Positions 1 through 64,000 of a stretch of 64,000 nucleotides of DNA are shown here, piece after piece (positions within the stretch are counted from its first letter, which is position 1; the number at the start of each line of letters is the position of its first letter). The notes beneath the pieces are model-generated. The model saw only the letters and a list, made by a program, of their open reading frames with translations. It was not told where the DNA came from and did not search any database. Location of the stretch: the IMG/VR virus record IMGVR_UViG_3300011113_000649, positions 41,554 through 105,553 of that record; one strand, written 5' to 3'. The translations under genes were made by a program, and so were the position numbers. Source of the stretch: a virus.

Positions 1-1030
1 TTTTAATTTGTTCGGCTGCTTTTTTACCTGCTTCATCATTATCTGTTAAAACTATTAAAGTCATCGCACCAGAAGAGTCTAATAAAATTTTTTGTCTGTC
101 ACTAAGCGATGAACCAAAAATAGCTACACTATTGTGAATACCATTTTCTTCTAGTCTCCACACATTTCCCGGACTCTCAACAATGATTGCTATTCCGGTG
201 TCATATATATGATCTTTAGCAAACCAGAAATTGTAAAGATAGTTTTGACTTTTAAAGTCGGCACTATGCTTCCATTTTGGATATCCCCATTTTTTATCAT
301 CAGATGGACACAAATTAGATGTGTCGTGATAAGATGAGCACTTTGTACATTTTTCAAAAATGCTGCGACCGGTACATCCTACCATATATTCATAATTACT
401 ATCATAAATAGGAACAACCACTCTTTGATACATTGGCTTAGACGGGTTGGCACACAGTCCTACATCATATCTCTGTAGTGTACTATCTTTATAGTTTCTA
501 TCTATATAATATTGCGCTGGAATATTTATAGCTTTTATTATTTGATTTCTAGTAATTCTACTGTCAGACTTTTCTGCTTTAGCGTTTATATAGTTGATAA
601 TATTAGTAAAATTATTTTTCTCTTTTTCTGTTTTAGATATTTTGATACTACTTAGATCTTTATTTAAAAAAGCTTGAACATACTCTAGGGCTTCATTAAA
701 GGAACAACTAGCATCTCCTGGTTCAGACCAATGATATTTTTGATGAGATATGATACCTCTTACAAAACCAATAATTGAAGACTTGAATTCTTGCTCACAA
801 TTATGTGTGCGACACTTCCAATTGCCCCTATACCTGTCTCCGTCTGGATATATATTGAGCGCCGATGGATTATCTCCACCGTGTATGGGGCAACTCATTG
901 AAATCATCTTGGAATTATTTTTAAACTCTAATCCAAATGTATCTAATAGAGTTTCTATATTATCACACAAATCATCGCATAAAACTTTGAGTTTTGATTG
1001 ATCAATTGAAGGGTATTTCTTCTTCATCAT
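1..1030 (-). CDS. dnaG: DnaG-type DNA primase (C-terminus runs off the window)
   Basis: Not in ORF track. Manual translation from ATG 1030 (MMKKKYPSIDQ) gives a Zn finger (CPIHGGD..WKCRTHNC) and TOPRIM motifs (IIVESPGNV, LTDNDEAG); adjacent to DnaB. Confidence 0.9.
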   Translation of the reverse strand, partial: MMKKKYPSIDQSKLKVLCDDLCDNIETLLDTFGLEFKNNSKMISMSCPIHGGDNPSALNIYPDGDRYRGNWKCRTHNCEQEFKSSIIGFVRGIISHQKYHWSEPGDASCSFNEALEYVQAFLNKDLSSIKISKTEKEKNNFTNIINYINAKAEKSDSRITRNQIIKAINIPAQYYIDRNYKDSTLQRYDVGLCANPSKPMYQRVVVPIYDSNYEYMVGCTGRSIFEKCTKCSSYHDTSNLCPSDDKKWGYPKWKHSADFKSQNYLYNFWFAKDHIYDTGIAIIVESPGNVWRLEENGIHNSVAIFGSSLSDRQKILLDSSGAMTLIVLTDNDEAGKKAAEQIK

Positions 1031-2468
1031 AGTCTGCTTGTTCATCTACAACAAATCCTTCGTCTTCGTTTTTAGTGTTGTTTAATAATTCTAATCTTGT
1101 TTTGCCTTCTGTAATTTTGGCACACCAACCCTTCATATGACAATTAATATAATCATTATCATCAAGTCCACCGCCGTGACGGCTCACTAATGGTAGTAGT
1201 TTTCTGTTTCCGTTTGTTGGTCCATCTTCAGCTATTTCTTCATCGCTTTTGCGTTTAAAAATACTAAAATTACTACACAGCCAAATAATTCTATCAGAAC
1301 CACTAGCAGTATCTGTACTTTCTTTCGTAATACCATCCCGGTTCAACTGTATAAATGCAACAATCGGTATTTGATATCTTACAGCAAAATTATGTAAACT
1401 GGTCATCATAAACCCTAAGACCTGATACTCTTTTAGATCTTGATTCATTCCTTGACTATCCATAAGTTTCAAATAATCATAGAAAATCACACATTGTTTA
1501 GCTGTTCCATCGTCATTTAATCCAACTTCTTTTAAGATCCATCTACGCATAATTGCTAATTGTTCTTCAAATGGCTTGCCGGCGATACTCTTATAGAAGA
1601 GTCTAGTAGATTTAAGTTCTTCAGCTGCTTTTAATATTTTAGTTTTAGTATCAGCAGATTCTGCAAATCTTCCTGTTTCTATAGCATTAATTTCTACTTC
1701 TGTCATCATACCAAGAACTCTATTAATATGGTCTACTGTATTCATTTCTGTATCCATATTTAAAACAGGAATATTATGTTTATGTGCTATATGAAAACCT
1801 ATATTATCAGACAACAAGGTTTTGCCTGTTTTTGGTCTAGCCGCAATAACGTTTACAGTTCCTTTTCTTAATCCTCCGCCGATTGCCTGATCATAAACCG
1901 GAAAACCGGTAGGTATTCCTATTTGATCGACTTTGTTTTCTTCAAGACTTTTAATGTACTGATCAATATCTTTACCGATACTTATCGGATTATTGTCTGT
2001 ATCATTTAGCAAAGAAGAAAAATTAAAAACGGCGTCCTCCGCAACACCTAATATAGATGCTATCGGCTCATTACCATTAACTTCTAATAGTTTATCTCCA
2101 GCCTGTTCAAGCTGTTTTCTTAACAGCCTAGCTATTTCTAACTTGCGTATTTTAGCAGCAAATTTGCGAACATTTTCTAGACTAACAGGAAAATCTATAA
2201 TAGCTTTAAGGTGTTGTGCTTCTTCTTTTTTGGTAAAAATATTAGAAACACCAATGTCTTGGGCGGCAGAGTATATAGAAGCCACATCAATTGATGGCTT
2301 TTGTTCGTTTTCGCACAGGTATTTTAAGCATTGATATATAATGCTATTGCTGTCAATAGTAAACGATGACGCTTGAACTATATCTGCAACATCTAAATAC
2401 GCATCTTCTCCATACCTGCAAATACCCGCCAATACCGCTCTTTCAGATGCTGGATCACACAATATCAT
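1002..2468 (-). CDS. dnaB: replicative DNA helicase, DnaB family
   Basis: SERAVLAG N-terminus, GIPTGF, Walker A AARPKTGKT, DYLKLM, QLNR. Confidence 0.95.
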   Translation of the reverse strand: MILCDPASERAVLAGICRYGEDAYLDVADIVQASSFTIDSNSIIYQCLKYLCENEQKPSIDVASIYSAAQDIGVSNIFTKKEEAQHLKAIIDFPVSLENVRKFAAKIRKLEIARLLRKQLEQAGDKLLEVNGNEPIASILGVAEDAVFNFSSLLNDTDNNPISIGKDIDQYIKSLEENKVDQIGIPTGFPVYDQAIGGGLRKGTVNVIAARPKTGKTLLSDNIGFHIAHKHNIPVLNMDTEMNTVDHINRVLGMMTEVEINAIETGRFAESADTKTKILKAAEELKSTRLFYKSIAGKPFEEQLAIMRRWILKEVGLNDDGTAKQCVIFYDYLKLMDSQGMNQDLKEYQVLGFMMTSLHNFAVRYQIPIVAFIQLNRDGITKESTDTASGSDRIIWLCSNFSIFKRKSDEEIAEDGPTNGNRKLLPLVSRHGGGLDDNDYINCHMKGWCAKITEGKTRLELLNNTKNEDEGFVVDEQADYDEEEIPFN

Positions 2469-2472
2469 TTTT

Positions 2473-2832
2473 TCACCCTGCTGAAGTTGAACACTTATTG
2501 CACTTATATCTTTCTACCGATTCTATCAAAGATGGATTAGTTTGTTCTTCTTTTCCACATACTCTGCATTTAACCTTCGCTGGTTTGTAATTTCGAGATC
2601 TTTGCGTTGGGGGTAGTTTTCTTAGTTTCTTGTCTATCTCAACATCGTCTTTATGCATACCTGATTCGGACATTGTATCAAACTTATTTTTAGTTTTTTT
2701 GGCTTTATTTTTCTTAGTATTGGTATTTTGGGCTGGTTTAGATGATTGCTCTTCTACAGAGTCGCTATCGTCCGACAACCCTCTTTGCAAAATAGCTATT
2801 AGTTGTTTAATATCGTCTTGATCAAGACCCAT
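2473..2832 (-). CDS. hypothetical Zn-ribbon protein
   Basis: C-terminal CRVC..CNKC; in-operon spacing. Confidence 0.6.
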   Translation of the reverse strand: MGLDQDDIKQLIAILQRGLSDDSDSVEEQSSKPAQNTNTKKNKAKKTKNKFDTMSESGMHKDDVEIDKKLRKLPPTQRSRNYKPAKVKCRVCGKEEQTNPSLIESVERYKCNKCSTSAG

Positions 2833-3310
2833 TTTTCACCTTATTTCTTTGTATTGATAATAAAATATCTGATAAATTTTTGATACCATTGGCTAAATAC
2901 GAAAGCCTATCTGATCTTTGTTTAGCAAATTTTTTAATATTATTTAATGCTTGTGCTCTATCGTTATGTTTGATAGCCTGCCCACTTTTTTCTAGATATC
3001 CATACCCTTTATAATTATTGATTTCATCAGAAATAGTTTCCTTAATAGTCTCATCTGCCCAATTGTATCTAGCCAACTCTCTATTAATAGTGCGTTGAAT
3101 ATGAAATGAAAATTGGCCAAGACGATATGATATTTGAGCACAGTCTTCCGGATTAAGTTTTTCTAAAGTGTCTCTATTCATTGTCAAGTATTCGTTCAGT
3201 TCGCTTTCTTGCAACAGATCATTCTTATATGTCGGTAGACCTACAGACTGTTCATATTCATCAAGAATATCATCCCAGTATTTTATCTCTTCCTTGGTAG
3301 ATTTATGCAT
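2822..3310 (-). CDS. helical protein, possibly UvsY-like recombination mediator
   Basis: Coiled-coil character and position between recA and dnaB; function inferred from context only. Confidence 0.4.
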   Translation of the reverse strand: MHKSTKEEIKYWDDILDEYEQSVGLPTYKNDLLQESELNEYLTMNRDTLEKLNPEDCAQISYRLGQFSFHIQRTINRELARYNWADETIKETISDEINNYKGYGYLEKSGQAIKHNDRAQALNNIKKFAKQRSDRLSYLANGIKNLSDILLSIQRNKVKNGS

Positions 3311-3710
3311 TGTTTAATTTCTCTTCCCATTGTGATTCATTTTCATAGTGAGGTAAAACAATATATTTGATGTCGTTTATATCACACCACTCTTCTTTTT
3401 CTCTGTCTCTTTTTTGAGATTTTAAGAAGGCCAACATATTATTATGATAGAATCCAACAAAGTTATAGTGCTGTTCTCCATGTACTTCTACACATAGCCT
3501 TTTAAGAGGTAAATAAAAATCCAAATATAATGTTTCACTGCGTCTAAGCGGAATCGGCACTTCTTCTAAAATTTGTAAAGTCGGAAAATGATTGGTAATT
3601 AATTCTCTGGCTTTTAAATGAAAACTAGAACGATTATTGATTTTACCATGTGCCATGTTCCCTGTCAACTGCCAACTATGAGCTATGCCATCTAAATCTT
3701 TTACTTGCAT
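3303..3710 (-). CDS. DUF559/Vsr-like PD-(D/E)XK endonuclease
   Basis: LDFYLP..VEVHGEQHY..DREKEEWC motif. Confidence 0.75.
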   Translation of the reverse strand: MQVKDLDGIAHSWQLTGNMAHGKINNRSSFHLKARELITNHFPTLQILEEVPIPLRRSETLYLDFYLPLKRLCVEVHGEQHYNFVGFYHNNMLAFLKSQKRDREKEEWCDINDIKYIVLPHYENESQWEEKLNNA

Positions 3711-4717
3711 TTAATTCCCATTGTCTCTTTTAGAGATGACACCAAACCTTCATATGCTTTAGCATTTTCTAACAAGAAATTTCTAACTTTTTCTGTGCCT
3801 TGAAACTTAGGTTTATCTTCAATAGTAGTCAGAGTATACCACGCTCCACCCTTGTGTATCAAACCCATATCTGAAGCTAAGCATATAGCTTCCATATATT
3901 TATCGATACCTTGTCCGTATCTTATATAACTAGTAATTTGACCACCAGGAGGTCCAAGAGCAGAACACGCCACTTGCCACTCAATCTCTTGTCCTATTTG
4001 ACTACTATCGGCACTTAATACCCAAGGCTTGAAAGTTTTTGCTCGAATTTTAATATCTGTTTGATATGCTATCGCCTGACCGCTTTTCTCTTTAAATTCA
4101 GCACCATAACCTGTTGGATTACCCATTAAATGAGTAATACCAATTACAATGTTTTTATTCACAGGTATAACATTCGCAACTTTACGACAAAATTTAGCTA
4201 AAAGTTTTGCACCATCTGCTCTTTGCATTTTATCCATTTCGCTAGTAATTTCTGCTTCTGTACATAGCGCAGAATATGAGTCTATTATAACTATAGACCC
4301 AGGTATTTCATTAATAATTTTCTCTGCTATTTGGAGATATTCTTCGGCGTGTAATATCTTACCCTGTTGACTCCCTATGACATGGAATCTAGATAAGTCT
4401 AAACCCGGTATTCCTTCTAGGTCTCTTTTTTTGAGTCTGCCTTCTATATTTAGATAGTATACTTCCCTAGGTGTTTTTAAATCACCATTATATTCTGGTC
4501 TCTGTGCCGTAGCGGCAAAATCTAAAGAGGTTGTGGTTTTACCACATTTGGGTTGTCCTGTAAATACAACAAAACTTCCTTCTGGTATTCCACCATTAAG
4601 AACTATATCTAAAGAAGGACTAACGGGTATAATTACTAATTTCTTATCAACAACCGCATTGCCACTTAGAATAATATCTTCGCCAAATATTTTAGTTACG
4701 TCTTCTTTAACACTCAT
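3701..4717 (-). CDS. recA: RecA/UvsX recombinase
   Basis: LDIVLNGGIP, Walker A GQPKCGKTT, IIDSYSAL, KGGAWY. Confidence 0.92.
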   Translation of the reverse strand: MSVKEDVTKIFGEDIILSGNAVVDKKLVIIPVSPSLDIVLNGGIPEGSFVVFTGQPKCGKTTTSLDFAATAQRPEYNGDLKTPREVYYLNIEGRLKKRDLEGIPGLDLSRFHVIGSQQGKILHAEEYLQIAEKIINEIPGSIVIIDSYSALCTEAEITSEMDKMQRADGAKLLAKFCRKVANVIPVNKNIVIGITHLMGNPTGYGAEFKEKSGQAIAYQTDIKIRAKTFKPWVLSADSSQIGQEIEWQVACSALGPPGGQITSYIRYGQGIDKYMEAICLASDMGLIHKGGAWYTLTTIEDKPKFQGTEKVRNFLLENAKAYEGLVSSLKETMGIKCK

Positions 4718-5135
4718 TATCTATATCCTTTAATTTAGAAAATATGTTCTTGGTATTTTTACTATTGATAGGGCCAAACTTTACGCTTTCCACCCTATTC
4801 AAATTGAGAGTTAGATTTGTATTTTCTGCATCTAGTTTTTTCTGTTCTGTTTCTATCATAGGAACAAGATGTGGTGCTCGCAGAGAATAAATTTTTGCGG
4901 CTTTTGGATCTTTTAATGCTCTTACAATAGCAATATCGTTGTACTTTTTAACTAGTTTATACGCAGACGATATTTGATTTTTATAATAAGATGCCCATTC
5001 TTTATTAAGCCAGAACCTATAATGCAAGTCTAGCTTATCTTTTTTCGCCTTATTCTCACAAATTAGTTCGGTTATATATTGTGCCGCACTAACTTCTTTG
5101 TCGTTAGAATATTTCGATATGTATTTTTTAGCCAT
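4707..5135 (-). CDS. hypothetical protein
   Basis: ORF overlapping neighbours in the replication operon. Confidence 0.6.
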   Translation of the reverse strand: MAKKYISKYSNDKEVSAAQYITELICENKAKKDKLDLHYRFWLNKEWASYYKNQISSAYKLVKKYNDIAIVRALKDPKAAKIYSLRAPHLVPMIETEQKKLDAENTNLTLNLNRVESVKFGPINSKNTKNIFSKLKDIDNEC

Positions 5136-5460
5136 TGGGTCTAAAGATAGCGTTTTTGCTTGTTCTAGAAGTTGCTGATCTAAAATTTTTAACTAGTTCG
5201 TCATTAAGTTGAGAAGCGCCTTCTGTCATAACGCTAACATTATTAGTTTTTTTAGCAGCGGTGTGTCTGGTCATTAGGTTTTGACTTTTGCTAATTTTGC
5301 GAGGTTTGTCTTGTTTAGGTTCATCGAGTATACCATCCACGATAGCTTCTGCAATACCTAGTTCTAAAGCGATATCTTTGGATTTAAGCTTTAGTGTGTC
5401 ATGCAAATATTTTACTGCATATTCAGTTTGTTTGTTTCTGGTTTTATTGTTTTTAGTCAT
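5128..5460 (-). CDS. basic protein with possible HTH
   Basis: KSKDIALELGIAEAIVDGIL resembles a helix-turn-helix. Confidence 0.45.
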   Translation of the reverse strand: MTKNNKTRNKQTEYAVKYLHDTLKLKSKDIALELGIAEAIVDGILDEPKQDKPRKISKSQNLMTRHTAAKKTNNVSVMTEGASQLNDELVKNFRSATSRTSKNAIFRPNG

Positions 5461-5855
5461 TATGCCATCTCTCTTTCTGCATTATTGAGCCATGCTATGT
5501 TTTTTGTTGACAAAAAGTTTAAATATAAATCAAAAATTTTAGGGTTTACTTCTTTGAATTCAAATTCTTTACGGCCAATTTTAGCTATAAACTTTTGACT
5601 TTTACCTTCGCTAAACAAACCCATTGGATTAAAAATTTTGCCATATGTACCAACTTTAATATATAATTTATGTATACCATTTTTGTTAATAGACTTAGCA
5701 ACAACATTTTTTGATTCTTCTTTAGCTTGTGGTCTATTATTAGAGTCTATAAAATCGTGATCTCCTAAAATCGTGAAGTACTGAATATCTGACTCATTAG
5801 CTACTTTGGTTTTACTATTTTGATTGGGCGTAAAAATACAATTTTCTGTTTTCAT
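5460..5855 (-). CDS. hypothetical protein
   Basis: ORF coupled to neighbours. Confidence 0.6.
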   Translation of the reverse strand: MKTENCIFTPNQNSKTKVANESDIQYFTILGDHDFIDSNNRPQAKEESKNVVAKSINKNGIHKLYIKVGTYGKIFNPMGLFSEGKSQKFIAKIGRKEFEFKEVNPKIFDLYLNFLSTKNIAWLNNAEREMA

Positions 5856-6235
5856 TTTTTTCGGCTCCGTTTATTTTTAATATTATTTGTTCCAGGCCAC
5901 AATGTTTTTTGTGATTTCTTTAGTCTGCTCATACCAGATGGCAATGGCTTAGCTTCTTCTTTATTATCTCTATAGTCATTATGTTTTTGATAAAGCTCTA
6001 TTTTTTGATCTTCGCTCATGCGTTCTGTATTTCTTAAGGCCAAATCCCCTATAGTTTTTAGTTCGCTATTAGACTTTTTAACAGATGCTGACTGGGTTAA
6101 TACGTCGTTTACATAAAGTCTATTGGAGCGTTTATTACATTGAGGACATTTAGCGTGAGGATCATAGTCTTTGATATAAAAGAAAAGCTCAAATACTTGA
6201 TCGCATTTATCGCAGTTATATGTGTAGTTAGGCAT
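5852..6235 (-). CDS. FmdB-family Zn-ribbon protein
   Basis: MPNYTYNCDKCDQVFE..CPQC matches MPxYxYxCxxC..CPxC. Confidence 0.8.
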   Translation of the reverse strand: MPNYTYNCDKCDQVFELFFYIKDYDPHAKCPQCNKRSNRLYVNDVLTQSASVKKSNSELKTIGDLALRNTERMSEDQKIELYQKHNDYRDNKEEAKPLPSGMSRLKKSQKTLWPGTNNIKNKRSRKK

Positions 6236-6812
6236 AGTATGCTTCTGGCAAATAAGTTTTCCATTCCTTGGGGATATCTGTTTTTATTTTATGAAGATGG
6301 TGGCTAATAGGCAAGTATTTTTGGCTTTTAGTGGGTTTTATAGGAATATTTATTAGCGGCATATTTGCTTGTTTGGGTGTTTTGTTTCCTTTTTTCCTAT
6401 TACATGGAACACAAGCTGTTACTATATTTGTCCAACAAGTTGGAGAAGCTTGACTATGTGACCAAACAGATTTTGGAATAACATGATCATACGTCAAATA
6501 ACCAGCTTCATACTGATTTCCACAATATTGACAGGTATAATTATCTCTTAAAAAGATATTTTTACGAGAAAATATTAGCGTTTGATTAGTTTGTCTGAAA
6601 AATCTTTTAGTCCTAGCCACCGCGGGTATAGGGTATTTTTTATTATTGACCCCATTAATATGGTCGTTTTTAAAAAAATCAATAATATCAATACCGTATC
6701 GAGGATTATCCTCATACTTCATGTGCCAGACAACCGCTTTTTTCCAATGAATTATAGATAACGGAGTAAAATCTGCATTAAGCAATAAGCACTTACTATT
6801 TTGTTGTCTCAT
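6228..6812 (-). CDS. HNH endonuclease (McrA-like)
   Basis: RDNYTCQYCG, TYDHVIPKS, WTNIVTACVPCNRKKG. Confidence 0.9.
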   Translation of the reverse strand: MRQQNSKCLLLNADFTPLSIIHWKKAVVWHMKYEDNPRYGIDIIDFFKNDHINGVNNKKYPIPAVARTKRFFRQTNQTLIFSRKNIFLRDNYTCQYCGNQYEAGYLTYDHVIPKSVWSHSQASPTCWTNIVTACVPCNRKKGNKTPKQANMPLINIPIKPTKSQKYLPISHHLHKIKTDIPKEWKTYLPEAYYA

Positions 6813-7518
6813 TTTCTACAGTTTCTAGTCTAGCTAAAATTTTGCCAATAATAGGATTACGAATAATATCAGCATTATTCAATTGAGACACACCGATACC
6901 TTCTATGTCTTGTAAGTTAGATATTAATTGTAAAAATCCACCCCTGAGATATCTTTGCAAATCCGATTGGCTTATATCTCCAGTTAATACCATTTTACTC
7001 TCATTGCCAATACGAGTCAATAACATTTTTAATTGATCGTACGAAGCATTTTGACACTCATCAGCGACAATAAAACAATTATGAAAGTTACGACCTCTCA
7101 TCAATCCAAGAGGTACAATTTCTATTTTGTTTTGTGTTTTTAAACTAACATATTGACTTATTGGTATAAAGTGTACAATTTCATCTAAAATAGGTAAAAG
7201 ATATGGGTGAAGTTTTTCTTCTGCTGTTCCAGGCAAAAATCCTAATTTTTCACCAGATTCTACAACGGGTCTTGTGATAACTATTTTATTAACTTTATTT
7301 TCTAGTAAATACTCAATTGCCATACCAACAGCAATATGTGTTTTACCACTACCAGCAACACCCTGGCAAAAGGTTATAGTATTTTCTGCAATTGTTCTTA
7401 CAAATTCATGCTGATTAATAGTTTTTGGTTTAAGTCTATTTTTATAAGCAAAGCCAGAACTATTTTGTACTAATGAATTTGTAGCATCTATAGTCTTTTT
7501 CTTTTTTTGTTTTCTCAA
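6796..7518 (-). CDS. phoH: PhoH-family ATPase
   Basis: GVAGSGKT, LGFLPG, MRGRNF, DECQN, GDISQSDL. Confidence 0.95.
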   Translation of the reverse strand: MRKQKKKKTIDATNSLVQNSSGFAYKNRLKPKTINQHEFVRTIAENTITFCQGVAGSGKTHIAVGMAIEYLLENKVNKIVITRPVVESGEKLGFLPGTAEEKLHPYLLPILDEIVHFIPISQYVSLKTQNKIEIVPLGLMRGRNFHNCFIVADECQNASYDQLKMLLTRIGNESKMVLTGDISQSDLQRYLRGGFLQLISNLQDIEGIGVSQLNNADIIRNPIIGKILARLETVENETTK

Positions 7519-7540
7519 GTTATACCTTTCGAAATATGGG

Positions 7541-9733
7541 TTAAATTAGACATGCGCCGCCAGCACAACTAACCTCTTCTATTCCGGCAGTATTATCCTC
7601 TGTTTCTACTAGTTGTGTATAATCAACCTTTTTAAAACTACTAAAAAGATCACAATAGAGTTTCCAGTTATAAACATCTTTCATACAATATGTCAAACGT
7701 CTTATATCTCCACCAAAATATTTACCAGCAAAGTTTTTCATTTTCGTGACAAATAAAAGTTTTTCTTTAGGGTCTTGTTCTTTAGCCTGATTCATACTGA
7801 CATAATCACAAGCAGCCCATAGATTATTATTAAAGGCGTTTAAGCCTAGCTCTATTAATCCAGAGCACCATAACGCAGCGTCACCATACTCTTTGACTAT
7901 TTCTCTGCTTGTGTAAACAGTAGTAAAGGGAGCCTGTGGATAGTCTTTGTCTCCACTTTGGGGGATTAAACTAATACCAGCAAAATATTTACGATTATTA
8001 TAAATATATTTGGTTACCTCGCCCCACTCGTCTGGCTTAACAGTTACAGTATTGCTAACATTATGGCTAAGATATTCTTTTGTGCATAATGACTTATTTT
8101 TACCAGAATTCACCCAATTCTTTTGTGTTTCTTTAACTACGGCCAACATATCTACTGCTGGTAATTGATTTTTAAGTTTAGCTCCGTCTGGAACCTCAAT
8201 AGGAAATTTAATAACCTCGTCAGTATTATTGGCTGACCATGAAGATTTTTCACAGGCTTGTGGGTTATAATTCTTAAAGTGTTGGAATGGTGCTTCTAAA
8301 ATATTGGCCTGTACATGCCTTATATATCGCTTAGCATGATGAGGATGAATACCAGAAGACGTACCAAGCATACTACTACTAGTGCCTTCTGGCTTTAAAC
8401 AGGTTACTCTAGCGGCTTGATTTATGTCGATTTTATCCGCTATAATTTTATTTGTTTCGACCGCAATCTTAGCGCCTTGTTTTAAAACCTTTTCGGACAA
8501 TACCAGATCGTGTTTTTCCATGATACCAGTTAGAGAAACACCTAATAAAGCTTCTCTTTGGAATATCTTGCAGCTTATTTCGCCTAAGTAATCTAATTTA
8601 GTAAAGCCAGCTTGTAATGTTCCAATAATTGCTGCTGCTTTACATCTTTCATAAAAGTCTTCTTCGTCTGTGACACTAGAGCAATTGATCGTAGAAAGAT
8701 TACATCCCTGCCATCCACTTTCTCCAGTTGTTTCATCAACGGGCCACATGCCAATTTCTACACATGGATTAAAAATCATTTCTGTAGATTCGCTCCAAAT
8801 AAATCCTGGTTCTCCAAACTCTTTAACGCTTTCCATCAGCGTTTCAAATTCTTCAAGCGTGGTTTCGTTTTTAAGCAATAAGGCCGAGTTGTTACTTCTT
8901 GCTCTTTGGGGATTGTCTATATACCAATTACCAGTTTTAGCTTTTGCCATTTCTTCATCGTTTGCACTAAATAATGCTAAACTAGCAGATCTCCTTACTC
9001 CACCACTTAACACAGCGTCACTACTATGCATAACAATATCATAAGCATCAATTGGTCTAAGCTTTTTTTGTCCATTAGCAATACAACGATCTAATAGCGT
9101 TCTGACTTTTTCTAGTCCTTTGGCCAATGGTTCAAATCCAGGCGCTTTACCAACACCAGAACTTAGGTCGGATCCTTGTGGCCTAATATTACTATAATCA
9201 AATAGTATATGACAATTTTTATATTGTTTAAATTCTTCAACAGGTTTGCTAAAATATGAACTTAGTAAAACACCCAAAGCATCAGCCCAACCCTCGATAC
9301 TATCTTCTATAAGATAGACAGTGCCTTGATCTTTAGGCGGATTGTGTTCAAGTGTTGGTAGTTTAGCAACATGGTGTTTTTGTACGCTAAAACCAGTACC
9401 ACTGCCACAAAGCAATAGCCAAAAACATTCCTGAAAAAATCTTAATCTATCACAATAAGAACTTGTGCAGTTGTATATCTTGGCATGTCTTTTTAGAATG
9501 GGGTCGCCACCAAACTGTAGCCCTCTTTGACTCCCCAAAATCTTTTTTTTGTACATAATGTCATATGCCCAATCAATCTCGTCTGAGATATTTTTGTCGG
9601 CATACATTGTATGCATCATGTTTTTAACTCTTTCAACGGCCTCTTTCCATGTCTCTCTTCTTTTTTTATCTTCTAGCCAACGAGCATATTTACTAACAAA
9701 TGTATAATTTTGCAATTCTTGAAGAGCGGACAT
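7541..9733 (-). CDS. nrdJ: class II (B12-dependent) ribonucleotide reductase
   Basis: SKYARW..RETW, YNC, GGVRRSA, NPCVEI, KPEGT, C-terminal CAGGAC. Confidence 0.9.
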   Translation of the reverse strand: MSALQELQNYTFVSKYARWLEDKKRRETWKEAVERVKNMMHTMYADKNISDEIDWAYDIMYKKKILGSQRGLQFGGDPILKRHAKIYNCTSSYCDRLRFFQECFWLLLCGSGTGFSVQKHHVAKLPTLEHNPPKDQGTVYLIEDSIEGWADALGVLLSSYFSKPVEEFKQYKNCHILFDYSNIRPQGSDLSSGVGKAPGFEPLAKGLEKVRTLLDRCIANGQKKLRPIDAYDIVMHSSDAVLSGGVRRSASLALFSANDEEMAKAKTGNWYIDNPQRARSNNSALLLKNETTLEEFETLMESVKEFGEPGFIWSESTEMIFNPCVEIGMWPVDETTGESGWQGCNLSTINCSSVTDEEDFYERCKAAAIIGTLQAGFTKLDYLGEISCKIFQREALLGVSLTGIMEKHDLVLSEKVLKQGAKIAVETNKIIADKIDINQAARVTCLKPEGTSSSMLGTSSGIHPHHAKRYIRHVQANILEAPFQHFKNYNPQACEKSSWSANNTDEVIKFPIEVPDGAKLKNQLPAVDMLAVVKETQKNWVNSGKNKSLCTKEYLSHNVSNTVTVKPDEWGEVTKYIYNNRKYFAGISLIPQSGDKDYPQAPFTTVYTSREIVKEYGDAALWCSGLIELGLNAFNNNLWAACDYVSMNQAKEQDPKEKLLFVTKMKNFAGKYFGGDIRRLTYCMKDVYNWKLYCDLFSSFKKVDYTQLVETEDNTAGIEEVSCAGGACLI

Positions 9734-9734
9734 A

Positions 9735-9869
9735 CTATCTCCTATTAATTAGTGTTAAAAGACCTAATATTACCAATCCTTTAAAAGATTTTTCTATCAT
9801 TAGAGTATCAGAGGTAATATTGAAATATAAATAAAAAAATAACATTATAAAAAAACAAATCTTATACAT
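9735..9869 (-). CDS. small membrane protein (44 aa)
   Basis: Manual ORF MYKICFFIMLFFYLYF..GLVILGLLTLINRR filling the gap. Confidence 0.4.
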   Translation of the reverse strand: MYKICFFIMLFFYLYFNITSDTLMIEKSFKGLVILGLLTLINRR

Positions 9870-10339
9870 CATATTACACCACACAAATGTTTCAGCCACG
9901 AAAGATTTGGTTCTATATATATAATATTAATGCCACTCATTTGTACAAAAGTTGTAAATCTTTTTTCAGCATCAGCATCAAATAAATGTGTACCATGATC
10001 TTTTGTCATGACTATAGTACGAATACCTTCTTGCCACAAAGCCATAACACAATCATTACAACATTGTCCTGTAACATACGCGATACCATTTTCTGGTCGT
10101 ATAATACAATTAGATAATGCATTACGTTCAGCATGAATCATCCAAGAATATTTTTCCGGTCGTGTTTTGGGCAATAGACCATCGTCTAAGCCTCGAGCAA
10201 ATCCATTATATCCTATTCCTAGTATACGGTGATTATTGTCAGTAATCACGCACCCATGCTGAGTTTGTAGGTCATGACTACGTTGAGAAACAACTTTAGC
10301 CAAGCCTAAAAAATAATCTATCCAGTTTGGTCGTTCCAT
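9869..10339 (-). CDS. dCMP deaminase
   Basis: RPNWIDYF, GYNG, IHAERNAL, CCNDC. Confidence 0.9.
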   Translation of the reverse strand: MERPNWIDYFLGLAKVVSQRSHDLQTQHGCVITDNNHRILGIGYNGFARGLDDGLLPKTRPEKYSWMIHAERNALSNCIIRPENGIAYVTGQCCNDCVMALWQEGIRTIVMTKDHGTHLFDADAEKRFTTFVQMSGINIIYIEPNLSWLKHLCGVI

Positions 10340-10346
10340 AATAAAT

Positions 10347-10374
10347 ATTATAGCACGACGAGTCGTTTGGTCAA
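10347..10374 (-). promoter_or_regulatory. sigma70-like promoter
   Basis: TTGACC-16 nt-TATAAT upstream of dCMP deaminase. Confidence 0.7.
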
Positions 10375-10622
10375 GATGTCTTTGTAAGCTTATTATAGAG
10401 AATTAGTGTTAAAACGCCGCCAGCAATACCCATAAAAATACCAGATGGACTTAGGCTGTTATATGTTCCTAAAAGATATAAAACAGCACCACCCATGTAT
10501 GAGCCAGCAACACCAACCGCTACGGTTTGAAAAAAACCCATACGCTCTTCACCAGGAACGAGAGATTTCGCAATACTGCCTACGAACAAACCATATACAC
10601 ACCAGACTAATAAATTAAACAT
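10371..10622 (-). CDS. GlsB/YeaQ/YmgE-family membrane protein
   Basis: GLFVGSIAKSLVPG..GVAGSYMGG pattern, three hydrophobic segments. Confidence 0.85.
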   Translation of the reverse strand: MFNLLVWCVYGLFVGSIAKSLVPGEERMGFFQTVAVGVAGSYMGGAVLYLLGTYNSLSPSGIFMGIAGGVLTLILYNKLTKTS

Positions 10623-11004
10623 TTGCAGCCTCCACTAGAGTAATTACTTCATCATCCCTGAGGTTTTCTCCTACATCTAAAATAGAACTAAGCAACGAGG
10701 TTCCATATTTTTTATACTGATCATTAGACATTTGTTTACGAATAACTTTTTTAATTCTCAACTTGGTAAACCAACCTCTTTTGATAGAATATGACTTAAT
10801 TTCATCCCCGTATAAGTTGTATTTGTCTTGTGCTGATGACAGACTGAGATTTTTATTTTTGTTGCATTCTTGCAGAATTCTTATAAGGGTCAATGTTATA
10901 CTAATAATCATTAATATCGCCATAACACTGCCAAAGTTTTCTTCTTCTGGTATGTGTGATTCTTTTCTAATTTTCTCGGCTATGTTTTTTAAATTGTCGT
11001 TCAT
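10615..11004 (-). CDS. hypothetical single-pass membrane protein
   Basis: One hydrophobic helix; coupled ORF. Confidence 0.55.
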   Translation of the reverse strand: MNDNLKNIAEKIRKESHIPEEENFGSVMAILMIISITLTLIRILQECNKNKNLSLSSAQDKYNLYGDEIKSYSIKRGWFTKLRIKKVIRKQMSNDQYKKYGTSLLSSILDVGENLRDDEVITLVEAANV

Positions 11005-11312
11005 TTTTGATGTACTCTGGTTTTACATTCTGGTTTTAATATTACTGGTGGATGAATTACCTCAGAATCTTTGGTTTCTGGTTCACAATATCCACAATCA
11101 ACCATTTTGATGCCGTCTCCGCTTAAATATTTACCAGCACCCTTACAAACAGGACAGTTTTTTCTAGGATATTTTTTTTCTGTATCTATGTGTTTGCTTT
11201 TTATAATAGATCCAGCTAAAGTTACTGCTGCGGTTGTTGTGCCATTATAACCATAATCACTATGTGCAATAACAATAGAAGATATTAATATTAAACCAAG
11301 AATTTTATTCAT
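11001..11312 (-). CDS. secreted protein with CxxCxGxG Zn-binding motif
   Basis: Signal-like N-terminus; CPVCKGAG..CGYC. Confidence 0.55.
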   Translation of the reverse strand: MNKILGLILISSIVIAHSDYGYNGTTTAAVTLAGSIIKSKHIDTEKKYPRKNCPVCKGAGKYLSGDGIKMVDCGYCEPETKDSEVIHPPVILKPECKTRVHQK

Positions 11313-11466
11313 CTTGTTTTCTCCATCTTGGACGCCGTTTTTTATCTGGTTTGGGAAAATCTATTTCTTCTACGCTTTTTGGTGACAAGATTTTTATTAA
11401 ACTTAATATAAAACTAGAAATAATACTTAATAGTCTATTCAGAACGATCTTATCAATTATTTTCAT
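11305..11466 (-). CDS. small membrane-associated protein (53 aa)
   Basis: Manual ORF MKIIDKIVLNRLLSIISSFILSLIKIL..KKRRPRWRKQDE, overlapping both neighbours. Confidence 0.5.
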   Translation of the reverse strand: MKIIDKIVLNRLLSIISSFILSLIKILSPKSVEEIDFPKPDKKRRPRWRKQDE

Positions 11467-12389
11467 AAATAATCCTCAAAACCATAAGAGGGAAGTTTTT
11501 GAACAGGAAACCCATCAAAGTTGCTAAACGCATAAGCGCCATTTTGTTTAAGCATCCCTGCTGCTGTATCTGAATCAATTAAAAACGAACCATCTGGTAT
11601 TTTACCCCACGCTGGATGACCACCATCATTCCATTTACCCCAACTGTTTTGAATTAGAAATGCTAGTTCGCCATTAGTATCATCACAAGCTATCCAGGCC
11701 ATAGCATGGGCCCAACTTCCACTGACTTTTGCGAAACCCTTACTATCTCTTTTGTTACTAAATCCATAACTAGAACATACGGATAAGCCATATCCATTAG
11801 CTAAAGCATCTCTAGCTTCTTCTATAGTCGTAACCAAACTAACAGTTTTAATTTGATGGTCATTAGCTAAGTCTATAACCTTGTCAGGCAATCCTCTAGC
11901 ACCCCAACCTGCACCAAGATTTCCATTATATTTAGTAAAGTCAGCAACACCCCTATAGTCTTTTCTAACTAGAACCCCACCACTCTGGCTAACGAATGTA
12001 GCAGCTCTAGAGCAGCTCATGCCTTGTCCTCCGTGACCACGAGCGCCATAAATTCCTTCGGTTGCTCCTCGCGCTACCCAACTCTCTTTGTCTCTATGTA
12101 CATCAATTTCTACGGCTCTACTCACGTCTAAAGCATTTCGTGTTGCATGAGACACACAATCTCCAGTAGTTTGTCTTTCATTATAAGGGTTTTTATCAAA
12201 CTTTAAAACACTTTTATATGGGATGCTGAGTTTGCCTTTACCACTATTTTTTATTTTTTTAGCGCCGTCAGCAAAATATGCATATTTAGAACTCTCCATA
12301 AGTTCATCAAACATGTGTTGCTCCCACAAGCAACCCTGAAATCCTTTTTTATAATTTAGATAAAGATCATTTGGAGAAAATTTAGACAT
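11463..12389 (-). CDS. papain-like (C1) cysteine peptidase
   Basis: QTTGDCVS (oxyanion Q, catalytic C), AHAM (H), IQNSWG (N). Confidence 0.85.
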   Translation of the reverse strand: MSKFSPNDLYLNYKKGFQGCLWEQHMFDELMESSKYAYFADGAKKIKNSGKGKLSIPYKSVLKFDKNPYNERQTTGDCVSHATRNALDVSRAVEIDVHRDKESWVARGATEGIYGARGHGGQGMSCSRAATFVSQSGGVLVRKDYRGVADFTKYNGNLGAGWGARGLPDKVIDLANDHQIKTVSLVTTIEEARDALANGYGLSVCSSYGFSNKRDSKGFAKVSGSWAHAMAWIACDDTNGELAFLIQNSWGKWNDGGHPAWGKIPDGSFLIDSDTAAGMLKQNGAYAFSNFDGFPVQKLPSYGFEDYL

Positions 12390-12904
12390 TATTTGCTACC
12401 CTCATAAACGGCCCAGGCCAAAGCTCTAAACGCTTCAACAGCTTTTTTTCTTAATTCAGCATCTAGTGGGACTATATCATCACCAATTTGACTACCTATA
12501 ATAACCTGAGAAGCATCAGATAGTCCTGGATATTTATTTTTTATATTCATTCTCAACATTAAACCACCCAAAGAATTAGCTTGTCTAATTTCTTCTGTTG
12601 TTTTCACCACTTCGTTTTCACCATCAAGTTCTATAAGAGTAGCCAAATCCATATACAAATCAGATAGTCTTTGAGCATCTTGTGTTTTTTCTTTTAATGA
12701 GATATTTTTAAGAATATCAATTATTAATTTACATTTTGCCCTGAGATCAGAATTTTCTGGAGGAGTTATAATAACTATATTATCTACAACAACAGGTTTA
12801 TTAATTGGTAGATTAAAATTAGGTTTAGTAATTCCAATTAGTATTAATACAGCGGCTAAAATCCATAAAAAGTTTTTATTCATTGTTTTTCTTTCCACAT
12901 ACAT
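12389..12904 (-). CDS. membrane-anchored hypothetical protein
   Basis: N-terminal TM/signal; true start probably MNKNF. Confidence 0.55.
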   Translation of the reverse strand: MYVERKTMNKNFLWILAAVLILIGITKPNFNLPINKPVVVDNIVIITPPENSDLRAKCKLIIDILKNISLKEKTQDAQRLSDLYMDLATLIELDGENEVVKTTEEIRQANSLGGLMLRMNIKNKYPGLSDASQVIIGSQIGDDIVPLDAELRKKAVEAFRALAWAVYEGSK

Positions 12905-13289
12905 TAGGACTTAAATAAGGAAACATCTCATCAGCAACTTCCACCGCTTTATTACAGCCACACCTTAATGCTAGGTCTCTCGTTTCTTTCCATGAAACAA
13001 TGAGCTTAAAAAAAGAATTGTCAGGTTCTTCTTGGCTATTTTCTGCGATAGTTGTAGCCAAAACTAACGGAGCATTTGTTGAAACGGTAACGGCTGGGAC
13101 TACGGGCTTTGTTTCTTTTTTAGTCAAAATTCCTTTCACAGATTCTGCCAATAGGTTTATAGCGCCCTGAACTGGGCTTAGCTTGTCTTTAAAAAGAACC
13201 CATATTACAATGCCTATGCCAGCATAAAGCATCAAATCAGTTGAGCTTAAGCCTTTGCTAAATTCTTCAAAACTCTGAGTAAAATTCAT
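12876..13289 (-). CDS. membrane-anchored hypothetical protein
   Basis: One TM segment near the N-terminus. Confidence 0.55.
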   Translation of the reverse strand: MNFTQSFEEFSKGLSSTDLMLYAGIGIVIWVLFKDKLSPVQGAINLLAESVKGILTKKETKPVVPAVTVSTNAPLVLATTIAENSQEEPDNSFFKLIVSWKETRDLALRCGCNKAVEVADEMFPYLSPNVCGKKNNE

Positions 13290-13290
13290 A

Positions 13291-13707
13291 TCAAGCCTCT
13301 TTATTCATTTTTTTAAGAAAAACACCAGTATTTCTGAAAGTTGTCACTAGCGCATCTATTGTTGCGCCAACAAGTATCATCAAAAATGCTTTGACATACT
13401 TATGTATAATAGGCTCTAAAACATTAGGAACAACAGGAATATCCACAACAACAAACACGCTATCGTAGAACCTATTTAATAAATCCATAGCCAAAGCTTT
13501 TTTGTCTGAACTACTAATATCATGTCCTAATTTCTCTATTATTTGTATAACACTAGCTGTGGCTAATTGTAAAATCTTCCAAGCTTCACTTATCGCTAAT
13601 CTTTTTACTTCTGCTAGGCTGTTTTTTACGTTTAGTATTAGTTTGTCTACTTCTGCTCTTATTAGGTCTTGGCTCAATAGTGGTGTTACTGTTTTGATGT
13701 CGCTCAT
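13291..13707 (-). CDS. hypothetical protein
   Basis: Amphipathic helical ORF. Confidence 0.55.
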   Translation of the reverse strand: MSDIKTVTPLLSQDLIRAEVDKLILNVKNSLAEVKRLAISEAWKILQLATASVIQIIEKLGHDISSSDKKALAMDLLNRFYDSVFVVVDIPVVPNVLEPIIHKYVKAFLMILVGATIDALVTTFRNTGVFLKKMNKEA

Positions 13708-13948
13708 CTTCTGTTTCCTTTTCTTTGAACTGTTGTTTGATTTTTGTTCTACCGTTCACATATTTATATAAAATAATAAGTTGTCCACCTATTAATATAC
13801 ACGATTCTACACCATGAGATATGGTTGTGATAAGTTCTTCTTTTTGGCCATTATCTGTAATAAGACCAGTTAAATATAGTCCGCTAAATATAAAACTTAC
13901 TAAAGTAAACCAAAATTCACTAGTTCTATATCCTGGCTTAGGTTTCAT
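13586..13948 (-). CDS. putative holin-like membrane protein
   Basis: KPGYRTSEFW N-terminus, two TM segments, basic C-tail. Confidence 0.5.
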   Translation of the reverse strand: MKPKPGYRTSEFWFTLVSFIFSGLYLTGLITDNGQKEELITTISHGVESCILIGGQLIILYKYVNGRTKIKQQFKEKETEDERHQNSNTTIEPRPNKSRSRQTNTKRKKQPSRSKKISDK

Positions 13949-14142
13949 GCAGGGGAGTCTCCTGAATAGTATCTTGTGTCATCAAATCTAGCGTCATATT
14001 TATTTTGTATATCTGCGATAGTTGGTTGATTTGATACTGCTGTGTTCAAAGCGGAATATTCTCCAGTCCACGAACAAGTAACAACGGCTGTCCCGTTTTT
14101 TACTACCACACCACTAATTGCTGCCTGAATATCATTTGCCAT
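13945..14142 (-). CDS. hypothetical protein
   Basis: ORF with GGAG RBS. Confidence 0.55.
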   Translation of the reverse strand: MANDIQAAISGVVVKNGTAVVTCSWTGEYSALNTAVSNQPTIADIQNKYDARFDDTRYYSGDSPA

Positions 14143-14144
14143 AA

Positions 14145-14465
14145 TTAACTCCTATCTATTCTTTCTTCTAGAGCTTCTAGTGTTTTGCCTAAAGTAGCAA
14201 TTTGTATTTTTAGTTCATTCATAACCTCTATAACCTTTTGTAGAGTTATAGATAGAGCTGTTTGGGTTTCTTTGTTTATGGCTAATCTTTCCATAATAAA
14301 TTCACGATCTTTACAATATGGACTCTCGTGCTGAACCATATTACTAATCTCTTCTTTAGTAAGAATTTTTCTACCAACTCCAACCCAAAAGCCAACCAAA
14401 GTAACAATTATGCCAATACTAGCCGAAGCCACAGACTGCCAAAAATGTAGCATTGATTCATTCAT
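14145..14465 (-). CDS. TM plus coiled-coil protein (holin/XhlA-like architecture)
   Basis: N-terminal TM followed by a heptad C-terminus. Confidence 0.45.
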   Translation of the reverse strand: MNESMLHFWQSVASASIGIIVTLVGFWVGVGRKILTKEEISNMVQHESPYCKDREFIMERLAINKETQTALSITLQKVIEVMNELKIQIATLGKTLEALEERIDRS

Positions 14466-14486
14466 TTAAATTATTCCTTTATAAGT

Positions 14487-14520
14487 AAAAAGCCAAAAGA
14501 TACTAATTGCATCCTTGGCT
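14487..14520 (-). terminator. rho-independent terminator
   Basis: AGCCAAGGATGC-AATTA-GTATCTTTTGGCT stem followed by TTTT, downstream of 14552..15121. Confidence 0.65.
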
Positions 14521-14551
14521 TAATACTAGATTAAATTATATACAAATATAA

Positions 14552-15121
14552 TCAGTTGGTTTTGGCCTTATAATCATCAAGTTTTGGAATTGGACTACCT
14601 TGTAGATATACCAATTCGCCAGGAACAGATTTTGTTGGAGCAGCAGCTTGGTCTGTTGAAGTGGCGGAAGTAGCACCAGTGGAAATATTCCAAAATGCGT
14701 CTACAGCACCACTTGGAAAACCAGCTTCCCATTCTCCGCTATATTCATTCCACTTATTATTTCTAATAGCCGTTGTTGTTCTACGAGTTCTAACAACTTC
14801 TAGTTTATTAATACTTTTTGCGTTTGTGGTATCATTAGCACCACTACGTAAAAAGTTATTAGTAACGCCAGCTAAAGATGTTGTGACCTTAGGAGCTGTT
14901 GGAGTGGCATTGTTGTAAGCAAAAGTACCGGCAGATAAAGCCTTGTCAGCATCGGCATTATCAACTACTACGTTTGCATAAACACCGACCTGAGCGGCGG
15001 CTGTGGCTTGACTTCTAACAACGTTGGAAGATACGGTGCCATTAGCGGTCATAACGCCGCCATTATTAACTGTTGATGTTGCTGTTACAGCAGACGAACC
15101 ATTTTTTTGTACTGTGGCCAT
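14552..15121 (-). CDS. Ala/Thr/Asn-rich putative virion protein
   Basis: Composition, GGAG RBS, upstream GGTGTATA motif and downstream terminator. Confidence 0.5.
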   Translation of the reverse strand: MATVQKNGSSAVTATSTVNNGGVMTANGTVSSNVVRSQATAAAQVGVYANVVVDNADADKALSAGTFAYNNATPTAPKVTTSLAGVTNNFLRSGANDTTNAKSINKLEVVRTRRTTTAIRNNKWNEYSGEWEAGFPSGAVDAFWNISTGATSATSTDQAAAPTKSVPGELVYLQGSPIPKLDDYKAKTN

Positions 15122-15163
15122 TTGTTACTCCGTATTGAATTGCTAAAATCATGAATAACTTTT

Positions 15164-15171
15164 TATACACC
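15164..15171 (-). promoter_or_regulatory. GGTGTATA candidate phage (late) promoter motif
   Basis: Same motif recurs upstream of several genes (see findings). Confidence 0.45.
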
Positions 15172-15172
15172 A

Positions 15173-15841
15173 CTATTCTTTTTGTTGAGTTAAATTGAAT
15201 CTAAGAAAATTTTCTAATGCATGTAACGAGGTTGTTCTAAAGCCAAATAGGCCGGATTTTATGATAGTTTCAAAATGCTTATTCTGCCAAAAATTACCAG
15301 TGCAAATTATCTTTAGGTCTTTTGAGTTAGTATACAAAAATACAGACGCAAGTATATTATCTGCTAAATTATCTATAAAATAGCAGCTAGAAGGAAAAAC
15401 ATATTTTATGCCCATTTCTTCAAAAATTTCACAAGTTTTTTTTAAGCAAAAATGGTCAAATTTTCTATATTCTAGTATATATCTTACTGTAGCATTATGC
15501 GACTTAGAAATATCTACTATATTTTTGATATCATCTCTAATTTTATCGTATTTTCTATTTGCGGCCAAGACTTGAGGCATGCTAATATCTAGGGTATTAA
15601 ATCCTGCTTTTAATGCTTGATCGACCGCCGAACATCTGGTTTTAGCATCAGACACCCCCAAAGGATAATCTATCAAACAAGAAAAGTCATATCCTTCATT
15701 GATAAAAGGCTTAATAAGTTTAAAAAAATAATATGGCAGAGTGATGCTATTAACTAGATTATTCGATATAATATGTTTTAATAAGTCTCGAGCCTTAGAC
15801 TCGTTAATATCCGTATCAATAATAGCAAAATCAATATACAT
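15173..15841 (-). CDS. DeoC (deoxyribose-phosphate aldolase)-like protein, probably inactive
   Basis: IDYPLG..K..A..G..LD, VRYILE; catalytic KTSTG appears as FPSSC. Confidence 0.65.
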   Translation of the reverse strand: MYIDFAIIDTDINESKARDLLKHIISNNLVNSITLPYYFFKLIKPFINEGYDFSCLIDYPLGVSDAKTRCSAVDQALKAGFNTLDISMPQVLAANRKYDKIRDDIKNIVDISKSHNATVRYILEYRKFDHFCLKKTCEIFEEMGIKYVFPSSCYFIDNLADNILASVFLYTNSKDLKIICTGNFWQNKHFETIIKSGLFGFRTTSLHALENFLRFNLTQQKE

Positions 15842-16509
15842 TATATTTTTTTGATGTAGTTTTTGATGTAGTCTATGTTCGGAAATTTTTTACTACCAAG
15901 AATACCATCCGCAAAGCCATAATCAACAGCTTCTTCTGCTGTTAAGATCCAATCTCTTTTTGTTGCCAATTGTGTTACGATATGTTTTTTGGTCATCATT
16001 TTTTTCCAATTTTTTTCTTTACATATCCTACTAGACATACACCTTTCAGTAAATATATCTATCATCTTTTCGCTTTCTTTTTCACTCCAATGTATCATGC
16101 TCAATGCCGCTTTATGTTCATTATCTACGCTGATAGATCCATAATGGATTAAAAAATTTGCATTAGGACTAAGAATTCTTAAATCTGCTGCTTGTAATAA
16201 AACTGTACTACTAGATTCTACTTTTGCATATGCTACTATACACACAGGACTTTTGCTATTTTTAATATTATCATATATGCCGAGACAGTCTTGCCAATCT
16301 CCTCCAGGTAAATGCATGTGTACTAGTATTGGATCTAATGAAAGAGTATTAAGATATCTCAAATTTTTTTCAAAAGTTATAGCCGATCTGTAGTCTACAC
16401 CGGCTTCATTCTCTCCATCAAAATAAGAATGTAAGTATATTTCTCTATTATCTATGTCTATACTATGATTATGTATGTCGTAAAGAATATTGTTGTTTAC
16501 AGTTTCCAC
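15841..16509 (-). CDS. clpP: ClpP-family protease subunit
   Basis: REIYL, HLPGG, VESSS (Ser), PNANFLIH (His), RDWILTAEEAVDYGFADGIL (Asp). Confidence 0.85.
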   Translation of the reverse strand: METVNNNILYDIHNHSIDIDNREIYLHSYFDGENEAGVDYRSAITFEKNLRYLNTLSLDPILVHMHLPGGDWQDCLGIYDNIKNSKSPVCIVAYAKVESSSTVLLQAADLRILSPNANFLIHYGSISVDNEHKAALSMIHWSEKESEKMIDIFTERCMSSRICKEKNWKKMMTKKHIVTQLATKRDWILTAEEAVDYGFADGILGSKKFPNIDYIKNYIKKI

Positions 16510-16513
16510 ATTA

Positions 16514-17005
16514 TCACTTTTTTGTTAAATAATAGACAACATTATCAGTAATAGATCTCATAATTTCATTATCTACAAAACACTTACCTATACCAATTCT
16601 GAATCTATATCTAGTAAACACATCCAACAGTTCAACGCCATCACATTTTTCTATTATGTTTACTATTGGTTTAGATATGTTGAAATTTGTGTGACCCACC
16701 CAAAAATTAAAAATTTTACTAGATGCAGTGTGTTCGTTATAGGGTATTAGCCCTAGTGGAGATGATATAACTTTTATTGGCTTACTATTAGCTTTTATCA
16801 TCTCTTCTTCTAAGATCTCTTGGTCTTCGTCTAGCTCTAAATCATCATCATATTTATGCCACTTTAATTCGTCTGAATTTTCTCCAAACGGATCGTTCCA
16901 TTTTTCCCAAATAATTTTATGGTTTGTCATTATGTTTGATACCATTACTAAAGGCTGTTGGTTTAATATATGGTTCGGTTGTGTCTCCATATGATGTATT
17001 ATCAT
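16514..17005 (-). CDS. hypothetical protein
   Basis: FNFWVGHTNF..TRYRFRIGIG core; true start probably MTNHK. Confidence 0.6.
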   Translation of the reverse strand: MIIHHMETQPNHILNQQPLVMVSNIMTNHKIIWEKWNDPFGENSDELKWHKYDDDLELDEDQEILEEEMIKANSKPIKVISSPLGLIPYNEHTASSKIFNFWVGHTNFNISKPIVNIIEKCDGVELLDVFTRYRFRIGIGKCFVDNEIMRSITDNVVYYLTKK

Positions 17006-17306
17006 CTACTAGGTCTTGCCAAGCGACCATTACCTCTTTTACATAATGTTTGATTTTTGGATCTTGTTTGGATATGTCTATAAGAATATTTAATAAAGAA
17101 GTCATGTACTCACCAGAATTAATACCGAACAACATTTCTGCTAAACTGTCTATCGACTCGGGATCTGTATCAACAATATAAATTTTTGCATATGATTGGT
17201 TTGCTTCTACCCAAAAGGTTACTGTGTTGTGTTTGGGCAAAGATTCTTCTATATTATTTTTTTTCTTTTGATATTGACATAATTTGTTTAAAATAGATTT
17301 GATCAT
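16917..17306 (-). CDS. hypothetical protein
   Basis: Coupled ORF. Confidence 0.55.
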   Translation of the reverse strand: MIKSILNKLCQYQKKKNNIEESLPKHNTVTFWVEANQSYAKIYIVDTDPESIDSLAEMLFGINSGEYMTSLLNILIDISKQDPKIKHYVKEVMVAWQDLVDDNTSYGDTTEPYIKPTAFSNGIKHNDKP

Positions 17307-17692
17307 TTCAATCTTTGGGTAACCTCAAATAGTATATTGCTATATGGATTTGGTTCTTGATAAATAAATTCAAACCAACATGCCCCATTTCCTATGCTAT
17401 TTGTTTTGCTAGTTATAAAACCATAGATCATATTTAATGTATCTTCATTGTCTGAGATATATTTAGTATCTATATTAATAAGTTGAGGCAATAATTCTAT
17501 ATCATTAACATATATGTATTTTTTTAAATAATCAACAAGATATGTCTCAGTGTTTTTTAAAAAGTCACTATTACATACAAAGTTGGGAAACTGTATTTGA
17601 TCTTGAGATAAAGACAAGACAAACTGTTTATTGTTTGGAATATCTGTAGATAAGACAACGCATTGGATATTTACTGTATATTTATTGTGCAT
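17303..17692 (-). CDS. hypothetical protein
   Basis: Coupled ORF. Confidence 0.55.
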   Translation of the reverse strand: MHNKYTVNIQCVVLSTDIPNNKQFVLSLSQDQIQFPNFVCNSDFLKNTETYLVDYLKKYIYVNDIELLPQLINIDTKYISDNEDTLNMIYGFITSKTNSIGNGACWFEFIYQEPNPYSNILFEVTQRLK

Positions 17693-18338
17693 TTTTTAAA
17701 CCTCTGATTAAATCTAGGGCTTTATTTAAGCCTTGCCTAACAGCCTCTCTAGTAATACCGTACTTTTTACCAATTTTTTCAAATGTGTAATTCTCAAAAT
17801 AGTATAGTCGTATATAATCCTTTTGTCTATCTGAAAGATAGTCTATTGATAGTATATTATCAATTAATCCAGCTAATGAATCGGATTGTTCTTTTTCTAT
17901 CAGTTGTTCGTCTGGAGTTTTTGTATTGTGGTCTTTAATTAGTTCATAATTAGATAGTTCCATATCTTCGTTTTTAAAGTCTAGAGAATAAACATTTTTT
18001 ATATTTTTGGGCTTTTGATAAATTTTGCTAACATAAGTTTGGATAGCCCATAAAGCACATTGATTTCTATATGAATATTTAGTTTTTTTAGTTCCTTGTT
18101 TATTTGTATAGTTTTCATCCCATCTCCAATCAGCCATCATAATAGCATTAGCCACAGAAGATACTGCATCTTCATCTTTTAGCATCTTTTGAGATAGGCC
18201 ATTAAATATTGCATTAGCAAATTTAGAAATTGCTTTTTTGGCAAGTAACAAGTATACATCCAGGGTATCAAATTCTATTTCTGAATGATTCTTATAGGCG
18301 ATTTTTTGATTTCCAATTCCGTTGATCTGTAGCAACAT
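17682..18338 (-). CDS. phage sigma70-family RNA polymerase sigma factor
   Basis: Region 4 LSDRQKDYIRLYY..TFEKIGKKYGITREAVRQ; region 2-like KYSYRNQCALWAI. Confidence 0.85.
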   Translation of the reverse strand: MLLQINGIGNQKIAYKNHSEIEFDTLDVYLLLAKKAISKFANAIFNGLSQKMLKDEDAVSSVANAIMMADWRWDENYTNKQGTKKTKYSYRNQCALWAIQTYVSKIYQKPKNIKNVYSLDFKNEDMELSNYELIKDHNTKTPDEQLIEKEQSDSLAGLIDNILSIDYLSDRQKDYIRLYYFENYTFEKIGKKYGITREAVRQGLNKALDLIRGLKNAQ

Positions 18339-18385
18339 TATTTAAGGTTCCTTGGGTATTTAAATTAATAACATCTTCGATTAAA

Positions 18386-18589
18386 TTACGCGTATATTCT
18401 CAGCATCGATCTGGGGTTATCATCGTAGCCTATGATAATATTACCAGAATCTATTTTATCTATTTGTTTAGATAATATAAAGTCTATAGTTTGAATAAGT
18501 CTAATAATCGCCATGTCACCTACACAATAATAATGTAGATGAAGTAATCTCTGGACAAGCCAGTGTAAAAAATTTATATCCTCATCCAC
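18386..18589 (-). CDS. hypothetical protein
   Basis: GTG start with AGGA RBS; N-terminus resembles 42964..43275. Confidence 0.4.
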   Translation of the reverse strand: MDEDINFLHWLVQRLLHLHYYCVGDMAIIRLIQTIDFILSKQIDKIDSGNIIIGYDDNPRSMLRIYA

Positions 18590-18620
18590 AAAACTATTCC
18601 TATTTATCCAAATCTTATCT

Positions 18621-19322
18621 TTATTTAGTTAATCTTTGCCACTGTTCTGTTTGTGGTCTGTCTTTATCTCCAGGTTGTGCTGGGCGATATTTTTTTCCTT
18701 CTCGTTCTCTTTTCTTGCGAATATTTTCCCATAATCCTGGTCTAGTATTTTGTCCCATTGTTGTTGTAACGCCAGGATATTTTTTGTATTGATATTCATA
18801 ATGAGGCAAGTCTGATATTTTTACTTTTTTACGTTTTTTTGTTGTGTCGTTTTCTGGATTCACAACCGATTCTGTTTCTTCATAGTCATCGTCATCTGTC
18901 TCGACGAACATGACAAAATCATGGATACTTCTCAAATGATCCTCTGCAACCGCAATCATACCTTGAAGATGTGGTGCTGTCAAATTTTCTTTTACCATAG
19001 GACTATCTAAGTAATCCAGTATATCTTTGGCATGACTCATTATTGCTCTTAATGAGCCAACACTCATATCATAATAACTTTTTTTGTATTCTGATTCTTC
19101 TTCTTTTTCTTCATCTTCTTCTGGCATATCATTAGATAGCAAGCTTAATCTATCGTCTTCATATTCATTTTCGGGATATACATCATCTTCTTGTTCATAA
19201 TCACAACCACAACTATCTGCTTTAGTGGTTTTTAATTCTGTTTTTTCTTGGGTGTCGTGTGTTTTGTGAGTAGCATTTACTGCGTCTTTAATACCGTTGA
19301 GTATATCATTAAATCTGGTCAT
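18621..19322 (-). CDS. acidic hypothetical protein with basic PGLWENIRKK tail
   Basis: Long ORF; the tail motif is common in phage proteins. Confidence 0.6.
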   Translation of the reverse strand: MTRFNDILNGIKDAVNATHKTHDTQEKTELKTTKADSCGCDYEQEDDVYPENEYEDDRLSLLSNDMPEEDEEKEEESEYKKSYYDMSVGSLRAIMSHAKDILDYLDSPMVKENLTAPHLQGMIAVAEDHLRSIHDFVMFVETDDDDYEETESVVNPENDTTKKRKKVKISDLPHYEYQYKKYPGVTTTMGQNTRPGLWENIRKKREREGKKYRPAQPGDKDRPQTEQWQRLTK

Positions 19323-19363
19323 TATAGTATTTCCCTAATATGTTTGTAGTTAATTAAATTATA

Positions 19364-20032
19364 TTACCAAGCTTTACAAGACCAATATCTTGCTTTCCAT
19401 TTGGGGCCTGGATTGTCACAATTGTGTCTGGCTCTGAAACTTTTGCGACGTTCTGGAATGTTTTTTTTAATTTTCATGTTTGGATCACCAAATCTGACTA
19501 TCACAATGTTGCCACTCTCATTCTTTGTATAAACTGCAAATTTTTTAGGTCCGCTAGGAGTCCTAAAAGGTTTATTTAAGGTTACTTTACGACCCTGATA
19601 TTCTGCTGCTTTTGCTTCTCCATCAAATCGAAGATATCTATTATTTTTTCTATAGTTACCCTTTTTTTCAAAATAAAACAACTCGTTAGTAACCGGATCT
19701 AAATATTGATATTTTGCAATTGATGATACGTCTAAAATTTCCGTTTCTTCACCCATATCCTCATAGTCTATATCATTTGGAACAATGAGATTATTAGCAG
19801 ACAGTAATTCTGCTTCGGTTTCACAGTTATCACACTCATAGGACATTGAGAAACCCAGTATATCTAATACATAGTCCAATAATCCAGCTTTGTTCTTTTT
19901 GCGTGTCTGTCCCAAACAAATAGCTACTCGTTGTTGAGTATTAGGATAGTCTTTTTTCATGGTTTCGTTGCTCATACAACGACCAATGAATTTTTGTCTA
20001 TCTTCGTTTGGTTTTTTTTCTGGGATTGGCAT
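19364..20032 (-). CDS. conserved phage protein (RFGDP..RRKSFRARHNC..ARYWSC domain)
   Basis: C-terminal domain of a type widespread in large phages. Confidence 0.65.
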   Translation of the reverse strand: MPIPEKKPNEDRQKFIGRCMSNETMKKDYPNTQQRVAICLGQTRKKNKAGLLDYVLDILGFSMSYECDNCETEAELLSANNLIVPNDIDYEDMGEETEILDVSSIAKYQYLDPVTNELFYFEKKGNYRKNNRYLRFDGEAKAAEYQGRKVTLNKPFRTPSGPKKFAVYTKNESGNIVIVRFGDPNMKIKKNIPERRKSFRARHNCDNPGPKWKARYWSCKAW

Positions 20033-21119
20033 GATAACTATTATTCCTTGTGATTGTTTGGTCTATAATTGAAGCCGTATTATTCCACGTAAAATGCTTG
20101 GCTGTTAATAGGCCATTAGGATTACTACGTACATTATTACTATACACAAATCTCATAAGATCTACCGTTTGGTCTAATTGTGGTTGTCCTAATTTAGCCC
20201 AGCTGCCTTCTCCATGAAACCATTTTTTATCATTTGCAATTTCTGTTTCGGTAATATTTACTAAATATGCATTATCTTTAGTACAATATTCTGTATGTGC
20301 TGAATAATTAGTAGCTATTATTGGCTTATTTAAAGCCATGCTTTCTAATATAGAATTATTCCACCCTTCTGCTCTGGACAGATAAATTCCACAATCCCCA
20401 TGAAAGATATATTCTGCTAAATGATATTGTGTTGGTAGTCTGCCAAATATTTTTATCTTATTAGCAAGTTTAGAATTTTTTGCCATACTGATCCAAAATT
20501 GTTCTTCTTCTGGTTTTAAGAACATATTATGTGGTAACAACCATAGTTCAACGTCATCATTTTCGTCGAACGCGGCATTAAATGCTTGAATTAAAAAATC
20601 GTGACCTTTTCTGTGTTCCCATTTACCTATGTGAAAAAACCTGTAAGTATTTTCTACTTTAATTTTAATTGGTAATTTAAAAATTTCTAAGTCCACAGCT
20701 AGCGGTGCAACATACACAGGCTTAGTGATATTATTTTCTTGTAAAATTTGTTTGCCCCATTTAGAAGCAACAAAAATTCCATCGCAAGAATTTAGATGAA
20801 CTTTTTCAATAGGCTTAAGTTTATCTACCTCAAAAAATGGAAATGAGTAATAGTGTCCACTGCCTATTCTAGAAGCCAAATCAAATTGATGCCAAATTTT
20901 AAGACACGGAGCTTTATAGTCAAAATTTTGAGCATTACTGACTACTTTTTGTAGAAGCCCCTTTTCTGTTTCAGAATTTATTTCTATTTGGTCCCCACCC
21001 ATAGGGAATAGGCTGACATCTATATTAAGATCAACTAATTTTTTTAATATATTCAGAGACGTAATACCATAACCAGTTTTGCCTATGGCACAACTTAGAT
21101 TTAATTTTTTAGATATCAT
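19998..21119 (-). CDS. GT4 glycosyltransferase
   Basis: GKWEHRKG, SRAEGWNNSILESMAL (EX7E). Confidence 0.9.
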   Translation of the reverse strand: MISKKLNLSCAIGKTGYGITSLNILKKLVDLNIDVSLFPMGGDQIEINSETEKGLLQKVVSNAQNFDYKAPCLKIWHQFDLASRIGSGHYYSFPFFEVDKLKPIEKVHLNSCDGIFVASKWGKQILQENNITKPVYVAPLAVDLEIFKLPIKIKVENTYRFFHIGKWEHRKGHDFLIQAFNAAFDENDDVELWLLPHNMFLKPEEEQFWISMAKNSKLANKIKIFGRLPTQYHLAEYIFHGDCGIYLSRAEGWNNSILESMALNKPIIATNYSAHTEYCTKDNAYLVNITETEIANDKKWFHGEGSWAKLGQPQLDQTVDLMRFVYSNNVRSNPNGLLTAKHFTWNNTASIIDQTITRNNSYHANPRKKTKRR

Positions 21120-22228
21120 TTTTCGTAAACTTTATTGTGTGTGTTATTCACTTGTATAAATGTTGTTTTTTTACCAAAATCTTTAATTTTGTTAGCTCCT
21201 ATATATGTACAGGAGCTTCTTAATCCGCCATAAATATCTTGTATTACTTCTTCTGCCATGCCTTTATATGGGACAATAACGCATTTGCCTTCGGCTGTTC
21301 TATATTTTGCAACTCCGTTGTGGTGTTTATTCATAGCATCTTTGCTACTCATACCATAATATTTTAGTGATACTTTTCTTTTTTTATGGTCTAATCCGCC
21401 GGGATCAAACGGTTGCCATCCTCCACTACGCATTGCATATTCGTATTTCCATTCTCCTTCACATTCGTCGCATCCTGCAAACATACTGCCAAGCATTACA
21501 AAATCACTATTACCACCAAAAGCTTTACAAACATCTCCAACTACTTTGCATCCGCCATCGCTACAAATGTGACCACCAAGACCATGAGCGGCATCTGCAC
21601 ATTCCATTACAGCACTCAGTTGGGGGTATCCGACGCCAGTTTTTAAACGGGTGGTACACACACTACCTGACCCTATACCAACCTTGACTATATCAACTTT
21701 GCCATGAATAATAAGTTCCTCGACCATTTCTTGAGTTACCACATTTCCGGCCATAAGAATAATTTCTGGAAATAATTTTCTTATATGTGTGGCTGTTTTT
21801 ACGAACTGTTCAGTATAACCATTTGCTACATCCAAACATACGTTGGGAATATAAAATCCACTAGCTTTAATAGTATTTAGTACTATTTCTAGTTTATCTA
21901 TATCTTTTTTAGACGTACCGGTAGAATAGAATATTAAATTTTTATTACTACCATGATCGCAGTAAAAATTGATTAAATCGTCGTGATCATAATGTTTATG
22001 TAAACAAGTAATTGCGTTGTGATCGCTTAGAGATTTGGCCATATATAGAGTACCCACCGTATCCATATTTGCTACCATGATAGGAACACAAGACAATTCT
22101 CTGGGGCTATGTACGAATTTAAATGCTCTAATCAAATCCACCTCGGACCTACTATTGAGGGTGGACCTTTTTGGTCTGATTAATACATCGTCGAAATCTA
22201 ACTTTGTTTCATTAATGATTTTTTGCAT
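21116..22228 (-). CDS. guaC: GMP reductase
   Basis: LDFDDVLIRPKRSTL, ANMDTVGT, DVANGY, GIGSGSVCTTR, YGMSS. Confidence 0.93.
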   Translation of the reverse strand: MQKIINETKLDFDDVLIRPKRSTLNSRSEVDLIRAFKFVHSPRELSCVPIMVANMDTVGTLYMAKSLSDHNAITCLHKHYDHDDLINFYCDHGSNKNLIFYSTGTSKKDIDKLEIVLNTIKASGFYIPNVCLDVANGYTEQFVKTATHIRKLFPEIILMAGNVVTQEMVEELIIHGKVDIVKVGIGSGSVCTTRLKTGVGYPQLSAVMECADAAHGLGGHICSDGGCKVVGDVCKAFGGNSDFVMLGSMFAGCDECEGEWKYEYAMRSGGWQPFDPGGLDHKKRKVSLKYYGMSSKDAMNKHHNGVAKYRTAEGKCVIVPYKGMAEEVIQDIYGGLRSSCTYIGANKIKDFGKKTTFIQVNNTHNKVYEK

Positions 22229-22270
22229 TTGTTTTTTTGCCTAAAGATAATCTATTAAAATCAAATAAGT

Positions 22271-22804
22271 TTATAAGGTAAAAAATCTCCACCTGTTATA
22301 ATATTCTATTTCTGCGTCTGTGTGTATATGCTGTAGATAGTTTTTAACCTCTAGCCAAGTAGAAAATATCATTTGGTGTGGGATAGTACCAAACAACCAA
22401 TCTGGAGTTTGACTTTTTCCCTGCTCCATATGAACAATAATTGGTTTTTTAGATCTATTCGCTAAAAATATTTCTTCGTATGTTCCACACGGATGAATAT
22501 CAAGATCTAGATTAACTATAATAAAATCGCTTATATCTACTAGTCTAAGATCAACGGCTCTGATAGTTTTCATCATTGCCGATAATTCATCATAGCGACC
22601 CATTTGTTTGAGTTTTGTTTTTATATGATGGGTATCATTATCTTCAAGACCTATATCTGTTGGTTTGCTAATAGGATTGAAAACTACAATACTTAAATTT
22701 TCTAAGAATGGAGTTATAGAATCTCGCCACCCAGTACCACGGTCTGCAACTCTATCCATAGCGCCAGCCAAATATACTCTTTGATTTGTAAGTCTTTGGT
22801 TCAT
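22271..22804 (-). CDS. nucleoside 2-deoxyribosyltransferase-like protein
   Basis: VYLAGAM, VFNP, DLRLVDISD, GTYEE. Confidence 0.75.
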   Translation of the reverse strand: MNQRLTNQRVYLAGAMDRVADRGTGWRDSITPFLENLSIVVFNPISKPTDIGLEDNDTHHIKTKLKQMGRYDELSAMMKTIRAVDLRLVDISDFIIVNLDLDIHPCGTYEEIFLANRSKKPIIVHMEQGKSQTPDWLFGTIPHQMIFSTWLEVKNYLQHIHTDAEIEYYNRWRFFTL

Positions 22805-22813
22805 ATATGGTAT

Positions 22814-23017
22814 TCAATATCTCGTATCAAAAACATAATCAAATAAATTATTGGTTCTCGGGAAATGTTTTCTATTTGTTTTTAGTTCTTTAATTCCATT
22901 TAAAAGACCGAGAAACATAGAAATAGCAAAAATCCAATATAATGTTGTCATTTTGTCCTTTGTTCTTGTAGAATTGCTAAATATGGTAATCTGCTTCGCT
23001 GTACTTCTGCTAAACAT
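22814..23017 (-). CDS. small membrane protein
   Basis: One TM segment; true start probably MTTLYW. Confidence 0.4.
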   Translation of the reverse strand: MFSRSTAKQITIFSNSTRTKDKMTTLYWIFAISMFLGLLNGIKELKTNRKHFPRTNNLFDYVFDTRY

Positions 23018-23691
23018 TTTTGTAAATGTTCTGAATTGGTAGAACGCCCAGTAGGGTTTTCATAATATAAGCCAACTGGATGATTGACCAGTTCTATTGT
23101 AGCACCGCCGAACGCACAACGCAACCAGAATTCTCCATCAGCCGCTGATATGTAAGACTCATCAAAATATCCAAACCTGTCATGTAAACTTTTTCTCCAT
23201 AAAGGCATACAGTGTGGCGAATTATTTCTTAATAAATTTTCTAACGAGTGAGGCAAATAGGGATAGATAACATTATATTCATTATGTTCATATTTTTCAT
23301 TCGGGACATGCGACACATATGTGATGCCGTACACAACATCAATATCAGGCTTATTGGCTAGCCTATTGTATAAAATCTCTATGCTGTTAGGCGACTTTCT
23401 ATCGTCTACATTCCAATTACCAATGATATCAGATGAACAATGTTGAATAGCTATATTCCAACACTGATATAATCCAGGATCACTATCTAGTTTAATATAT
23501 TTTATATTTGAGTATTTATTTAATAGTGGAAGTATGTGTTGTTCCTCGTTTTCTGGTGAATCACAATTTAATAAAACAAACTCGATATCAGAGAAAATAG
23601 TTTGCCGCAACATATCTTCTATGTATCCTTGTATAAATTTTTCACCCTTGTAAAAAGAACAAAATATTGAGCATTTATAGGCGTTGTTCAT
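22948..23691 (-). CDS. GT2 glycosyltransferase
   Basis: GT-A fold motifs: CDSPE, WNIAI, NVDD, GYFDE..ADGEFWLR. Confidence 0.88.
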   Translation of the reverse strand: MNNAYKCSIFCSFYKGEKFIQGYIEDMLRQTIFSDIEFVLLNCDSPENEEQHILPLLNKYSNIKYIKLDSDPGLYQCWNIAIQHCSSDIIGNWNVDDRKSPNSIEILYNRLANKPDIDVVYGITYVSHVPNEKYEHNEYNVIYPYLPHSLENLLRNNSPHCMPLWRKSLHDRFGYFDESYISAADGEFWLRCAFGGATIELVNHPVGLYYENPTGRSTNSEHLQKCLAEVQRSRLPYLAILQEQRTK

Positions 23692-23698
23692 GGTAGTT

Positions 23699-24652
23699 TT
23701 ACTTTAAATAAATTTGTTTAAATATTGGGATTACTTTTTCTGGAGAAAATTCTTGATAACAATTCCATTCCGATGAGTTGATTTCTTTTTTATTAAGATT
23801 TAATATGATATTATCTATCTCTTTTTTATTGCTGTAATATATACCCTTATTTCCTAAAACCTGTATATGATTTTTTTCTGGCGAATCTCTATATGTTATT
23901 ATTGGTTTATTTCTGATGGAAAATTCTCCACATGATAAACCAAATGACTCACCAATATATCTAGCATGAAGCATAGCATCGCATGTGTTAATAAACTTTA
24001 CTTTTTCATTTAAATTTGGTGTTGAATTTAAATATATAATTTTTTCATGCTTATAAAATGGCTGAGTATATTGAAATATAAACCATATATCATTTCTTTG
24101 TTTTAAGCAGCCGATAATAGATTCTTTTACAAATGGTATATCAAAAGTTTCCCAGCCTCCATTTCTTCCAAAAACTAAATCACTATTTGGGATATTGAGT
24201 TCATTTCTCATATCCTCTCGATAGTCTGGAAGATAAACAATATGTGGAACATACGGTATAGAAAACCCCGTTATCTCTGACAACCATCTAGACCCCATAG
24301 CATAAATATCGCCATGAATCCAATTACGTTCCCAGTGTCCTGATACTGCGTTTATTAAATTTTTAGATACAGAAGATATAACACCGTCAGGTTTTCCTCC
24401 TTTTATCATAAAAAAATAATCACACGTGTTTTGTTTTAAAATATTATCAATTTGATTTTTATCTTCATATCCAAAAACAGCGAACTCTTTTTCAAACTTT
24501 TTAATAACACTATTATCATTAAAATTATTTTTGAGATCAAACACAATAATTGGCTCAACATCAAGATAATACCGAGTCCAATATGCCCAATCATAGATTG
24601 CTATAGTAGTCCCTCTTAAGCACAAGGAATTGTCATGGAATGCTATTTTCAT
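23699..24652 (-). CDS. GT-B glycosyltransferase (GT4-like)
   Basis: RGTTIAIYD, CDAMLHAR..GESFGLSCGE. Confidence 0.8.
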   Translation of the reverse strand: MKIAFHDNSLCLRGTTIAIYDWAYWTRYYLDVEPIIVFDLKNNFNDNSVIKKFEKEFAVFGYEDKNQIDNILKQNTCDYFFMIKGGKPDGVISSVSKNLINAVSGHWERNWIHGDIYAMGSRWLSEITGFSIPYVPHIVYLPDYREDMRNELNIPNSDLVFGRNGGWETFDIPFVKESIIGCLKQRNDIWFIFQYTQPFYKHEKIIYLNSTPNLNEKVKFINTCDAMLHARYIGESFGLSCGEFSIRNKPIITYRDSPEKNHIQVLGNKGIYYSNKKEIDNIILNLNKKEINSSEWNCYQEFSPEKVIPIFKQIYLK

Positions 24653-24720
24653 ATTAATAATAAATATTTTAACATTTTATCATCTAATTTATTTAAAGAA
24701 TATGTCATATTTTTTTAATA

Positions 24721-25353
24721 TCAAGTATTTAAATTTGCAAACAAAACATTTCCGCCGTCTTTCCATTCTAATTCCTCATAAACTACAGCAAAGCCGTTCT
24801 CTTCAAGAAAAATTTTAAAATCTGGATATAATATATTGCCCTCATAATTTTCAAGTATAGATACTTCTGTATATAAATATTTAGTAATATTTAAAGAATT
24901 TAGCGAGTCTCTTAAAACTATAGGTTCATATCCTTGCATATCTAACCACATTAAATTAATTTGATCTATTGTATTACTTTTTACAAAATCATCAAGTCTT
25001 ATCGTTTTAACCTCAGTTTGCTTTTTAAAGGTTATATCGGGATGATTTATCAGATGATTTTTTGGTACGAGAAAAGACGATGATCCCCATGTGTCATTAA
25101 ATCTATCGCTAACATTCATGTTTTTTTTCCCATTTGAATCAGACAGTGCCAAATTATAAACATTAACATTTTTTCTATTAGAAATTTTATTTTGAGTTTT
25201 TTCGAAAAGATCAAATATTGGTTCAAATCCGTATATTTTTCCTTCAGGAAAATTGTCTGCAAAGAACAAGGTGTCTATACCTTCACAAGTACCAGCCTCT
25301 ATTATAGTTGCATTTTTTGGTATGTTTTTTAATATCCACTCATGTATTCTCAT
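24721..25353 (-). CDS. FkbM-family SAM methyltransferase
   Basis: IEAGTCEG, GFEP, RLDDF, WLDMQGYE. Confidence 0.9.
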   Translation of the reverse strand: MRIHEWILKNIPKNATIIEAGTCEGIDTLFFADNFPEGKIYGFEPIFDLFEKTQNKISNRKNVNVYNLALSDSNGKKNMNVSDRFNDTWGSSSFLVPKNHLINHPDITFKKQTEVKTIRLDDFVKSNTIDQINLMWLDMQGYEPIVLRDSLNSLNITKYLYTEVSILENYEGNILYPDFKIFLEENGFAVVYEELEWKDGGNVLFANLNT

Positions 25354-26231
25354 ATTAAACTCTTAATTCTATTTGTAAATTTTAAAACTATATGATCAAA
25401 TAATATTCTAGGATATTGTTCATCATTGAACAACATTTCGTTTCTAATTCTATTAAACTCTTCATCGTTTTTATCAATCTCTATTATGAAGTCAATCATT
25501 TCATTCAAATTTCTAAAATTTGAAAGATTAATTAAGCATTTGTCATTAAAATCTACAGATATGTTTTCATCCGACCAATAAATTGGCACACATCCTGCAA
25601 CTTTGGCGTGTAAAAGTTTTTCGGTATAATATCCAGGAAAAATAGAATTTTCAAAACAAATATTGAATCTATATTCTGATATTATATCTAATTTTTTATC
25701 TTCGCCATCACCAATATTTTTATATCTATTTCCATATACATTTACTAATTTATATTTAGATAGTTCATTTATTATTTCAGATCTATAAGGAGATTGACCA
25801 TTATATACAATAGAACAAAATTTATTTTTTTGTTTATTATAAAAATCATTATTTGTAATTTTTTTAGGATCTATTGTAAATTTTGGATTAGAATAATTTA
25901 TTTTACCAAACCAGTCTATTTGTAATACCCATAAAGGTACTCTTATTTTTTTATCGTCCTCATCAAAATCAAAACTAAGACATATATCACAGTTTGACAT
26001 ATAGCTTAATTTATTTAAATATTCTACTCTTCTTAAGTTTTCGCCGGTATAAAATACCCTTATTTTATCTTTATATTTTTCATTTAAATTACCATAGCAG
26101 GAAAAAAATAAAATATCACAATCATTTGGATTAGATATTTTGACACCATCTATTACTGATGACATCATGTGTGTAAAAAAATTATTACTGATATCAAAAT
26201 TATGCCAGAAGTCTAAAAAAGCTATTTTCAT
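25350..26231 (-). CDS. GT10 alpha-1,3-fucosyltransferase-like
   Basis: FYTGEN, YRFNICFENS..GYYTEK, GCVPIYW. Confidence 0.88.
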   Translation of the reverse strand: MKIAFLDFWHNFDISNNFFTHMMSSVIDGVKISNPNDCDILFFSCYGNLNEKYKDKIRVFYTGENLRRVEYLNKLSYMSNCDICLSFDFDEDDKKIRVPLWVLQIDWFGKINYSNPKFTIDPKKITNNDFYNKQKNKFCSIVYNGQSPYRSEIINELSKYKLVNVYGNRYKNIGDGEDKKLDIISEYRFNICFENSIFPGYYTEKLLHAKVAGCVPIYWSDENISVDFNDKCLINLSNFRNLNEMIDFIIEIDKNDEEFNRIRNEMLFNDEQYPRILFDHIVLKFTNRIKSLI

Positions 26232-26866
26232 TTGTCAATTATTTGTTTTAATCCAGGTTCTATCCATGAGACCTTTAAATTGTTAAGTTGGATAATCTCG
26301 TTCATTTTATAGTCAATTGCATTATTGATATTTTCACAACCGCTTAACATTTTAATTGAAGCCTCTCTTGATATTATATACGCGTGTGTACATCTTGTTT
26401 TGTGATCTTTATGGTATTTTAATAATTTTTCAGAGATATCTGGGGATATAAAATCTAAAAACGTACCAATCATTACTAAATCATAATAACTTTTAGCTAA
26501 TTCAGCTTCTATATTCTGTATAAGATTTGAAAAATCATTTGGAATTTCACAATCATCCTCAAGTATTAAAATAAATTCGTTATTAGAGCATACTTGTTTT
26601 TTCCAACAATCTATATGTTTTAAAACCAAGCTTATACTTGATTTGTTTTTTTTATTTGGATTATTAGTATAAGAGTAATTTTTTATTTGAGAAATATATA
26701 AGTCATTATGTATATTATAATCAGCATTGTCAATTAATTTTTGATCAAACGATTCTGGACCAAAGCCATCTACTATTTCGTATTCTATAGATTGTGAATC
26801 AAGTGAGTTTGTTATTCTTTTTCTTCTATTAGAAAATTTAGGATGGTTTAGAACGTATATTTTCAT
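26228..26866 (-). CDS. GT25 glycosyltransferase
   Basis: IYVLN..R, KHIDCW, ILEDD, THAYIIS..A. Confidence 0.85.
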   Translation of the reverse strand: MKIYVLNHPKFSNRRKRITNSLDSQSIEYEIVDGFGPESFDQKLIDNADYNIHNDLYISQIKNYSYTNNPNKKNKSSISLVLKHIDCWKKQVCSNNEFILILEDDCEIPNDFSNLIQNIEAELAKSYYDLVMIGTFLDFISPDISEKLLKYHKDHKTRCTHAYIISREASIKMLSGCENINNAIDYKMNEIIQLNNLKVSWIEPGLKQIIDK

Positions 26867-26871
26867 ATTTA

Positions 26872-27654
26872 TTATTTTTGATAAATAAACTCATATCTGT
26901 CTTCATCATATACTCTTAAGTCTATTTCCTCAATATTTGAGGATTTAAAAGTTTCCCAAGAGTTAATCCAAGGAAATTTAAAACAAGGAAAATAAACTTT
27001 ACCTTGACCCAAAAACGCCGCCCACCAACTAAATGTGCTATTAGCTATAATAGTTTTTTTTGAATATTTCACATAAACAAAATCAGCTAAAAATTTATTT
27101 ACACCCCAATTAGAATTATCTTTAATTTTACAGCCCATACTTTTAAGAATATCAAGTTTTGAATTATTGGGCTCGTCACAGATAATAGTAGCATTGTTAA
27201 AGGACTCTTTGTTTAAAATATTTATATAATATTCCATCTCAATATCCCAACCTAATTTGACATAGTCTCCGAGTCTAATACTTAAAACCAAATCATCGTC
27301 ATTAGGTTTATCATAAGAGTCTTCGTTTTCAATGAATAACCATTCTCTTATAGAATTTTTATTCGAAATGTAATGTTCGTATCTTTGTGAGTAGCCGGAA
27401 ATAATAATTTGACCATTATGATTATTTATATAATTCATGTCAAAAATTTGAGTATTCTCTGGAGTTCTGTAAGGATTATGATAATTTTCTATGCCTTCAG
27501 TATTATTATATGTTATTGGAAATCCTGGTATAATAGGAGCTACTAATTTATAGTTCTTCTTTTCTGCTATTTGTCTAGCCCAACAATATTGAAATAGTCT
27601 ATTGCCCAGTCCTTGTTTGCTAACATCATAATATATTGTTTTAAGTTTTATCAT
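26872..27654 (-). CDS. GT11 alpha-1,2-fucosyltransferase-like
   Basis: GLGNRLFQY, IRLGDY, ANSTFSWWAAFL; start refined to MIKLK. Confidence 0.88.
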   Translation of the reverse strand: MIKLKTIYYDVSKQGLGNRLFQYCWARQIAEKKNYKLVAPIIPGFPITYNNTEGIENYHNPYRTPENTQIFDMNYINNHNGQIIISGYSQRYEHYISNKNSIREWLFIENEDSYDKPNDDDLVLSIRLGDYVKLGWDIEMEYYINILNKESFNNATIICDEPNNSKLDILKSMGCKIKDNSNWGVNKFLADFVYVKYSKKTIIANSTFSWWAAFLGQGKVYFPCFKFPWINSWETFKSSNIEEIDLRVYDEDRYEFIYQK

Positions 27655-27697
27655 TTTATTTTTTTTTAAAAAATATTTATTAAAATTATTTAAGTCT

Positions 27698-28633
27698 TTA
27701 TGATTGGCTAATTTCAGCAATATTACTTTTATAAAAATCAATAATATATTTTACAATATTTTTGGAAGTATATTGTTTCATAACTTTATTACATCCCTCG
27801 ATTGCTATTTTTTCTCTTTCTATAGGATTGTCTAGATAGTAAACAATTTTCTCAAGAGCCTCCTCTTTTGTATCATAAAATATGATTTCTTTATTTTCAA
27901 TAAATATTGAATCTAATTTTTTATTTGGAGATAATCTGTTTGTAATAACTAATTTTTTACATGCCATACCTTCAAAAATTCTTCTTGATATTTCTCCAAA
28001 TCTAGCAACTTGTAGAATAATTTTTCCATTTCTAAATAGATCGCCATTTTCTATATCTACAAGATTGTTCTTTAAATAAAAAGACTTATCAAGATGGCGT
28101 TGTAAGAACGGTATAATTTCACCCCTGTCCCCACACACGGATGTTACAACATCGAATGGACTATAATCTGTTAAAGATGGATAAAAAATATTGGTGTCTG
28201 CCCAATGAGCCGTAAATATAGAATTATAATCATTGTTTTTATAATAGTTATGACACTCTATGCCTGGTGTTAAAATAAGATCGGCATGTTTTATTCTTTC
28301 TTGATTATATCTTAGCGTTTGTGGTTCATCTCCACAATCGACTATTAATTTACTTTCTGGAAAATTTTCTTTTTTGAATAAGTGGTCTGGTCCTAGCCCG
28401 CAAGACATCCATAATATTATTTGTGGGACAAAAATTTGATCGTCATATAATTTTTTAAGTTCATAAAAACCAAATTCTCTATTGTTTGGTGGCAGAGGGA
28501 ACGACCTTATATGTTGTACTAATTCACTATATTTGAAAGCATTATAAATACTTTTTGGTGTTGACCAATATTTTTCTTCTCCATATTGGAGATAGTCTTC
28601 TATAGAATAGTCGTATAATATTGCAATCTTCAT
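27698..28633 (-). CDS. CgeB-like GT-B glycosyltransferase
   Basis: GDEP, RRIFEGMAC..LVIT, REKIA..G. Confidence 0.8.
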   Translation of the reverse strand: MKIAILYDYSIEDYLQYGEEKYWSTPKSIYNAFKYSELVQHIRSFPLPPNNREFGFYELKKLYDDQIFVPQIILWMSCGLGPDHLFKKENFPESKLIVDCGDEPQTLRYNQERIKHADLILTPGIECHNYYKNNDYNSIFTAHWADTNIFYPSLTDYSPFDVVTSVCGDRGEIIPFLQRHLDKSFYLKNNLVDIENGDLFRNGKIILQVARFGEISRRIFEGMACKKLVITNRLSPNKKLDSIFIENKEIIFYDTKEEALEKIVYYLDNPIEREKIAIEGCNKVMKQYTSKNIVKYIIDFYKSNIAEISQS

Positions 28634-29490
28634 ATTTTTTTAATTATATTATCATAGGTAGATTGTAGTGTAAAATATTTATGATATAATTTTTTACCGC
28701 TAAATACTAATTCGTTATATTTTTTATTATCTATTTTATTTAGAATATTTTCTATATTATAGATTTCATTTTCATTAATTAAAACAGAAAAACTATTCCA
28801 ATCAATCTCGTCACTCCAAGGCAAATAAAAATCATTACTTATGATAATCGGCACAACACCAAGTTGCAAAACCTCATAAAGTCTAAAAGAATTTAATCCA
28901 TAACCTCTTGGACAAAAACCATAGTAACTCTGTTGAGTAATATGTATAAAATCATAGAGATTATTTATAGCTATATTAGGATTCCATGACTTATATTTGA
29001 TGCAATATCCGGATTTGTTAATAAATTGATCGCATAGTTTTTGCCTAATAGGATGGGTAATAGATCCTACGAACGATGCTTTATATTTCTTGGACTGAGG
29101 CTTTATTAAATCTTTTGGTATAGCAGAACAAACCAGTGGAATAGGAATAGTATGCGAATTCCTGACATTACCCCCAGCACTGAATATTAAGCAGCTGTCT
29201 GGTAGTTTTTCTCTTGGTGCATCATCGTGTTGACAAACTGTAAAATATTGATATTCTGGATTAAGACTATTTAATTTTTCTTGTAGTCCATATGTTTGGC
29301 CTTGTATATAAACTGTTGTCCAAGATACAGGGATATAATATCTATTAGTCGAGGTATCATTAGATAAAAATTGATTATAAAAGTAATCTTCTAGATAATC
29401 GCCACTATGGTATGGGGGATATGTTGGATATGTTGGAACTAGTCTATATTCGCTAAATAGACTATTAAGATATTTTTGATAACAGTTCAT
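28630..29490 (-). CDS. GT47 exostosin-like glycosyltransferase
   Basis: FCPRGYG..SFRLYEVLQLGVVPIII..LPW; start refined to MNCYQ. Confidence 0.85.
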   Translation of the reverse strand: MNCYQKYLNSLFSEYRLVPTYPTYPPYHSGDYLEDYFYNQFLSNDTSTNRYYIPVSWTTVYIQGQTYGLQEKLNSLNPEYQYFTVCQHDDAPREKLPDSCLIFSAGGNVRNSHTIPIPLVCSAIPKDLIKPQSKKYKASFVGSITHPIRQKLCDQFINKSGYCIKYKSWNPNIAINNLYDFIHITQQSYYGFCPRGYGLNSFRLYEVLQLGVVPIIISNDFYLPWSDEIDWNSFSVLINENEIYNIENILNKIDNKKYNELVFSGKKLYHKYFTLQSTYDNIIKKI

Positions 29491-30100
29491 ATTTTTCGCG
29501 AACCAACTTAAGTAAAGATATCTTATTTTGAACACCAACTACCCAGTTGGCGTGGTGTATTAATATGTCTCTTGGTATATCAAAATCTTGACCATTCCAT
29601 ACAGTTCCTATATTTTGAGCAACTGTGTAGAATCTGTGAGATAAAAATTTAGCATTACATGTTTTTATATGATAATTTAATGAAGTTTGATCTTCATCTA
29701 TGTATAGTTTACTAATTTTGTAGAATAAATCTTTGGTTCTGTTATTGACTTTACAAACAAAAAAACCAGAGCAATATGGTAAATATCCAGTATCGTATTG
29801 ACAGGCTATATCATGATCTAATAATTCTTTGAGAAGATCATCAACTATAGAAGAACAAAAAAATTGAACATCGACATCTGAAAAAATAAAAATATCTTTT
29901 GGATTTTCATCACATGCTTGTAAAAAAATTTTTGTTTTTCTATAACAAGTTTGACTCCATCCTCTATCTTTGAAATTTGCCGTATCACATTCTTGAGGAA
30001 TTAAATGACTATTTAACTCTAAGTCTTGTGGTAGGGTTGGTAAAAAAAATTGTTGATATAATTGATTATGAGAATCTGAATGTGCAGTATATATTTTCAT
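29465..30100 (-). CDS. nucleotide-diphospho-sugar transferase (GT77-like)
   Basis: FSDVDV, CSGFF, EDQTSLN, HHANW; start refined to MKIYT. Confidence 0.8.
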   Translation of the reverse strand: MKIYTAHSDSHNQLYQQFFLPTLPQDLELNSHLIPQECDTANFKDRGWSQTCYRKTKIFLQACDENPKDIFIFSDVDVQFFCSSIVDDLLKELLDHDIACQYDTGYLPYCSGFFVCKVNNRTKDLFYKISKLYIDEDQTSLNYHIKTCNAKFLSHRFYTVAQNIGTVWNGQDFDIPRDILIHHANWVVGVQNKISLLKLVREKYELLSKIS

Positions 30101-30615
30101 CAGATAGTATGTACACAGGTTGTGTAATTTGACCAAATATCTTCTATAAGTTTTTCTATAAAATTCCATTCTCCTCCAGCTAAACCACTACCAAATTTAG
30201 GACAATGAATTTGTATCTTTTCTTTGTCTAAGTTTTGAGCATAATTCCTAACTTCTACCATACACTTGACAAGAGCTTCGTAGTTAAGAGGTCTGGGATT
30301 GTTTTGACTAATAGTTCTATTTTGAGCTATCATGTTCGCAAAAATTAATTCATGCAAATATTCTGGATCTTTCATTACTCTAACGTACTGAACATATCCC
30401 AATTTAGTTTTGTTACCAAGTAGTTCAAAATTAGTGGCTACTATAGGATAGGATTCTCTAACAGCAGCAGCAAATCCAGCACCAAACAGCCCTATATTAT
30501 TACACACATGAGGTATTATAATAGTACTGCCTAGATGTTTTGATTGAATAATATTTTTAGTCACCTCAAATATATTAGATTTTACTAGTCTTAGTCTTGG
30601 CTTGTCTTTAAGCAT
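30100..30615 (-). CDS. macro-domain (ADP-ribose processing) protein
   Basis: IPHVCNNIGLFGAGFA, NMIAQ, CPKFGSGLAGGEW. Confidence 0.85.
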   Translation of the reverse strand: MLKDKPRLRLVKSNIFEVTKNIIQSKHLGSTIIIPHVCNNIGLFGAGFAAAVRESYPIVATNFELLGNKTKLGYVQYVRVMKDPEYLHELIFANMIAQNRTISQNNPRPLNYEALVKCMVEVRNYAQNLDKEKIQIHCPKFGSGLAGGEWNFIEKLIEDIWSNYTTCVHTI

Positions 30616-30619
30616 ATTT

Positions 30620-30847
30620 TTACCATCTATTTATAGGACACTTTTGATCCGCCCATGCTAATTTATTCATGAATATTTCTTTAGTATTTATATTGCATCC
30701 GCATTGTAGGCATTTAGATTCTTGATCATCGAAAAACTCACAAGCAGCACAGATTCCATATCTTTTTAATATTTGTTTTTTTGAACACTTGGGTGAGCCA
30801 TGGTAAATATGCCAAAATAATGCTTTAATAAATTTTAGAATTTTCAT
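30620..30847 (-). CDS. small Cys-rich protein
   Basis: R..IC..C..C..CGC..K..CP..W pattern. Confidence 0.6.
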   Translation of the reverse strand: MKILKFIKALFWHIYHGSPKCSKKQILKRYGICAACEFFDDQESKCLQCGCNINTKEIFMNKLAWADQKCPINRW

Positions 30848-31064
30848 TTTTATATTCTTTAATAGGTAAGATATTATTATCTTTGTCTAGTATATAAACT
30901 GGGTTAACTTCTATTATAGTATTACTGTCAAGCCATTTAGCATTTCCGTTCAAAAGACTATAACACAACTTTTTACCATTGGCCTTAAAGTCAGACGTTA
31001 ATAACCAGTAGCTATTATCTAACTTAAATGTATCACCATTACTGATTTCCTCTAGATATTTCAA
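30825..31064 (-). CDS. hypothetical protein
   Basis: Coupled ORF. Confidence 0.55.
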   Translation of the reverse strand: MKYLEEISNGDTFKLDNSYWLLTSDFKANGKKLCYSLLNGNAKWLDSNTIIEVNPVYILDKDNNILPIKEYKNENSKIY

Positions 31065-31255
31065 CTATATTCCTCCCAGTCCTCCCACTTTTCTTCTTCT
31101 TGCATTTCCTGAATTCTCTTTTTTATAGTTTGTTTATTTAGTTTTTTAAATCTTTGTTCTTCATTAAAATCACTAGATAATTTTCTATCTTTTTTTTTGC
31201 TATCTATTTTTTCTTTACGAAAAGATTTCCTGTCAAAACTATCAAAGTCTTTCAT
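31061..31255 (-). CDS. small charged protein
   Basis: ORF directly downstream of a consensus promoter. Confidence 0.55.
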   Translation of the reverse strand: MKDFDSFDRKSFRKEKIDSKKKDRKLSSDFNEEQRFKKLNKQTIKKRIQEMQEEEKWEDWEEYS

Positions 31256-31438
31256 TTTATTTTTTTAGTTTTATGTTCTTCAATCCAAGAGATGAATTTT
31301 TGAATTCTAGTATGGCCTGACTGTTCATTATATTTGCTGTTGGGAGATCTGTCAATAGCCACTACACAAGAATTTATTCCAGCAAAACGACTATCTATAA
31401 AAAAGACCATCATCACTATCTCCACCAGCAATTAAAAA
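31252..31438 (-). pseudogene. decayed 3' fragment of a trypsin-like protease gene
   Basis: FLIAGGDSDDGLF/(+1 frameshift)/IDSRFAGINSCVVAIDRSPNSKYNEQSGHTRIQKFISWIEE aligns with the C-terminus of 48623..49390. Confidence 0.85.
31327..31355 (-). promoter_or_regulatory. perfect sigma70 consensus promoter
   Basis: TTGACA-17 nt-TATAAT. Confidence 0.8.
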
Positions 31439-31471
31439 CACACATAATATAGTCTTGATCATAAAATATCG

Positions 31472-31783
31472 TTATTTATAGGGTTTGTTTTTTATCTTAT
31501 TTAGGTACAGTTCGCAATCTTCTATGACATATTTATTCCAGCTTTTATAGTCCATTAAATGGCCAAATATAAAATGGCAAGGATCATCACACAAAGTAAT
31601 CAGATTTGACGGATCTAGTTCTCTATCTGGATTGCAATGAACGGGTTCTATATGATGAACCTCTAATTTTTTATTTCTACCGCAAGCCGCACAAGTTGGC
31701 TGATTATTAAGATGTTCTTTTCTAACACTACTCCATTTTGGAGAACGGTAAGCAAATCTAAGAAATTTTTTGAATCCAAACAT
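31472..31783 (-). CDS. small HNH endonuclease
   Basis: CAACG..LEVHHI..NLITLC..CH. Confidence 0.85.
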   Translation of the reverse strand: MFGFKKFLRFAYRSPKWSSVRKEHLNNQPTCAACGRNKKLEVHHIEPVHCNPDRELDPSNLITLCDDPCHFIFGHLMDYKSWNKYVIEDCELYLNKIKNKPYK

Positions 31784-32433
31784 TATTGTTGTTCTTTAAA
31801 CTCATAAAAATACAATTCTTCTTCGCTCTCGCTAATCCATCTACTACCAGTATTTTCGCAACTGAATTCTAGACTAAATACTTCCCAATCTGGTTTTTTA
31901 TCAAATTTTTTAACAATAAAACTACCGCCGTCCATCCAAAGCACCCTATTGTTAGGCTGCAAAAAATATTGCCCACCAGACCCCTGAAAAAAATGTCCAC
32001 ACTTATGACCAGCAGACATTTCTCCATAGCCACTTTGATATTGTGGCCCCAAACACCAATCTATAGTAAATAGATATTTTGCTTTGTGTAGCGTTTTATC
32101 CTTAAGAAAGATATTTGCCGCTCTATTTTTAGAGTATTGGTCTATTTTGATAGAAGCATAATAACTAATACTATCCCACAGCTGAATCCAGTCTAATAAA
32201 TAGTTTGACCCACCCGATTCTGTTGATCTTAAATAGTGAATTGGAACTCTAGCGTGCTGACTACCATATTCGGTCATCACAGAAAATAACGCACATCTTT
32301 GTGGAATACTAGTGAAGTTAAAAACCTCTACCGCTATTCTTTCTGAGTTAACATCTGGAGGTTTATTGTAGAAAAAATTTGTATCTAAGTAGCAAAAAAA
32401 AGTAGGAGTATCTATATTTAGATAATTACTCAT
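31783..32433 (-). CDS. conserved phage hypothetical protein
   Basis: QLWD, YLFTIDW, HKCGH, QPNNR motifs. Confidence 0.65.
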   Translation of the reverse strand: MSNYLNIDTPTFFCYLDTNFFYNKPPDVNSERIAVEVFNFTSIPQRCALFSVMTEYGSQHARVPIHYLRSTESGGSNYLLDWIQLWDSISYYASIKIDQYSKNRAANIFLKDKTLHKAKYLFTIDWCLGPQYQSGYGEMSAGHKCGHFFQGSGGQYFLQPNNRVLWMDGGSFIVKKFDKKPDWEVFSLEFSCENTGSRWISESEEELYFYEFKEQQ

Positions 32434-33431
32434 AACACTTTAGATGCTATTAAACACCCTTTAGAAACCGCATGTAGTGGATCTGAGGCGTGAACGACCT
32501 CTTTAACTGGTAATGGAAAATTATTTTGAGTCAATTTTTGTGCAAATAATTCAATATATCCTTTTGCTTGTGATGTACCACCAGCAATAACAATTTTAAG
32601 AGGATTCTTAAATTTAGGAAGAGATTTATGATTAGTTAATGCAAATGCTAGCTGTTTTGTAGTATAATCAATTAATCTTTCATAATATGCCGACACAGCA
32701 GCAAGCACAGGATTCTCGTTCTGTTCACCGATTTTAAAATCGCCGCCCTCTTTCTCTGCTTGAACAACACTGTCTGTTTCTCCAGTGGCTACAGCACTCA
32801 TGCGGTCGATCCAATCGCCAGACTTTGTTGTGCTAAAGACTACTGTAGGTTCGCCATTTAACATGACACACACATTTGTCATACCGGCACCACAACTAAT
32901 TGCTATACCAGTATAGTCTTCGTTTTCTAATTCAGCATAGCACAAAGCTTCTGCTTCATTGATTGCTCTAGCATCATAGCCACACTCTGCTAATACTGTT
33001 TTAACCACATCTTCGTGATAGCCTACATCAAAATCTTCATCTTCTTGATCAACTGGTTGTGCGGGGACACAAAATACTAATTTTTCTTCTGTCTCTGAAG
33101 ATTGTCCGACTACTTCTTTTAAAATAAACGATAGGATTCTTTTTGCGTCTTTTTCTTTAGCGGACACAACCCCTCTATACATGGGTCTTTTGGCAGCGTC
33201 GTTTCTTTCTACGGCTTTTTCTATGGCATCCTTGCCCAAGATAATAAAAGATCCATCATTATCTTTAATAAATGTTTTTCCCGACAAGCCTTTTTCTATC
33301 ATTTTTGTAGCAACTGGCGTTGTGGGCTTTATAATATAAAAAGCATCTCGAAAATCTTTATATTCTATATTTCCATTTTTTTCTTGCGATAAAACTATAA
33401 AACTTGTACCTACATCTAAGCCCTTAGCCAT
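32430..33431 (-). CDS. actin-like ATPase (MreB/MamK/FtsA superfamily)
   Basis: GLDVGTS, RPM..GV, NEAEA, SCGAGMTNV, IAGGTS. Confidence 0.85.
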   Translation of the reverse strand: MAKGLDVGTSFIVLSQEKNGNIEYKDFRDAFYIIKPTTPVATKMIEKGLSGKTFIKDNDGSFIILGKDAIEKAVERNDAAKRPMYRGVVSAKEKDAKRILSFILKEVVGQSSETEEKLVFCVPAQPVDQEDEDFDVGYHEDVVKTVLAECGYDARAINEAEALCYAELENEDYTGIAISCGAGMTNVCVMLNGEPTVVFSTTKSGDWIDRMSAVATGETDSVVQAEKEGGDFKIGEQNENPVLAAVSAYYERLIDYTTKQLAFALTNHKSLPKFKNPLKIVIAGGTSQAKGYIELFAQKLTQNNFPLPVKEVVHASDPLHAVSKGCLIASKVL

Positions 33432-33435
33432 AATT

Positions 33436-33756
33436 TTACCTCTTTAAATTTTTGAGTTTATTTACAGAATTAGAAATATTATCTTGTGTTTTTTTAACTT
33501 CTCCCAAAGAGTCGTATTTTTTTTCTAATCCTTCTGTTTTAATATCTGTTACAAACGTCTTATCGTCTATGGAAATAGAATTATTTTCTTTGGTAGTAGA
33601 ATTTTGTTGTTTAAAAAATGATTTGGGCCGATCTGTAGATACACCATTTCGACTAGAAGATAAGCCAAATAAATAGCCTATAATAAAAGTATTGACTATA
33701 ACAATAGTACCAACAAAAATTATAATAGTGTTTATATCAATCATTGATTCAGCCAC
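33436..33756 (-). CDS. single-pass membrane protein
   Basis: N-terminal TM; immediately upstream of the actin-like gene. Confidence 0.6.
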   Translation of the reverse strand: MAESMIDINTIIIFVGTIVIVNTFIIGYLFGLSSSRNGVSTDRPKSFFKQQNSTTKENNSISIDDKTFVTDIKTEGLEKKYDSLGEVKKTQDNISNSVNKLKNLKR

Positions 33757-34118
33757 TCATTATATTTATTTTTAGAATATCCTTTAATTCGAGATTTAGT
33801 TTTATCTTGAAAAATAATCCTAGAATCCGGAATAACAGATATGTCATATTTTTTCTTTAGATCTTCATTGTTATTGACGTCTATATAACATATAATATAT
33901 TTATCAATAGCTGGACTAAGATTAAACGACAAAATATCATCCTTCAAGAGATTACAAAAACGGCAATCGTCAGTACCAAATATCAATAACATTGGCTTAT
34001 TCAAAGAGTTAGAAATTCTTTGAGCATCGCCGATATCACGCATAATGAAAGTTTCATTAGCATAAGACTGTAACGAAAACATAGTTACTATAAACGCAAA
34101 CAATATTATTTTGAACAT
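33741..34118 (-). CDS. exported thioredoxin-fold protein
   Basis: Signal peptide, KPMLLIFGTDDCRFC, VIP. Confidence 0.8.
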   Translation of the reverse strand: MFKIILFAFIVTMFSLQSYANETFIMRDIGDAQRISNSLNKPMLLIFGTDDCRFCNLLKDDILSFNLSPAIDKYIICYIDVNNNEDLKKKYDISVIPDSRIIFQDKTKSRIKGYSKNKYNEWLNQ

Positions 34119-35005
34119 ATTGCACCTATGATTCTACCCTTTTGTGTACGATGAACAAAACCTTTTCTAACTAAATAGGGTTCGATACTATTTTCAATAG
34201 TTTCGATAGCAATACCAGTTAGAGAACTAATTGATTTCAAGCCCAATGGATTACCCTTATTATTTTTTAAAACATCTAAATACATTCTATCATACACATC
34301 TAAACCATATTCATCAATACCTTGTAGACTAAAAATGTCGTGGATAGTTACACTATTACCATTGCACATCTTATAGTTTTTATACCACTGCAATCTTCCA
34401 TTGAGAATTCTTGGTGTGCCTTTACTTCTTTTGGCAATTTCTAAAAGATCTGAATCTGGTATGACTAATCCTAAATTACTAGAATTCAATCCTGCTAGTT
34501 TGGCTAGTTCATTATCGGTATAAAACGATAAATGTTCTTTAATCTGAAAACGATCATAAAATGGTTGGCTTAAACTACCACCGCTGGTTGTGGCCCCAAC
34601 TAAGGTAAATGCTGGTATTTCTATTTCTTCAGGCTCTTTTTCGAGAATAATATTAATTTTGAAATCTTCCATTACTGGATATAAAAACTCTTCAACTAGT
34701 TTGGGTAGGCGATGAATTTCATCAATAAAGAATACAGATCTTTTAGTCATTCTCATTAAGTATGGTAGAACGCTTTTAACACTTCTTAAATTAGCCGCGT
34801 TAGCAGTGTACAAATTTACTTCCATTTCTGTGGCTATAGCACCCGCTATGGTTGTTTTACCAAGGCCAGGAGGCCCATCAATTAAAACATGGGGTAGGAC
34901 GCTACCGCTTTTTTTACAGCCGGTCGTAGAGATTTTAAGGCGTTCAACCACATCGGATTGTCCAATAATTTTATCAAAGGATGTTGGTCGTTTAATTGTT
35001 GACAT
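34106..35005 (-). CDS. ruvB: Holliday junction branch migration helicase RuvB
   Basis: RP..F..IIGQ, GPPGLGKTT, FIDEIHRL, GATT, GTPRI, IEPYL..TQKGR. Confidence 0.95.
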   Translation of the reverse strand: MSTIKRPTSFDKIIGQSDVVERLKISTTGCKKSGSVLPHVLIDGPPGLGKTTIAGAIATEMEVNLYTANAANLRSVKSVLPYLMRMTKRSVFFIDEIHRLPKLVEEFLYPVMEDFKINIILEKEPEEIEIPAFTLVGATTSGGSLSQPFYDRFQIKEHLSFYTDNELAKLAGLNSSNLGLVIPDSDLLEIAKRSKGTPRILNGRLQWYKNYKMCNGNSVTIHDIFSLQGIDEYGLDVYDRMYLDVLKNNKGNPLGLKSISSLTGIAIETIENSIEPYLVRKGFVHRTQKGRIIGAICSK

Positions 35006-35420
35006 TTAATTCTCCCAAATTTTGTAATATATATTTAATCAATAATCCCGCATGTGTTACAGGATGTTTTTCGAAAGCTTTTGTAGTCATTGATAGTGAT
35101 TCTTGACTAGTAAAACCATATCCACATAAAATCTTAACGCATTGATTTTGTAGACTACTTGGTATAGTCTGAGTGGCTACTAATGGTTTTGGCGATAAAG
35201 TAGGCGTAACTTTGTTATCTGTTATATAGCATATATTCAGCTTGACGATCTGTTTTGGTTTAAATATGTTACCGCAGTCACAAACCATTTTAAAGTTTTT
35301 TGTTTGTGCTTCTTTCAAAGATATCCAATGATCATAGTTGCACTTTTTGTCTGGACATCTATATTTCAAATGAACATCCACATCAATCGGTTTTAGGTTT
35401 TTCTTTTTCATTTTCGTCAT
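34992..35420 (-). CDS. Zn-ribbon protein with RuvA domain III-like C-terminus
   Basis: CPDKKC..CDCG followed by CVKILCGYGFTSQES..LIKYILQNL. Confidence 0.5.
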   Translation of the reverse strand: MTKMKKKNLKPIDVDVHLKYRCPDKKCNYDHWISLKEAQTKNFKMVCDCGNIFKPKQIVKLNICYITDNKVTPTLSPKPLVATQTIPSSLQNQCVKILCGYGFTSQESLSMTTKAFEKHPVTHAGLLIKYILQNLGELNVNN

Positions 35421-35808
35421 CTTTTACCCAAAAAACAAAATCATTTGACTCATCATCAAATGCCATTTCTACCAATCCCTTTTGAACTAATCCATTTATA
35501 ATATTACTTACCATTCTATCATTAAGTTTATGGACTATATCAGCAAACATATCTTCGTTTAAGACATATCTAATTTTTTTAGTAATTTTATTTCGTTCTT
35601 TTTTAATATTCTCTTTGATTATCACTAAAGACTCTTGATGTGATAGCGTCTTGTCGAATTCTTCTTTTTCGTTATCTTTAACATCATCTATCATTAGATC
35701 TAAAACAGATTTATCTTGCCAGACTCCAAAATTATTATATACTATTGCCCTAGCTTTATCTGTAAATTCTGATAAGTTCGCAACGACAAACCATTGAGAT
35801 TCTGACAT
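35383..35808 (-). CDS. hypothetical protein (paralog of 51538..51933)
   Basis: Shared LV-K-LVE-A-DD--N--VFW tail. Confidence 0.6.
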   Translation of the reverse strand: MSESQWFVVANLSEFTDKARAIVYNNFGVWQDKSVLDLMIDDVKDNEKEEFDKTLSHQESLVIIKENIKKERNKITKKIRYVLNEDMFADIVHKLNDRMVSNIINGLVQKGLVEMAFDDESNDFVFWVKDDENEKEKPKTD

Positions 35809-35817
35809 TTTTCCCCC

Positions 35818-36246
35818 TTAGTTTAAGATATCAAACAATCCTTTGTAATAGTTTGGTTGTTGTATAAAGTGTTTAGCGTTTGATTGCAGGTGTAGTTTAT
35901 ACTCTTGATTTATGGGATCAAAAACAAAATATTTGCTTTTCCATATGGGTATACCACTATAATTGGATCCCAAATACTGGAGTTTTGAGTTGCTCTCAGT
36001 ATTGGGGTTCCAACTATTCACAGGAAACACATACATAGGAAATCCAGAGATATTAGTTATTTTATAATCATTATTCTCTGGATTTTTAAGGATATCATTG
36101 ATCATTTTGGCGATCCATTCTGATAACGGGGCATTATTTATATCAAATTTGAAATAGAACTTATATGGATCGTATTGATCATTGTTATCATAATCATAAT
36201 GATCGTCATCATATCCATCATCTTCGTCATCGTATGGATCATGCAC
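35818..36246 (-). CDS. hypothetical protein with acidic N-terminus
   Basis: Start refined to GTG 36246 after a GAGGAG RBS. Confidence 0.55.
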   Translation of the reverse strand: MHDPYDDEDDGYDDDHYDYDNNDQYDPYKFYFKFDINNAPLSEWIAKMINDILKNPENNDYKITNISGFPMYVFPVNSWNPNTESNSKLQYLGSNYSGIPIWKSKYFVFDPINQEYKLHLQSNAKHFIQQPNYYKGLFDILN

Positions 36247-36264
36247 AGCAAACTCCTCATTTAA

Positions 36265-36330
36265 AAGGGAATTAGGGAATCGAACCCTAAGACTTAGCAC
36301 TAACTAGTCCAGTCACCAGACTATTCTCTT
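36265..36330 (-). ncRNA. tRNA-like element without a canonical anticodon loop
   Basis: T arm TAGGG-TTCGATT-CCCTA, acceptor-like AAGAGAAT/ATTCCCTT, mini D arm AGTC-TGGT-GACT, third stem GGACT/AGTCT with an 11-nt loop. Confidence 0.55.
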
Positions 36331-36338
36331 GACCTTAA

Positions 36339-37202
36339 TCAGCCAGGATACGAGTTGTCGTAATCGTCTTCGTCCTCATAATCTTCATTATCATCAAACT
36401 GATCCCAGTAATCGTCGCGGATATCATAATCCTCGTCATCCTCATAATCAGCATACTCATCTTCTGAAAAGTTTGCCGAATAAAGAGGCTTGAGAAGTTC
36501 GCCTTGATACTCTCCAACAACTTCATATTGGCAAGTGCGAAGTTTCTCACAATTACAGTCGCTAGGAACACTAACTACATCACGAGGATTAATCTTTACG
36601 ATAACAATATGATCACCAGCTTCTAGACTACCATAACCAGCAACATAATTCAATGCACCAGCATGAAGACCATCAGAACAACCTCTGGCACGATCATCAT
36701 CAACCTTGGCTCTTTGCATCTTGCAAATCTTGCCAACACTATTATCAAATACTCCACGATACTTGTCCTTAAAATCACTTCTAACAGCCTTATAGGCAAG
36801 GAAATGACCATCCTCAGTAATCGGCAGATGCTCATGCTCAAGGAAATCATACAGTTCCTTTTGACTCTGCATACTAGGATTCTCCATCAGATTATTGAGA
36901 AAATTAACAAGAGGCTGAAAAGGTAGACCCTTGCTCATAAACTCAAGAATACGCTTGCTGATAGATCCATGAACAACCTCACCCTCATAGGTGACTTGAC
37001 CATTCTTAATCTCAACAAGACCATCACTAAAAGTAGCCACAGCCTTTTCAACATCAACAATATCAAGAAGTTCATCTGCGGTCGCTGTTGGCAACGCCTC
37101 AATAATCATCTTGTAGTTAATATGATCTGGCAAAACCTGATAGGTTCTGTTATTAAGAACCAACGTAAGATTACCATCAACCCACATAAAAGGAACGCTC
37201 AT
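36339..37202 (-). CDS. rIIB: rIIB-like protein
   Basis: NPS..ELYDFL, ITEDGHFLAYKAV, CSDGLH, KINPRDVVSVP..KLRTCQY; start refined after AGGAGA. Confidence 0.85.
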   Translation of the reverse strand: MSVPFMWVDGNLTLVLNNRTYQVLPDHINYKMIIEALPTATADELLDIVDVEKAVATFSDGLVEIKNGQVTYEGEVVHGSISKRILEFMSKGLPFQPLVNFLNNLMENPSMQSQKELYDFLEHEHLPITEDGHFLAYKAVRSDFKDKYRGVFDNSVGKICKMQRAKVDDDRARGCSDGLHAGALNYVAGYGSLEAGDHIVIVKINPRDVVSVPSDCNCEKLRTCQYEVVGEYQGELLKPLYSANFSEDEYADYEDDEDYDIRDDYWDQFDDNEDYEDEDDYDNSYPG

Positions 37203-37228
37203 TTTATTTCTCCTGTTTCCTGTGAAAA

Positions 37229-39874
37229 TCAACCAATAATTTGACCAAAAGATAACTTCAATTCTTCAACACGACTATCATCCATCTTATTCAGCCAGCG
37301 GTCTGACCGATGACCATAATAATGTTCAGTATCAAGTTGATTGAGAGGATTAGTCTTTCTAAGTTCTCTCAGATTGCCCGTTACCGGATGGATACACATA
37401 ATATACTTCATCATCGGGTTGTTGTCAACCTCCACTTTGATCGTTTTTCTGAGATCAGCCATTTTTGGACAATCATACTGACCATTAGATGCGGACTTGA
37501 AAATCTTCTGGTATTGTCCAACAACATCATCGTTATAGATTGTCGTTAGCATACCGTTGATTTGATTGTAGACTACATTAGCATCCTTGATTTTGGCACT
37601 ATCAAGACCATTCACACCAAAATCATGCAATAACTTTGTCATATGGGCATAGTAATCATCCTTCTTGAATCTGGCGATATCAAAACTCTCACGATGAATA
37701 GTGTCTGCAAAGAACTCCACAATCATTAGACTATTAATGATGTCTACAACGTTAGGCTTATTGATAAACTTTTCATATTCCAACCCAAAAACATTTAGGA
37801 TATGAAAAAGGAATTGTCTATCGACATAACCTTCACGGTAGGAACGCTCGTTCTTATCATCAAGATTATATTCATTCTTACACTTTTGTACAAGATCGTT
37901 AAACTGATAGATATCCTTAAACTTGATATCGTTCAATTTCTTGAGCCGCTTCTTGAACCAAGTATTAAAATCCACAAGGTTATAGCCGTCTTTCTTTAAA
38001 CGATCAACGACGCTTTTCTTAATAGCATAAACATTTGTATTGTCAATTATCTTGTGCTGAGTAAGAAAGTCTTTGTATCCACACAACTTGTGAATTTCTG
38101 GATAAATACTATCAGCAATACCATATCTCACAATAGGAAGATAAATAATCTCGTCCTCGTTCTCAAGATCATCCAGTCTCTCCTGACTAAGACTTCTCAT
38201 ATAATGAGCATCGTTATAGTCATAGTTAAGACTCTTGGTATCCTTTGTGTCTCCCAAAATCAAGAAGATTTCTTGATCACTAACGTTACCCTTGCTGTCC
38301 TTGCTGGCACGATTCTTGGGAGTAGTTTTAATAAGATCACGATAATCAGAGACATTAAGAATATTATGTTCGCCAACGTCCTTGACTAAAGACTTAAAAC
38401 CACTGCTAACCCTTGTGTGATCATTCGAGTCCACCATAAGATATGCAAAACAATCGTTAGCATTACAATACTTGGTGATAATCTTCTTTGCTGTTTCTGT
38501 AGCACTAATATCACACCAGAAGAATTTCATCTCTCCGTTCTTTTTGCCGCTACTGTTCCAATAGTTATAACCCTTACCGGTAAGAGTATCGTGATGAATT
38601 CTATCAGTAAGATAAACCATGCGACGAGAACGATAACCTGCTGTTCGATAATTGAATACATACAGATTTTCTTCCTTATCCAACTTATATTCAATATCTT
38701 CTCCAGAGTTAATGCTATGGTCTTTGCCAGATGAGTCTGTCCAAGAAGCACCAACTCCCCATCCTCCAGCAAGATCATTCATCTGGTAATATGTCTGGAT
38801 TGCTTCCACCTTGGTTTTAGCAGTAGCGATCTTGTTACTGAAATTCTTCTTCAACTCTACGAAAATATCTTGTGTCTTTTCACGCAAAGTCTTAACAACA
38901 GATTTTGTATACTGCAAACCCTCTCGACTAACATCCATCTCAAGTTCGCCAATACCAAAATCAAGTTCAAGATAAAGACCTTGATCAATGATTTCTCCAA
39001 CAAAAGCCTTCCAAGAAGCAATATCTGCCTTATTGAAAGCCCTATTCCACTTAGCGATATGGTCTGGGGTTTCAGCCTTTTCCTCACCAACAAGGTGAGA
39101 AACTTCAACGGGATATGCAATATTGCCCATCAAAGCAACAACGCCACTTTGAATACGATAATAACTGCTGGGAAACTTCATATTGTCATTATTGAGTCGG
39201 CAAACACGCCAACCTTCGCCATCAATCACAACATTACGCTGACTATATTCTTTGGTAAAGTCCCAATAAACACCGCCCTCAATAATTGGCTTCATCTTAA
39301 AGTAATGAAAAATCCTGATGGCCTTCTGACTGAACTCTTGGAAATCATATTGCTTAACAGCAAAACTAATTTCAAGACCATTAGGCTCATTAGTATCCGT
39401 ACTATGAATAAGATTTAGAGTAGGAACACCAGCCTCATCAATAGCGGCAATATAAGTATACTGCATACCATTAAAATAAGAAGTAGTTGTAAAACTCTTG
39501 GTATAAGCGAATGGACTCTTAGAACCTAGACCAAGACAACCAACAAAATCATTACTGTCATTCTTATTGCTAGCACCATATGTTGTATAAAGATGCTCCA
39601 TGTCCTTCTGACTAAGACCAGTGCCATAATCACGAACACTAAAATTAGGATTAGCGGCAGTAGGAAGCGTTACCTTAAAAGAATTCTTATTACCAGCACT
39701 GATATGGCTATCATAAGCATTAGTAGCAAGTTCACGAATAACAGCCATGACCTTATCGGAGTATAGAGAGTCCGAAAGGATTTTAAACATTTTGCTCGTT
39801 TGAGCAATAGTGAACTGATTTGTATTGTTGATACCCGCACTGTGAACCTCAACCGTCCGATCCGCAAGTTTCAT
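37229..39874 (-). CDS. rIIA: rIIA-like protein with N-terminal GHKL ATPase
   Basis: LYSDK..AVIRELATNAYDSH, VRDYGTG, GCLGLGSKSPFAY; next to rIIB; start refined to MKLAD. Confidence 0.85.
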   Translation of the reverse strand: MKLADRTVEVHSAGINNTNQFTIAQTSKMFKILSDSLYSDKVMAVIRELATNAYDSHISAGNKNSFKVTLPTAANPNFSVRDYGTGLSQKDMEHLYTTYGASNKNDSNDFVGCLGLGSKSPFAYTKSFTTTSYFNGMQYTYIAAIDEAGVPTLNLIHSTDTNEPNGLEISFAVKQYDFQEFSQKAIRIFHYFKMKPIIEGGVYWDFTKEYSQRNVVIDGEGWRVCRLNNDNMKFPSSYYRIQSGVVALMGNIAYPVEVSHLVGEEKAETPDHIAKWNRAFNKADIASWKAFVGEIIDQGLYLELDFGIGELEMDVSREGLQYTKSVVKTLREKTQDIFVELKKNFSNKIATAKTKVEAIQTYYQMNDLAGGWGVGASWTDSSGKDHSINSGEDIEYKLDKEENLYVFNYRTAGYRSRRMVYLTDRIHHDTLTGKGYNYWNSSGKKNGEMKFFWCDISATETAKKIITKYCNANDCFAYLMVDSNDHTRVSSGFKSLVKDVGEHNILNVSDYRDLIKTTPKNRASKDSKGNVSDQEIFLILGDTKDTKSLNYDYNDAHYMRSLSQERLDDLENEDEIIYLPIVRYGIADSIYPEIHKLCGYKDFLTQHKIIDNTNVYAIKKSVVDRLKKDGYNLVDFNTWFKKRLKKLNDIKFKDIYQFNDLVQKCKNEYNLDDKNERSYREGYVDRQFLFHILNVFGLEYEKFINKPNVVDIINSLMIVEFFADTIHRESFDIARFKKDDYYAHMTKLLHDFGVNGLDSAKIKDANVVYNQINGMLTTIYNDDVVGQYQKIFKSASNGQYDCPKMADLRKTIKVEVDNNPMMKYIMCIHPVTGNLRELRKTNPLNQLDTEHYYGHRSDRWLNKMDDSRVEELKLSFGQIIG

Positions 39875-39906
39875 TGTTTTTCTCCAAGTGTCCTGTGATG
39901 AGCCCA

Positions 39907-39934
39907 ATCATACCATACTAGTATCGGTTGTCAA
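39907..39934 (-). promoter_or_regulatory. sigma70-like promoter with CCGATA in spacer
   Basis: TTGACA-ACCGATACTAGTATGG-TATGAT. Confidence 0.75.
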
Positions 39935-40173
39935 GCCTCGCTTATTGAATTTTTAATGGCTCTCCAGCCAAGATACGCGGTAAGTAATCCTAGCAGTCTT
40001 ATTGGGGTCACTACAATAGTAGTCCACCATAATCCTAAACAAATCGTAACAATGGCTAAAATTTGTATTATTGTCTTAGGTAATAAGCCATATTTAGATA
40101 TTAAAAATATAGTTGGACCAGACAAAAGTACAACTAAGAAAATCAAACCAACGATAAGTGCTAAACTAGCCAT
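39931..40173 (-). CDS. small multi-pass membrane protein
   Basis: Three hydrophobic segments. Confidence 0.6.
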   Translation of the reverse strand: MASLALIVGLIFLVVLLSGPTIFLISKYGLLPKTIIQILAIVTICLGLWWTTIVVTPIRLLGLLTAYLGWRAIKNSISEA

Positions 40174-40179
40174 GCTTGA

Positions 40180-40500
40180 TCAATTATCTTCCTCACTCGA
40201 CCAGAAATCATCTTCTTTTGGAACCCAAGTTTCGTCTGTATCTGTATCATAGTCATTTTCTAGATCTTCATCATCTTCTTCCGTAAGCATGATAGTGAAA
40301 TTATTTAATATTTCCAACATAGTATCAACTTTAAATACTATATTTTGAACCTCTTTTTTAATTTCTGATATTTCTTTAGCAATTTTTGTGTTGTATTTCT
40401 GCAGTTCTACTATTTCTTTTGAGAATAGTTTGTCATTTTCGTTTAGTTCTTTACTAGTCTTGTCGATTTGTTTGCTAATCTGATCAAGATCTTTTGACAT
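40180..40500 (-). CDS. coiled-coil protein with acidic tail
   Basis: AGGAG RBS, heptad pattern. Confidence 0.6.
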   Translation of the reverse strand: MSKDLDQISKQIDKTSKELNENDKLFSKEIVELQKYNTKIAKEISEIKKEVQNIVFKVDTMLEILNNFTIMLTEEDDEDLENDYDTDTDETWVPKEDDFWSSEEDN

Positions 40501-40832
40501 TATACTCTCCTAAATTGCTTATATACTGATATATCGCCATTTTGGTCTATTTTTTTATCTTCATACGAAGAGGCGGCTCTTCTATAAAATTCTTGTTTGA
40601 TATTTTCTAATACACCAGTTATCATTGCTATCTTATTATAATTTAACTCTCCGCTAGTCCTCATTATAATATTACTAAATAGATAATTTAAATCTCCAAG
40701 CACTTTCATAAATTGAACATCTGACGGGTCTGTTTCGAGACATATTTTTTCCATAGTACATCTAAAATAGAATCCTATGTCTTGAGCGTATTTATCAAGT
40801 GCTGGTCTATTTTGTTCATTAATATAGGGCAT
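40500..40832 (-). CDS. conserved phage protein
   Basis: MPYI..GDLNY..EFYRR..YEDKKI..NGD pattern. Confidence 0.65.
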   Translation of the reverse strand: MPYINEQNRPALDKYAQDIGFYFRCTMEKICLETDPSDVQFMKVLGDLNYLFSNIIMRTSGELNYNKIAMITGVLENIKQEFYRRAASSYEDKKIDQNGDISVYKQFRRV

Positions 40833-40835
40833 TTA

Positions 40836-41411
40836 TTATTCCTCGCATTGACATTGATATTTTAAACAGTAACAGCATTTTGGGCCGGGACAAGAATTTC
40901 CCCAAGCATTAGCATTTCCATCAAAACTTTCTTTACCAGTGTCTATACAAACAACTTTTTTCTTTTTTCCTCTATTAACCAACCCAACATTATACCAATG
41001 ACAATCCCAAAATTTTAAGCCGGTTTTAGAATATATTTCATCGACCAGAAATTGAATATTAGCCATACCAATTCTAGTATTCGCCTTATGGGTGATAGCC
41101 AATTCCGTAACATATCCCCAATCACTAGGTTCTGGCTGATAAAGATCATTTTCTGGAGCAAATTCTAGTTTAGAAATTGTGCTGTATATTTTTGGTGCAA
41201 GATCGAACTCTTCTAATTTTTTGTGATATCTATATGATTCTTGGGCTTTTTTTTTATTACGAATCTCCTTAAATACCATATCTTTCTTATCTTTGATGGC
41301 ATAAACCTGACAATATCCACCCTCATCAAACCAATCGCTATAATCTATAAGATAATTAGGATTAATCATGTGTTTTGTCAACAATTTTTGATCCCATGAT
41401 TTCTTGAGCAA
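40836..41411 (-). CDS. protein kinase-like fold protein
   Basis: EGGYCQVY, VFKE, LAPKIY, DCHWYNVG, CIDTG. Confidence 0.7.
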   Translation of the reverse strand: MLKKSWDQKLLTKHMINPNYLIDYSDWFDEGGYCQVYAIKDKKDMVFKEIRNKKKAQESYRYHKKLEEFDLAPKIYSTISKLEFAPENDLYQPEPSDWGYVTELAITHKANTRIGMANIQFLVDEIYSKTGLKFWDCHWYNVGLVNRGKKKKVVCIDTGKESFDGNANAWGNSCPGPKCCYCLKYQCQCEE

Positions 41412-41691
41412 TATGAATAGCCTCGTTGAGATCGTTTGCTTCGGCCAATTTAATTGGGCCTTTTGGAATATCTATCCAATATGATCCATATACTCCATAA
41501 AAAACATTCCCAAGGGTACGGTCGTGCATCAAAAATTCTGTAGCGTCATAAAATATATCCAGATGCCATTCACCATTTTCGTCTTGAACCTCTTTTACTG
41601 TATCAACAAGAAGAAAAGAAAAATTAGGGTGCTTAAAATCTGGATCGCTGTAAACAACTCCTCTATAAAATTTATTAGGTAGACTTATCAT
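41362..41691 (-). CDS. hypothetical protein
   Basis: Coupled ORF. Confidence 0.55.
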   Translation of the reverse strand: MISLPNKFYRGVVYSDPDFKHPNFSFLLVDTVKEVQDENGEWHLDIFYDATEFLMHDRTLGNVFYGVYGSYWIDIPKGPIKLAEANDLNEAIHIAQEIMGSKIVDKTHD

Positions 41692-42037
41692 TATGTTTTT
41701 TCCAATCTTCAGTTAAAAATTCTTCTCTGTTGGAGTATAGAGGAACAACTTTTGTTTGATTATCATATTGATTATAGTGGAGTCTTAGATCATAGAGATC
41801 AAGTCTTTCGTTTAACTTACCAAAAGCAACGGGGTTTTCAAATATTTGTTTAATATCTTTGTTTTCTTGACGAGTTTTAGCTAAATCTTTTTCACAACTT
41901 AGCCATCTTTCAGAATTTTTGCTGTCTTCTTTTAATTGTTGCAACTCTTGCTTGGCATTATTAACAACAAAACGATCAGCACCATTTGCCCAAGCAAAAT
42001 CAATAAGGAACTCTATGGGATTTGAGTGTTCATTCAT
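41675..42037 (-). CDS. hypothetical protein
   Basis: Coupled ORF. Confidence 0.55.
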   Translation of the reverse strand: MNEHSNPIEFLIDFAWANGADRFVVNNAKQELQQLKEDSKNSERWLSCEKDLAKTRQENKDIKQIFENPVAFGKLNERLDLYDLRLHYNQYDNQTKVVPLYSNREEFLTEDWKKHNDKST

Positions 42038-42252
42038 GAAGAAAATCCTATTTTAAATTTTTCTGGAGCCATAGTCTCTATAGTAGAAGGAGCAAAGTAT
42101 TCTGTATAATATGACCGACCATTCCACCAGCCACATTTGTAGCTAACATTATTATCGCTAGAAATATTAATTTCGACAATGGTTCCATAAACATCGTCGG
42201 TCAACTTAACCTTACTACCAATCTTGTTTAGTTCAATTACATTTTTGCTCAT
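42034..42252 (-). CDS. small SH3-like beta protein
   Basis: KIGSKVKL..G.IVEI..YKCGWW. Confidence 0.5.
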   Translation of the reverse strand: MSKNVIELNKIGSKVKLTDDVYGTIVEINISSDNNVSYKCGWWNGRSYYTEYFAPSTIETMAPEKFKIGFSS

Positions 42253-42292
42253 TATATTTCCTTAAGGCTTGTTTCAATATCTACTAATTAAA

Positions 42293-42365
42293 TAAGAGCG
42301 GCGGGATTCGAACCCGCACTTGCGACATTTTAAGTGTCGTGTCTCTGCCGTTGGACTACGCTCTC
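42293..42365 (-). tRNA. tRNA-Leu(UAA) with short variable loop, CCA not encoded
   Basis: GAGAGCG/CGCTCTT acceptor, CGACA-CTTAAAA-TGTCG anticodon arm, GCGGG-TTCGAAT-CCCGC T arm, discriminator A. Confidence 0.9.
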
Positions 42366-42369
42366 ATAA

Positions 42370-42446
42370 GTAATCGACTATAATAATCATTGGTCGAGGT
42401 TGATTATGTTTGGGCCTCGCTCATTATAACTATTGTAGCCGACTAC
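42370..42446 (-). ncRNA. long hairpin carrying an anti-SD/anti-AUG sequence
   Basis: ~21-bp G-U-containing outer stem and inner CGAGG/CCTCG stem; contains CATAATCAACCTC, complementary to the RBS and start of 42469..42750. Confidence 0.65.
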
Positions 42447-42468
42447 ACTAATTTTAAACTATCGACTC

Positions 42469-42750
42469 TCAGCCGTTAGTATGGGCCTTGAGGCGACGAA
42501 CAATCTCAGCCATAGCCTCGACGTTATCAACCGTCTTAGTAGGCTTTGCACGTTCCATAGAAGGCAATTCAATGCCCTTCTTAGCCAGAGCGGCTTTTGT
42601 ACGAGCAAATCGTGCCATCGTACTAGCAACCTTCTGACCAGTCTTAATAGCAATCTCAGCATAAGTCTTGGACGAATAAACTGCCTCAAGAAATTGTTCA
42701 TCACCGCAACGAACACGCTTCTGCTTCTCAACATTAGTAACTTCAGCCAT
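42469..42750 (-). CDS. small basic putative DNA-binding (HTH-like) protein
   Basis: GGAGG RBS; EQFLEAVYSSKTYAEIAIKTGQKVASTMARF; own promoter. Confidence 0.65.
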   Translation of the reverse strand: MAEVTNVEKQKRVRCGDEQFLEAVYSSKTYAEIAIKTGQKVASTMARFARTKAALAKKGIELPSMERAKPTKTVDNVEAMAEIVRRLKAHTNG

Positions 42751-42786
42751 AATCAACCTCCAAATCTTAACTAACCAACTATCTAC

Positions 42787-42816
42787 GCGAGTCAGTCACG
42801 CGACTGATTCTCTCGC
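42787..42816 (-). promoter_or_regulatory. 5' leader hairpin
   Basis: GCGAG-AGAA-TCAGTC-GCGT-GACTGA-CTCGC between promoter and RBS. Confidence 0.5.
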
Positions 42817-42828
42817 TTCGACTCTTGT

Positions 42829-42856
42829 ATTCTATCATGCTTTATCGACTTGTCAA
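42829..42856 (-). promoter_or_regulatory. sigma70-like promoter with GTCGATA in spacer
   Basis: TTGACA-AGTCGATAAAGCATGA-TAGAAT. Confidence 0.75.
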
Positions 42857-42967
42857 CAGGCCGACTTGATTTTTTTCTTTGTTACTGAAAATATTTTTCC
42901 AATTTTTTTCCCAAACCTCATAACTTACTGTCTTTGGCCTCGTTTTGTCTCCTTTTCCATTACTCAT
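42842..42967 (-). CDS. small phage protein (41 aa, GKG..RP..NW..IF type)
   Basis: Manual ORF MSNGKGDKTRPKTVSYEVWEKNWKNIFSNK.., ATGA-coupled to the upstream gene. Confidence 0.65.
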   Translation of the reverse strand: MSNGKGDKTRPKTVSYEVWEKNWKNIFSNKEKNQVGLLTSR

Positions 42968-43275
42968 TTGAGTATCTCCGATAAATTTATATCCTCAAAA
43001 GTTTTTGTATTTTTATCTATTGTAATCTGAGTAGCGGTATTATTTGTAATTGATCTCAACTTATTAGAATAATTTACTACTTCTTGTAAGTTTTTAATAC
43101 AACTAGGCATTGTTTGTAATATAAAATCACCGTAAGTTTTATGTGTAGAAATTTCTGCTATAATTTTACATATGATATCATCAATGACTAAGATTATTTT
43201 TGGATCTTCTCTGTATCTATTGACTAGTCTTTGTGCTATCCATCGAATATATTCTAAATCATTTTGATTTAACAT
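42964..43275 (-). CDS. hypothetical protein
   Basis: GGAG RBS. Confidence 0.55.
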   Translation of the reverse strand: MLNQNDLEYIRWIAQRLVNRYREDPKIILVIDDIICKIIAEISTHKTYGDFILQTMPSCIKNLQEVVNYSNKLRSITNNTATQITIDKNTKTFEDINLSEILK

Positions 43276-43485
43276 TCTAGTACGAAACTCCAGTATCTAC
43301 TATCTTCTTTCTTAGTTATTTATAAAGAACGTATCGTTAACCATAAATCCTAGTATAAATCCTATTGACAATAATCCTAAAAACTGATCGTGTGACCAAA
43401 AACAAGAACCTATAAAACTAGCAGTAGCCCCATATAATATTATCAGTTTTTGTTTTTCTTGTTTAGTCATGCCGATCCCTTTAAT

Positions 43486-44106
43486 TTATTTATCAGATTT
43501 TTTAAGATTATCTATAGCCCATAGTGGTTGCAAATTACTATAATGAAAACATTTTTTCTGTTCTTCTATTTTTGTTAGATCAAAACTAGCACAAGGCTTT
43601 ATATGGTCTATATGCCATTTTCCATAGTTATCCCAATTCATACCATCGACAAAAAGATTCTCTAAATATAGTTTTAGATAGTCCCAAGAACAACCAGTTA
43701 AATCATATGATGTGCTATTTTTTGATCCTCGTATTAAAGCCATTCTAATACGATTACTAATAATTGTTCTTAATCTAAATTGAATATTCTTTTTTCTTTT
43801 AAGTCTGCGTTGTTTATTAATTTTATCTCTGTATTTTTCTCTATATTTTTTAGCATTTATTGAAATTTTATCTGGATTATTTTTTCCCCACAGTTTTCTA
43901 TGTTCATTAAGACAATCTCTATTTTTCTCACGATATGCCTTTTGTTGTTGCTTTATTTTCTTTTTATTCTTTTGCCTTCTAATCTGATTGTATACTTTAT
44001 GACAAAGTTTACAGTATGGGGATTTTCCATCTTTTGATGCTTTTTGACTATGGAAATGATCGATTTTTTGTTTTTTATTGCATTTTATACATTGTTTTAT
44101 TTTCAT
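43486..44106 (-). mobile_element. free-standing HNH homing endonuclease
   Basis: CxxC..CxxC N-terminus, basic linker, WHIDHIKPCASF..CFHYSNLQPLWAIDNLKKS. Confidence 0.85.
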
Positions 44107-44130
44107 TGGTATATATCTTTTCGCTTATTG

Positions 44131-44138
44131 TATACACC
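44131..44138 (-). promoter_or_regulatory. GGTGTATA candidate late promoter motif
   Basis: About 25 nt upstream of the HNH start. Confidence 0.45.
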
Positions 44139-44146
44139 AAATCAAA

Positions 44147-44848
44147 CTAATTTTCAAAAACGTATGACCAATACCTAGAATCTGTTTTATTTTGCTTGGC
44201 ATCCCAAAATATGCACCTAGCAATATATGCAGGAACGCCTAGTTTACCACAATTAACACTCCAGTGCCTTTCCATCTTTTTATATTGATCAAGACCTTTT
44301 TTTGATTGATATGTCAGTGTTTTCATACCATACAATTCCAACATATGAGTGTCTCCACAAAAAACTCTGCACTCATTAGGGTGACACTGTTCCAAAGCAA
44401 ACGAAACTTTAGCGGTTCCTAGACCAGAGATATTATTAACAATCTGATCTCTTTTCTTTACATGATACTTTTTACTGGTTAGATAAAATTGCTTAGGATC
44501 TTGCCAGAATTTATCCTTAAACTGCCAAATAAATTTTGTACGATTATTATATAGTCCGCATCCACTATTCTTGATTTTTTCTCTAAGCAGTTCTTTATTG
44601 TCGATCCAATCATTGAAATCTTTGATAGCATTGTAGCCATTAACATTACTTTTCCATGTTGTATGAACACTCATAAAACTAAACAAATATCGTCGGAAAA
44701 TATCTTCCACATTTTGAGGACGAACACCCTCCCAGTATTCTTTATATGCTACCACCTTATCTCGCGGAAAAGTAGCAAAAAAAGTATCGGCCTCGCTTTT
44801 GTCAAGAATAGTATTCTGAATAGGAATTACTGTGTTTTCAACAATCAT
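44147..44848 (-). CDS. HhH-GPD-like DNA glycosylase/AP lyase
   Basis: SVHTTW, GLYNNR, HhH ISGLGTAKVSF, GDTHML; start refined after GGAGA. Confidence 0.65.
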   Translation of the reverse strand: MIVENTVIPIQNTILDKSEADTFFATFPRDKVVAYKEYWEGVRPQNVEDIFRRYLFSFMSVHTTWKSNVNGYNAIKDFNDWIDNKELLREKIKNSGCGLYNNRTKFIWQFKDKFWQDPKQFYLTSKKYHVKKRDQIVNNISGLGTAKVSFALEQCHPNECRVFCGDTHMLELYGMKTLTYQSKKGLDQYKKMERHWSVNCGKLGVPAYIARCIFWDAKQNKTDSRYWSYVFEN

Positions 44849-44873
44849 GGTAGTCTCCAATGGGTATGCTACG

Positions 44874-44902
44874 ATTCTACACTAGTGGTATCGGCTTGTC
44901 AA
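44874..44902 (-). promoter_or_regulatory. sigma70-like promoter with GCCGATA in spacer
   Basis: TTGACA-AGCCGATACCACTAGTG-TAGAAT. Confidence 0.75.
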
Positions 44903-44938
44903 GACCCGTTTCTTGAGTGTAGGGAATCTAAATTTTTT

Positions 44939-44946
44939 GGTGTATA
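44939..44946 (+). promoter_or_regulatory. GGTGTATA candidate late promoter motif
   Basis: About 30 nt upstream of the + strand HNH start. Confidence 0.45.
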
Positions 44947-44976
44947 CTAATACTAGTATCTAAATAAGGAGTCCGT

Positions 44977-45615
44977 ATGAAAAAACAATGTAGTGAATGT
45001 GGTAAATATAAAATTGCTAATAATAAAAATTTCCATAAAAGCAAACATCATAAATATGGACTTCATCCGTACTGTAAGGTATGTCAGAAATCTAAAGACA
45101 AAAAAAGATATAAAAAAAACGGCGATAAAATACGCAACAGAGTTAGACAAAGAACTAAAGATTATCCAGAAAAATTAAAAGCAGAACGTAGGGCATATTA
45201 TCGTAAAAATAAAAGTAAATTACTCAAACAATGTAAAGAATACGCTCAAAGACCAGAGAGAAAAAAAAGAATGAGAGAAATACATCAACATAGAATGGAA
45301 AATGATATTTTGTATAAATTAAGATTTGTGTTAAGATCAAGAATAAGTAAAGCGTTTAAAAGAAAAACTGAAAAAAGTAGAGATATTTTAGGTTGTTCTA
45401 TTGAAGAAGTTCGTAAACATTTAGAAAACCAATTCACCGAAAAAATGTCCTGGGATAATCATGGAACTTATTGGGAAATAGACCATATAATACCTCTCGC
45501 ATCTGCCACAGATCAAAAAACTCTTAGAAAATTATGTCACTATTCCAATCTACAGCCTTTGGAGGCTAGTAAAAATAGAATAAAAGGTTCTAGATTAGAT
45601 TGGACAAATATTTAA
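44977..45615 (+). mobile_element. free-standing HNH homing endonuclease
   Basis: AAGGAG RBS; WEIDHIIPL..CHYSNLQPL..N..KG; paralog of 43486 and 55822. Confidence 0.85.
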
Positions 45616-46533
45616 TTAAGTATCTCTTTTTTCTCCATAAAGATATTTAAAGGTCGGAAAACGAAGACTTAGATTTCCGTCTTGGTTCTTCGTTTCTTCA
45701 AAATATTGTACCAAAATTTGCTTACCTAAAATCTTACAAGGATTACAATAAAACTCTTGTCGTTGATCAATAGTAAAACCACTACCAACTCTAACAGTAT
45801 GACCCTTATGCTTGATCATAACGCAACTTAGCATAGTTTCTTCATGCTCCTTGCCATTTAACACATACCTAAACGGCCCCATTTCTGTGTCTACTACTTC
45901 ATATTCATCATCAAAAAACTTCTTCACCTTTAGCAAATCTTTGCTTCGCTTGCCCTTATATGGTTCATCTGCTCGTAGCATAACTCCTTCCCAAAAATTA
46001 TCTGCTGCTTCTTTAACCCATTCTTGAAAATGTTCATCATTATGAATCAACTCTTGCTCCAAGACAGTCAAGCATGGACACTCATTGGGTTGCATAATGG
46101 CACACAGATGAGCGTATCGAATAGAATATGGTCGATTGCTTTGTCCTTTTTTGCTGTAAAATTCATCAATAGTAATTATATCGAAAATCTTAAATGACGG
46201 ATTAGGAATAGTATGATCCTTCTTGCGAAGTTCTTTCATAACTCCTTGAAAATCTTCATTACCATCTTCATCTACTAGACAAAGTTCTCCATCAAGAACT
46301 ACGTTAGAAATACCAAGAGCTTTAATCCCATCCCTAACAATATTAAGAGTATCAAAAATTTTTCCTGTGCGGGAATAGAAGGTAGTATCGCCATTAGTAT
46401 CAACAATACCAACACATCTACAATTGTGTTTGAGTATACCATTAGCAAAAAAATTAGCATTATCTGCAACTTCTAGTTCATATTTATATTTTGATTCAAT
46501 TTTTTCTATTGACTTAATTTTAACAGTTTGCAT
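45616..46533 (-). CDS. lig: DNA ligase C-terminal half fused to split intein IntC
   Basis: 37-aa IntC (..NFFANGILKHN), then C+1 and ligase motifs YSRTGK, LDGEL, FDII, EGVML, LLKVK, VGSGF, SLRFP. Confidence 0.92.
   Translation of the reverse strand: MQTVKIKSIEKIESKYKYELEVADNANFFANGILKHNCRCVGIVDTNGDTTFYSRTGKIFDTLNIVRDGIKALGISNVVLDGELCLVDEDGNEDFQGVMKELRKKDHTIPNPSFKIFDIITIDEFYSKKGQSNRPYSIRYAHLCAIMQPNECPCLTVLEQELIHNDEHFQEWVKEAADNFWEGVMLRADEPYKGKRSKDLLKVKKFFDDEYEVVDTEMGPFRYVLNGKEHEETMLSCVMIKHKGHTVRVGSGFTIDQRQEFYCNPCKILGKQILVQYFEETKNQDGNLSLRFPTFKYLYGEKRDT
46423..46533 (-). mobile_element. split intein C-fragment (IntC)
   Basis: MQTVKIKSIEKI..YELEV..NFFANGILKHN/C (blocks F and G). Confidence 0.9.
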
Positions 46534-47408
46534 AATCTAGTCTCAATTTTGTTAATATTTTTCTGTATGTCCGATGCCCATAATAGGTATACCTTGTAGC
46601 CAAAACTTTTCAAGTGGTTGACGCGAATTTTATCTTTTTTCCAAACATCTTTGGCACATAATTCTCCTGCCCATGTTATGATTATATCATTTGGTTTATA
46701 TTTTCTAGGATTGGCATGAAATGTATCTCCATAAATTTCGATAATAATCTTTTTTTGTTCTATAATTATATCTGGTCGAGGATTATATATTTTTTTTAAG
46801 GCTTTGTTGTATCTATTAAACTGTATACCATCAATATTTTCACTTATATAGATTATATTGTATTTATCTAATATATTTTCTACTCTTTGGTGTGGTATAG
46901 ATTTTTTACCATTATTTCTTCTATAGCTTGGCAAATCAACCGGATTTTCCACTCCATATTTTTTAATAAGTGTTTGTTTAGTTTTTTCTTTAACGCTTTC
47001 TAATTGAAAAACATTAGTAATTCCTTTACCATATTTTTGTTCTATGGTTTTCTGGGTTTGCTTAGATTGAAAATTATTCTTATAACCATAATTTCTTAAA
47101 TTAGTTTCTATTCTTTTTTGTTTAGTATTCGGATTATTTGCTGCCTCTTTGAGGGTCTGTGTTTTAATGCCTAGCTCTTTGCATCTAGTAATTATATGCT
47201 TAGTTTTAATTTTAGCATTGTTTATCTCTAATTCTAGCTGATAGCAAGACTTGCCTAACTTAATTATATTATCTTTTAGGTATTTTTTAGTTAAAATTTT
47301 ATTTCTATAATTAGTTATATATTGAACATAATTTTTACATTTCGCTTGATGCCCATATAATTGTTGCTTAGTCTTTAATCCGGCCTTATTGCAATATTGA
47401 CATTTCAT
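46506..47408 (-). mobile_element. free-standing Vsr/DUF559-like homing endonuclease between the intein halves
   Basis: N-terminal C2HC, repeated T..(K/N)YG units, PDIII..IIEIYGDTFH..D..R..GYKV..WASD. Confidence 0.85.
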
Positions 47409-47466
47409 TTAAAAATTTCCCTTCTGGTATTTAATACACAGATATCGAGAAAGTTGGATGGAAATT

Positions 47467-47784
47467 TCAATCAAAAAGAATTTCTTCACTTCCGTCCAGT
47501 TCATCTACGCGACGATAACACTTGAGTTTAGGAATATATACTGTGTCATTACCAGTAATATTAAGAGTAATGCCATTTTCTAAAGTAATTTTATACCATT
47601 GTGTAGGCTTGGTTTCAGAAATATCATGAGCATTACTCATATGATTAATAATTGGTTTATACTCAATTTGATTAGTTTTATGATTAAAAGACTTAATATT
47701 CCCATTAATCTTATGCTCCACAACATAGCCAATAGGCAATACAACACCGGTATCAAACTCTACCAGAGTGTCATAATCTACACA
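47467..47784 (-). mobile_element. split intein N-fragment (IntN, 105 aa)
   Basis: CVDYDTLV (block A), KSFN..IEYKPI, YKITLENG..LNITGND (block B), RVDEL. Confidence 0.9.
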
Positions 47785-48285
47785 GCCATCAATCTTTCTG
47801 CTAACATACCAACCGTCCTCCCAGTCTACAAGTTTAGGTTCATATTTATCAGCAAGAGCAACACTGAATTCTGGAATATGATCTTTGATTGCTTTGTTAA
47901 TAATCTTATCGCCAGCACGGGTTTTCAAATCCTTGTCGATAATACAATGGATCAAATCCTCATGGTGCGGATAAGTGTCAACAAAAGAATTAACCGCACC
48001 AATAGCGTCGTGACCAGTAATCTTGCGACTCTTTAGATCATCAAGAAGATCAAAAATATTATCATATCTTATTCCACGAAGATGACTTTTCTTTTTCAAA
48101 TTATCGCTTGTGACATTATATTGCCACATTGGATGATAAGTATACAGAAAAATATTCTTAGCAAAAGTTGCTGATGCTGTTTGGTGACAGCAATAGTCTA
48201 CAATAATACCTTCTTTATCCTTAGTGCTGCTAGTAGCCCTAAGATCACGAACCATTCCCCAAACATAATCAAAATCGTGAGTCAT
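47467..48285 (-). CDS. lig: DNA ligase N-terminal half fused to split intein IntN
   Basis: AGGAGA RBS, start 48285; IIDKDLK, VALA, motif I SRKIDG followed by intein C1. Confidence 0.92.
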   Translation of the reverse strand: MTHDFDYVWGMVRDLRATSSTKDKEGIIVDYCCHQTASATFAKNIFLYTYHPMWQYNVTSDNLKKKSHLRGIRYDNIFDLLDDLKSRKITGHDAIGAVNSFVDTYPHHEDLIHCIIDKDLKTRAGDKIINKAIKDHIPEFSVALADKYEPKLVDWEDGWYVSRKIDGCVDYDTLVEFDTGVVLPIGYVVEHKINGNIKSFNHKTNQIEYKPIINHMSNAHDISETKPTQWYKITLENGITLNITGNDTVYIPKLKCYRRVDELDGSEEILFD

Positions 48286-48310
48286 CCAAATAGTCTCCTG
48301 TGTTTGGTGC

Positions 48311-48339
48311 AGTATAACACACTCCAAAGCGTCTGTCAA
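48311..48339 (-). promoter_or_regulatory. sigma70-like promoter for the ligase
   Basis: TTGACA-17 nt-TATACT. Confidence 0.7.
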
Positions 48340-48520
48340 ATATCTATTTTGAGCTGTGCTTTTTTAGCTTTTCTTTTAATTTTTTGAGATATTTATCTTG
48401 TTCTAATTTTTTAGGATCTTGTTCTTCTTTTTTAAGAATTTTTTTATACAACTTTTTCCAGAAACTCATCTTTATTATCCTTAAGTAAAATAGAGAAAGG
48501 TCGTGGGCTACGCTTAGAAT

Positions 48521-48548
48521 ATCATAACTATCTGAATCCTATTGTCAA
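48521..48548 (-). promoter_or_regulatory. sigma70-like promoter
   Basis: TTGACA-16 nt-TATGAT, with GTCGATAA immediately upstream of the -35 box. Confidence 0.6.
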
Positions 48549-48622
48549 TTATCGACAGTCTGGCTCTGATTCTTTAAGACTTCCTGTTTTAGTCTTATGT
48601 CTAAGATGATAAAGATTATATA

Positions 48623-49390
48623 TTATTTAACTGATTTATCTAACTTAGTTTTAGATTCATTTATCCATTCCAAAAAATTATATATTCTAGTATGACCAGA
48701 TTCTTCTCCATACTTAGACATCGGTGATCTTCCAATCGTCATAATACAAGAATTTATTCCAGCTAGTTTTCCATCTATAAATAAACCACCACCACTATCT
48801 CCACTACATATCATATACTCTAAAGAAGTATGACTTTTACTTTCGGGCCAAGAGGGAGAACAAATTAATAAATCTTTATGTATATCATCTACAGTGTTTG
48901 AGCCTGCTCTTAATTTATTATCTGATTTACTAATACCAGTATTGAAATTTCCTGTTAATCCCCAACCCGCTATTGATGCTAATTTTCCACTTTCTTTGCC
49001 TTCTCTATATAAAGGAGGGTAGTTTTTTAAATTAAAATCTTTTTTAGAATATCCTATGGCGATATCTGCAGTTCCAACTTTTGTTTTAAAATCTTCATGA
49101 ATAATTATATTATCTAGTAAAAATTTTTCTTCATTAATTTTTATATAGCAAATTTTGTAACCTTTTACAACATGTGCTGCGGTAAGCACAAAATGTTTTT
49201 CTATAACAACACCAGACGCACAAAATACAGTACCATCTTCATATGTACCATATACTTGTACTACGCAATAGAATTTAGAGCCAAAATCTAAATACTCTTT
49301 ATCTGGTATGTTAGGATCTATCGTTCCTGAATAAGATAGTGAAGTCAATCCGAATAAAAATAACAAAAGTAATCTTTTAAAGATAAGCAT
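48623..49390 (-). CDS. secreted trypsin-like serine protease
   Basis: Signal peptide, VLTAAHV, ADIAI, GDSGGG. Confidence 0.92.
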   Translation of the reverse strand: MLIFKRLLLLFLFGLTSLSYSGTIDPNIPDKEYLDFGSKFYCVVQVYGTYEDGTVFCASGVVIEKHFVLTAAHVVKGYKICYIKINEEKFLLDNIIIHEDFKTKVGTADIAIGYSKKDFNLKNYPPLYREGKESGKLASIAGWGLTGNFNTGISKSDNKLRAGSNTVDDIHKDLLICSPSWPESKSHTSLEYMICSGDSGGGLFIDGKLAGINSCIMTIGRSPMSKYGEESGHTRIYNFLEWINESKTKLDKSVK

Positions 49391-49429
49391 AATTAAGCCT
49401 CCTTATATGGGTAGCTTAATTATAATACA

Positions 49430-49783
49430 CTATTTTATTAGTTTTCTGTTTCTAACCAAGATTAGATAATTCAATGCTTTAACTACACCTTCCAAATTAT
49501 CTCCTAATTTTCCTAACCCCTCATTACATTTACTACACAACCAACCCCTAAAACTATCGTCACTATGATTATGATCTAAACACCATTTGAAAGGAACTTT
49601 TCCACAACATTCGCATACTTCTGGTTTTGATGGAGCCTTTTTATGAAGTTTACTTCTTATCTTAGAATGTTTTTTGACGCATTTTCTACATCTACTATCT
49701 AGATTATCTTTATACATACTGTGCTTAGGAAAACTTTTGAAGTTTTTTCGTTCGTGACAGTATGCACAAATTTTTCTAGGCAT
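49430..49783 (-). CDS. endonuclease VII-like protein
   Basis: CECCG..CLDHNH..FRGWLCSKCNEGLG..GDN. Confidence 0.85.
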   Translation of the reverse strand: MPRKICAYCHERKNFKSFPKHSMYKDNLDSRCRKCVKKHSKIRSKLHKKAPSKPEVCECCGKVPFKWCLDHNHSDDSFRGWLCSKCNEGLGKLGDNLEGVVKALNYLILVRNRKLIK

Positions 49784-49828
49784 CGTTACACTTTATTCTC
49801 CTAAAAATTTATTATTTTTATATTTTAA

Positions 49829-50184
49829 TGGAGGCGAGGGAAATCGAATCCCTGTCCTATCATATTTCAAATTATATATTCTACAAGTTTATTTTATTCA
49901 TAAATTAAATAGGATTACAGAACAAACAAGATTAATTCCTATCTTATCGACTTCTCTTAACCTGCAACCCGTCGAACATTGTAGGTGCAGAGGGATTTAA
50001 CGACAGACTTTTGATCCCTACCCTCATTCGGTATCGCAGTCTGTTACTGCCCTTTTTTGTCAGGCAGCAAGTGCTAACTGAGTTTCGCCAGTTAAAGCGT
50101 TTAATCGACTTTTAAAGTGGCCTGTCGATCAACCACTACTTGCTAATATAATCTTCTTTATGTAGTCGAAACCTTTACGCCCCC
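49829..50184 (-). ncRNA. ssrA: tmRNA, tag (A)GETQLALAA, CCA not encoded
   Basis: 5' GGGGGCGTAAAGGTTTCGAC and 3' GGACAGGGATTCGATTTCCCTCGCCTCCA with a G3-U pair; tag ORF 50089..50060 after TTAACT. Confidence 0.92.
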
Positions 50185-50396
50185 TAATTTTTAGGAAATG
50201 TTTTTTCTGATTCCAATTTTTTAATTTCTTTTGTCAATAAATTATATTCATATAAACTCACCCAAGGATTAACTGCGGAGATAAATTCATTTGACTTGTT
50301 AAGTCTATAATTAAGAATTATATTATATCCAAAAGAGACTGATAGTAAACCAATAAGTATTGTGTATATTGGTAAATGTTTTGATCTGTATTGCAT
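50184..50396 (-). CDS. small membrane protein
   Basis: One TM; its TAG stop shares one base with the tmRNA 5' end. Confidence 0.5.
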   Translation of the reverse strand: MQYRSKHLPIYTILIGLLSVSFGYNIILNYRLNKSNEFISAVNPWVSLYEYNLLTKEIKKLESEKTFPKN

Positions 50397-50418
50397 AATA
50401 TGAAAACCTCTGCGTTAA

Positions 50419-50492
50419 TAGGGTGTGTAGGAGTCGAACCTACCTTTTGAATACCTTATAAGAGTATTTGCAACAACCGGCTGCAACACCCC
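50419..50492 (-). tRNA. tRNA-Ile(UAU) with atypical D arm
   Basis: GGGGTGT/ACACCCT acceptor, ATACT-CTTATAA-GGTAT anticodon arm, GTAGG-TTCGACT-CCTAC T arm. Confidence 0.8.
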
Positions 50493-50500
50493 ATTTTTAT

Positions 50501-50529
50501 ATTATAGCATATTGACTAAACCATGTCAA
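50501..50529 (-). promoter_or_regulatory. perfect sigma70 promoter for the tRNA-Ile/tmRNA unit
   Basis: TTGACA-17 nt-TATAAT, 8 nt before the tRNA. Confidence 0.8.
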
Positions 50530-50867
50530 CTCTTGAATCTAAAGTCGTGAACCTTTAGACCATATTCTGTGGCTAGATCAAACATCATCTGGGTACCAAT
50601 TCCCCCATTGAATAAAACACATGCGTCTGCATATTCTGCCATTTGTTTGTTTCGTAGATAGCCTGCTCTTTTGCCATATTTGTTCCAATTTGCTGGAAAT
50701 ATTTTAATAGGAACATCATTCCTCCTGCCCCACAATTCACCACAAGCATCCACCCCTCTTGCTGCTCCAGATACAACTTGACTAATTTCTGATCTAAGAT
50801 TGTCTAATTTAAGGAAATCTTCATCTGTTAGGATATATTCTCTACCGCCAGCAATAATCGTTTTCAT
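50526..50867 (-). CDS. SLOG-family (DUF2493/YspA-like) protein
   Basis: IIAGGR, VVSGAARGVD, ANWNKYGKRAGYLRNKQMAEYAD, GTQMM. Confidence 0.85.
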   Translation of the reverse strand: MKTIIAGGREYILTDEDFLKLDNLRSEISQVVSGAARGVDACGELWGRRNDVPIKIFPANWNKYGKRAGYLRNKQMAEYADACVLFNGGIGTQMMFDLATEYGLKVHDFRFKS

Positions 50868-51397
50868 TTTTGAGACTCAACAAAATTTCTGTATGTACCC
50901 ATTACTATTCCACTAGTTGTACCAACATTGAGAGAACGAACACTTCCATAATTAGATATAGTTAGAATAACATTAGCTCTATCTAAAATTAGATTAGATA
51001 GTCCTTTACTCTCTTCCCCAAAAATAAATATAGGTTCAAGAGCGTTATCGAATTTATAATGAAAAAGGTTAATGGTTTTATCGTCATATTCTGGAATATT
51101 ATTTTCTATAGCAATAAGAGTTCGTCCAGAACACTGTGCAAGAAAAGACTCTTCATCTTTATGATGATAAATTGGCGTGTAGTGATGAGTTCCTACACTA
51201 CCCCTTTTATCCCACTTTCTTTTGCCTACATAATGCACACTACGAAAGCCAAAAAAATTTGCATTTCGAATCATTGTGCTAAGATTGAAGTCTCCTCCAA
51301 TATTGATCATACCAACGCTAGCGGGAATACTATTCTGAGAACAATATTTAGCAATATCCGGCACTGTCAAATCTTTAAGATCATCAAGTACGTTCAT
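50864..51397 (-). CDS. SpoU/TrmH-family RNA methyltransferase
   Basis: NLSTMIRNANFFG, IFGEESKGL, GSVRSLNV. Confidence 0.88.
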   Translation of the reverse strand: MNVLDDLKDLTVPDIAKYCSQNSIPASVGMINIGGDFNLSTMIRNANFFGFRSVHYVGKRKWDKRGSVGTHHYTPIYHHKDEESFLAQCSGRTLIAIENNIPEYDDKTINLFHYKFDNALEPIFIFGEESKGLSNLILDRANVILTISNYGSVRSLNVGTTSGIVMGTYRNFVESQK

Positions 51398-51581
51398 CTT
51401 TGTTCAATTTTCTTTCCAAGCCTTTTAATTCTTGTTCCAACCTAAATATTTTATCATACATTTCAGAACAACGACGACAAAAATCAGAACTAATGTAAGT
51501 TCTGGTTTCCCATATTTCTTCTTTAATATTAGATATTCTATTGACTATCTTTTCTCTTTCGTTTTCGTTTGGGTTTATCAT
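51384..51581 (-). CDS. hypothetical protein
   Basis: Coupled ORF with CxxC. Confidence 0.5.
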   Translation of the reverse strand: MINPNENEREKIVNRISNIKEEIWETRTYISSDFCRRCSEMYDKIFRLEQELKGLERKLNKDERT

Positions 51582-51933
51582 TTTTTGGAGTCTCCTTTTG
51601 CCAAAAAACCATCTCGTTTAATGTATCGTCCCAAGCACATTCAACCAAATCTTTTGCTGCGAGTTTAGCCAGGCCGACATTATGAATCCAAGCAGATACT
51701 TGTTCAAAAATATTTTGATTAGTTTCTTCATTAAGAAGAGGATATTCATGATCATCGAAACCAAGACAGTTATTCTTGACCAGACCAATCATTTGATCTA
51801 AACTAATATAAGAATCTAAATCATCGTTTGAACTATTTTCACTAATACTGTCTGCTGCTGCTGCTCTCATTTGAGAAACGTAACCATTCAAATCAATGAT
51901 CGCATATACTTCTTTTTTCATTGTAGTCTCCAA
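51538..51933 (-). CDS. hypothetical protein (paralog of 35383..35808)
   Basis: Shared C-terminal motif LVECAWDD..N..VFW. Confidence 0.6.
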   Translation of the reverse strand: METTMKKEVYAIIDLNGYVSQMRAAAADSISENSSNDDLDSYISLDQMIGLVKNNCLGFDDHEYPLLNEETNQNIFEQVSAWIHNVGLAKLAAKDLVECAWDDTLNEMVFWQKETPKNDKPKRKRKRKDSQ

Positions 51934-52200
51934 TTATTTGATAAATTTAGATACACCACCGGACGAATCGCAAGTATCTTTAATACGGTCAATAGTATCT
52001 TGAAAAGTCAACTGTCCTCTTGGTAGCCATTTTACATCATTATACAAGGCTGTCAATATCTGAGGCATCCAGTGTTGGTACGCATCTGAATATTGTTCAG
52101 GAAAATATATTTGTAATATCGCATCTACTTTAGTAAGAGATTGCTTTATTTCATCTCTAATATTCAATAAATCGTTTATCTTAGATTGCTGATTAGACAT
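51934..52200 (-). CDS. hypothetical protein
   Basis: ORF. Confidence 0.55.
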   Translation of the reverse strand: MSNQQSKINDLLNIRDEIKQSLTKVDAILQIYFPEQYSDAYQHWMPQILTALYNDVKWLPRGQLTFQDTIDRIKDTCDSSGGVSKFIK

Positions 52201-52213
52201 GATAAGGTTGTTG

Positions 52214-52627
52214 CTATGTATTTGTTACAGCGTCTTTCTTTTTAAGTTTGAAAATCTTGTGTTTGACTTTCCAAACGCCGGTTTCTGGATTTTGGTAGTC
52301 TGGTCCCATATAAATATGGGCAAATCCAGTGTTTTTGTCCAAACCCCAAGCATGAATTCCTTTAGGGTCAACTCGTTCAACAACAAACTTACCCCTATAA
52401 CCCATAGGAATAAGTTCGCCATCATGCAGAAAATATGGGCCTCCACCAACCTTGATTTTATCACCCTTTTCAAGTTGCTTCCAATCAAAATCTTTCACAA
52501 ACTTGAGAGTACGCTTTTCTTTATTGGTAATCTTAAAAGAAAAAACATGGTTGCAATTCTTACAAACATAGGCTCGTGGCCCACAAAGATCATTACAATC
52601 TGGACAAGTCTTTTTACCTTTTGGCAT
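52214..52627 (-). CDS. Zn-ribbon protein
   Basis: KTCPDC..GPRAYVCKNC; AGGAGA RBS; own promoter. Confidence 0.65.
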   Translation of the reverse strand: MPKGKKTCPDCNDLCGPRAYVCKNCNHVFSFKITNKEKRTLKFVKDFDWKQLEKGDKIKVGGGPYFLHDGELIPMGYRGKFVVERVDPKGIHAWGLDKNTGFAHIYMGPDYQNPETGVWKVKHKIFKLKKKDAVTNT

Positions 52628-52659
52628 CGTTGTTCTCCTGTGTCAGTAGTGATAACCTA

Positions 52660-52687
52660 AGTATACAGCACTTATCGGCGTTGTCAA
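52660..52687 (-). promoter_or_regulatory. sigma70-like promoter with GCCGATA in spacer
   Basis: TTGACA-ACGCCGATAAGTGCTG-TATACT. Confidence 0.75.
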
Positions 52688-52697
52688 GCGGTGTTCT

Positions 52698-53156
52698 TTA
52701 AGAATTCCTGTGAGTCTCACAAAGAGTGGTGATCCACCCGCCTTTATTTGGTTGTCCTTTATTTCCGCAAACCTCACAAATATTATACGAAATTGCTTCT
52801 GCCATACTCACTAAACCCTCCACATAATCGTCACCACCACTAAAATAGATTCTTAATCCACCATACTTTTCTTTTATCTGATCAAACTTTACAGGAAAAT
52901 ATTCTGGTTCTTCACCATCTATTCTTATTCCCATAGAGTCTTGTATCTCTTGTTTTTGTTTTTCTTTCCATTCTTTTTGCCATCTCTTATTATCCTCATA
53001 CTGTCGAATCATCCAGCAAAGAGATGCTAATATTTCATACCAGCCATTTCCGTGCTCGCACCCCCATGCCATGCAACTAGATTGTATCCCCTTATCTTTA
53101 TTGCTAAAAAACTGTGGATATTTTTCGTATAATTTATTTTGTAATTCTAGATCCAT
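52698..53156 (-). CDS. conserved phage protein
   Basis: GW..QIKEKYGGLRIY..ICEVCG..GWITTLC pattern. Confidence 0.7.
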   Translation of the reverse strand: MDLELQNKLYEKYPQFFSNKDKGIQSSCMAWGCEHGNGWYEILASLCWMIRQYEDNKRWQKEWKEKQKQEIQDSMGIRIDGEEPEYFPVKFDQIKEKYGGLRIYFSGGDDYVEGLVSMAEAISYNICEVCGNKGQPNKGGWITTLCETHRNS

Positions 53157-53376
53157 TTTCTTTGTCTCTATCTGAAATGATAGTCAAATTACCCGGAGAG
53201 TAATGACAAAAATAACTACTATCAATTTTTCGCTTGATTAGATTATCTTCTTCAATTTCAGTATAAATATTAATTCTATATCTATTTTCCCATACATTGA
53301 TTATCTTAGTCATAAAATGATGCTTGGGTTTTTCTACTTGCTTAAACAGCAAACTCTCAATTTCAAGATCGTTCAT
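53134..53376 (-). CDS. hypothetical protein
   Basis: INVWENRYRIN..SYF. Confidence 0.55.
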   Translation of the reverse strand: MNDLEIESLLFKQVEKPKHHFMTKIINVWENRYRINIYTEIEEDNLIKRKIDSSYFCHYSPGNLTIISDRDKENGSRITK

Positions 53377-53573
53377 GAATTATCTCCGCTATCAATTTGA
53401 ATATAAATTTCTTTTTTGATATCTTGATCATACATTTCTATCAGATCGGCATGGTATAGCACTCCGTCTTGATTATCATATACTTGAACTGCTGCTTGCC
53501 AGTCAAATTTTCCAAAATATTTTAGATTGTTGGCTCGTTGATGAAGAAAGTTATATAGATCAAGCCAGTTCAT
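53373..53573 (-). CDS. hypothetical protein
   Basis: AGGAGA RBS. Confidence 0.55.
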   Translation of the reverse strand: MNWLDLYNFLHQRANNLKYFGKFDWQAAVQVYDNQDGVLYHADLIEMYDQDIKKEIYIQIDSGDNS

Positions 53574-53626
53574 TTTGAATCTCTCCTTCTTTAATTGGAA
53601 GTATCGAATTTTGCGGTTTCATAAAA

Positions 53627-53845
53627 TCATCTAGCACGACGATTTGCTCTGTCAAGAATACGAATAGTTTCTGTAGCATTACTTGGAACCATAACCAGAC
53701 TAGGAGCGGTTTTGTGTCCCCAGTCCATGAATCCTATAGCACGATTCTCTATACTACAGTCTTTGCAAATAATTTTACGACCAGTTTCAACAAGAAACTC
53801 ATACCTCTCAAAATCCATACAGTTCTGACAGTAAATACAATTCAT
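53627..53845 (-). CDS. DksA/TraR C4 zinc-finger-like protein
   Basis: CIYC..ERYEFL..ICKDCS. Confidence 0.5.
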   Translation of the reverse strand: MNCIYCQNCMDFERYEFLVETGRKIICKDCSIENRAIGFMDWGHKTAPSLVMVPSNATETIRILDRANRRAR

Positions 53846-53865
53846 TGGTATCCTCCGGTAATCGG

Positions 53866-53893
53866 ATTATACCATAACCATCGGCACGGTCAA
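53866..53893 (-). promoter_or_regulatory. sigma70-like promoter with GCCGAT in spacer
   Basis: TTGACC-GTGCCGATGGTTATGG-TATAAT. Confidence 0.7.
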
Positions 53894-54325
53894 GTCTGTT
53901 TCTGCAATCAAATTTTCAAAACTATCACAAAAATATCCAGTGTCGGTGCTATAATAAATATCAGTCAAACCAACAGTATGAAGAAGTTTATCACAGTTTT
54001 CACATGGTTTACTGCCTAGAATAAGTCCTTTTCGATTGATACGCATAACAACAATTGACCAATTAGGATCAATGGTATTATACCTATCCAAAAGTTTAGA
54101 AATAAGATGAGATTCGCTGTGGTAATATGGAAATTCTTTATATTTTGGAAGATTAAAGTCTTCTCCTATACGATAAGCACCGGTATGAGTTTTAATAGGA
54201 TTGTTTTGAGTGAAACAAATCATCTTAGTGCCATCAAACGCAGCACTATAATGATAGCATCTTACTTCCTTACATGGACTCCAGTTCTGATATGCCTTGC
54301 GAATTGTTTTGTTTATTATCTTCAT
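53867..54325 (-). CDS. cytidine/deoxycytidylate deaminase-like protein
   Basis: HSE..SKPCENC..IYYS. Confidence 0.75.
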   Translation of the reverse strand: MKIINKTIRKAYQNWSPCKEVRCYHYSAAFDGTKMICFTQNNPIKTHTGAYRIGEDFNLPKYKEFPYYHSESHLISKLLDRYNTIDPNWSIVVMRINRKGLILGSKPCENCDKLLHTVGLTDIYYSTDTGYFCDSFENLIAETDLTVPMVMV

Positions 54326-54471
54326 TTGAATTTATTGATTTTGTATACACATCGTCATACATTCCCTCTGGATAATTATCTTTTGATGGTAATGGAGTTA
54401 AATTTACCCTTTTGCTTTCTGGGGAATCTGTTAATTTAATACGTTTTGGTTCTTTCATAATTTATAATCCT

Positions 54472-54618
54472 TTATTTTGCTGCTAGCATATATAGACCAA
54501 CATTAGCAAAAGCATATCCTAAGTATGTAATCAGCATACCATAGTTGCCTTTGTATCCTTGTTCACCGGCAACATAAAGATAGCAACACCCTGTAAATCC
54601 AATTAACCAAGCACTCAT
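54472..54618 (-). CDS. small two-TM phage protein (48 aa)
   Basis: Manual ORF MSAWLIGFTGCCYLYVAGEQGYKGNYGMLITYLGYAFANVGLYMLAAK; AAGGAG RBS. Confidence 0.65.
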   Translation of the reverse strand: MSAWLIGFTGCCYLYVAGEQGYKGNYGMLITYLGYAFANVGLYMLAAK

Positions 54619-55529
54619 ACAGTTACTCCTTTCATTAGCAGTTCATGATTAGCAATTGCCAAATCTTTTGATTTCAATTCCATATCAATATCAAAATCCA
54701 GACCATAAGTATCGAAGATATTATCTGAATAATCTGCGTGTTTACGAGGATTATTTCCGGGTGCGGATTCGCTATAATGAAAAAGCGGTCTATATCCATG
54801 CCATGTATCGTAGCACATTTTAAGTGCGGTTTCTTCGTCTAGTCCATTAGGATTGCACTTGTGATGAAGATAATCAAAAGTGATGGGAATGTTGGTAGCA
54901 GGATGAAATATATTAACGAGTTCATCTACACTCCAGCAGTTAACTTTGTCATCATTTTCAATAACCAGTCTAGCCCTACAATTAGGATCAAGACGATTAA
55001 AATTTTGCATAAATCTATCAATGATTTCAACATGTGTTCCGTTTTTATTGTGTACATGAAGGTTCATGGGCGAATTATAATTTGCCGGACAGCCGATTCT
55101 GTCGAAGAAACTGCTGTAGAAATTGAGTTCTGTGATTGTTTTTTCGACTGCTTTAGGATTGGTTGAAGCAAGGACGTTAAATTCACTAGGATGACAAGTA
55201 ACACGAACATTAGTAGTGGCAATACTTTGTGAGATATTATCAAACTCGCTTTGAATATTGTTATAATTAGGCAAATCCTCTAAATCTACATTGGCTTCGT
55301 CATAAGTAATAAGAGGAAAAATGTCGCTACTAACACGATAAGTATAATTATTTTCAGCACAAAATTGAATAGTCTTGTCGGTTACAACTAGATTGTTATA
55401 AATTCTATCTCCAAGAATTTCTAGTGCTTCTTCTCGTGGCAAACTAGAAAAACGTTTATAGGTCATCGTCTGATGACTAAAACCTTGCTCTTTGAGTTTG
55501 AGCGAAATACAACACAAGCCTAGACGCAT
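54615..55529 (-). CDS. uvsE: UV damage endonuclease
   Basis: RLGLCCI, YRVSSDIFP, HPSEF, IENDD, FDYLHH, FHYSES, HADY, ELKSKD. Confidence 0.92.
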   Translation of the reverse strand: MRLGLCCISLKLKEQGFSHQTMTYKRFSSLPREEALEILGDRIYNNLVVTDKTIQFCAENNYTYRVSSDIFPLITYDEANVDLEDLPNYNNIQSEFDNISQSIATTNVRVTCHPSEFNVLASTNPKAVEKTITELNFYSSFFDRIGCPANYNSPMNLHVHNKNGTHVEIIDRFMQNFNRLDPNCRARLVIENDDKVNCWSVDELVNIFHPATNIPITFDYLHHKCNPNGLDEETALKMCYDTWHGYRPLFHYSESAPGNNPRKHADYSDNIFDTYGLDFDIDMELKSKDLAIANHELLMKGVTV

Positions 55530-55548
55530 AGTTTCCTCGTTTCTGGTC

Positions 55549-55576
55549 AGTATATCACATTATCGACCACGGTCAA
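55549..55576 (-). promoter_or_regulatory. sigma70-like promoter with GTCGATA in spacer
   Basis: TTGACC-GTGGTCGATAATGTGA-TATACT. Confidence 0.7.
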
Positions 55577-55767
55577 GAGGCTACTTGAGAAATTTCTTCA
55601 GCACTGTAAATTTTTACAAGAGTGAACTCGATAGAAGGAAAATGTAATTTAAAATTATCTATGGCATTTTCTGGAGAAAATCCATCGAATTCTTGATTGA
55701 AAAGTATAGTTTGTTTACTGAGATCATTATTTTTGTAAACTTGTGCTGTAATATTAAAAAGTTTCAT
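55573..55767 (-). CDS. hypothetical protein
   Basis: ORF. Confidence 0.5.
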   Translation of the reverse strand: MKLFNITAQVYKNNDLSKQTILFNQEFDGFSPENAIDNFKLHFPSIEFTLVKIYSAEEISQVAS

Positions 55768-55821
55768 TTGTGTAAATTCTTGAAAATTGGTGTATTTTTT
55801 TTAAAAAGGAGTAAGTAATAA

Positions 55822-56460
55822 ATGTCTAAAAAAATATGCAGTTTATGTAAAAAAGGGAAAACATTTTCAAAATTTTATCATAAAAAAGGTGGTGCTTTTG
55901 GATTGGATTCAAAATGTAAAGATTGTGTAGCATTATATCATAAAAAATATTTTCAAAAAAACAAGTCAGAAATTTTGTTAAACCGCCAAAATTATATGGT
56001 GGAGTATAGAGAATCAAATAAAGAAAAAATTTCAGAATATAATAAAAAATACTATGACCAAAATAGAAAACAAATACTTAAACATAAAAAATCTAAAGAA
56101 TATCGAAAACATTCTAGAAGATATGAAAAAAATAAAAGAAAAAACGATATATCATTTAGAATTATGGGCAGTCTAAGAAGCAGGTTAAATTTGGCTATAA
56201 AAAATAATACAAAGCATGGAAAAACAAAAGACTTAATAGGTTGTAGTATTGATTTTTTAAAAGAATATTTATCGAATATGTTTCAAGAAGGAATGAGTTG
56301 GAATAATTATGGTAAAAATGGCTGGCATATAGACCATATCATGCCTTGTTCAAGTTTTGATTTAACCATATTAGAACAACAAAAATTATGTTTTCATTAT
56401 ACTAATTTACAACCTTTATGGGCAAAAGAAAATATCAGCAAATCAAATAAAATTTTATAG
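55822..56460 (+). mobile_element. free-standing HNH homing endonuclease
   Basis: AAGGAG RBS, GGTGTATT upstream, WHIDHIMPCSSF..CFHYTNLQPLWAKENISKSNK. Confidence 0.85.
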
Positions 56461-57081
56461 ATTAAATGCTTCTATGGTATATTTAAACGGATTATTTTCA
56501 ATATTTTTGACTAAATCTAACATCGTTTGTGCTATTTCTCTAATCTCTAATTGAGCATTAGGTTTATTTCTAAGAGATTGAAAATGATAAAAACTTCTCC
56601 AGTTGAAACTAACATCTGCTGTTATCTGAGTATTATATGCTCTAAAAAATCTTGCAGATTCTTTGGCTCTTTTTCTATCCATGCCGTAAGTCTCTGTCAA
56701 ACTATTTATGCAGTTATGGTATAGTTCTAGTCCTTGCTGGGTATGATGTTTTAGTTGTTCTTTCCAAATTTCAGGCCAATCATTTGGAATTAAAAATTGA
56801 TCTTCTTGAATTTCTTTATATCTTGCACTTTCTCCATTCACACTTACTCCTATTCGGTGTTTAATTATATGAATATGAGAAGCAATATCTGTAGTAACTA
56901 AAAAGTGTAGATAAGATTTTTCAAAAGGAGTATGATGACCTTCATCGGCCAACATTTTTAATAGTTTAGGTATTCTTTCAATTTTATCATATGATAGATT
57001 GCGTGATGTACTAGTCCATGCTGAACAAGCGTGAGTTCTATCGTCACCATAATATCCTAATAGTTCTATAGTGTTTTGCAT
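56455..57081 (-). CDS. thyX: FAD-dependent thymidylate synthase
   Basis: GHHTPFE, KHRIGVSVNGESARY, AKESARF, NWRS, AQLEIR; start refined to MQNTI. Confidence 0.92.
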   Translation of the reverse strand: MQNTIELLGYYGDDRTHACSAWTSTSRNLSYDKIERIPKLLKMLADEGHHTPFEKSYLHFLVTTDIASHIHIIKHRIGVSVNGESARYKEIQEDQFLIPNDWPEIWKEQLKHHTQQGLELYHNCINSLTETYGMDRKRAKESARFFRAYNTQITADVSFNWRSFYHFQSLRNKPNAQLEIREIAQTMLDLVKNIENNPFKYTIEAFNL

Positions 57082-57085
57082 AATA

Positions 57086-57352
57086 TTAATAATCCGATGT
57101 TGTGATTTTTTTGGTTTCTTGATTTTCTTTATATTCTTTTTGATGTTCAAGCCACTTATTATCTGTAATATGATTATATATTGCGGTTGCAACCTTGCTT
57201 ACTCTTAACGCTACGCCAGTTACGGATGGGTCTTCATTTTTAGACCAGTAATAACTTGCTCCATTCAAACTGTCATCTTTTTCTTTGACTATGGAATAAC
57301 CCCAATCTTTAGCCCAACTTTTGATTTCTGTAATTTTAAACATAGTTAACAA
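57086..57352 (-). CDS. hypothetical protein
   Basis: ORF downstream of promoter 57356..57383. Confidence 0.55.
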   Translation of the reverse strand: MLTMFKITEIKSWAKDWGYSIVKEKDDSLNGASYYWSKNEDPSVTGVALRVSKVATAIYNHITDNKWLEHQKEYKENQETKKITTSDY

Positions 57353-57645
57353 CCCATTGTATCAGTTCGTTGCGGCTTGTCAAGATTCTTGGCGGCAGTA
57401 CCGTCGTTTTTGTCATATCTTTTCCACGCTTCTTTGTGTTTAAAAGATACAATTTGTTCGGTTTGTTGTGATATGATTTTTCTTTGATAATCAATTAAAT
57501 TCCATAACTGTTTAATATAATCTAATATTTCATCTCTTTTATATTGTGTAATAATTTTATTAATTGTCGAACTATTCATTGGGTCATACTTTAATTTTAA
57601 ACCAAACTCTTTTTCCCAATCTTGTGGATTATACATTGGTGTCAT
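57346..57645 (-). CDS. hypothetical protein
   Basis: Coupled ORF. Confidence 0.55.
   Translation of the reverse strand: MTPMYNPQDWEKEFGLKLKYDPMNSSTINKIITQYKRDEILDYIKQLWNLIDYQRKIISQQTEQIVSFKHKEAWKRYDKNDGTAAKNLDKPQRTDTMGC
57356..57383 (-). promoter_or_regulatory. sigma70-like promoter
   Basis: TTGACA-AGCCGCAACGAACTGA-TACAAT. Confidence 0.6.
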
Positions 57646-57872
57646 TTTTGTAGTTGTTCCTCTGCGGAATATTTGCGTTTAGCCTCAAATCCAGCCGCAT
57701 ATCCTTTTATGTATACTTGTTTTAATAAGCTTATAATTCTGTCATCAATCTCTCTATAAAGATCTCCGTTATTTTGTATAAACCAGCCATCAAAAGATTT
57801 TTCTTCATCGCATAACTCATCCAAGTTTTTTGTCATGTTTTCTATGCTTTCTATAAATAGACATAATACCAT
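57642..57872 (-). CDS. hypothetical protein
   Basis: True start probably MTKNL. Confidence 0.5.
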   Translation of the reverse strand: MVLCLFIESIENMTKNLDELCDEEKSFDGWFIQNNGDLYREIDDRIISLLKQVYIKGYAAGFEAKRKYSAEEQLQK

Positions 57873-58440
57873 TTATAAGATTAGGGTCTAAATTAGTTCG
57901 TATGAACTCATCATCATTATCAGTAATATATGCCTGTAGTTCATCGTTTAGTACGCTTTTATCATAACCTTTTTTAAGAATATACTTAGATGCTTTAGAA
58001 AATTGTTTATAATATTTTTTTATAAAGATATCTATTTCATGTTTATACTTTTTATCATATCCATACATAGCATGAGACAGTTCGTGTCGTAATGTGCTAT
58101 TATTTTGAGCACCTATAATATAGTAGTTATCGTTTCGGTACTTTAAAAGTCCTAATAGTTCTTTTTCTTGAGTTGTTAATGGATCAAATAGTCCTTGTTT
58201 GAATGACACCAATACCGAACTAGGAAAATTAAACCCTACCCATAGTTCACTGTATAAATCGCCTCCATATTGGAGACTATAGTAGCGTTTAATATCACCA
58301 AGAGTAAAAATTTTATTCCGATATTTTTTACTTGGACTTTCATAGTATTCTTGAAAACGAATAAATGTTTCTCCAAGCTCTTTTTGTGAGTCAGCACTTA
58401 TCCAAACGCTGTTGTAGGGTTGTTTTTTTAGTTTTAGCAT
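57817..58440 (-). CDS. putative zincin-like metalloprotein
   Basis: HELSH (HExxH) and downstream DELQAY. Confidence 0.6.
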   Translation of the reverse strand: MLKLKKQPYNSVWISADSQKELGETFIRFQEYYESPSKKYRNKIFTLGDIKRYYSLQYGGDLYSELWVGFNFPSSVLVSFKQGLFDPLTTQEKELLGLLKYRNDNYYIIGAQNNSTLRHELSHAMYGYDKKYKHEIDIFIKKYYKQFSKASKYILKKGYDKSVLNDELQAYITDNDDEFIRTNLDPNLINGIMSIYRKHRKHDKKLG

Positions 58441-58444
58441 TATT

Positions 58445-58723
58445 TTACTTATAAACTATGACTGGTTGATAAACCCATTGAGTTACTGGTTGCGTTATAA
58501 TTGTTTGCTTTTTACAGAACAGATATTTTTGCTCCACAATTATATTTTGTTGAACAACGACTGGGGTCAATTGATAAACAAGAAATGGTTGAGGTTGATA
58601 AACTTGAACATATTGTTGAACAACTTGTGTTTGAGGATAACCTTGAAATGATATCCATTCTTGAGCATAAGATGGTGATTCTAATCCCATGAATATAAAA
58701 ACTAAATATTTTATTATTTTCAT
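58445..58723 (-). CDS. secreted Q/V/P/Y-rich protein
   Basis: Signal-like N-terminus, low-complexity body. Confidence 0.5.
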   Translation of the reverse strand: MKIIKYLVFIFMGLESPSYAQEWISFQGYPQTQVVQQYVQVYQPQPFLVYQLTPVVVQQNIIVEQKYLFCKKQTIITQPVTQWVYQPVIVYK

Positions 58724-58732
58724 AATATCTCC

Positions 58733-58924
58733 TTAATTATTACTCTTCCCTTTCCATTCTGGGAAATTATTTATTTCTACATTACCCAAAATTAACATAG
58801 ATGGATTTTTGGCAAGATTTCGTATAACAAAACATTTATTACCATTAATATCATAATCACAGCTAGTTATATCATATTCGGTTACGCTGTGAAGCATTTT
58901 GATAAGTATTTCAATTTCAGACAT
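58733..58924 (-). CDS. hypothetical protein
   Basis: Coupled ORF. Confidence 0.5.
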   Translation of the reverse strand: MSEIEILIKMLHSVTEYDITSCDYDINGNKCFVIRNLAKNPSMLILGNVEINNFPEWKGKSNN

Positions 58925-59153
58925 TTGAATCGGGCTCTTTTTTATCTGATTGGTTCGGTATCATATATTTATTAATCGTTGATAATTTACCATCTGCTTC
59001 ATCTAGCAAGGACACATATTTTTTGAGTTCTGCTAAAATATCTGAATGTTCACCAACCCCAACTGGAGAATTAAGATATACAGAAAGTGTGGCTAGTGCT
59101 TCACTAATTTGAGCGTTATAATGATCAATTAATGCTTTTGTAAATGGATTCAT
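58917..59153 (-). CDS. conserved phage protein
   Basis: YLNSPVGVGEHSDIL motif. Confidence 0.65.
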   Translation of the reverse strand: MNPFTKALIDHYNAQISEALATLSVYLNSPVGVGEHSDILAELKKYVSLLDEADGKLSTINKYMIPNQSDKKEPDSNV

Positions 59154-59158
59154 ATTTT

Positions 59159-59374
59159 TTATTCCTTAATCATTTTGATAAATTCGATTACATATCGTGC
59201 TGTGTCTGGAACGCTACTTCCATCCATATAGTAACTGCCAACGAAATCAAAAAAACGAGATTGATTTTTATCTTTTCTATATTCCTCATAATCCTTTGAT
59301 TCGTATTCCATAAGCAGATACTCTCCAACACAATTCATAAACTCTGTAATTTGAGCATTAAGTTTATTCTTCAT
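59159..59374 (-). CDS. hypothetical protein
   Basis: ORF. Confidence 0.5.
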   Translation of the reverse strand: MKNKLNAQITEFMNCVGEYLLMEYESKDYEEYRKDKNQSRFFDFVGSYYMDGSSVPDTARYVIEFIKMIKE

Positions 59375-59387
59375 TTTTATGTAGACT

Positions 59388-60116
59388 CTAAGTCCAAAGA
59401 TAACTTCTAATTTTAATTAATTCAATCAACATCTGGGTATCTTCGTTATCATACGCATCTTCCATCTTGGTAATCTTACGATAATAGTATTTTCCATCTT
59501 TTTCTTTGGTATAAATAGTATAAGGATCAGCCCTATTATCTCTGTTAGTCCACCAATTATACAAATCATAAACTTTTTTGGCTACTACGGCTTGATTAGT
59601 TGGTTTTCCATAATCCTTATCTTTAGGATTTACTCCATAATCTTCATTCATAATTAATTGACCAGCCCAGATTAGGTGATCCAAACCCGCTTGTTTGCAT
59701 CTTCCTTTAATAAACCTATAATTTCTATCCTCATAGGCTTTCATGGTGTGAGCCAACTCACTCTCTACATAAATCACCAACTCATTAAATAGTCCATTAA
59801 GAATTCTCCAATCCAAATCGTAATAAGTCCCCGGTTTGAGTCCGGTGCGAATATAATGAATCTTATCAATATAACGATTACGAAAATAGATATATATGGT
59901 ATGATAGATATCCATAGGCAAATTAACGATATCCTGCAAAAAATCCAATCCTTCTTCTGCCAACCAATATCTAAAAGAATTATCTTTTTTACTATTGTTT
60001 CGCCAAGTATCCCACTCGTCTAATTCTAGTGCGAATGGTTTATTTGTTCCTCTTATCCAATCAGCAAATCTGGAACAACTCCAGTAATCGAATCGGGCTC
60101 TTTTATTTAGTTTCAT
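59388..60116 (-). CDS. conserved phage protein
   Basis: YWSCSRFADWIRG..EDTQMLIELIKIRSYLWT. Confidence 0.65.
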   Translation of the reverse strand: MKLNKRARFDYWSCSRFADWIRGTNKPFALELDEWDTWRNNSKKDNSFRYWLAEEGLDFLQDIVNLPMDIYHTIYIYFRNRYIDKIHYIRTGLKPGTYYDLDWRILNGLFNELVIYVESELAHTMKAYEDRNYRFIKGRCKQAGLDHLIWAGQLIMNEDYGVNPKDKDYGKPTNQAVVAKKVYDLYNWWTNRDNRADPYTIYTKEKDGKYYYRKITKMEDAYDNEDTQMLIELIKIRSYLWT

Positions 60117-60388
60117 AGATCTATGTTTATAAAATAATGTTCTAGTGCTGCAAATAAATGGGTACGTATTGCTCCAAGCATTTCGTCGGCAGTTTTAAAG
60201 TTGTGTCCATACTTTTCATATTTTCTTAGTTGTTCGTTTAAATCCCATAATGCGAGATGATAGTTTCCAGCTTTAGATGCCTTCTCAAACTCTATCATAT
60301 CATCTGGAAGATCAAAAGTCAATGTAGCCTTCATGATGGAAAATAACTCCTTCCATTCAACGGGTCGGTATCGTGAGGATATTTGCAA
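60113..60388 (-). CDS. hypothetical protein
   Basis: True start probably MKATLTFDLPDD. Confidence 0.55.
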   Translation of the reverse strand: MQISSRYRPVEWKELFSIMKATLTFDLPDDMIEFEKASKAGNYHLALWDLNEQLRKYEKYGHNFKTADEMLGAIRTHLFAALEHYFINIDL

Positions 60389-60636
60389 GGCCCAAGAATT
60401 CTTTTACGAATTTTCTTCATACATTCTAATATTTCATTAAAACAGTGTTCGCAGATTTCAATATTATACTGAGTTCCATCTTGATTGGAAAAATACCCCC
60501 ATGTTGCTTCAATAGTGGCATATTCATGATCAAAGGATGGTTTAATTGTTGGAACTTCTTTGGTGCAAGATTGTCCACAACAATCGCATAAAATCTGGTC
60601 AACAACCTTAGTTAGTTTTTTCTTGTATGTTTTCAT
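60331..60636 (-). CDS. Zn-binding hypothetical protein
   Basis: CDCCG..WGYFS..DG..ICEHC. Confidence 0.6.
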   Translation of the reverse strand: MKTYKKKLTKVVDQILCDCCGQSCTKEVPTIKPSFDHEYATIEATWGYFSNQDGTQYNIEICEHCFNEILECMKKIRKRILGPCKYPHDTDPLNGRSYFPS

Positions 60637-61183
60637 TAAATCCAGCCTCCCAAGACGCTATTATACTCCACGATTTGTTTGAGTCAAGCCTGTAGTGAGA
60701 ATATTTGATATTAACAACTCTACCACTTTTTATTTGTATATGAGCCATTCTAAAATCTTCATAAGTTTCTGCTTCTTTTTCGGGGCCAGTAGCATAACTA
60801 CCATATTCAACCCATGTTTCTGTCATGTATTTAACATTAAGATCAAGATGCCCCTTCATTACCGGCATGAAATAATTTTTGCGACCAACTGGCTGAACAA
60901 CATCACCTCTCATAACCCATTGGTCACAATATTCAAAGTATTCTAATTCTATTTCCTTTATAGGAACAACTTCTGTTCGCCCCCAAGGATGAATACTTTC
61001 TACGTTTCCAACAACGCTGGTTGATACTATCTTAGTTTTATCAACTGGTTTGGGTTTTTGAAGTTTTTCAATATTGTTTTTATGAACAGGATTTAAAAAA
61101 TGCGCTACTAATCCAACAAGAATAATAAGAAATGCTATTCCATAGCATATAAAGTCATAAGTTTTATTCATACTTCCACACAC
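60608..61183 (-). CDS. membrane-anchored hypothetical protein
   Basis: N-terminal TM. Confidence 0.55.
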   Translation of the reverse strand: MCGSMNKTYDFICYGIAFLIILVGLVAHFLNPVHKNNIEKLQKPKPVDKTKIVSTSVVGNVESIHPWGRTEVVPIKEIELEYFEYCDQWVMRGDVVQPVGRKNYFMPVMKGHLDLNVKYMTETWVEYGSYATGPEKEAETYEDFRMAHIQIKSGRVVNIKYSHYRLDSNKSWSIIASWEAGFNENIQEKTN

Positions 61184-61428
61184 TCCACTACTTTAATAGT
61201 TCTACAGTTTTTAAAATATTGTGATGCTTTTTTAGATTCATTGACCCAATTTTCTGCTTGATCAAAAGTAAAAAAATCTACCGGCTCATAATGACCCAAT
61301 GGGCCAGTAGCAACAGTAATCCAACTCCAAAATAGCCAACCTTTTTTCTTAATCTGATATGTAACAGCACCATTACCGTTTACTAGTTTGCAGATTTTAT
61401 ATTTCATTCTAGCCCCTTGAATAACCAC
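61168..61428 (-). CDS. hypothetical protein
   Basis: True start probably MKYKI. Confidence 0.5.
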   Translation of the reverse strand: MVIQGARMKYKICKLVNGNGAVTYQIKKKGWLFWSWITVATGPLGHYEPVDFFTFDQAENWVNESKKASQYFKNCRTIKVVECVEV

Positions 61429-61901
61429 TGTTTAATTTCCATAGGATGCTTATCAGTATGAGGCTGAGTCGCACTAATATAGCCTACGGCAAAATCAATC
61501 ATTCTATTTAGATTATCTCTAACTATTTCTAGATCTTTAATTCTATTCTTTTGTCCTTGATTAACATCATAAGAAGTAGTTAATTGTTGTTTTAGATCTG
61601 TAATTTGCTGGTTTAATGGTATAACTTTAGTTTTTAATAAATCATCAATAACAGCTTGTTTACTATTTTCTGCTAGTGATAATTGTTCTTCTAGTTGTTT
61701 ATAGGTTAATTTTTTAGGATCATAAACGGTTGCTGCAAACTTATCAAGTGACTGATAGTATTTTCTTAATTCAATAACAGAATTCTCTAATTCTTTATTT
61801 TTATGTTCTAATTCAGTTATATCATCTGAAAGAGATAATATATAATTATCAAGATTTGCATATTCTTTTCGTAATTGTTCAATGGTTTTATAATCGTTCA
61901 T
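61404..61901 (-). CDS. coiled-coil protein
   Basis: Heptad pattern. Confidence 0.55.
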   Translation of the reverse strand: MNDYKTIEQLRKEYANLDNYILSLSDDITELEHKNKELENSVIELRKYYQSLDKFAATVYDPKKLTYKQLEEQLSLAENSKQAVIDDLLKTKVIPLNQQITDLKQQLTTSYDVNQGQKNRIKDLEIVRDNLNRMIDFAVGYISATQPHTDKHPMEIKQWLFKGLE

Positions 61902-62472
61902 TTAACATCCTTTTCAATTGTTTAATAGCCATAGTTTTGCTGTCTTTCATTAGATCAGTAATAAGACCATCAACCTTCTCGTCTAGCGTCAATTCTGCTG
62001 GTTTAGGTTGAACAGGCGGGTCTATCAAGTCTTTAAATATGGATCGCAGATCAACCATTTGAAGTCCTGTGATGGGATGAACCATGCCAAGCAAGTAATA
62101 GTCTGAGGTATAAAAATTTTGATTATTAGAATAGTAGTCGTTAGTTCTAAATAAACCACTATCAACATCTGTATTATTGTTGGTTTTATGTACAATAATA
62201 AACTTATCAAGTATTGTTATTTCATTATCTAGGTTAAGAGATATTCTATCAATAAAGTTATTATCTTTAATATTCCAGTGATTATATTCAGTTAAATGAA
62301 TTATACTGGTAAGACCTGTGTTGCTACTATAGTCCCCGTATGTTTCTACTTCTCTTATAGCATAAGTTCCGCCATTAATACACCAATAATATCTTTGTTT
62401 TTGTGCTAGATTTCCTTCGCACAGATATGAGGTATAGTGTAAGCAATATACTGCTATATCTTTAAGTTTCAT
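61888..62472 (-). CDS. hypothetical protein
   Basis: Coupled ORF. Confidence 0.55.
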   Translation of the reverse strand: MKLKDIAVYCLHYTSYLCEGNLAQKQRYYWCINGGTYAIREVETYGDYSSNTGLTSIIHLTEYNHWNIKDNNFIDRISLNLDNEITILDKFIIVHKTNNNTDVDSGLFRTNDYYSNNQNFYTSDYYLLGMVHPITGLQMVDLRSIFKDLIDPPVQPKPAELTLDEKVDGLITDLMKDSKTMAIKQLKRMLNERL

Positions 62473-62765
62473 TTTTCGTCCTCTTTCAAAAATCCTTCAT
62501 TAACTTTAACTCTTATTCCATCAGTATGAAATATACTAAAATCTGTTTGATATAATGGTAGATTAACTCCGATAACTTTGTTAGTTTTACCGCATCTAAT
62601 CAGACTAATATCAGCACCCTCACCTTTTATCCACTCATTATAGGTAGAAGCACTACTATCTAAAAGTAGTTCTACTCTATCACTTTCTTTATCTATCCAT
62701 AAAGACGCACACGGGTTATATTTTTTACTATCTTCTACCCAAGCGTCCCAATCAAAATTATTCAT
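62469..62765 (-). CDS. hypothetical protein
   Basis: Start refined to MNNFD after GAGG. Confidence 0.55.
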   Translation of the reverse strand: MNNFDWDAWVEDSKKYNPCASLWIDKESDRVELLLDSSASTYNEWIKGEGADISLIRCGKTNKVIGVNLPLYQTDFSIFHTDGIRVKVNEGFLKEDEK

Positions 62766-62951
62766 ATTTCCTCTTTGTATTGAAAGCACCCCCATTATTG
62801 AGCGTCACTTAAATGATATAAGGAGAGGCTACAGGATGCTACTATCTGCGATCAACTAGATAGTGTCGGTTAATTCCGATCTCTGTTAACTTTGTTTATA
62901 ACATATAGTATTGATCGGGCCAGTAATATACCACAAGTAATCTCTAATACT

Positions 62952-63104
62952 TTAGGCAGACTTATCCACAGCATATTCTGCTTCCACTTCTAGTATTCTA
63001 GGTTTTGACCTTGCATACCCCATAAAAACTGTGCTAGTAATAACTCCCATCCCAGCGACGAGAGTTACTATTATTCCTACTACGAAAATAATAAAATCGT
63101 TCAT
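62952..63104 (-). CDS. small membrane protein (50 aa)
   Basis: Manual ORF MNDFIIFVVGIIVTLVAGMGVITSTVFMGY.. Confidence 0.55.
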   Translation of the reverse strand: MNDFIIFVVGIIVTLVAGMGVITSTVFMGYARSKPRILEVEAEYAVDKSA

Positions 63105-63259
63105 TTGGTTAGATTACCCAGTGCCAGTATTGATGGAACCCAAAGACCCACAAAAATTGCTTGCTGCTTGTTAATATCAGCATCACCAGCAAACCATAGA
63201 ACAACACTAAAAACAAAACTTGCAAATGCGGCCACTAGAAAATAATTCGTACTCTTCAT
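63101..63259 (-). CDS. small two-TM protein (52 aa)
   Basis: Manual ORF MKSTNYFLVAAFASFVFSVVLWF..AIFVGLWVPSILALG; ATGA-coupled. Confidence 0.6.
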   Translation of the reverse strand: MKSTNYFLVAAFASFVFSVVLWFAGDADINKQQAIFVGLWVPSILALGNLTK

Positions 63260-63272
63260 AATAATCTTTCTA

Positions 63273-63453
63273 TTAAAGTTGAAAACCTTTCAATATCTCC
63301 AATATTCGTCGTGCCAACGAGGCACTACCAACAATTCTTCCATCAGTATAGTCCTCACCATATCCAGCATCCTTTTCATGCTGTTTTTGGTCTTTGATTT
63401 TTTGGTTACAGTTTTATAACCTCAAGTATAGTATCTTTTTGTTTTTGATTCAT
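63273..63453 (-). pseudogene. frameshifted small ORF (or sequencing error)
   Basis: MNQKQKDTILEVIKL* then a shifted frame NQKIKDQKQHEKDAGYGEDYTDGRIVG..ILKGFQL*. Confidence 0.45.
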
Positions 63454-63635
63454 TCGTCAATAAGACCTTGATGAAATCCTTCGTCATATCCTGTTTCGTA
63501 TGCTGCTTTTAACCAATCTTTTATTTGGTTCCAGTTATCAACAGGGTCTTTTGGATCTCTCACAAGATCATCATAAGCCCTTTCCATGCGTAAGGAAAAT
63601 CCTTCAACTTCATTGAGCCATTGGTCAAAAGTCAT
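63450..63635 (-). CDS. hypothetical protein
   Basis: MTFDQWLNEVEGFSLRMER..WLKAAYETG. Confidence 0.6.
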   Translation of the reverse strand: MTFDQWLNEVEGFSLRMERAYDDLVRDPKDPVDNWNQIKDWLKAAYETGYDEGFHQGLIDE

Positions 63636-63949
63636 TGTGATATTCCATAGTCTTGAACAGGTTTCTCTTGTAGAATTTTTCTCATAGAATCTGATATATT
63701 TTTGTCTTGTTCAATTTTATTGTTATGAAGTCGCACAATATATTCGGTGGTTGTTTGGTCTAATGCTCCAGCGTCCACAATATTGTATTCATATGTCTTA
63801 TCATAGGTATCTGGATGAGTATAAAGTATCGGCTCAACCGGCACAATAATTCTGCACCAGCACTCTGGTCCGCTAAAACATTCCATAGTTTTCCACGGCA
63901 CTAGAAAAGACTGTTCTCTTGCTTGTTCAAAGTTCATTGTTGTCCTCAC
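63632..63949 (-). CDS. hypothetical protein
   Basis: CFSGPECWCR motif. Confidence 0.55.
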   Translation of the reverse strand: MRTTMNFEQAREQSFLVPWKTMECFSGPECWCRIIVPVEPILYTHPDTYDKTYEYNIVDAGALDQTTTEYIVRLHNNKIEQDKNISDSMRKILQEKPVQDYGISQ

Positions 63950-64000
63950 AAAGTTTAGGTTGCATTACTTCACTCCACCATTGTGAACGATGATTATTGC

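Follow-up and report, generated by a model that had tools for sequence, protein, structure and literature searches.

The window, by which we mean the whole stretch of 64,000 nucleotides that was analyzed, is part of an IMG/VR record that spans 105 kb and comes from a large phage encoding rIIA, a UvsX-like recombinase, a DnaB-like helicase, a ribonucleotide reductase, a tmRNA and tRNAs. The minus strand of the window contains a unit composed of a strong sigma70-type promoter, a leader stem-loop, an extended ribosome binding site (RBS), an ORF for a 93-aa protein, a long hairpin in the 3'-UTR, and a tRNA-Leu(UAA) gene (Table 1). A preliminary description of the locus had placed each of these elements on the same strand and at the same positions, and it had noted that the hairpin harbors an exact 13-nt complement of the SD motif and the start codon of its own gene. 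Both observations were reproduced, as the reverse complement of GAGGTTGATTATG, the SD-plus-ATG stretch of the gene, is identical to CATAATCAACCTC in the hairpin. The described division of this complement was also recovered, with 9 nt located in the loop and 4 nt in the inner stem.

Table 1. Coordinates of the features of the cassette, numbered along the window
Feature	Position	Strand	Remarks
Promoter, sigma70-type: TTGACA, 16-nt spacer, (TG)TAGAAT	42829..42856	-	11/12 consensus matches
GTCGATA motif inside the promoter spacer	within 42829..42856	-	conserved GYCGATA
5'-terminal leader stem-loop	42787..42816	-	outer stem GCGAG/CTCGC, inner stem CAGTC/GACTG, loop GCGT
Extended RBS TTGGAGGTTGATTATG	42748..42763	-	SD, spacer and start codon
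13-mer GAGGTTGATTATG	42760-42748	-	SD plus ATG; start codon at 42750
ORF, 93 aa, HTH-like	42469..42750	-	
Long 3'-UTR hairpin, 77 nt	42370..42446	-	fold and covariation
Inner stem of the hairpin apex, CGAGG / CCTCG	42419-42415 / 42399-42395	-	
Loop of the hairpin apex, 15 nt	42414-42400	-	
Anti-RBS 13-mer CATAATCAACCTC	42396..42408	-	exact reverse complement of GAGGTTGATTATG; CATAATCAA in the loop, CCTC in the apical stem, facing GAGG (42418-42415)
Conserved core of the anti-RBS, TCAACCTC	42403-42396	-	
tRNA-Leu(UAA)	42292..42366	-	3-4 nt after the hairpin

The unit forms a GC island, with about 45% GC in the region 42292-42860 compared with about 30% in the flanks. An upstream alignment revealed that the promoter and the GYCGATA motif in its spacer were kept in 39 unique haplotypes, and that both stems of the leader stem-loop exhibited compensatory changes across relatives; this stem-loop is probably a stabilizer of the mRNA 5'-end. 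In nearly all homologous cassettes (relatives L002-L081), G(C/T)CGATA directly follows TTGACAA. AGTCGAT is present in three copies within the 500-nt unit (42373, 42461, 42844) and in two copies in the tmRNA, and the AGTCGAT / G(C/T)CGATA motif may be a candidate regulator site. A consensus scan was also used to look for an antisense antitoxin RNA, and the promoter-like sites on the plus strand within or near the cassette were weak (9/12 matches). The same type of scan detected no convincing tRNA promoter inside the hairpin. A small ORF starting at the plus-strand copy of the 13-mer was considered and rejected, because it comprises only 7 codons.

The phage has no close cultured relative; its recombinase was at most 28% identical to those of isolate phages. 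A homologue of the 93-aa protein was not found in isolate phages, and at the DNA level the tRNA alone was matched there. Several features of the surroundings were recorded. The tmRNA (tag GETQLALAA) and a tRNA-Ile(UAU) are located a few kb upstream of the cassette on the minus strand (49829-50184 and 50418-50493). Upstream of the promoter, at a distance of about 630 nt, there is an HNH/endonuclease VII-like ORF (43486-44106, minus strand; phrog_1035, E 1e-20). The DNA ligase gene (45616-48285, minus strand) appears to be fractured into an N-terminal part that ends in KIDG and is followed by a Hint-like segment, a free-standing homing endonuclease ORF (46506-47408), and a C-terminal part with ligase homology (45616-46533), while in the relatives G001-G003 the ligase is a single intact ORF of 420-453 aa.

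The 93-aa protein has 666 database relatives, some of them at 35-50% identity, which form only 26 clusters at the 50% level; the best 120 of the 666 were 82-96% identical and nearly all 93 aa long. The genes that flank the cassette in these relatives are syntenic, have freely variable RBS spacers, and encode products that are only 28-72% identical. The strong conservation of the cassette compared with its neighbors reflects either an unusually strong constraint or a recent spread of the cassette. No Pfam family passed the curated cut-offs for the protein, all hits falling below them. The AlphaFold model contains four helices and represents a soluble protein (pLDDT 81), the core of which weakly resembles HTH or winged-helix DNA-binding domains (Foldseek E at least 0.2, VIA Z 4-5.5), and a hydrophobic segment was not found in the sequence. 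On the basis of the model and these weak, generic matches, the gene product would be a soluble helical HTH-like domain. With respect to the protein, the analogy to hok and aapA that had been drawn in the preliminary description fails. The type I toxin family was excluded as the home of the gene because the product is not a small hydrophobic toxin; this reasoning leaves hok and aapA available as mechanistic analogies.

Homologous loci were collected to analyze the conservation of the non-coding elements. The 118 fetched loci represent about 114 distinct contigs of uncultured large phages from freshwater samples, among which there are several complete genomes (138-244 kb). The order of promoter, leader stem-loop, RBS, ORF and hairpin was the same in all fetched loci. 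The adjacency of the tRNA gene, which had been reported for the window (gap of 3-4 nt), was confirmed and extends to most relatives, in which tRNA-Leu(UAA) follows 4-7 nt downstream of the hairpin. The relatives have either a short form of this tRNA, with 73-77 nt, or a long one, with 83-86 nt; ARAGORN made no tRNA call in about one third of the scanned loci, several of which still have a tRNA-like sequence right after the hairpin. The best explanation for the region is that it is one self-contained, conserved, early-type expression cassette that belongs to a lineage of large, AT-rich, uncultured phages.

The hairpin had been presented as an RNA structure, and its conservation as such was borne out by the alignment. 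Folded alone, the hairpin of the window has a free energy of -28.6 kcal/mol (z -5.8 versus shuffles) and is built of a lower stem of about 17 bp, internal loops, a 5-bp apical stem and a 15-nt loop. In an alignment of 47 hairpins, compensatory double changes were found at 11 of the 17 pairs of the lower stem, and several positions are mostly G-U. A covariance model of the hairpin scored 79-95 bits on the gene strand compared with 28-35 bits on the other strand (79 versus 28 in the window). These results identify the hairpin as a genuine RNA structure that is specific to the transcribed strand. It is single-copy in each of the four genomes searched, none of which contained a second one. In a search of the region 41500-43500 against Rfam 15 (E up to 1) only the tRNA was matched; the hairpin is a previously undescribed structured RNA element that is absent from Rfam. 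The terminator scan did not call the hairpin of the window, the tail of which is CUUAU. Many relatives have a UUUU(U)A tail after the hairpin, and three loci (L033, L046 and L129) have long U-runs and no adjacent tRNA.

The 13-mer and its complement constitute the only exact inverted repeat of at least 13 nt in the 64-kb window for a distance of 30-600 nt between the arms. In block-shuffled windows about 2.1 such 13-mer matches were expected, so the repeat alone is not significant window-wide, and a scan of a whole window would often find one. When the 46-nt 5'-region of the gene was compared with its own 115-nt 3'-region, however, none of 3000 shuffles reached 13 nt (locus-level p <0.001). 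It is this locus-restricted comparison, together with the conservation in relatives, that lifts the match above chance.

For the analysis of this conservation, 72 unique 5'/3' haplotypes were used, including 52 of Type I, to which the window belongs, and 17 of Type II. The Type I apex keeps the arrangement GAGG-CACAC...UCAACCUC, and UCAACCUC is present in 51 of the 52 haplotypes, masked by a near-invariant GAGG. The exact complement of the RBS has a length of 8-13 nt in 51 of the 52 (13 nt in 14 haplotypes, 12 nt in 7, 11 nt in 8, 9 nt in 3 and 8 nt in 19) and is 6 nt long in the remaining one. Position-wise pairing was counted on 39 distinct Type I sequence pairs, with G-U pairs allowed. The pairs p0-p7, which link GAGGUUGA of the RBS with UCAACCUC of the apex, were present in 38-39 of the 39 cases. 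Pairing at p8-p11 (UUAU), which takes in the first two nucleotides of the AUG, was found in 79-87% of the cases, compared with just 38% for the G of this codon. At the opposite end, three additional pairs that are set off by a single bulged G were present in 69-87%. The anti-RBS of the preliminary description is thus near-invariant in Type I as far as the anti-SD and RBS octamers are concerned, whereas the full 13-mer and a complement that spans the entire AUG are restricted to certain lineages. No covariation was seen in the apical stem, which is identical in 46 of the 47 hairpins, although the lower stem covaries freely; this points to a constraint on the sequence of the apex and not just on its structure. 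Another sequence in the 5'-half of the apex, GAGGCACAC, is also conserved and has no partner in the RBS.

The RBS shows a corresponding pattern. In Type I, the sequence upstream of the ATG was unchanged in 72 of 78 loci, compared with an average identity of 72% at third positions of the ORF. With 79% identity at third positions, the Type II clade has a lower diversity, and yet three variants of the RBS spacer occur in it. These numbers, which reflect few independent events, fit a link between the RBS spacer and the 3'-element. Within Type I, the subclade with an 8-nt complement (L034 type) carries AAAUCAUU right after the CCUC, and this sequence is the complement of AAUGAUUU, which closely precedes the SD; this additional complement comprises 8-9 nt (locus-level p about 0.01). 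In L069 the RBS is changed and the complement has moved to CCUCCAAUC. Apart from the Type I hairpins, L109 has a different hairpin that again contains AACCUCCAA in its apex. Compensatory changes between the RBS and the 3'-loop, which had been named earlier as a signature of a fold-back, were sought in the homologous loci, and cognate-specific co-evolution was not found: duplex energies gave cognate pairs little advantage over non-cognate pairs (-22.4 versus -21.2 kcal/mol), and RBS variants with a 3-nt insertion had no compensation in the loop. Because the core never varies, no compensatory change proves the pairing between RBS and apex.

The lower stem of Type II, a sister clade, is homologous to that of Type I, and its hairpin has a remodelled apex that contains no anti-SD; the complement to the RBS is at most 7 nt, which is the chance level. 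The hairpins of two distant homologues, L094 (48% identity) and L124 (66%), are short, resemble terminators and are also devoid of an anti-SD. Scans with P0122, P0129, P0130 and P0135 for further distant relatives located no loci, while L094 and the P0121-like set could be retrieved. In this part of the family, the gene and a hairpin were kept with a complement of at most 7 nt, a situation that the preliminary description had named as a refutation of the fold-back. Most loci of the Type II clade (L077, L095-L128) have a 9-12 nt complement, TCTAACCAATC, to the 5'-leader at positions -30 to -19, which is marginal (p about 0.04) and missing in L114/L115, where the RBS complement is likewise at the chance level. 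The ascending apical strand resembles the 5'-leader in both hairpin types.

Folding of the whole transcript gave a mixed picture. For the window, the minimum free energy structure keeps the local hairpin, whereas in the centroid structure the SD-AUG region is paired with the 3'-loop, and the pairing probability of the SD with the 3'-UTR is 0.81. In relatives, the whole-transcript partition function yielded probabilities of about 0, except for L057, L068 and partly L012; their local hairpins are stronger (-33 to -43 kcal/mol) and the local fold wins. The fold-back that had been proposed for the transcript was thus visible in the centroid of the window, while the minimum free energy structure and most relatives favor the local hairpin. 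Nested folding is an incomplete test because a contact of the loop with the RBS while the stem is closed is a pseudoknot, which the model excludes. An accessibility-corrected estimate of the interaction was used in its place. The resulting energies were -7 to -12 kcal/mol for clades with an 11-13 nt complement, 0 to -7 kcal/mol for the L034 type, a modest -5.3 kcal/mol for the window, and +2 kcal/mol for Type II. It has been reported that anti-RBS 8-mers lose most of their effect when they are located between two pairing segments (PMC12697547). Judged by the energies, a contact between the loop and the RBS is plausible, though not compelling.

From the structures, the complementarity and their conservation, we infer that the mRNA probably folds back and damps its own translation. 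The explanation that we tentatively prefer is an icaR-like fold-back between the 5'- and 3'-UTRs that tunes translation of a strongly expressed early gene and resides on a hairpin that also forms the 3'-end of the mRNA. This end would be generated after RNase P has cut the tRNA or, alternatively, by termination at loci with a U-run behind the hairpin. The apex of the main hairpin type would display the anti-RBS with the loop part, AUAAUCAA, free and the CCUC part masked by GAGG. Once the full transcript has been made, the loop could nucleate on the RBS spacer and the start codon, and the helix could then spread into the SD by displacing the apical stem of 4-5 bp. The result would be a helix of 12-13 bp (8 + 8 bp in one subclade) that competes with the 30S subunit, such that translation, and perhaps also mRNA stability, would be damped as in icaR. 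The own RBS is the only one in the 105-kb record that resembles the target GAGGTTGA, and among 441 candidate start regions it takes third place when these are ordered by the energy of their duplex with the apex. As the sister clade lacks the anti-SD, the anti-RBS would be an accessory tuner that is not essential to the cassette. In a more elaborate version, which we regard as rather improbable, the fold-back would be a translation timer: ribosomes would load during transcription, the toehold in the loop of the freed hairpin would then invade the RBS and turn the message off, and the burst of an early regulator would in this way be tied to the maturation of tRNA-Leu(UAA) via RNase P. The apex may in addition be reused as a fast-evolving trans seed, as is hinted at by a match to the ligase gene that is discussed below.

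Among the explanations that dispense with a fold-back, the one with the greatest weight is that the hairpin is a 3'-end element only, i.e. a protective stem, a leaky terminator or a site for RNase III or RNase P between the mRNA and the tRNA, that the anti-SD shielded by GAGG is inert in cis, and that the apex is conserved otherwise, e.g. as a protein-binding site. We consider this possible, at a clearly lower probability than the fold-back. It would agree with the greater stability of the hairpins of the relatives, in which the local fold dominates, with the U-rich tracts after the hairpin in many loci, including the three without an adjacent tRNA, and with Type II and the distant homologues, which work without an anti-SD. 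The conservation of GAGGCACAC without a partner in the RBS points in the same direction, and there is published evidence that anti-RBS 8-mers are shielded when they lie within pairing segments (PMC12697547). However, the hairpin of the window has no usable U-tract, and a mere 3'-end element leaves three observations unexplained: the UCAA of the loop and the next AU-rich stretch match the RBS spacer, this spacer is frozen just where an anti-SD exists, and the 8-nt subclade carries an additional upstream complement. Pure coincidence, an AT-rich loop beside a CCUC stem that happens to match a strong SD with an AT-rich spacer and was passively inherited, is compatible with the roughly two 13-nt inverted repeats within 600 nt that are expected per shuffled window, and also with the facts that any anti-SD resembles the 16S 3'-tail and that strong SDs are common. 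We assign it very little probability: the core is near-invariant over 52 haplotypes in which neutral sites are about 28% diverged, the match is significant at the level of the locus, and the second and third solutions in the L034 type and in L109 argue against chance.

The hairpin might also be released as a 3'-UTR-derived sRNA with a 3'-end made by RNase P, the loop of which acts in trans on phage or host mRNAs and has the match to the own RBS as one target among several. The whole 15-nt loop (42400-42414) exactly complements TTGATTATGTTTGGG (48272-48258, minus strand), which corresponds to codons 5-10 of the gene for the N-terminal ligase fragment (ATG at 48285), whereas only about 1e-4 matches of a 15-nt loop are expected in the window by our own estimate. 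This ligase site also takes first place among the 441 regions in duplex energy, the loop is in part conserved like the seed of an sRNA, and 3'-UTR-derived sRNAs such as SdhX are an established class (PMC6393394). Nevertheless, the ligase match is lost in three complete relatives, in which the ligase codons are nearly the same but the loops differ and pair poorly. The ligase as a conserved trans target was rejected for this reason, and the match is recorded as unexplained. In addition, no sign of a 5'-processing site was found, and the record offers no other RBS that resembles the target. An action in trans is accordingly, in our judgment, even a little less probable than the timer. A further idea is that the two 13-mers act as DNA, either as an inverted operator pair for the HTH-like protein or as repeats of an invertible or mobile segment. 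The repeats do flank the ORF, the gene product looks like a DNA-binding HTH protein, and the cassette is a GC island that is far better conserved than its neighbors. But the hairpin relies on G-U pairs, and its score on the transcribed strand exceeds that on the other strand by about 50 bits, which indicates a constraint at the level of RNA, and the Type II loci have no second copy of the 13-mer. An invertible segment or mobile element was rejected because orientation and synteny are the same in all of the approximately 114 contigs, an inverted form not being seen among them. Like coincidence, a role as DNA thus appears highly improbable.

A new structured RNA element and a highly conserved early cassette emerge from the analysis, and the candidate fold-back is kept in dozens of genomes from an abundant lineage of uncultured phages. 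To our knowledge, no such arrangement is known in a DNA phage, and the literature search found no example of such a fold-back there. The idea of a fold-back is directly testable with reporters, because nature provides the controls: a sister clade without an anti-SD, variants that differ in the extent of pairing, and one lineage that arrived at a solution independently. If the pairing turned out to be inert, the case would document that a conserved anti-SD is tolerated when it is masked inside a hairpin.

Several known systems resemble the cassette in part. In the type I toxin mRNAs of hok/sok and aapA/IsoA, pairing between the 5'- and 3'-ends of the full-length mRNA keeps the RBS closed until the 3'-end is processed. 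The closure of an RBS by 5'-3' pairing of a full-length mRNA is the common element. In contrast, the phage gene encodes a 93-aa soluble HTH-like domain and not a small membrane toxin, an antisense RNA gene is not evident at the locus, and the partner of the RBS is the apex of a hairpin, whereas hok and aapA pair the extreme ends of the mRNA. The sib element of phage lambda, which mediates retroregulation, and the RNase III hairpins of the early mRNAs of phage T7 act via RNase III and the access of exonucleases. There, too, a long imperfect hairpin located 3' of a phage gene sets the fate and the 3'-end of the mRNA, but complementarity to an RBS is not part of the mechanism, unlike the element described here.

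In the hbs mRNA of B. subtilis, an interaction between the 5'- and 3'-UTRs stabilizes the mRNA without occlusion of the SD (PMC5737220); the likeness is confined to a contact between the mRNA ends, which affects stability in hbs. With SdhX-type sRNAs (PMC6393394), the hairpin shares the location at a 3'-end and a conserved single-stranded, seed-like part, but neither a processed species nor a conserved trans target was found for the phage hairpin. Recently, it was shown that pyrimidine-rich anti-SD 8-mers located hundreds of nucleotides away, including in 3'-UTRs, pair with the RBS, reduce the amount of mRNA and prevent initiation (Gill et al. 2025, PMC12697547). The conserved core in the phage is such an 8-mer, about 340 nt away from the RBS; these 8-mers are generally depleted (PMC12697547), whereas that of the phage is conserved and lies in the context of a shielding hairpin. 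The closest parallel is the icaR mRNA of Staphylococcus aureus, in which an anti-SD in the 3'-UTR pairs with the own SD region, blocks initiation and creates a substrate for RNase III (PMC3868564). The icaR element and that of the phage are not related in sequence. The anti-SD of the phage differs in that it resides in the apex of a long, covarying hairpin, is half masked by GAGG, also covers the spacer and a portion of the AUG, and has a tRNA next to it. What both have in common is the mRNA of a small protein, an HTH-type regulator in icaR and an HTH-like protein in the phage, with an anti-SD in its 3'-UTR, which in the window is a 13-nt complement of the own SD region located several hundred nucleotides upstream.

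Follow-up and report, generated by a model that had tools for sequence, protein, structure and literature searches.

Fractured genes of phages were described by Dassa, London, Stoddard, Schueler-Furman, and Pietrokovski in 2009 (PMC2677866), who also defined a Vsr-like endonuclease family. In these loci, an enzyme gene is broken by the split-intein half IntN, and a free-standing endonuclease gene and the half IntC lie on the same strand. The fractured genes reported were gp41-1, gp41-8, NrdJ-1, IMPDH-1, NrdA-2, DnaE, terminase, and one DNA ligase locus (Lake Gatun); a hairpin was found upstream of 15 of 16 such endonuclease genes, and the 3′ overlap of the endonuclease gene with the IntC gene was 6 to 69 bp. 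The prototype of the EDxHD homing endonuclease family is I-Bth0305I, whose gene lies within a recA group I intron (PMC3239194; PDB 3r3p). The His at position B:10 has been called the most conserved of all intein residues (PMC4031507); Tko CDC21-1 (Tori et al. 2012) is an intein summarized in PMC4031507 and PMC6333167 as one that splices without His B:10, a Lys compensating for it.

We analyzed a 64,000-nt stretch of virus DNA, hereafter the window (positions 41,554 to 105,553 of IMG/VR record IMGVR_UViG_3300011113_000649), in which three ORFs, all on the minus strand, encode the N-half of a ligase, a free-standing endonuclease, and the ligase C-half. The anatomy given in a preliminary description made from the sequence (105-aa IntN, 300-aa endonuclease, 37-aa IntC, and 28-nt overlap) was reproduced in every detail by the coordinates of the features:

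47467-48285, minus strand: ligase N-half including IntN, 272 aa, with ATG at 48285 as start according to homologues
47785-48285, minus strand: ATP-dependent DNA ligase N-extein, 167 aa, with the DNA-binding domain and first half of motif I
47794-47796, minus strand: adenylated Lys of KIDG, in the N-extein
47470-47784, minus strand: IntN, 105 aa, with Cys1 at 47782-47784 and a stop codon (47467-47469) directly after
47545-47547, minus strand: block B Asp of IntN (Asp80), in ITGND, at the position of the canonical His
47409-47466, minus strand: spacer of 58 nt, 5′ of the endonuclease gene
46506-47408, minus strand: free-standing homing endonuclease, EDxHD (Vsr-like), 300 aa
45616-46533, minus strand: ligase C-half including IntC, 305 aa
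46423-46533, minus strand: IntC, 37 aa, block F KYELEV...ANFF and block G LKHN
46477-46479, minus strand: F:4 Glu of IntC (Glu19), in block F, where F:13 is Ala
46429-46431, minus strand: Lys before the penultimate His of IntC (Lys35), in block G
45616-46422, minus strand: ligase C-extein, 268 aa followed by a stop codon, with the OB domain and the remainder of the adenylation domain
46420-46422, minus strand: Cys+1, at the start of the C-extein and followed by the Arg of motif I

The N-half ORF would extend to 48339 if a TTG were its start, but homologues start at the ATG at 48285. The 3′ end of the endonuclease gene overlaps the IntC gene at 46506-46533. The junctions read KIDG/CVDYD on the N side and KHN/CRC on the C side (the slash marks the junction), placing the break inside ligase motif I, and the cassette of IntN, endonuclease gene, and IntC, about 1.36 kb long, lies between KIDG and (A/C)R of that motif.

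The layout agrees with that of Dassa et al., and the preliminary description had already linked it to the fractured genes known from phage metagenomes: it shares the broken enzyme gene with its free-standing endonuclease gene on one strand, a Vsr-like endonuclease, a hairpin 5′ of the endonuclease start, the overlap, and a phage origin, and DNA ligase is among the hosts listed there. Because a split-intein DNA ligase locus was already included in that work, the novelty of the ligase layout is reduced. However, the earlier ligase locus was single and partial, and it lay outside the five loci assembled with both host termini, whereas the locus here is complete. It was also Felix01-like, with a 5′-3′ exonuclease gene downstream, and the gene neighborhood here differs. 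The split inteins of that study are stated there to have all five catalytic residues, including the block B His, in place of which the window has Asp.

Fragment sizes are similar to those of gp41-1 (about 88-105 aa and 37 aa), and IntN and IntC match PHROG helicase families containing gp41-1-type halves (phrog_16259 and phrog_9690), although the host gene and insertion site of gp41-1 are not those of this ligase intein. The fast-splicing gp41-1 shares Cys1 and the C-terminal His-Asn with this intein and differs from it at the +1 Cys and at the block B His, F:4 Asp, and F:13 His, all three of which are replaced here.

The identity of the host gene is evident from both halves. The PHROG ligase profile phrog_114 is covered by the N-half over positions 98-250 (E 2e-24) and by the C-half over 250-501 (E 5e-52), without gap or overlap, meeting precisely where the gene is broken. 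The N-extein weakly matches the N-terminal domain of T4 DNA ligase (PDB 6dt1), and the C-half is above the Pfam cut-off for the adenylation and OB domains (PF01068, E 4e-14; PF14743, E 3e-9) and matches the 6rau ligase in the PDB (E 5.5e-14). Motif I, KxDGxR, is rebuilt only when KIDG joins CR, giving the features of an ATP-dependent DNA ligase. Uninterrupted relatives of 434-444 aa read KIDGARC at the insertion point, and together with the abutting profile halves they bear out the earlier claim that motif I is split. A search of GenBank phage DNA with the 3.1-kb region gave no relevant match, and the corresponding protein search found only ligase N-domains at 27-32% identity, indicating that the element is absent from cultured phages.

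The preliminary description had asked whether the stop at 47467 could be an assembly artefact in a contiguous intein. The stop is genuine and recurs in 20 N-half clusters. Independent contigs L081-L084 have it too, together with a spacer of about 55-60 nt, the endonuclease gene, and the overlap, which is 28 or 37 nt in relatives; the layout as a whole is common to several independent contigs and to at least 20 N-half and at least 14 C-half protein clusters. That an assembly or sequencing error broke one contiguous intein with an endonuclease domain has nothing in its favor and next to no probability, since the stop, the untranslated spacer, the separate start, and the out-of-frame overlap recur across samples (L081-L084 and L094) and in the 20 N-half clusters. 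A search for a fused, contiguous-intein form of this ligase yielded none, its only matches being slightly longer ligases of 480-490 aa that align over the N-extein only. Contiguous mini-inteins of the same family are present in other ligases (P0275 and P0280).

In our judgment the locus is quite likely a fractured ligase gene carrying a mobile split-intein cassette in motif I, the halves of which are trans-spliced to a full ligase. Two polypeptides would be made, one with the DNA-binding domain and the adenylated Lys, the other with the OB domain and what remains of the adenylation domain. IntN and IntC would associate into a HINT fold, and class 1 trans-splicing (Cys1, C-terminal His-Asn, and Cys+1) would excise the intein to leave a 435-aa ligase reading KIDG-CRC. 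The terminal residues of class 1 inteins are all present: Cys1 is invariant in all aligned N-halves, and HN/C is invariant in all aligned C-halves. Both halves match the intein profile PF14890 but fall below its cut-off (IntN 12.9 and IntC 25.1 versus 35.8 bits); the homologous N-half of L089 reaches the gathering cut-off at 36.6 bits. IntC matches positions 121-155 of Pfam Intein_splicing (E 1.7e-5) and is near-invariant across nine split alleles, the IntN match is weak, and a PDB sequence search with IntN alone produced no meaningful match.

Other intein residues, on which the preliminary description is silent, are noncanonical. In block B, Thr B:7 is kept and the class 1 His B:10 is replaced by Asp; the sequence ITGNDTVY is invariant in the N-halves of 18 of 18 aligned relatives, and the alignment is fixed by relatives L086-L089, which show TGNH or TANH in this column. 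In block F, the assisting residues of class 1 inteins are exchanged, F:4 Asp for Glu and F:13 His for Ala, F:13 also being variable (H/A/E/N) among His-type relatives. Asp B:10 is always paired with Glu F:4 and a Lys before the penultimate His, a co-variation seen at eight loci that perhaps trace to one or two origins. Further Asp-type groups are P0226, P0259/P0293/P0351, P0358, and the TGED group (P0282/P0295/P0300/P0320), and an Asn-type group also exists. A search of IMG/VR for the IntC halves that pair with the TGED group, the P0259 group, and P0248 found only His-type or intein-less loci, and a metagenome scan added one further Asp-type pair (L146), which limits the co-variation to these eight loci.

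We infer that Asp B:10, Glu F:4, and the Lys beside the penultimate His may substitute for the His/Asp/Val set that usually activates the N-terminal junction. Tko CDC21-1 is likewise a natural intein without His B:10, but it comes from an archaeon, is contiguous, and has a bulky Leu at −1, whereas the intein here is split, phage-borne, and preceded by Gly; its compensating Lys58 lies outside the conserved blocks, whereas the candidate residues here are the co-varying Asp, Glu, and Lys. Because of this Gly, compensation through a bulky −1 residue (PMC6333167) is not available here.

The same replacements of the block B His, F:4 Asp, and F:13 His would fit halves that no longer splice and instead form a tight non-covalent clasp uniting the ligase fragments, like the fragmented NrdA of phage Aeh1, which has no intein; for a gene that a homing endonuclease has split, non-covalent assembly is on record (PMC3045599). 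We regard this as improbable, because the nucleophile and leaving-group residues (Cys1, penultimate His, terminal Asn, and Cys+1) are strictly kept, and an unspliced 142-aa domain would separate the adenylated Lys loop from the motif I Arg. All 15 split alleles have Cys at +1, compared with Ala in 99, Val in 3, Leu in 2, and Cys in 2 of 106 uninterrupted alleles, and a clasp alone would need no Cys in place of the Ala. Asp B:10 is moreover conserved across groups with only 46-62% mutual identity, which suggests that it has a function.

The exteins, the intein halves, and the endonuclease are all under purifying selection. Nei-Gojobori dN/dS values are 0.03-0.20 for the N-extein, 0.03-0.27 for IntN, 0-0.42 for IntC, 0.10-0.27 for the C-extein, and 0.07-0.20 for the endonuclease, these values being rough because dS is saturated in many pairs. 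The noncanonical catalytic residues, and the uninterrupted ligase in many close relatives, could be taken to mean that the ligase is decaying and dispensable and that the intein is a dead remnant travelling with a selfish endonuclease. Such decay is very unlikely given dN/dS values well below 1 in every part, no frameshift or internal stop in about 20 clusters, and both halves being intact even in split alleles that have no endonuclease (L085/L095, L146, L089, L115, L131, and L133). Nor was a second ATP- or NAD-dependent ligase found in the 105,553-bp record, itself only about 76% complete. Dependence of ligase activity on protein trans-splicing, as proposed in the preliminary description, is well supported, if indirectly, by the finding of a single ligase, by purifying selection, by the invariant Cys1, His-Asn, and Cys+1, and by the Cys at +1 of split alleles.

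The endonuclease matches Pfam DUF559 at 21.7 bits (cut-off 20.6), as well as DUF7487 and PHROG homing endonuclease families. Toward the N terminus it is helical and carries repeats of a KYG..N module, and the nuclease domain is C-terminal, at approximately residues 208-296. A PDB sequence search gave no meaningful match, and the fold was therefore taken from prediction. In Foldseek, the AlphaFold2 model, of moderate quality (pLDDT 75.8), had I-Bth0305I (3r3p) as its best match (E 1.9e-3, probability 1.00, target TM 0.70), followed by Vsr (1cw0 and 1vsr). The nuclease domain is accordingly modeled as a Vsr-like fold, in keeping with the DUF559 hit and the earlier assignment as Vsr/DUF559-like. 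E224, D228, and H231, together with D213, D241, and D259, are invariant in seven endonucleases of 30-79% identity, so that a candidate EDxHD catalytic set (Glu, Asp, His, and Asp) is present. I-Bth0305I shares the C-terminal Vsr-like nuclease fold, the conserved Glu/Asp/His, and a separate N-terminal DNA-binding region, but is only 22% identical over the nuclease domain. It is intron-encoded, whereas the endonuclease here is free-standing between intein halves, with an N-terminal domain that, unlike that of I-Bth0305I, is DUF7487 with KYG..N repeats.

The 58-nt spacer can fold into a hairpin whose 3′ arm covers the Shine-Dalgarno sequence of the endonuclease gene. This is a consensus fold of five loci (the window and L081-L084) with little covariation, and in the window sequence alone it is not significant (z −1.3). 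The hairpin over the ribosome-binding site probably restrains translation of the endonuclease. A promoter and terminator scan gave a result no better than shuffled sequence. The loop motif TATTAAATA was considered as a late promoter and rejected, as it departs from the T4 consensus and shows no conservation in L083 and L084.

On the C-extein tree, the split or uninterrupted state switches at least seven times, and the allele of the window falls in a clade with 97% support together with 11 uninterrupted alleles. Identity between L083 and L084 is 80-98% (mostly 88-98%) over the entire cassette and the 146 nt upstream of it, but falls to 50-77% in the more distant parts of the flanking exteins. 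This high-identity tract and the patchy distribution lend indirect support to the cassette being mobile between ligase alleles. In co-infecting relatives with an uninterrupted ligase allele, the endonuclease would cut that allele near ATTGAyGGT/GCTAGATGT, the putative target being the uninterrupted site AAAATTGAYGGT/GCTAGATGTATT, and repair of the cut allele would then copy the cassette in.

The same intein family occurs at motif I (KxDG or KxHG) of many DNA and RNA ligases, IntN matching at least 451 clusters at 50% identity; about 22% of the nearest 150 clusters are without the block B His and have Asp or Asn instead. As far as we could find, this motif I ligase intein family is undescribed in the literature. 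The evidence tips slightly toward a split-intein lineage that lacks His B:10, splices by means of a co-varying Asp/Glu/Lys set that would activate the N-terminal junction in another way, and belongs to a large family of DNA and RNA ligase inteins specialized on motif I. What appears to be new is that an intein with Asp at block B, combined with Glu F:4 and Lys, is nevertheless under purifying selection and carried in a mobile cassette.

Split inteins of fractured phage genes (gp41-1, NrdJ-1, and IMPDH-1) rank among the fastest protein-ligation tools, and new orthogonal ones are wanted; the locus supplies a split intein, complete and with both halves paired by nature, in the active site of a ligase. 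It also offers evidence from natural populations of a cassette that may still be moving between ligase alleles. Throughout the family, motif I of nucleotidyl transferases is the favored site, which shows how one intein lineage can track a conserved active-site motif across non-orthologous host genes. Whole lineages with Asp or Asn at B:10 persist under purifying selection, constituting a natural experiment on intein catalysis, and Asp80, Glu19, and Lys35 bear on whether another catalytic arrangement can bring about the N-S acyl shift when Gly occupies −1.

The ligase is encoded in two minus-strand ORFs with an endonuclease gene between them, the N-half ending in one intein half (IntN) and the C-half starting with the other (IntC). 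This layout had been read from the sequence in the preliminary description, and ORFs, profile matches, and recurrence in relatives confirm it. The parts are:

47467–48339 (TTG start, 290 aa) or from ATG 48285 (272 aa), minus strand: ligase N-half ORF
47470–47784, minus strand: IntN, the last 105 residues of the N-half, with Cys directly after KIDG
46506–47408, minus strand: endonuclease ORF, 300 aa
45616–46533, minus strand: ligase C-half ORF, 305 aa

A 58-nt spacer separates the N-half and endonuclease ORFs, and the endonuclease ORF overlaps that of the C-half by 28 nt. IntC comprises the first 37 residues of the C-half, which Pfam matches to the intein splicing domain's C-terminal end, and the junction reads ...KHN/CRC (slashes mark junctions or the break point). 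The PHROG ligase profile phrog_114 is matched at positions 98–250 by the N-half (E 2e-24) and at positions 250–501 by the C-half (E 5e-52), so that the two ORFs abut exactly on the ligase profile; by Pfam, PF01068 (ATP-dependent ligase adenylation domain) and PF14743 (OB domain) both fall on the C-half. Homologous N-halves (271–287 aa) all begin at the Met equivalent to 48285, which identifies this ATG as the right start, as originally placed, and rules out the TTG at 48339. A sigma-70-like promoter match sits just upstream of this ATG (48311–48339, minus strand; TTGACA, 17 nt, TG-TATACT; 11/12), in a whole-region scan that performed no better than chance. The region around the ligase looks like a homing-endonuclease-rich neighborhood; an Ogg-HhH glycosylase-like gene (44147–44860) lies between two paralogous free-standing HNH/endonuclease VII-like genes (44977–45615, plus strand, and 43486–44106, minus strand; phrog_1035, E 1e-18 and 1e-21), the first of which, encoded on the opposite strand, adjoins the stop codon of the ligase.

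Among the best 120 matches to the C-half protein, 14 clusters of 305 aa carry the same IntC, and the remaining 106 lack an insert, being mostly full-length ligases of 427–444 aa alongside a few partial, shorter sequences; with the N-half as query, 20 clusters ending in the same IntN were retrieved (73–98% identity). KIDGARC spans the break point in uninterrupted alleles, their DNA across the break is ...ATTGAyGGT/GCTAGATGT..., and intein-bearing alleles have TGT (Cys) where these have GCT (Ala). The stop, spacer, endonuclease gene, and overlap all recur in the independent IMG/VR contigs L081–L084, including the stop at 47467, where an assembly artefact in a contiguous intein had been considered, and a search for longer, fused forms of this ligase found none; an assembly artefact is thereby excluded.

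The N-half supplies the KIDG lysine, and the C-half supplies the motif I arginine together with the remainder of the adenylation domain and the OB domain; with the active site on separate chains, an active enzyme needs them joined or at least assembled. The 105,553-bp virus record holding the window (∼76% complete by CheckV) contains a single PF01068 match, this ligase gene, and no NAD-dependent ligase was found in it. The interpretation that ligase activity would depend on protein trans-splicing is supported, and we infer splicing itself.

The active site of the intein is unusual. ITGND is the block B sequence of the window and of the N-halves of all 18 aligned relatives; at this column the more distant homologs L086–L089 show TGNH or TANH, so the window Asp occupies the place of the His at block B position 10 (B:10), a residue described as the one that inteins conserve most (PMC4031507). 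In block F of IntC, K-Y-E-L-E-V...A-N-F-F in the window corresponds to R-Y-D-I-...-H-N-F-F in relatives, placing Glu rather than Asp at F:4 and Ala rather than His at F:13, and the residue preceding the penultimate His is Lys, not Val or Ile. Both intein halves were recovered from 48 distinct loci: F:4 is Glu and ...KHN has its Lys in 8/8 pairs with Asp at B:10 (Asp-type); in 40/40 pairs with His or Asn there, F:4 is Asp and the Lys position holds Val or Ile. Two groups account for the eight Asp-type pairs, that of the window and that of protein cluster P0248 (locus L146). These groups may share one origin, so the Asp/Glu/Lys co-variation is suggestive and lacks statistical independence. Only two inteins lacking His B:10 were known to the authors of an earlier study, one a pseudogene and the other Tko CDC21-1, which compensates for the missing His with a lysine (PMC4031507). 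A bulky −1 residue is also able to compensate (Friedel et al., PMC6333167), whereas the −1 residue of the window intein is Gly. L086 (3419–4318) encodes a ligase N-half with a His-type IntN; neither an IntC nor a C-half is recognizable on its strand in the 3 kb downstream, and long ORFs are absent from that strand of the downstream DNA.

When 1.84 billion representative proteins were searched in full with IntN (HMMER), 451 clusters matched at E ≤ 1e-3, of which 140 reached E ≤ 1e-10. Nearly all of the best 150 of these carry the match at their extreme C-terminus, which makes them split forms, and in nearly all the nucleotidyl transferase motif I, K-x-[D/H/N/E]-G, precedes it. Among the hosts are several clades of DNA ligases (e.g., SRKLDG and QPKLDG), T4 Rnl1-like RNA ligases, confirmed by PF09511 on L088 and L089, and proteins with a KxHG motif I. 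At B:10, the best 150 clusters have His (117), Asp (17), Asn (14), Gln (1), or Glu (1); on the poorly resolved IntN tree, Asp occurs in up to seven groups, at least two of them forced by supported branches, and Asn in one clade. Two T7-like DNA ligases, P0275 (513 aa) and P0280 (523 aa), carry contiguous, non-split mini-inteins of the same family (QPKLDG/C...VHN/CR) and could represent the form that preceded splitting of the intein. At L143/L144 (2953–4619), an RNA-ligase-like gene (EKVHG/C) seems to run into the remaining intein and C-extein in a different reading frame, which may be a frameshift inside a contiguous intein. A ribonucleotide reductase-like gene of a related phage (L085, 7154–8311) has a contiguous intein whose endonuclease domain is of the LAGLIDADG type (...ACQ/CIASGE...LAYLLGFSYGDGF...).

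Nei–Gojobori dN/dS among the window, L081–L084, and L085 was 0.03–0.20 for the N-extein, 0.03–0.27 for IntN, 0.07–0.20 for the endonuclease, 0–0.42 for the part of IntC not overlapped, and 0.10–0.27 for the C-extein; the ratios are rough because dS is saturated in many pairs, and none of them comes near 1. The 3′ two-thirds of the IntC coding DNA (46423–46490), outside the endonuclease overlap, is conserved far above its surroundings at the nucleotide level, with 93–97% identity in every locus pair and dS of 0.16–0.64 vs. mostly >1 elsewhere, possibly reflecting a recombination end-point or an mRNA constraint.

Even when only well-supported branches are counted, a tree of 121 C-exteins shows at least seven changes between the split and the uninterrupted state. 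The window allele shares a 97%-supported clade with 11 uninterrupted alleles, and the relative nearest to it, P0004 (90% identical), lacks an intein. DNA of L083 and L084 is 80–98% identical (mostly 88–98%) over a tract that runs from ∼146 nt upstream of the insertion point and spans IntN, endonuclease, and IntC, but exteins further out are only 50–77% identical, a pattern expected if homing occurred with short co-conversion tracts. Judged from these comparisons, the cassette of IntN, endonuclease gene, and IntC is mobile. The +1 residue is Cys in 15/15 split alleles, and Ala (99), Val (3), Leu (2), or Cys (2) in uninterrupted ones. The two uninterrupted alleles with Cys (KIDGCR) are P0076, sister to split allele P0023, and P0102; their Cys could be the footprint of precise cassette loss or mark an allele already fit to receive the cassette.

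The endonuclease contains DUF7487 (residues 87–166) and DUF559 (248–294) by Pfam, and E224, D228, H231, and several Asp residues are invariant in seven related-locus endonucleases 30–79% identical to it. The best PDB match of its AlphaFold2 model (pLDDT 75.8) is the catalytic domain of I-Bth0305I (3r3p, target TM 0.70), followed by E. coli Vsr. It belongs to the EDxHD family, which was defined from loci of exactly this kind (PMC3239194; PMC2677866). The spacer upstream of its gene can fold, pairing the Shine-Dalgarno sequence, and the fold is conserved in five loci with little covariation; hairpins were reported for 15/16 endonuclease genes, with IntC gene overlaps of 6–69 bp (Dassa et al., PMC2677866). 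The gap is endonuclease-sized in 39 of the 48 paired loci and short in nine. At L147 (3573–3872) and L148 (1012–1311), a 99-aa Vsr-like remnant retains only the C-terminal nuclease part, between intact, His-type ligase intein halves, documenting that the split intein outlasts the decaying endonuclease.

The locus is arranged like the fractured genes of Dassa et al. 2009, which include DNA ligase among eight host enzyme types (PMC2677866), in agreement with the earlier statement that such layouts are known. Their ligase example is one Lake Gatun locus, Felix01-like and with a 5′-3′ exonuclease gene downstream, outside the five loci assembled with both host termini, and their inteins are said to carry all five catalytic residues (PMC2677866). 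In a nonexhaustive literature search, we found neither a published characterization of a ligase split intein nor a published description of Asp or Asn at B:10 in one. The locus is a new, complete member of an already known fractured-gene arrangement; what appears to be new in kind is the replaced catalytic residues, which are conserved and under selection and are worth a bench test.
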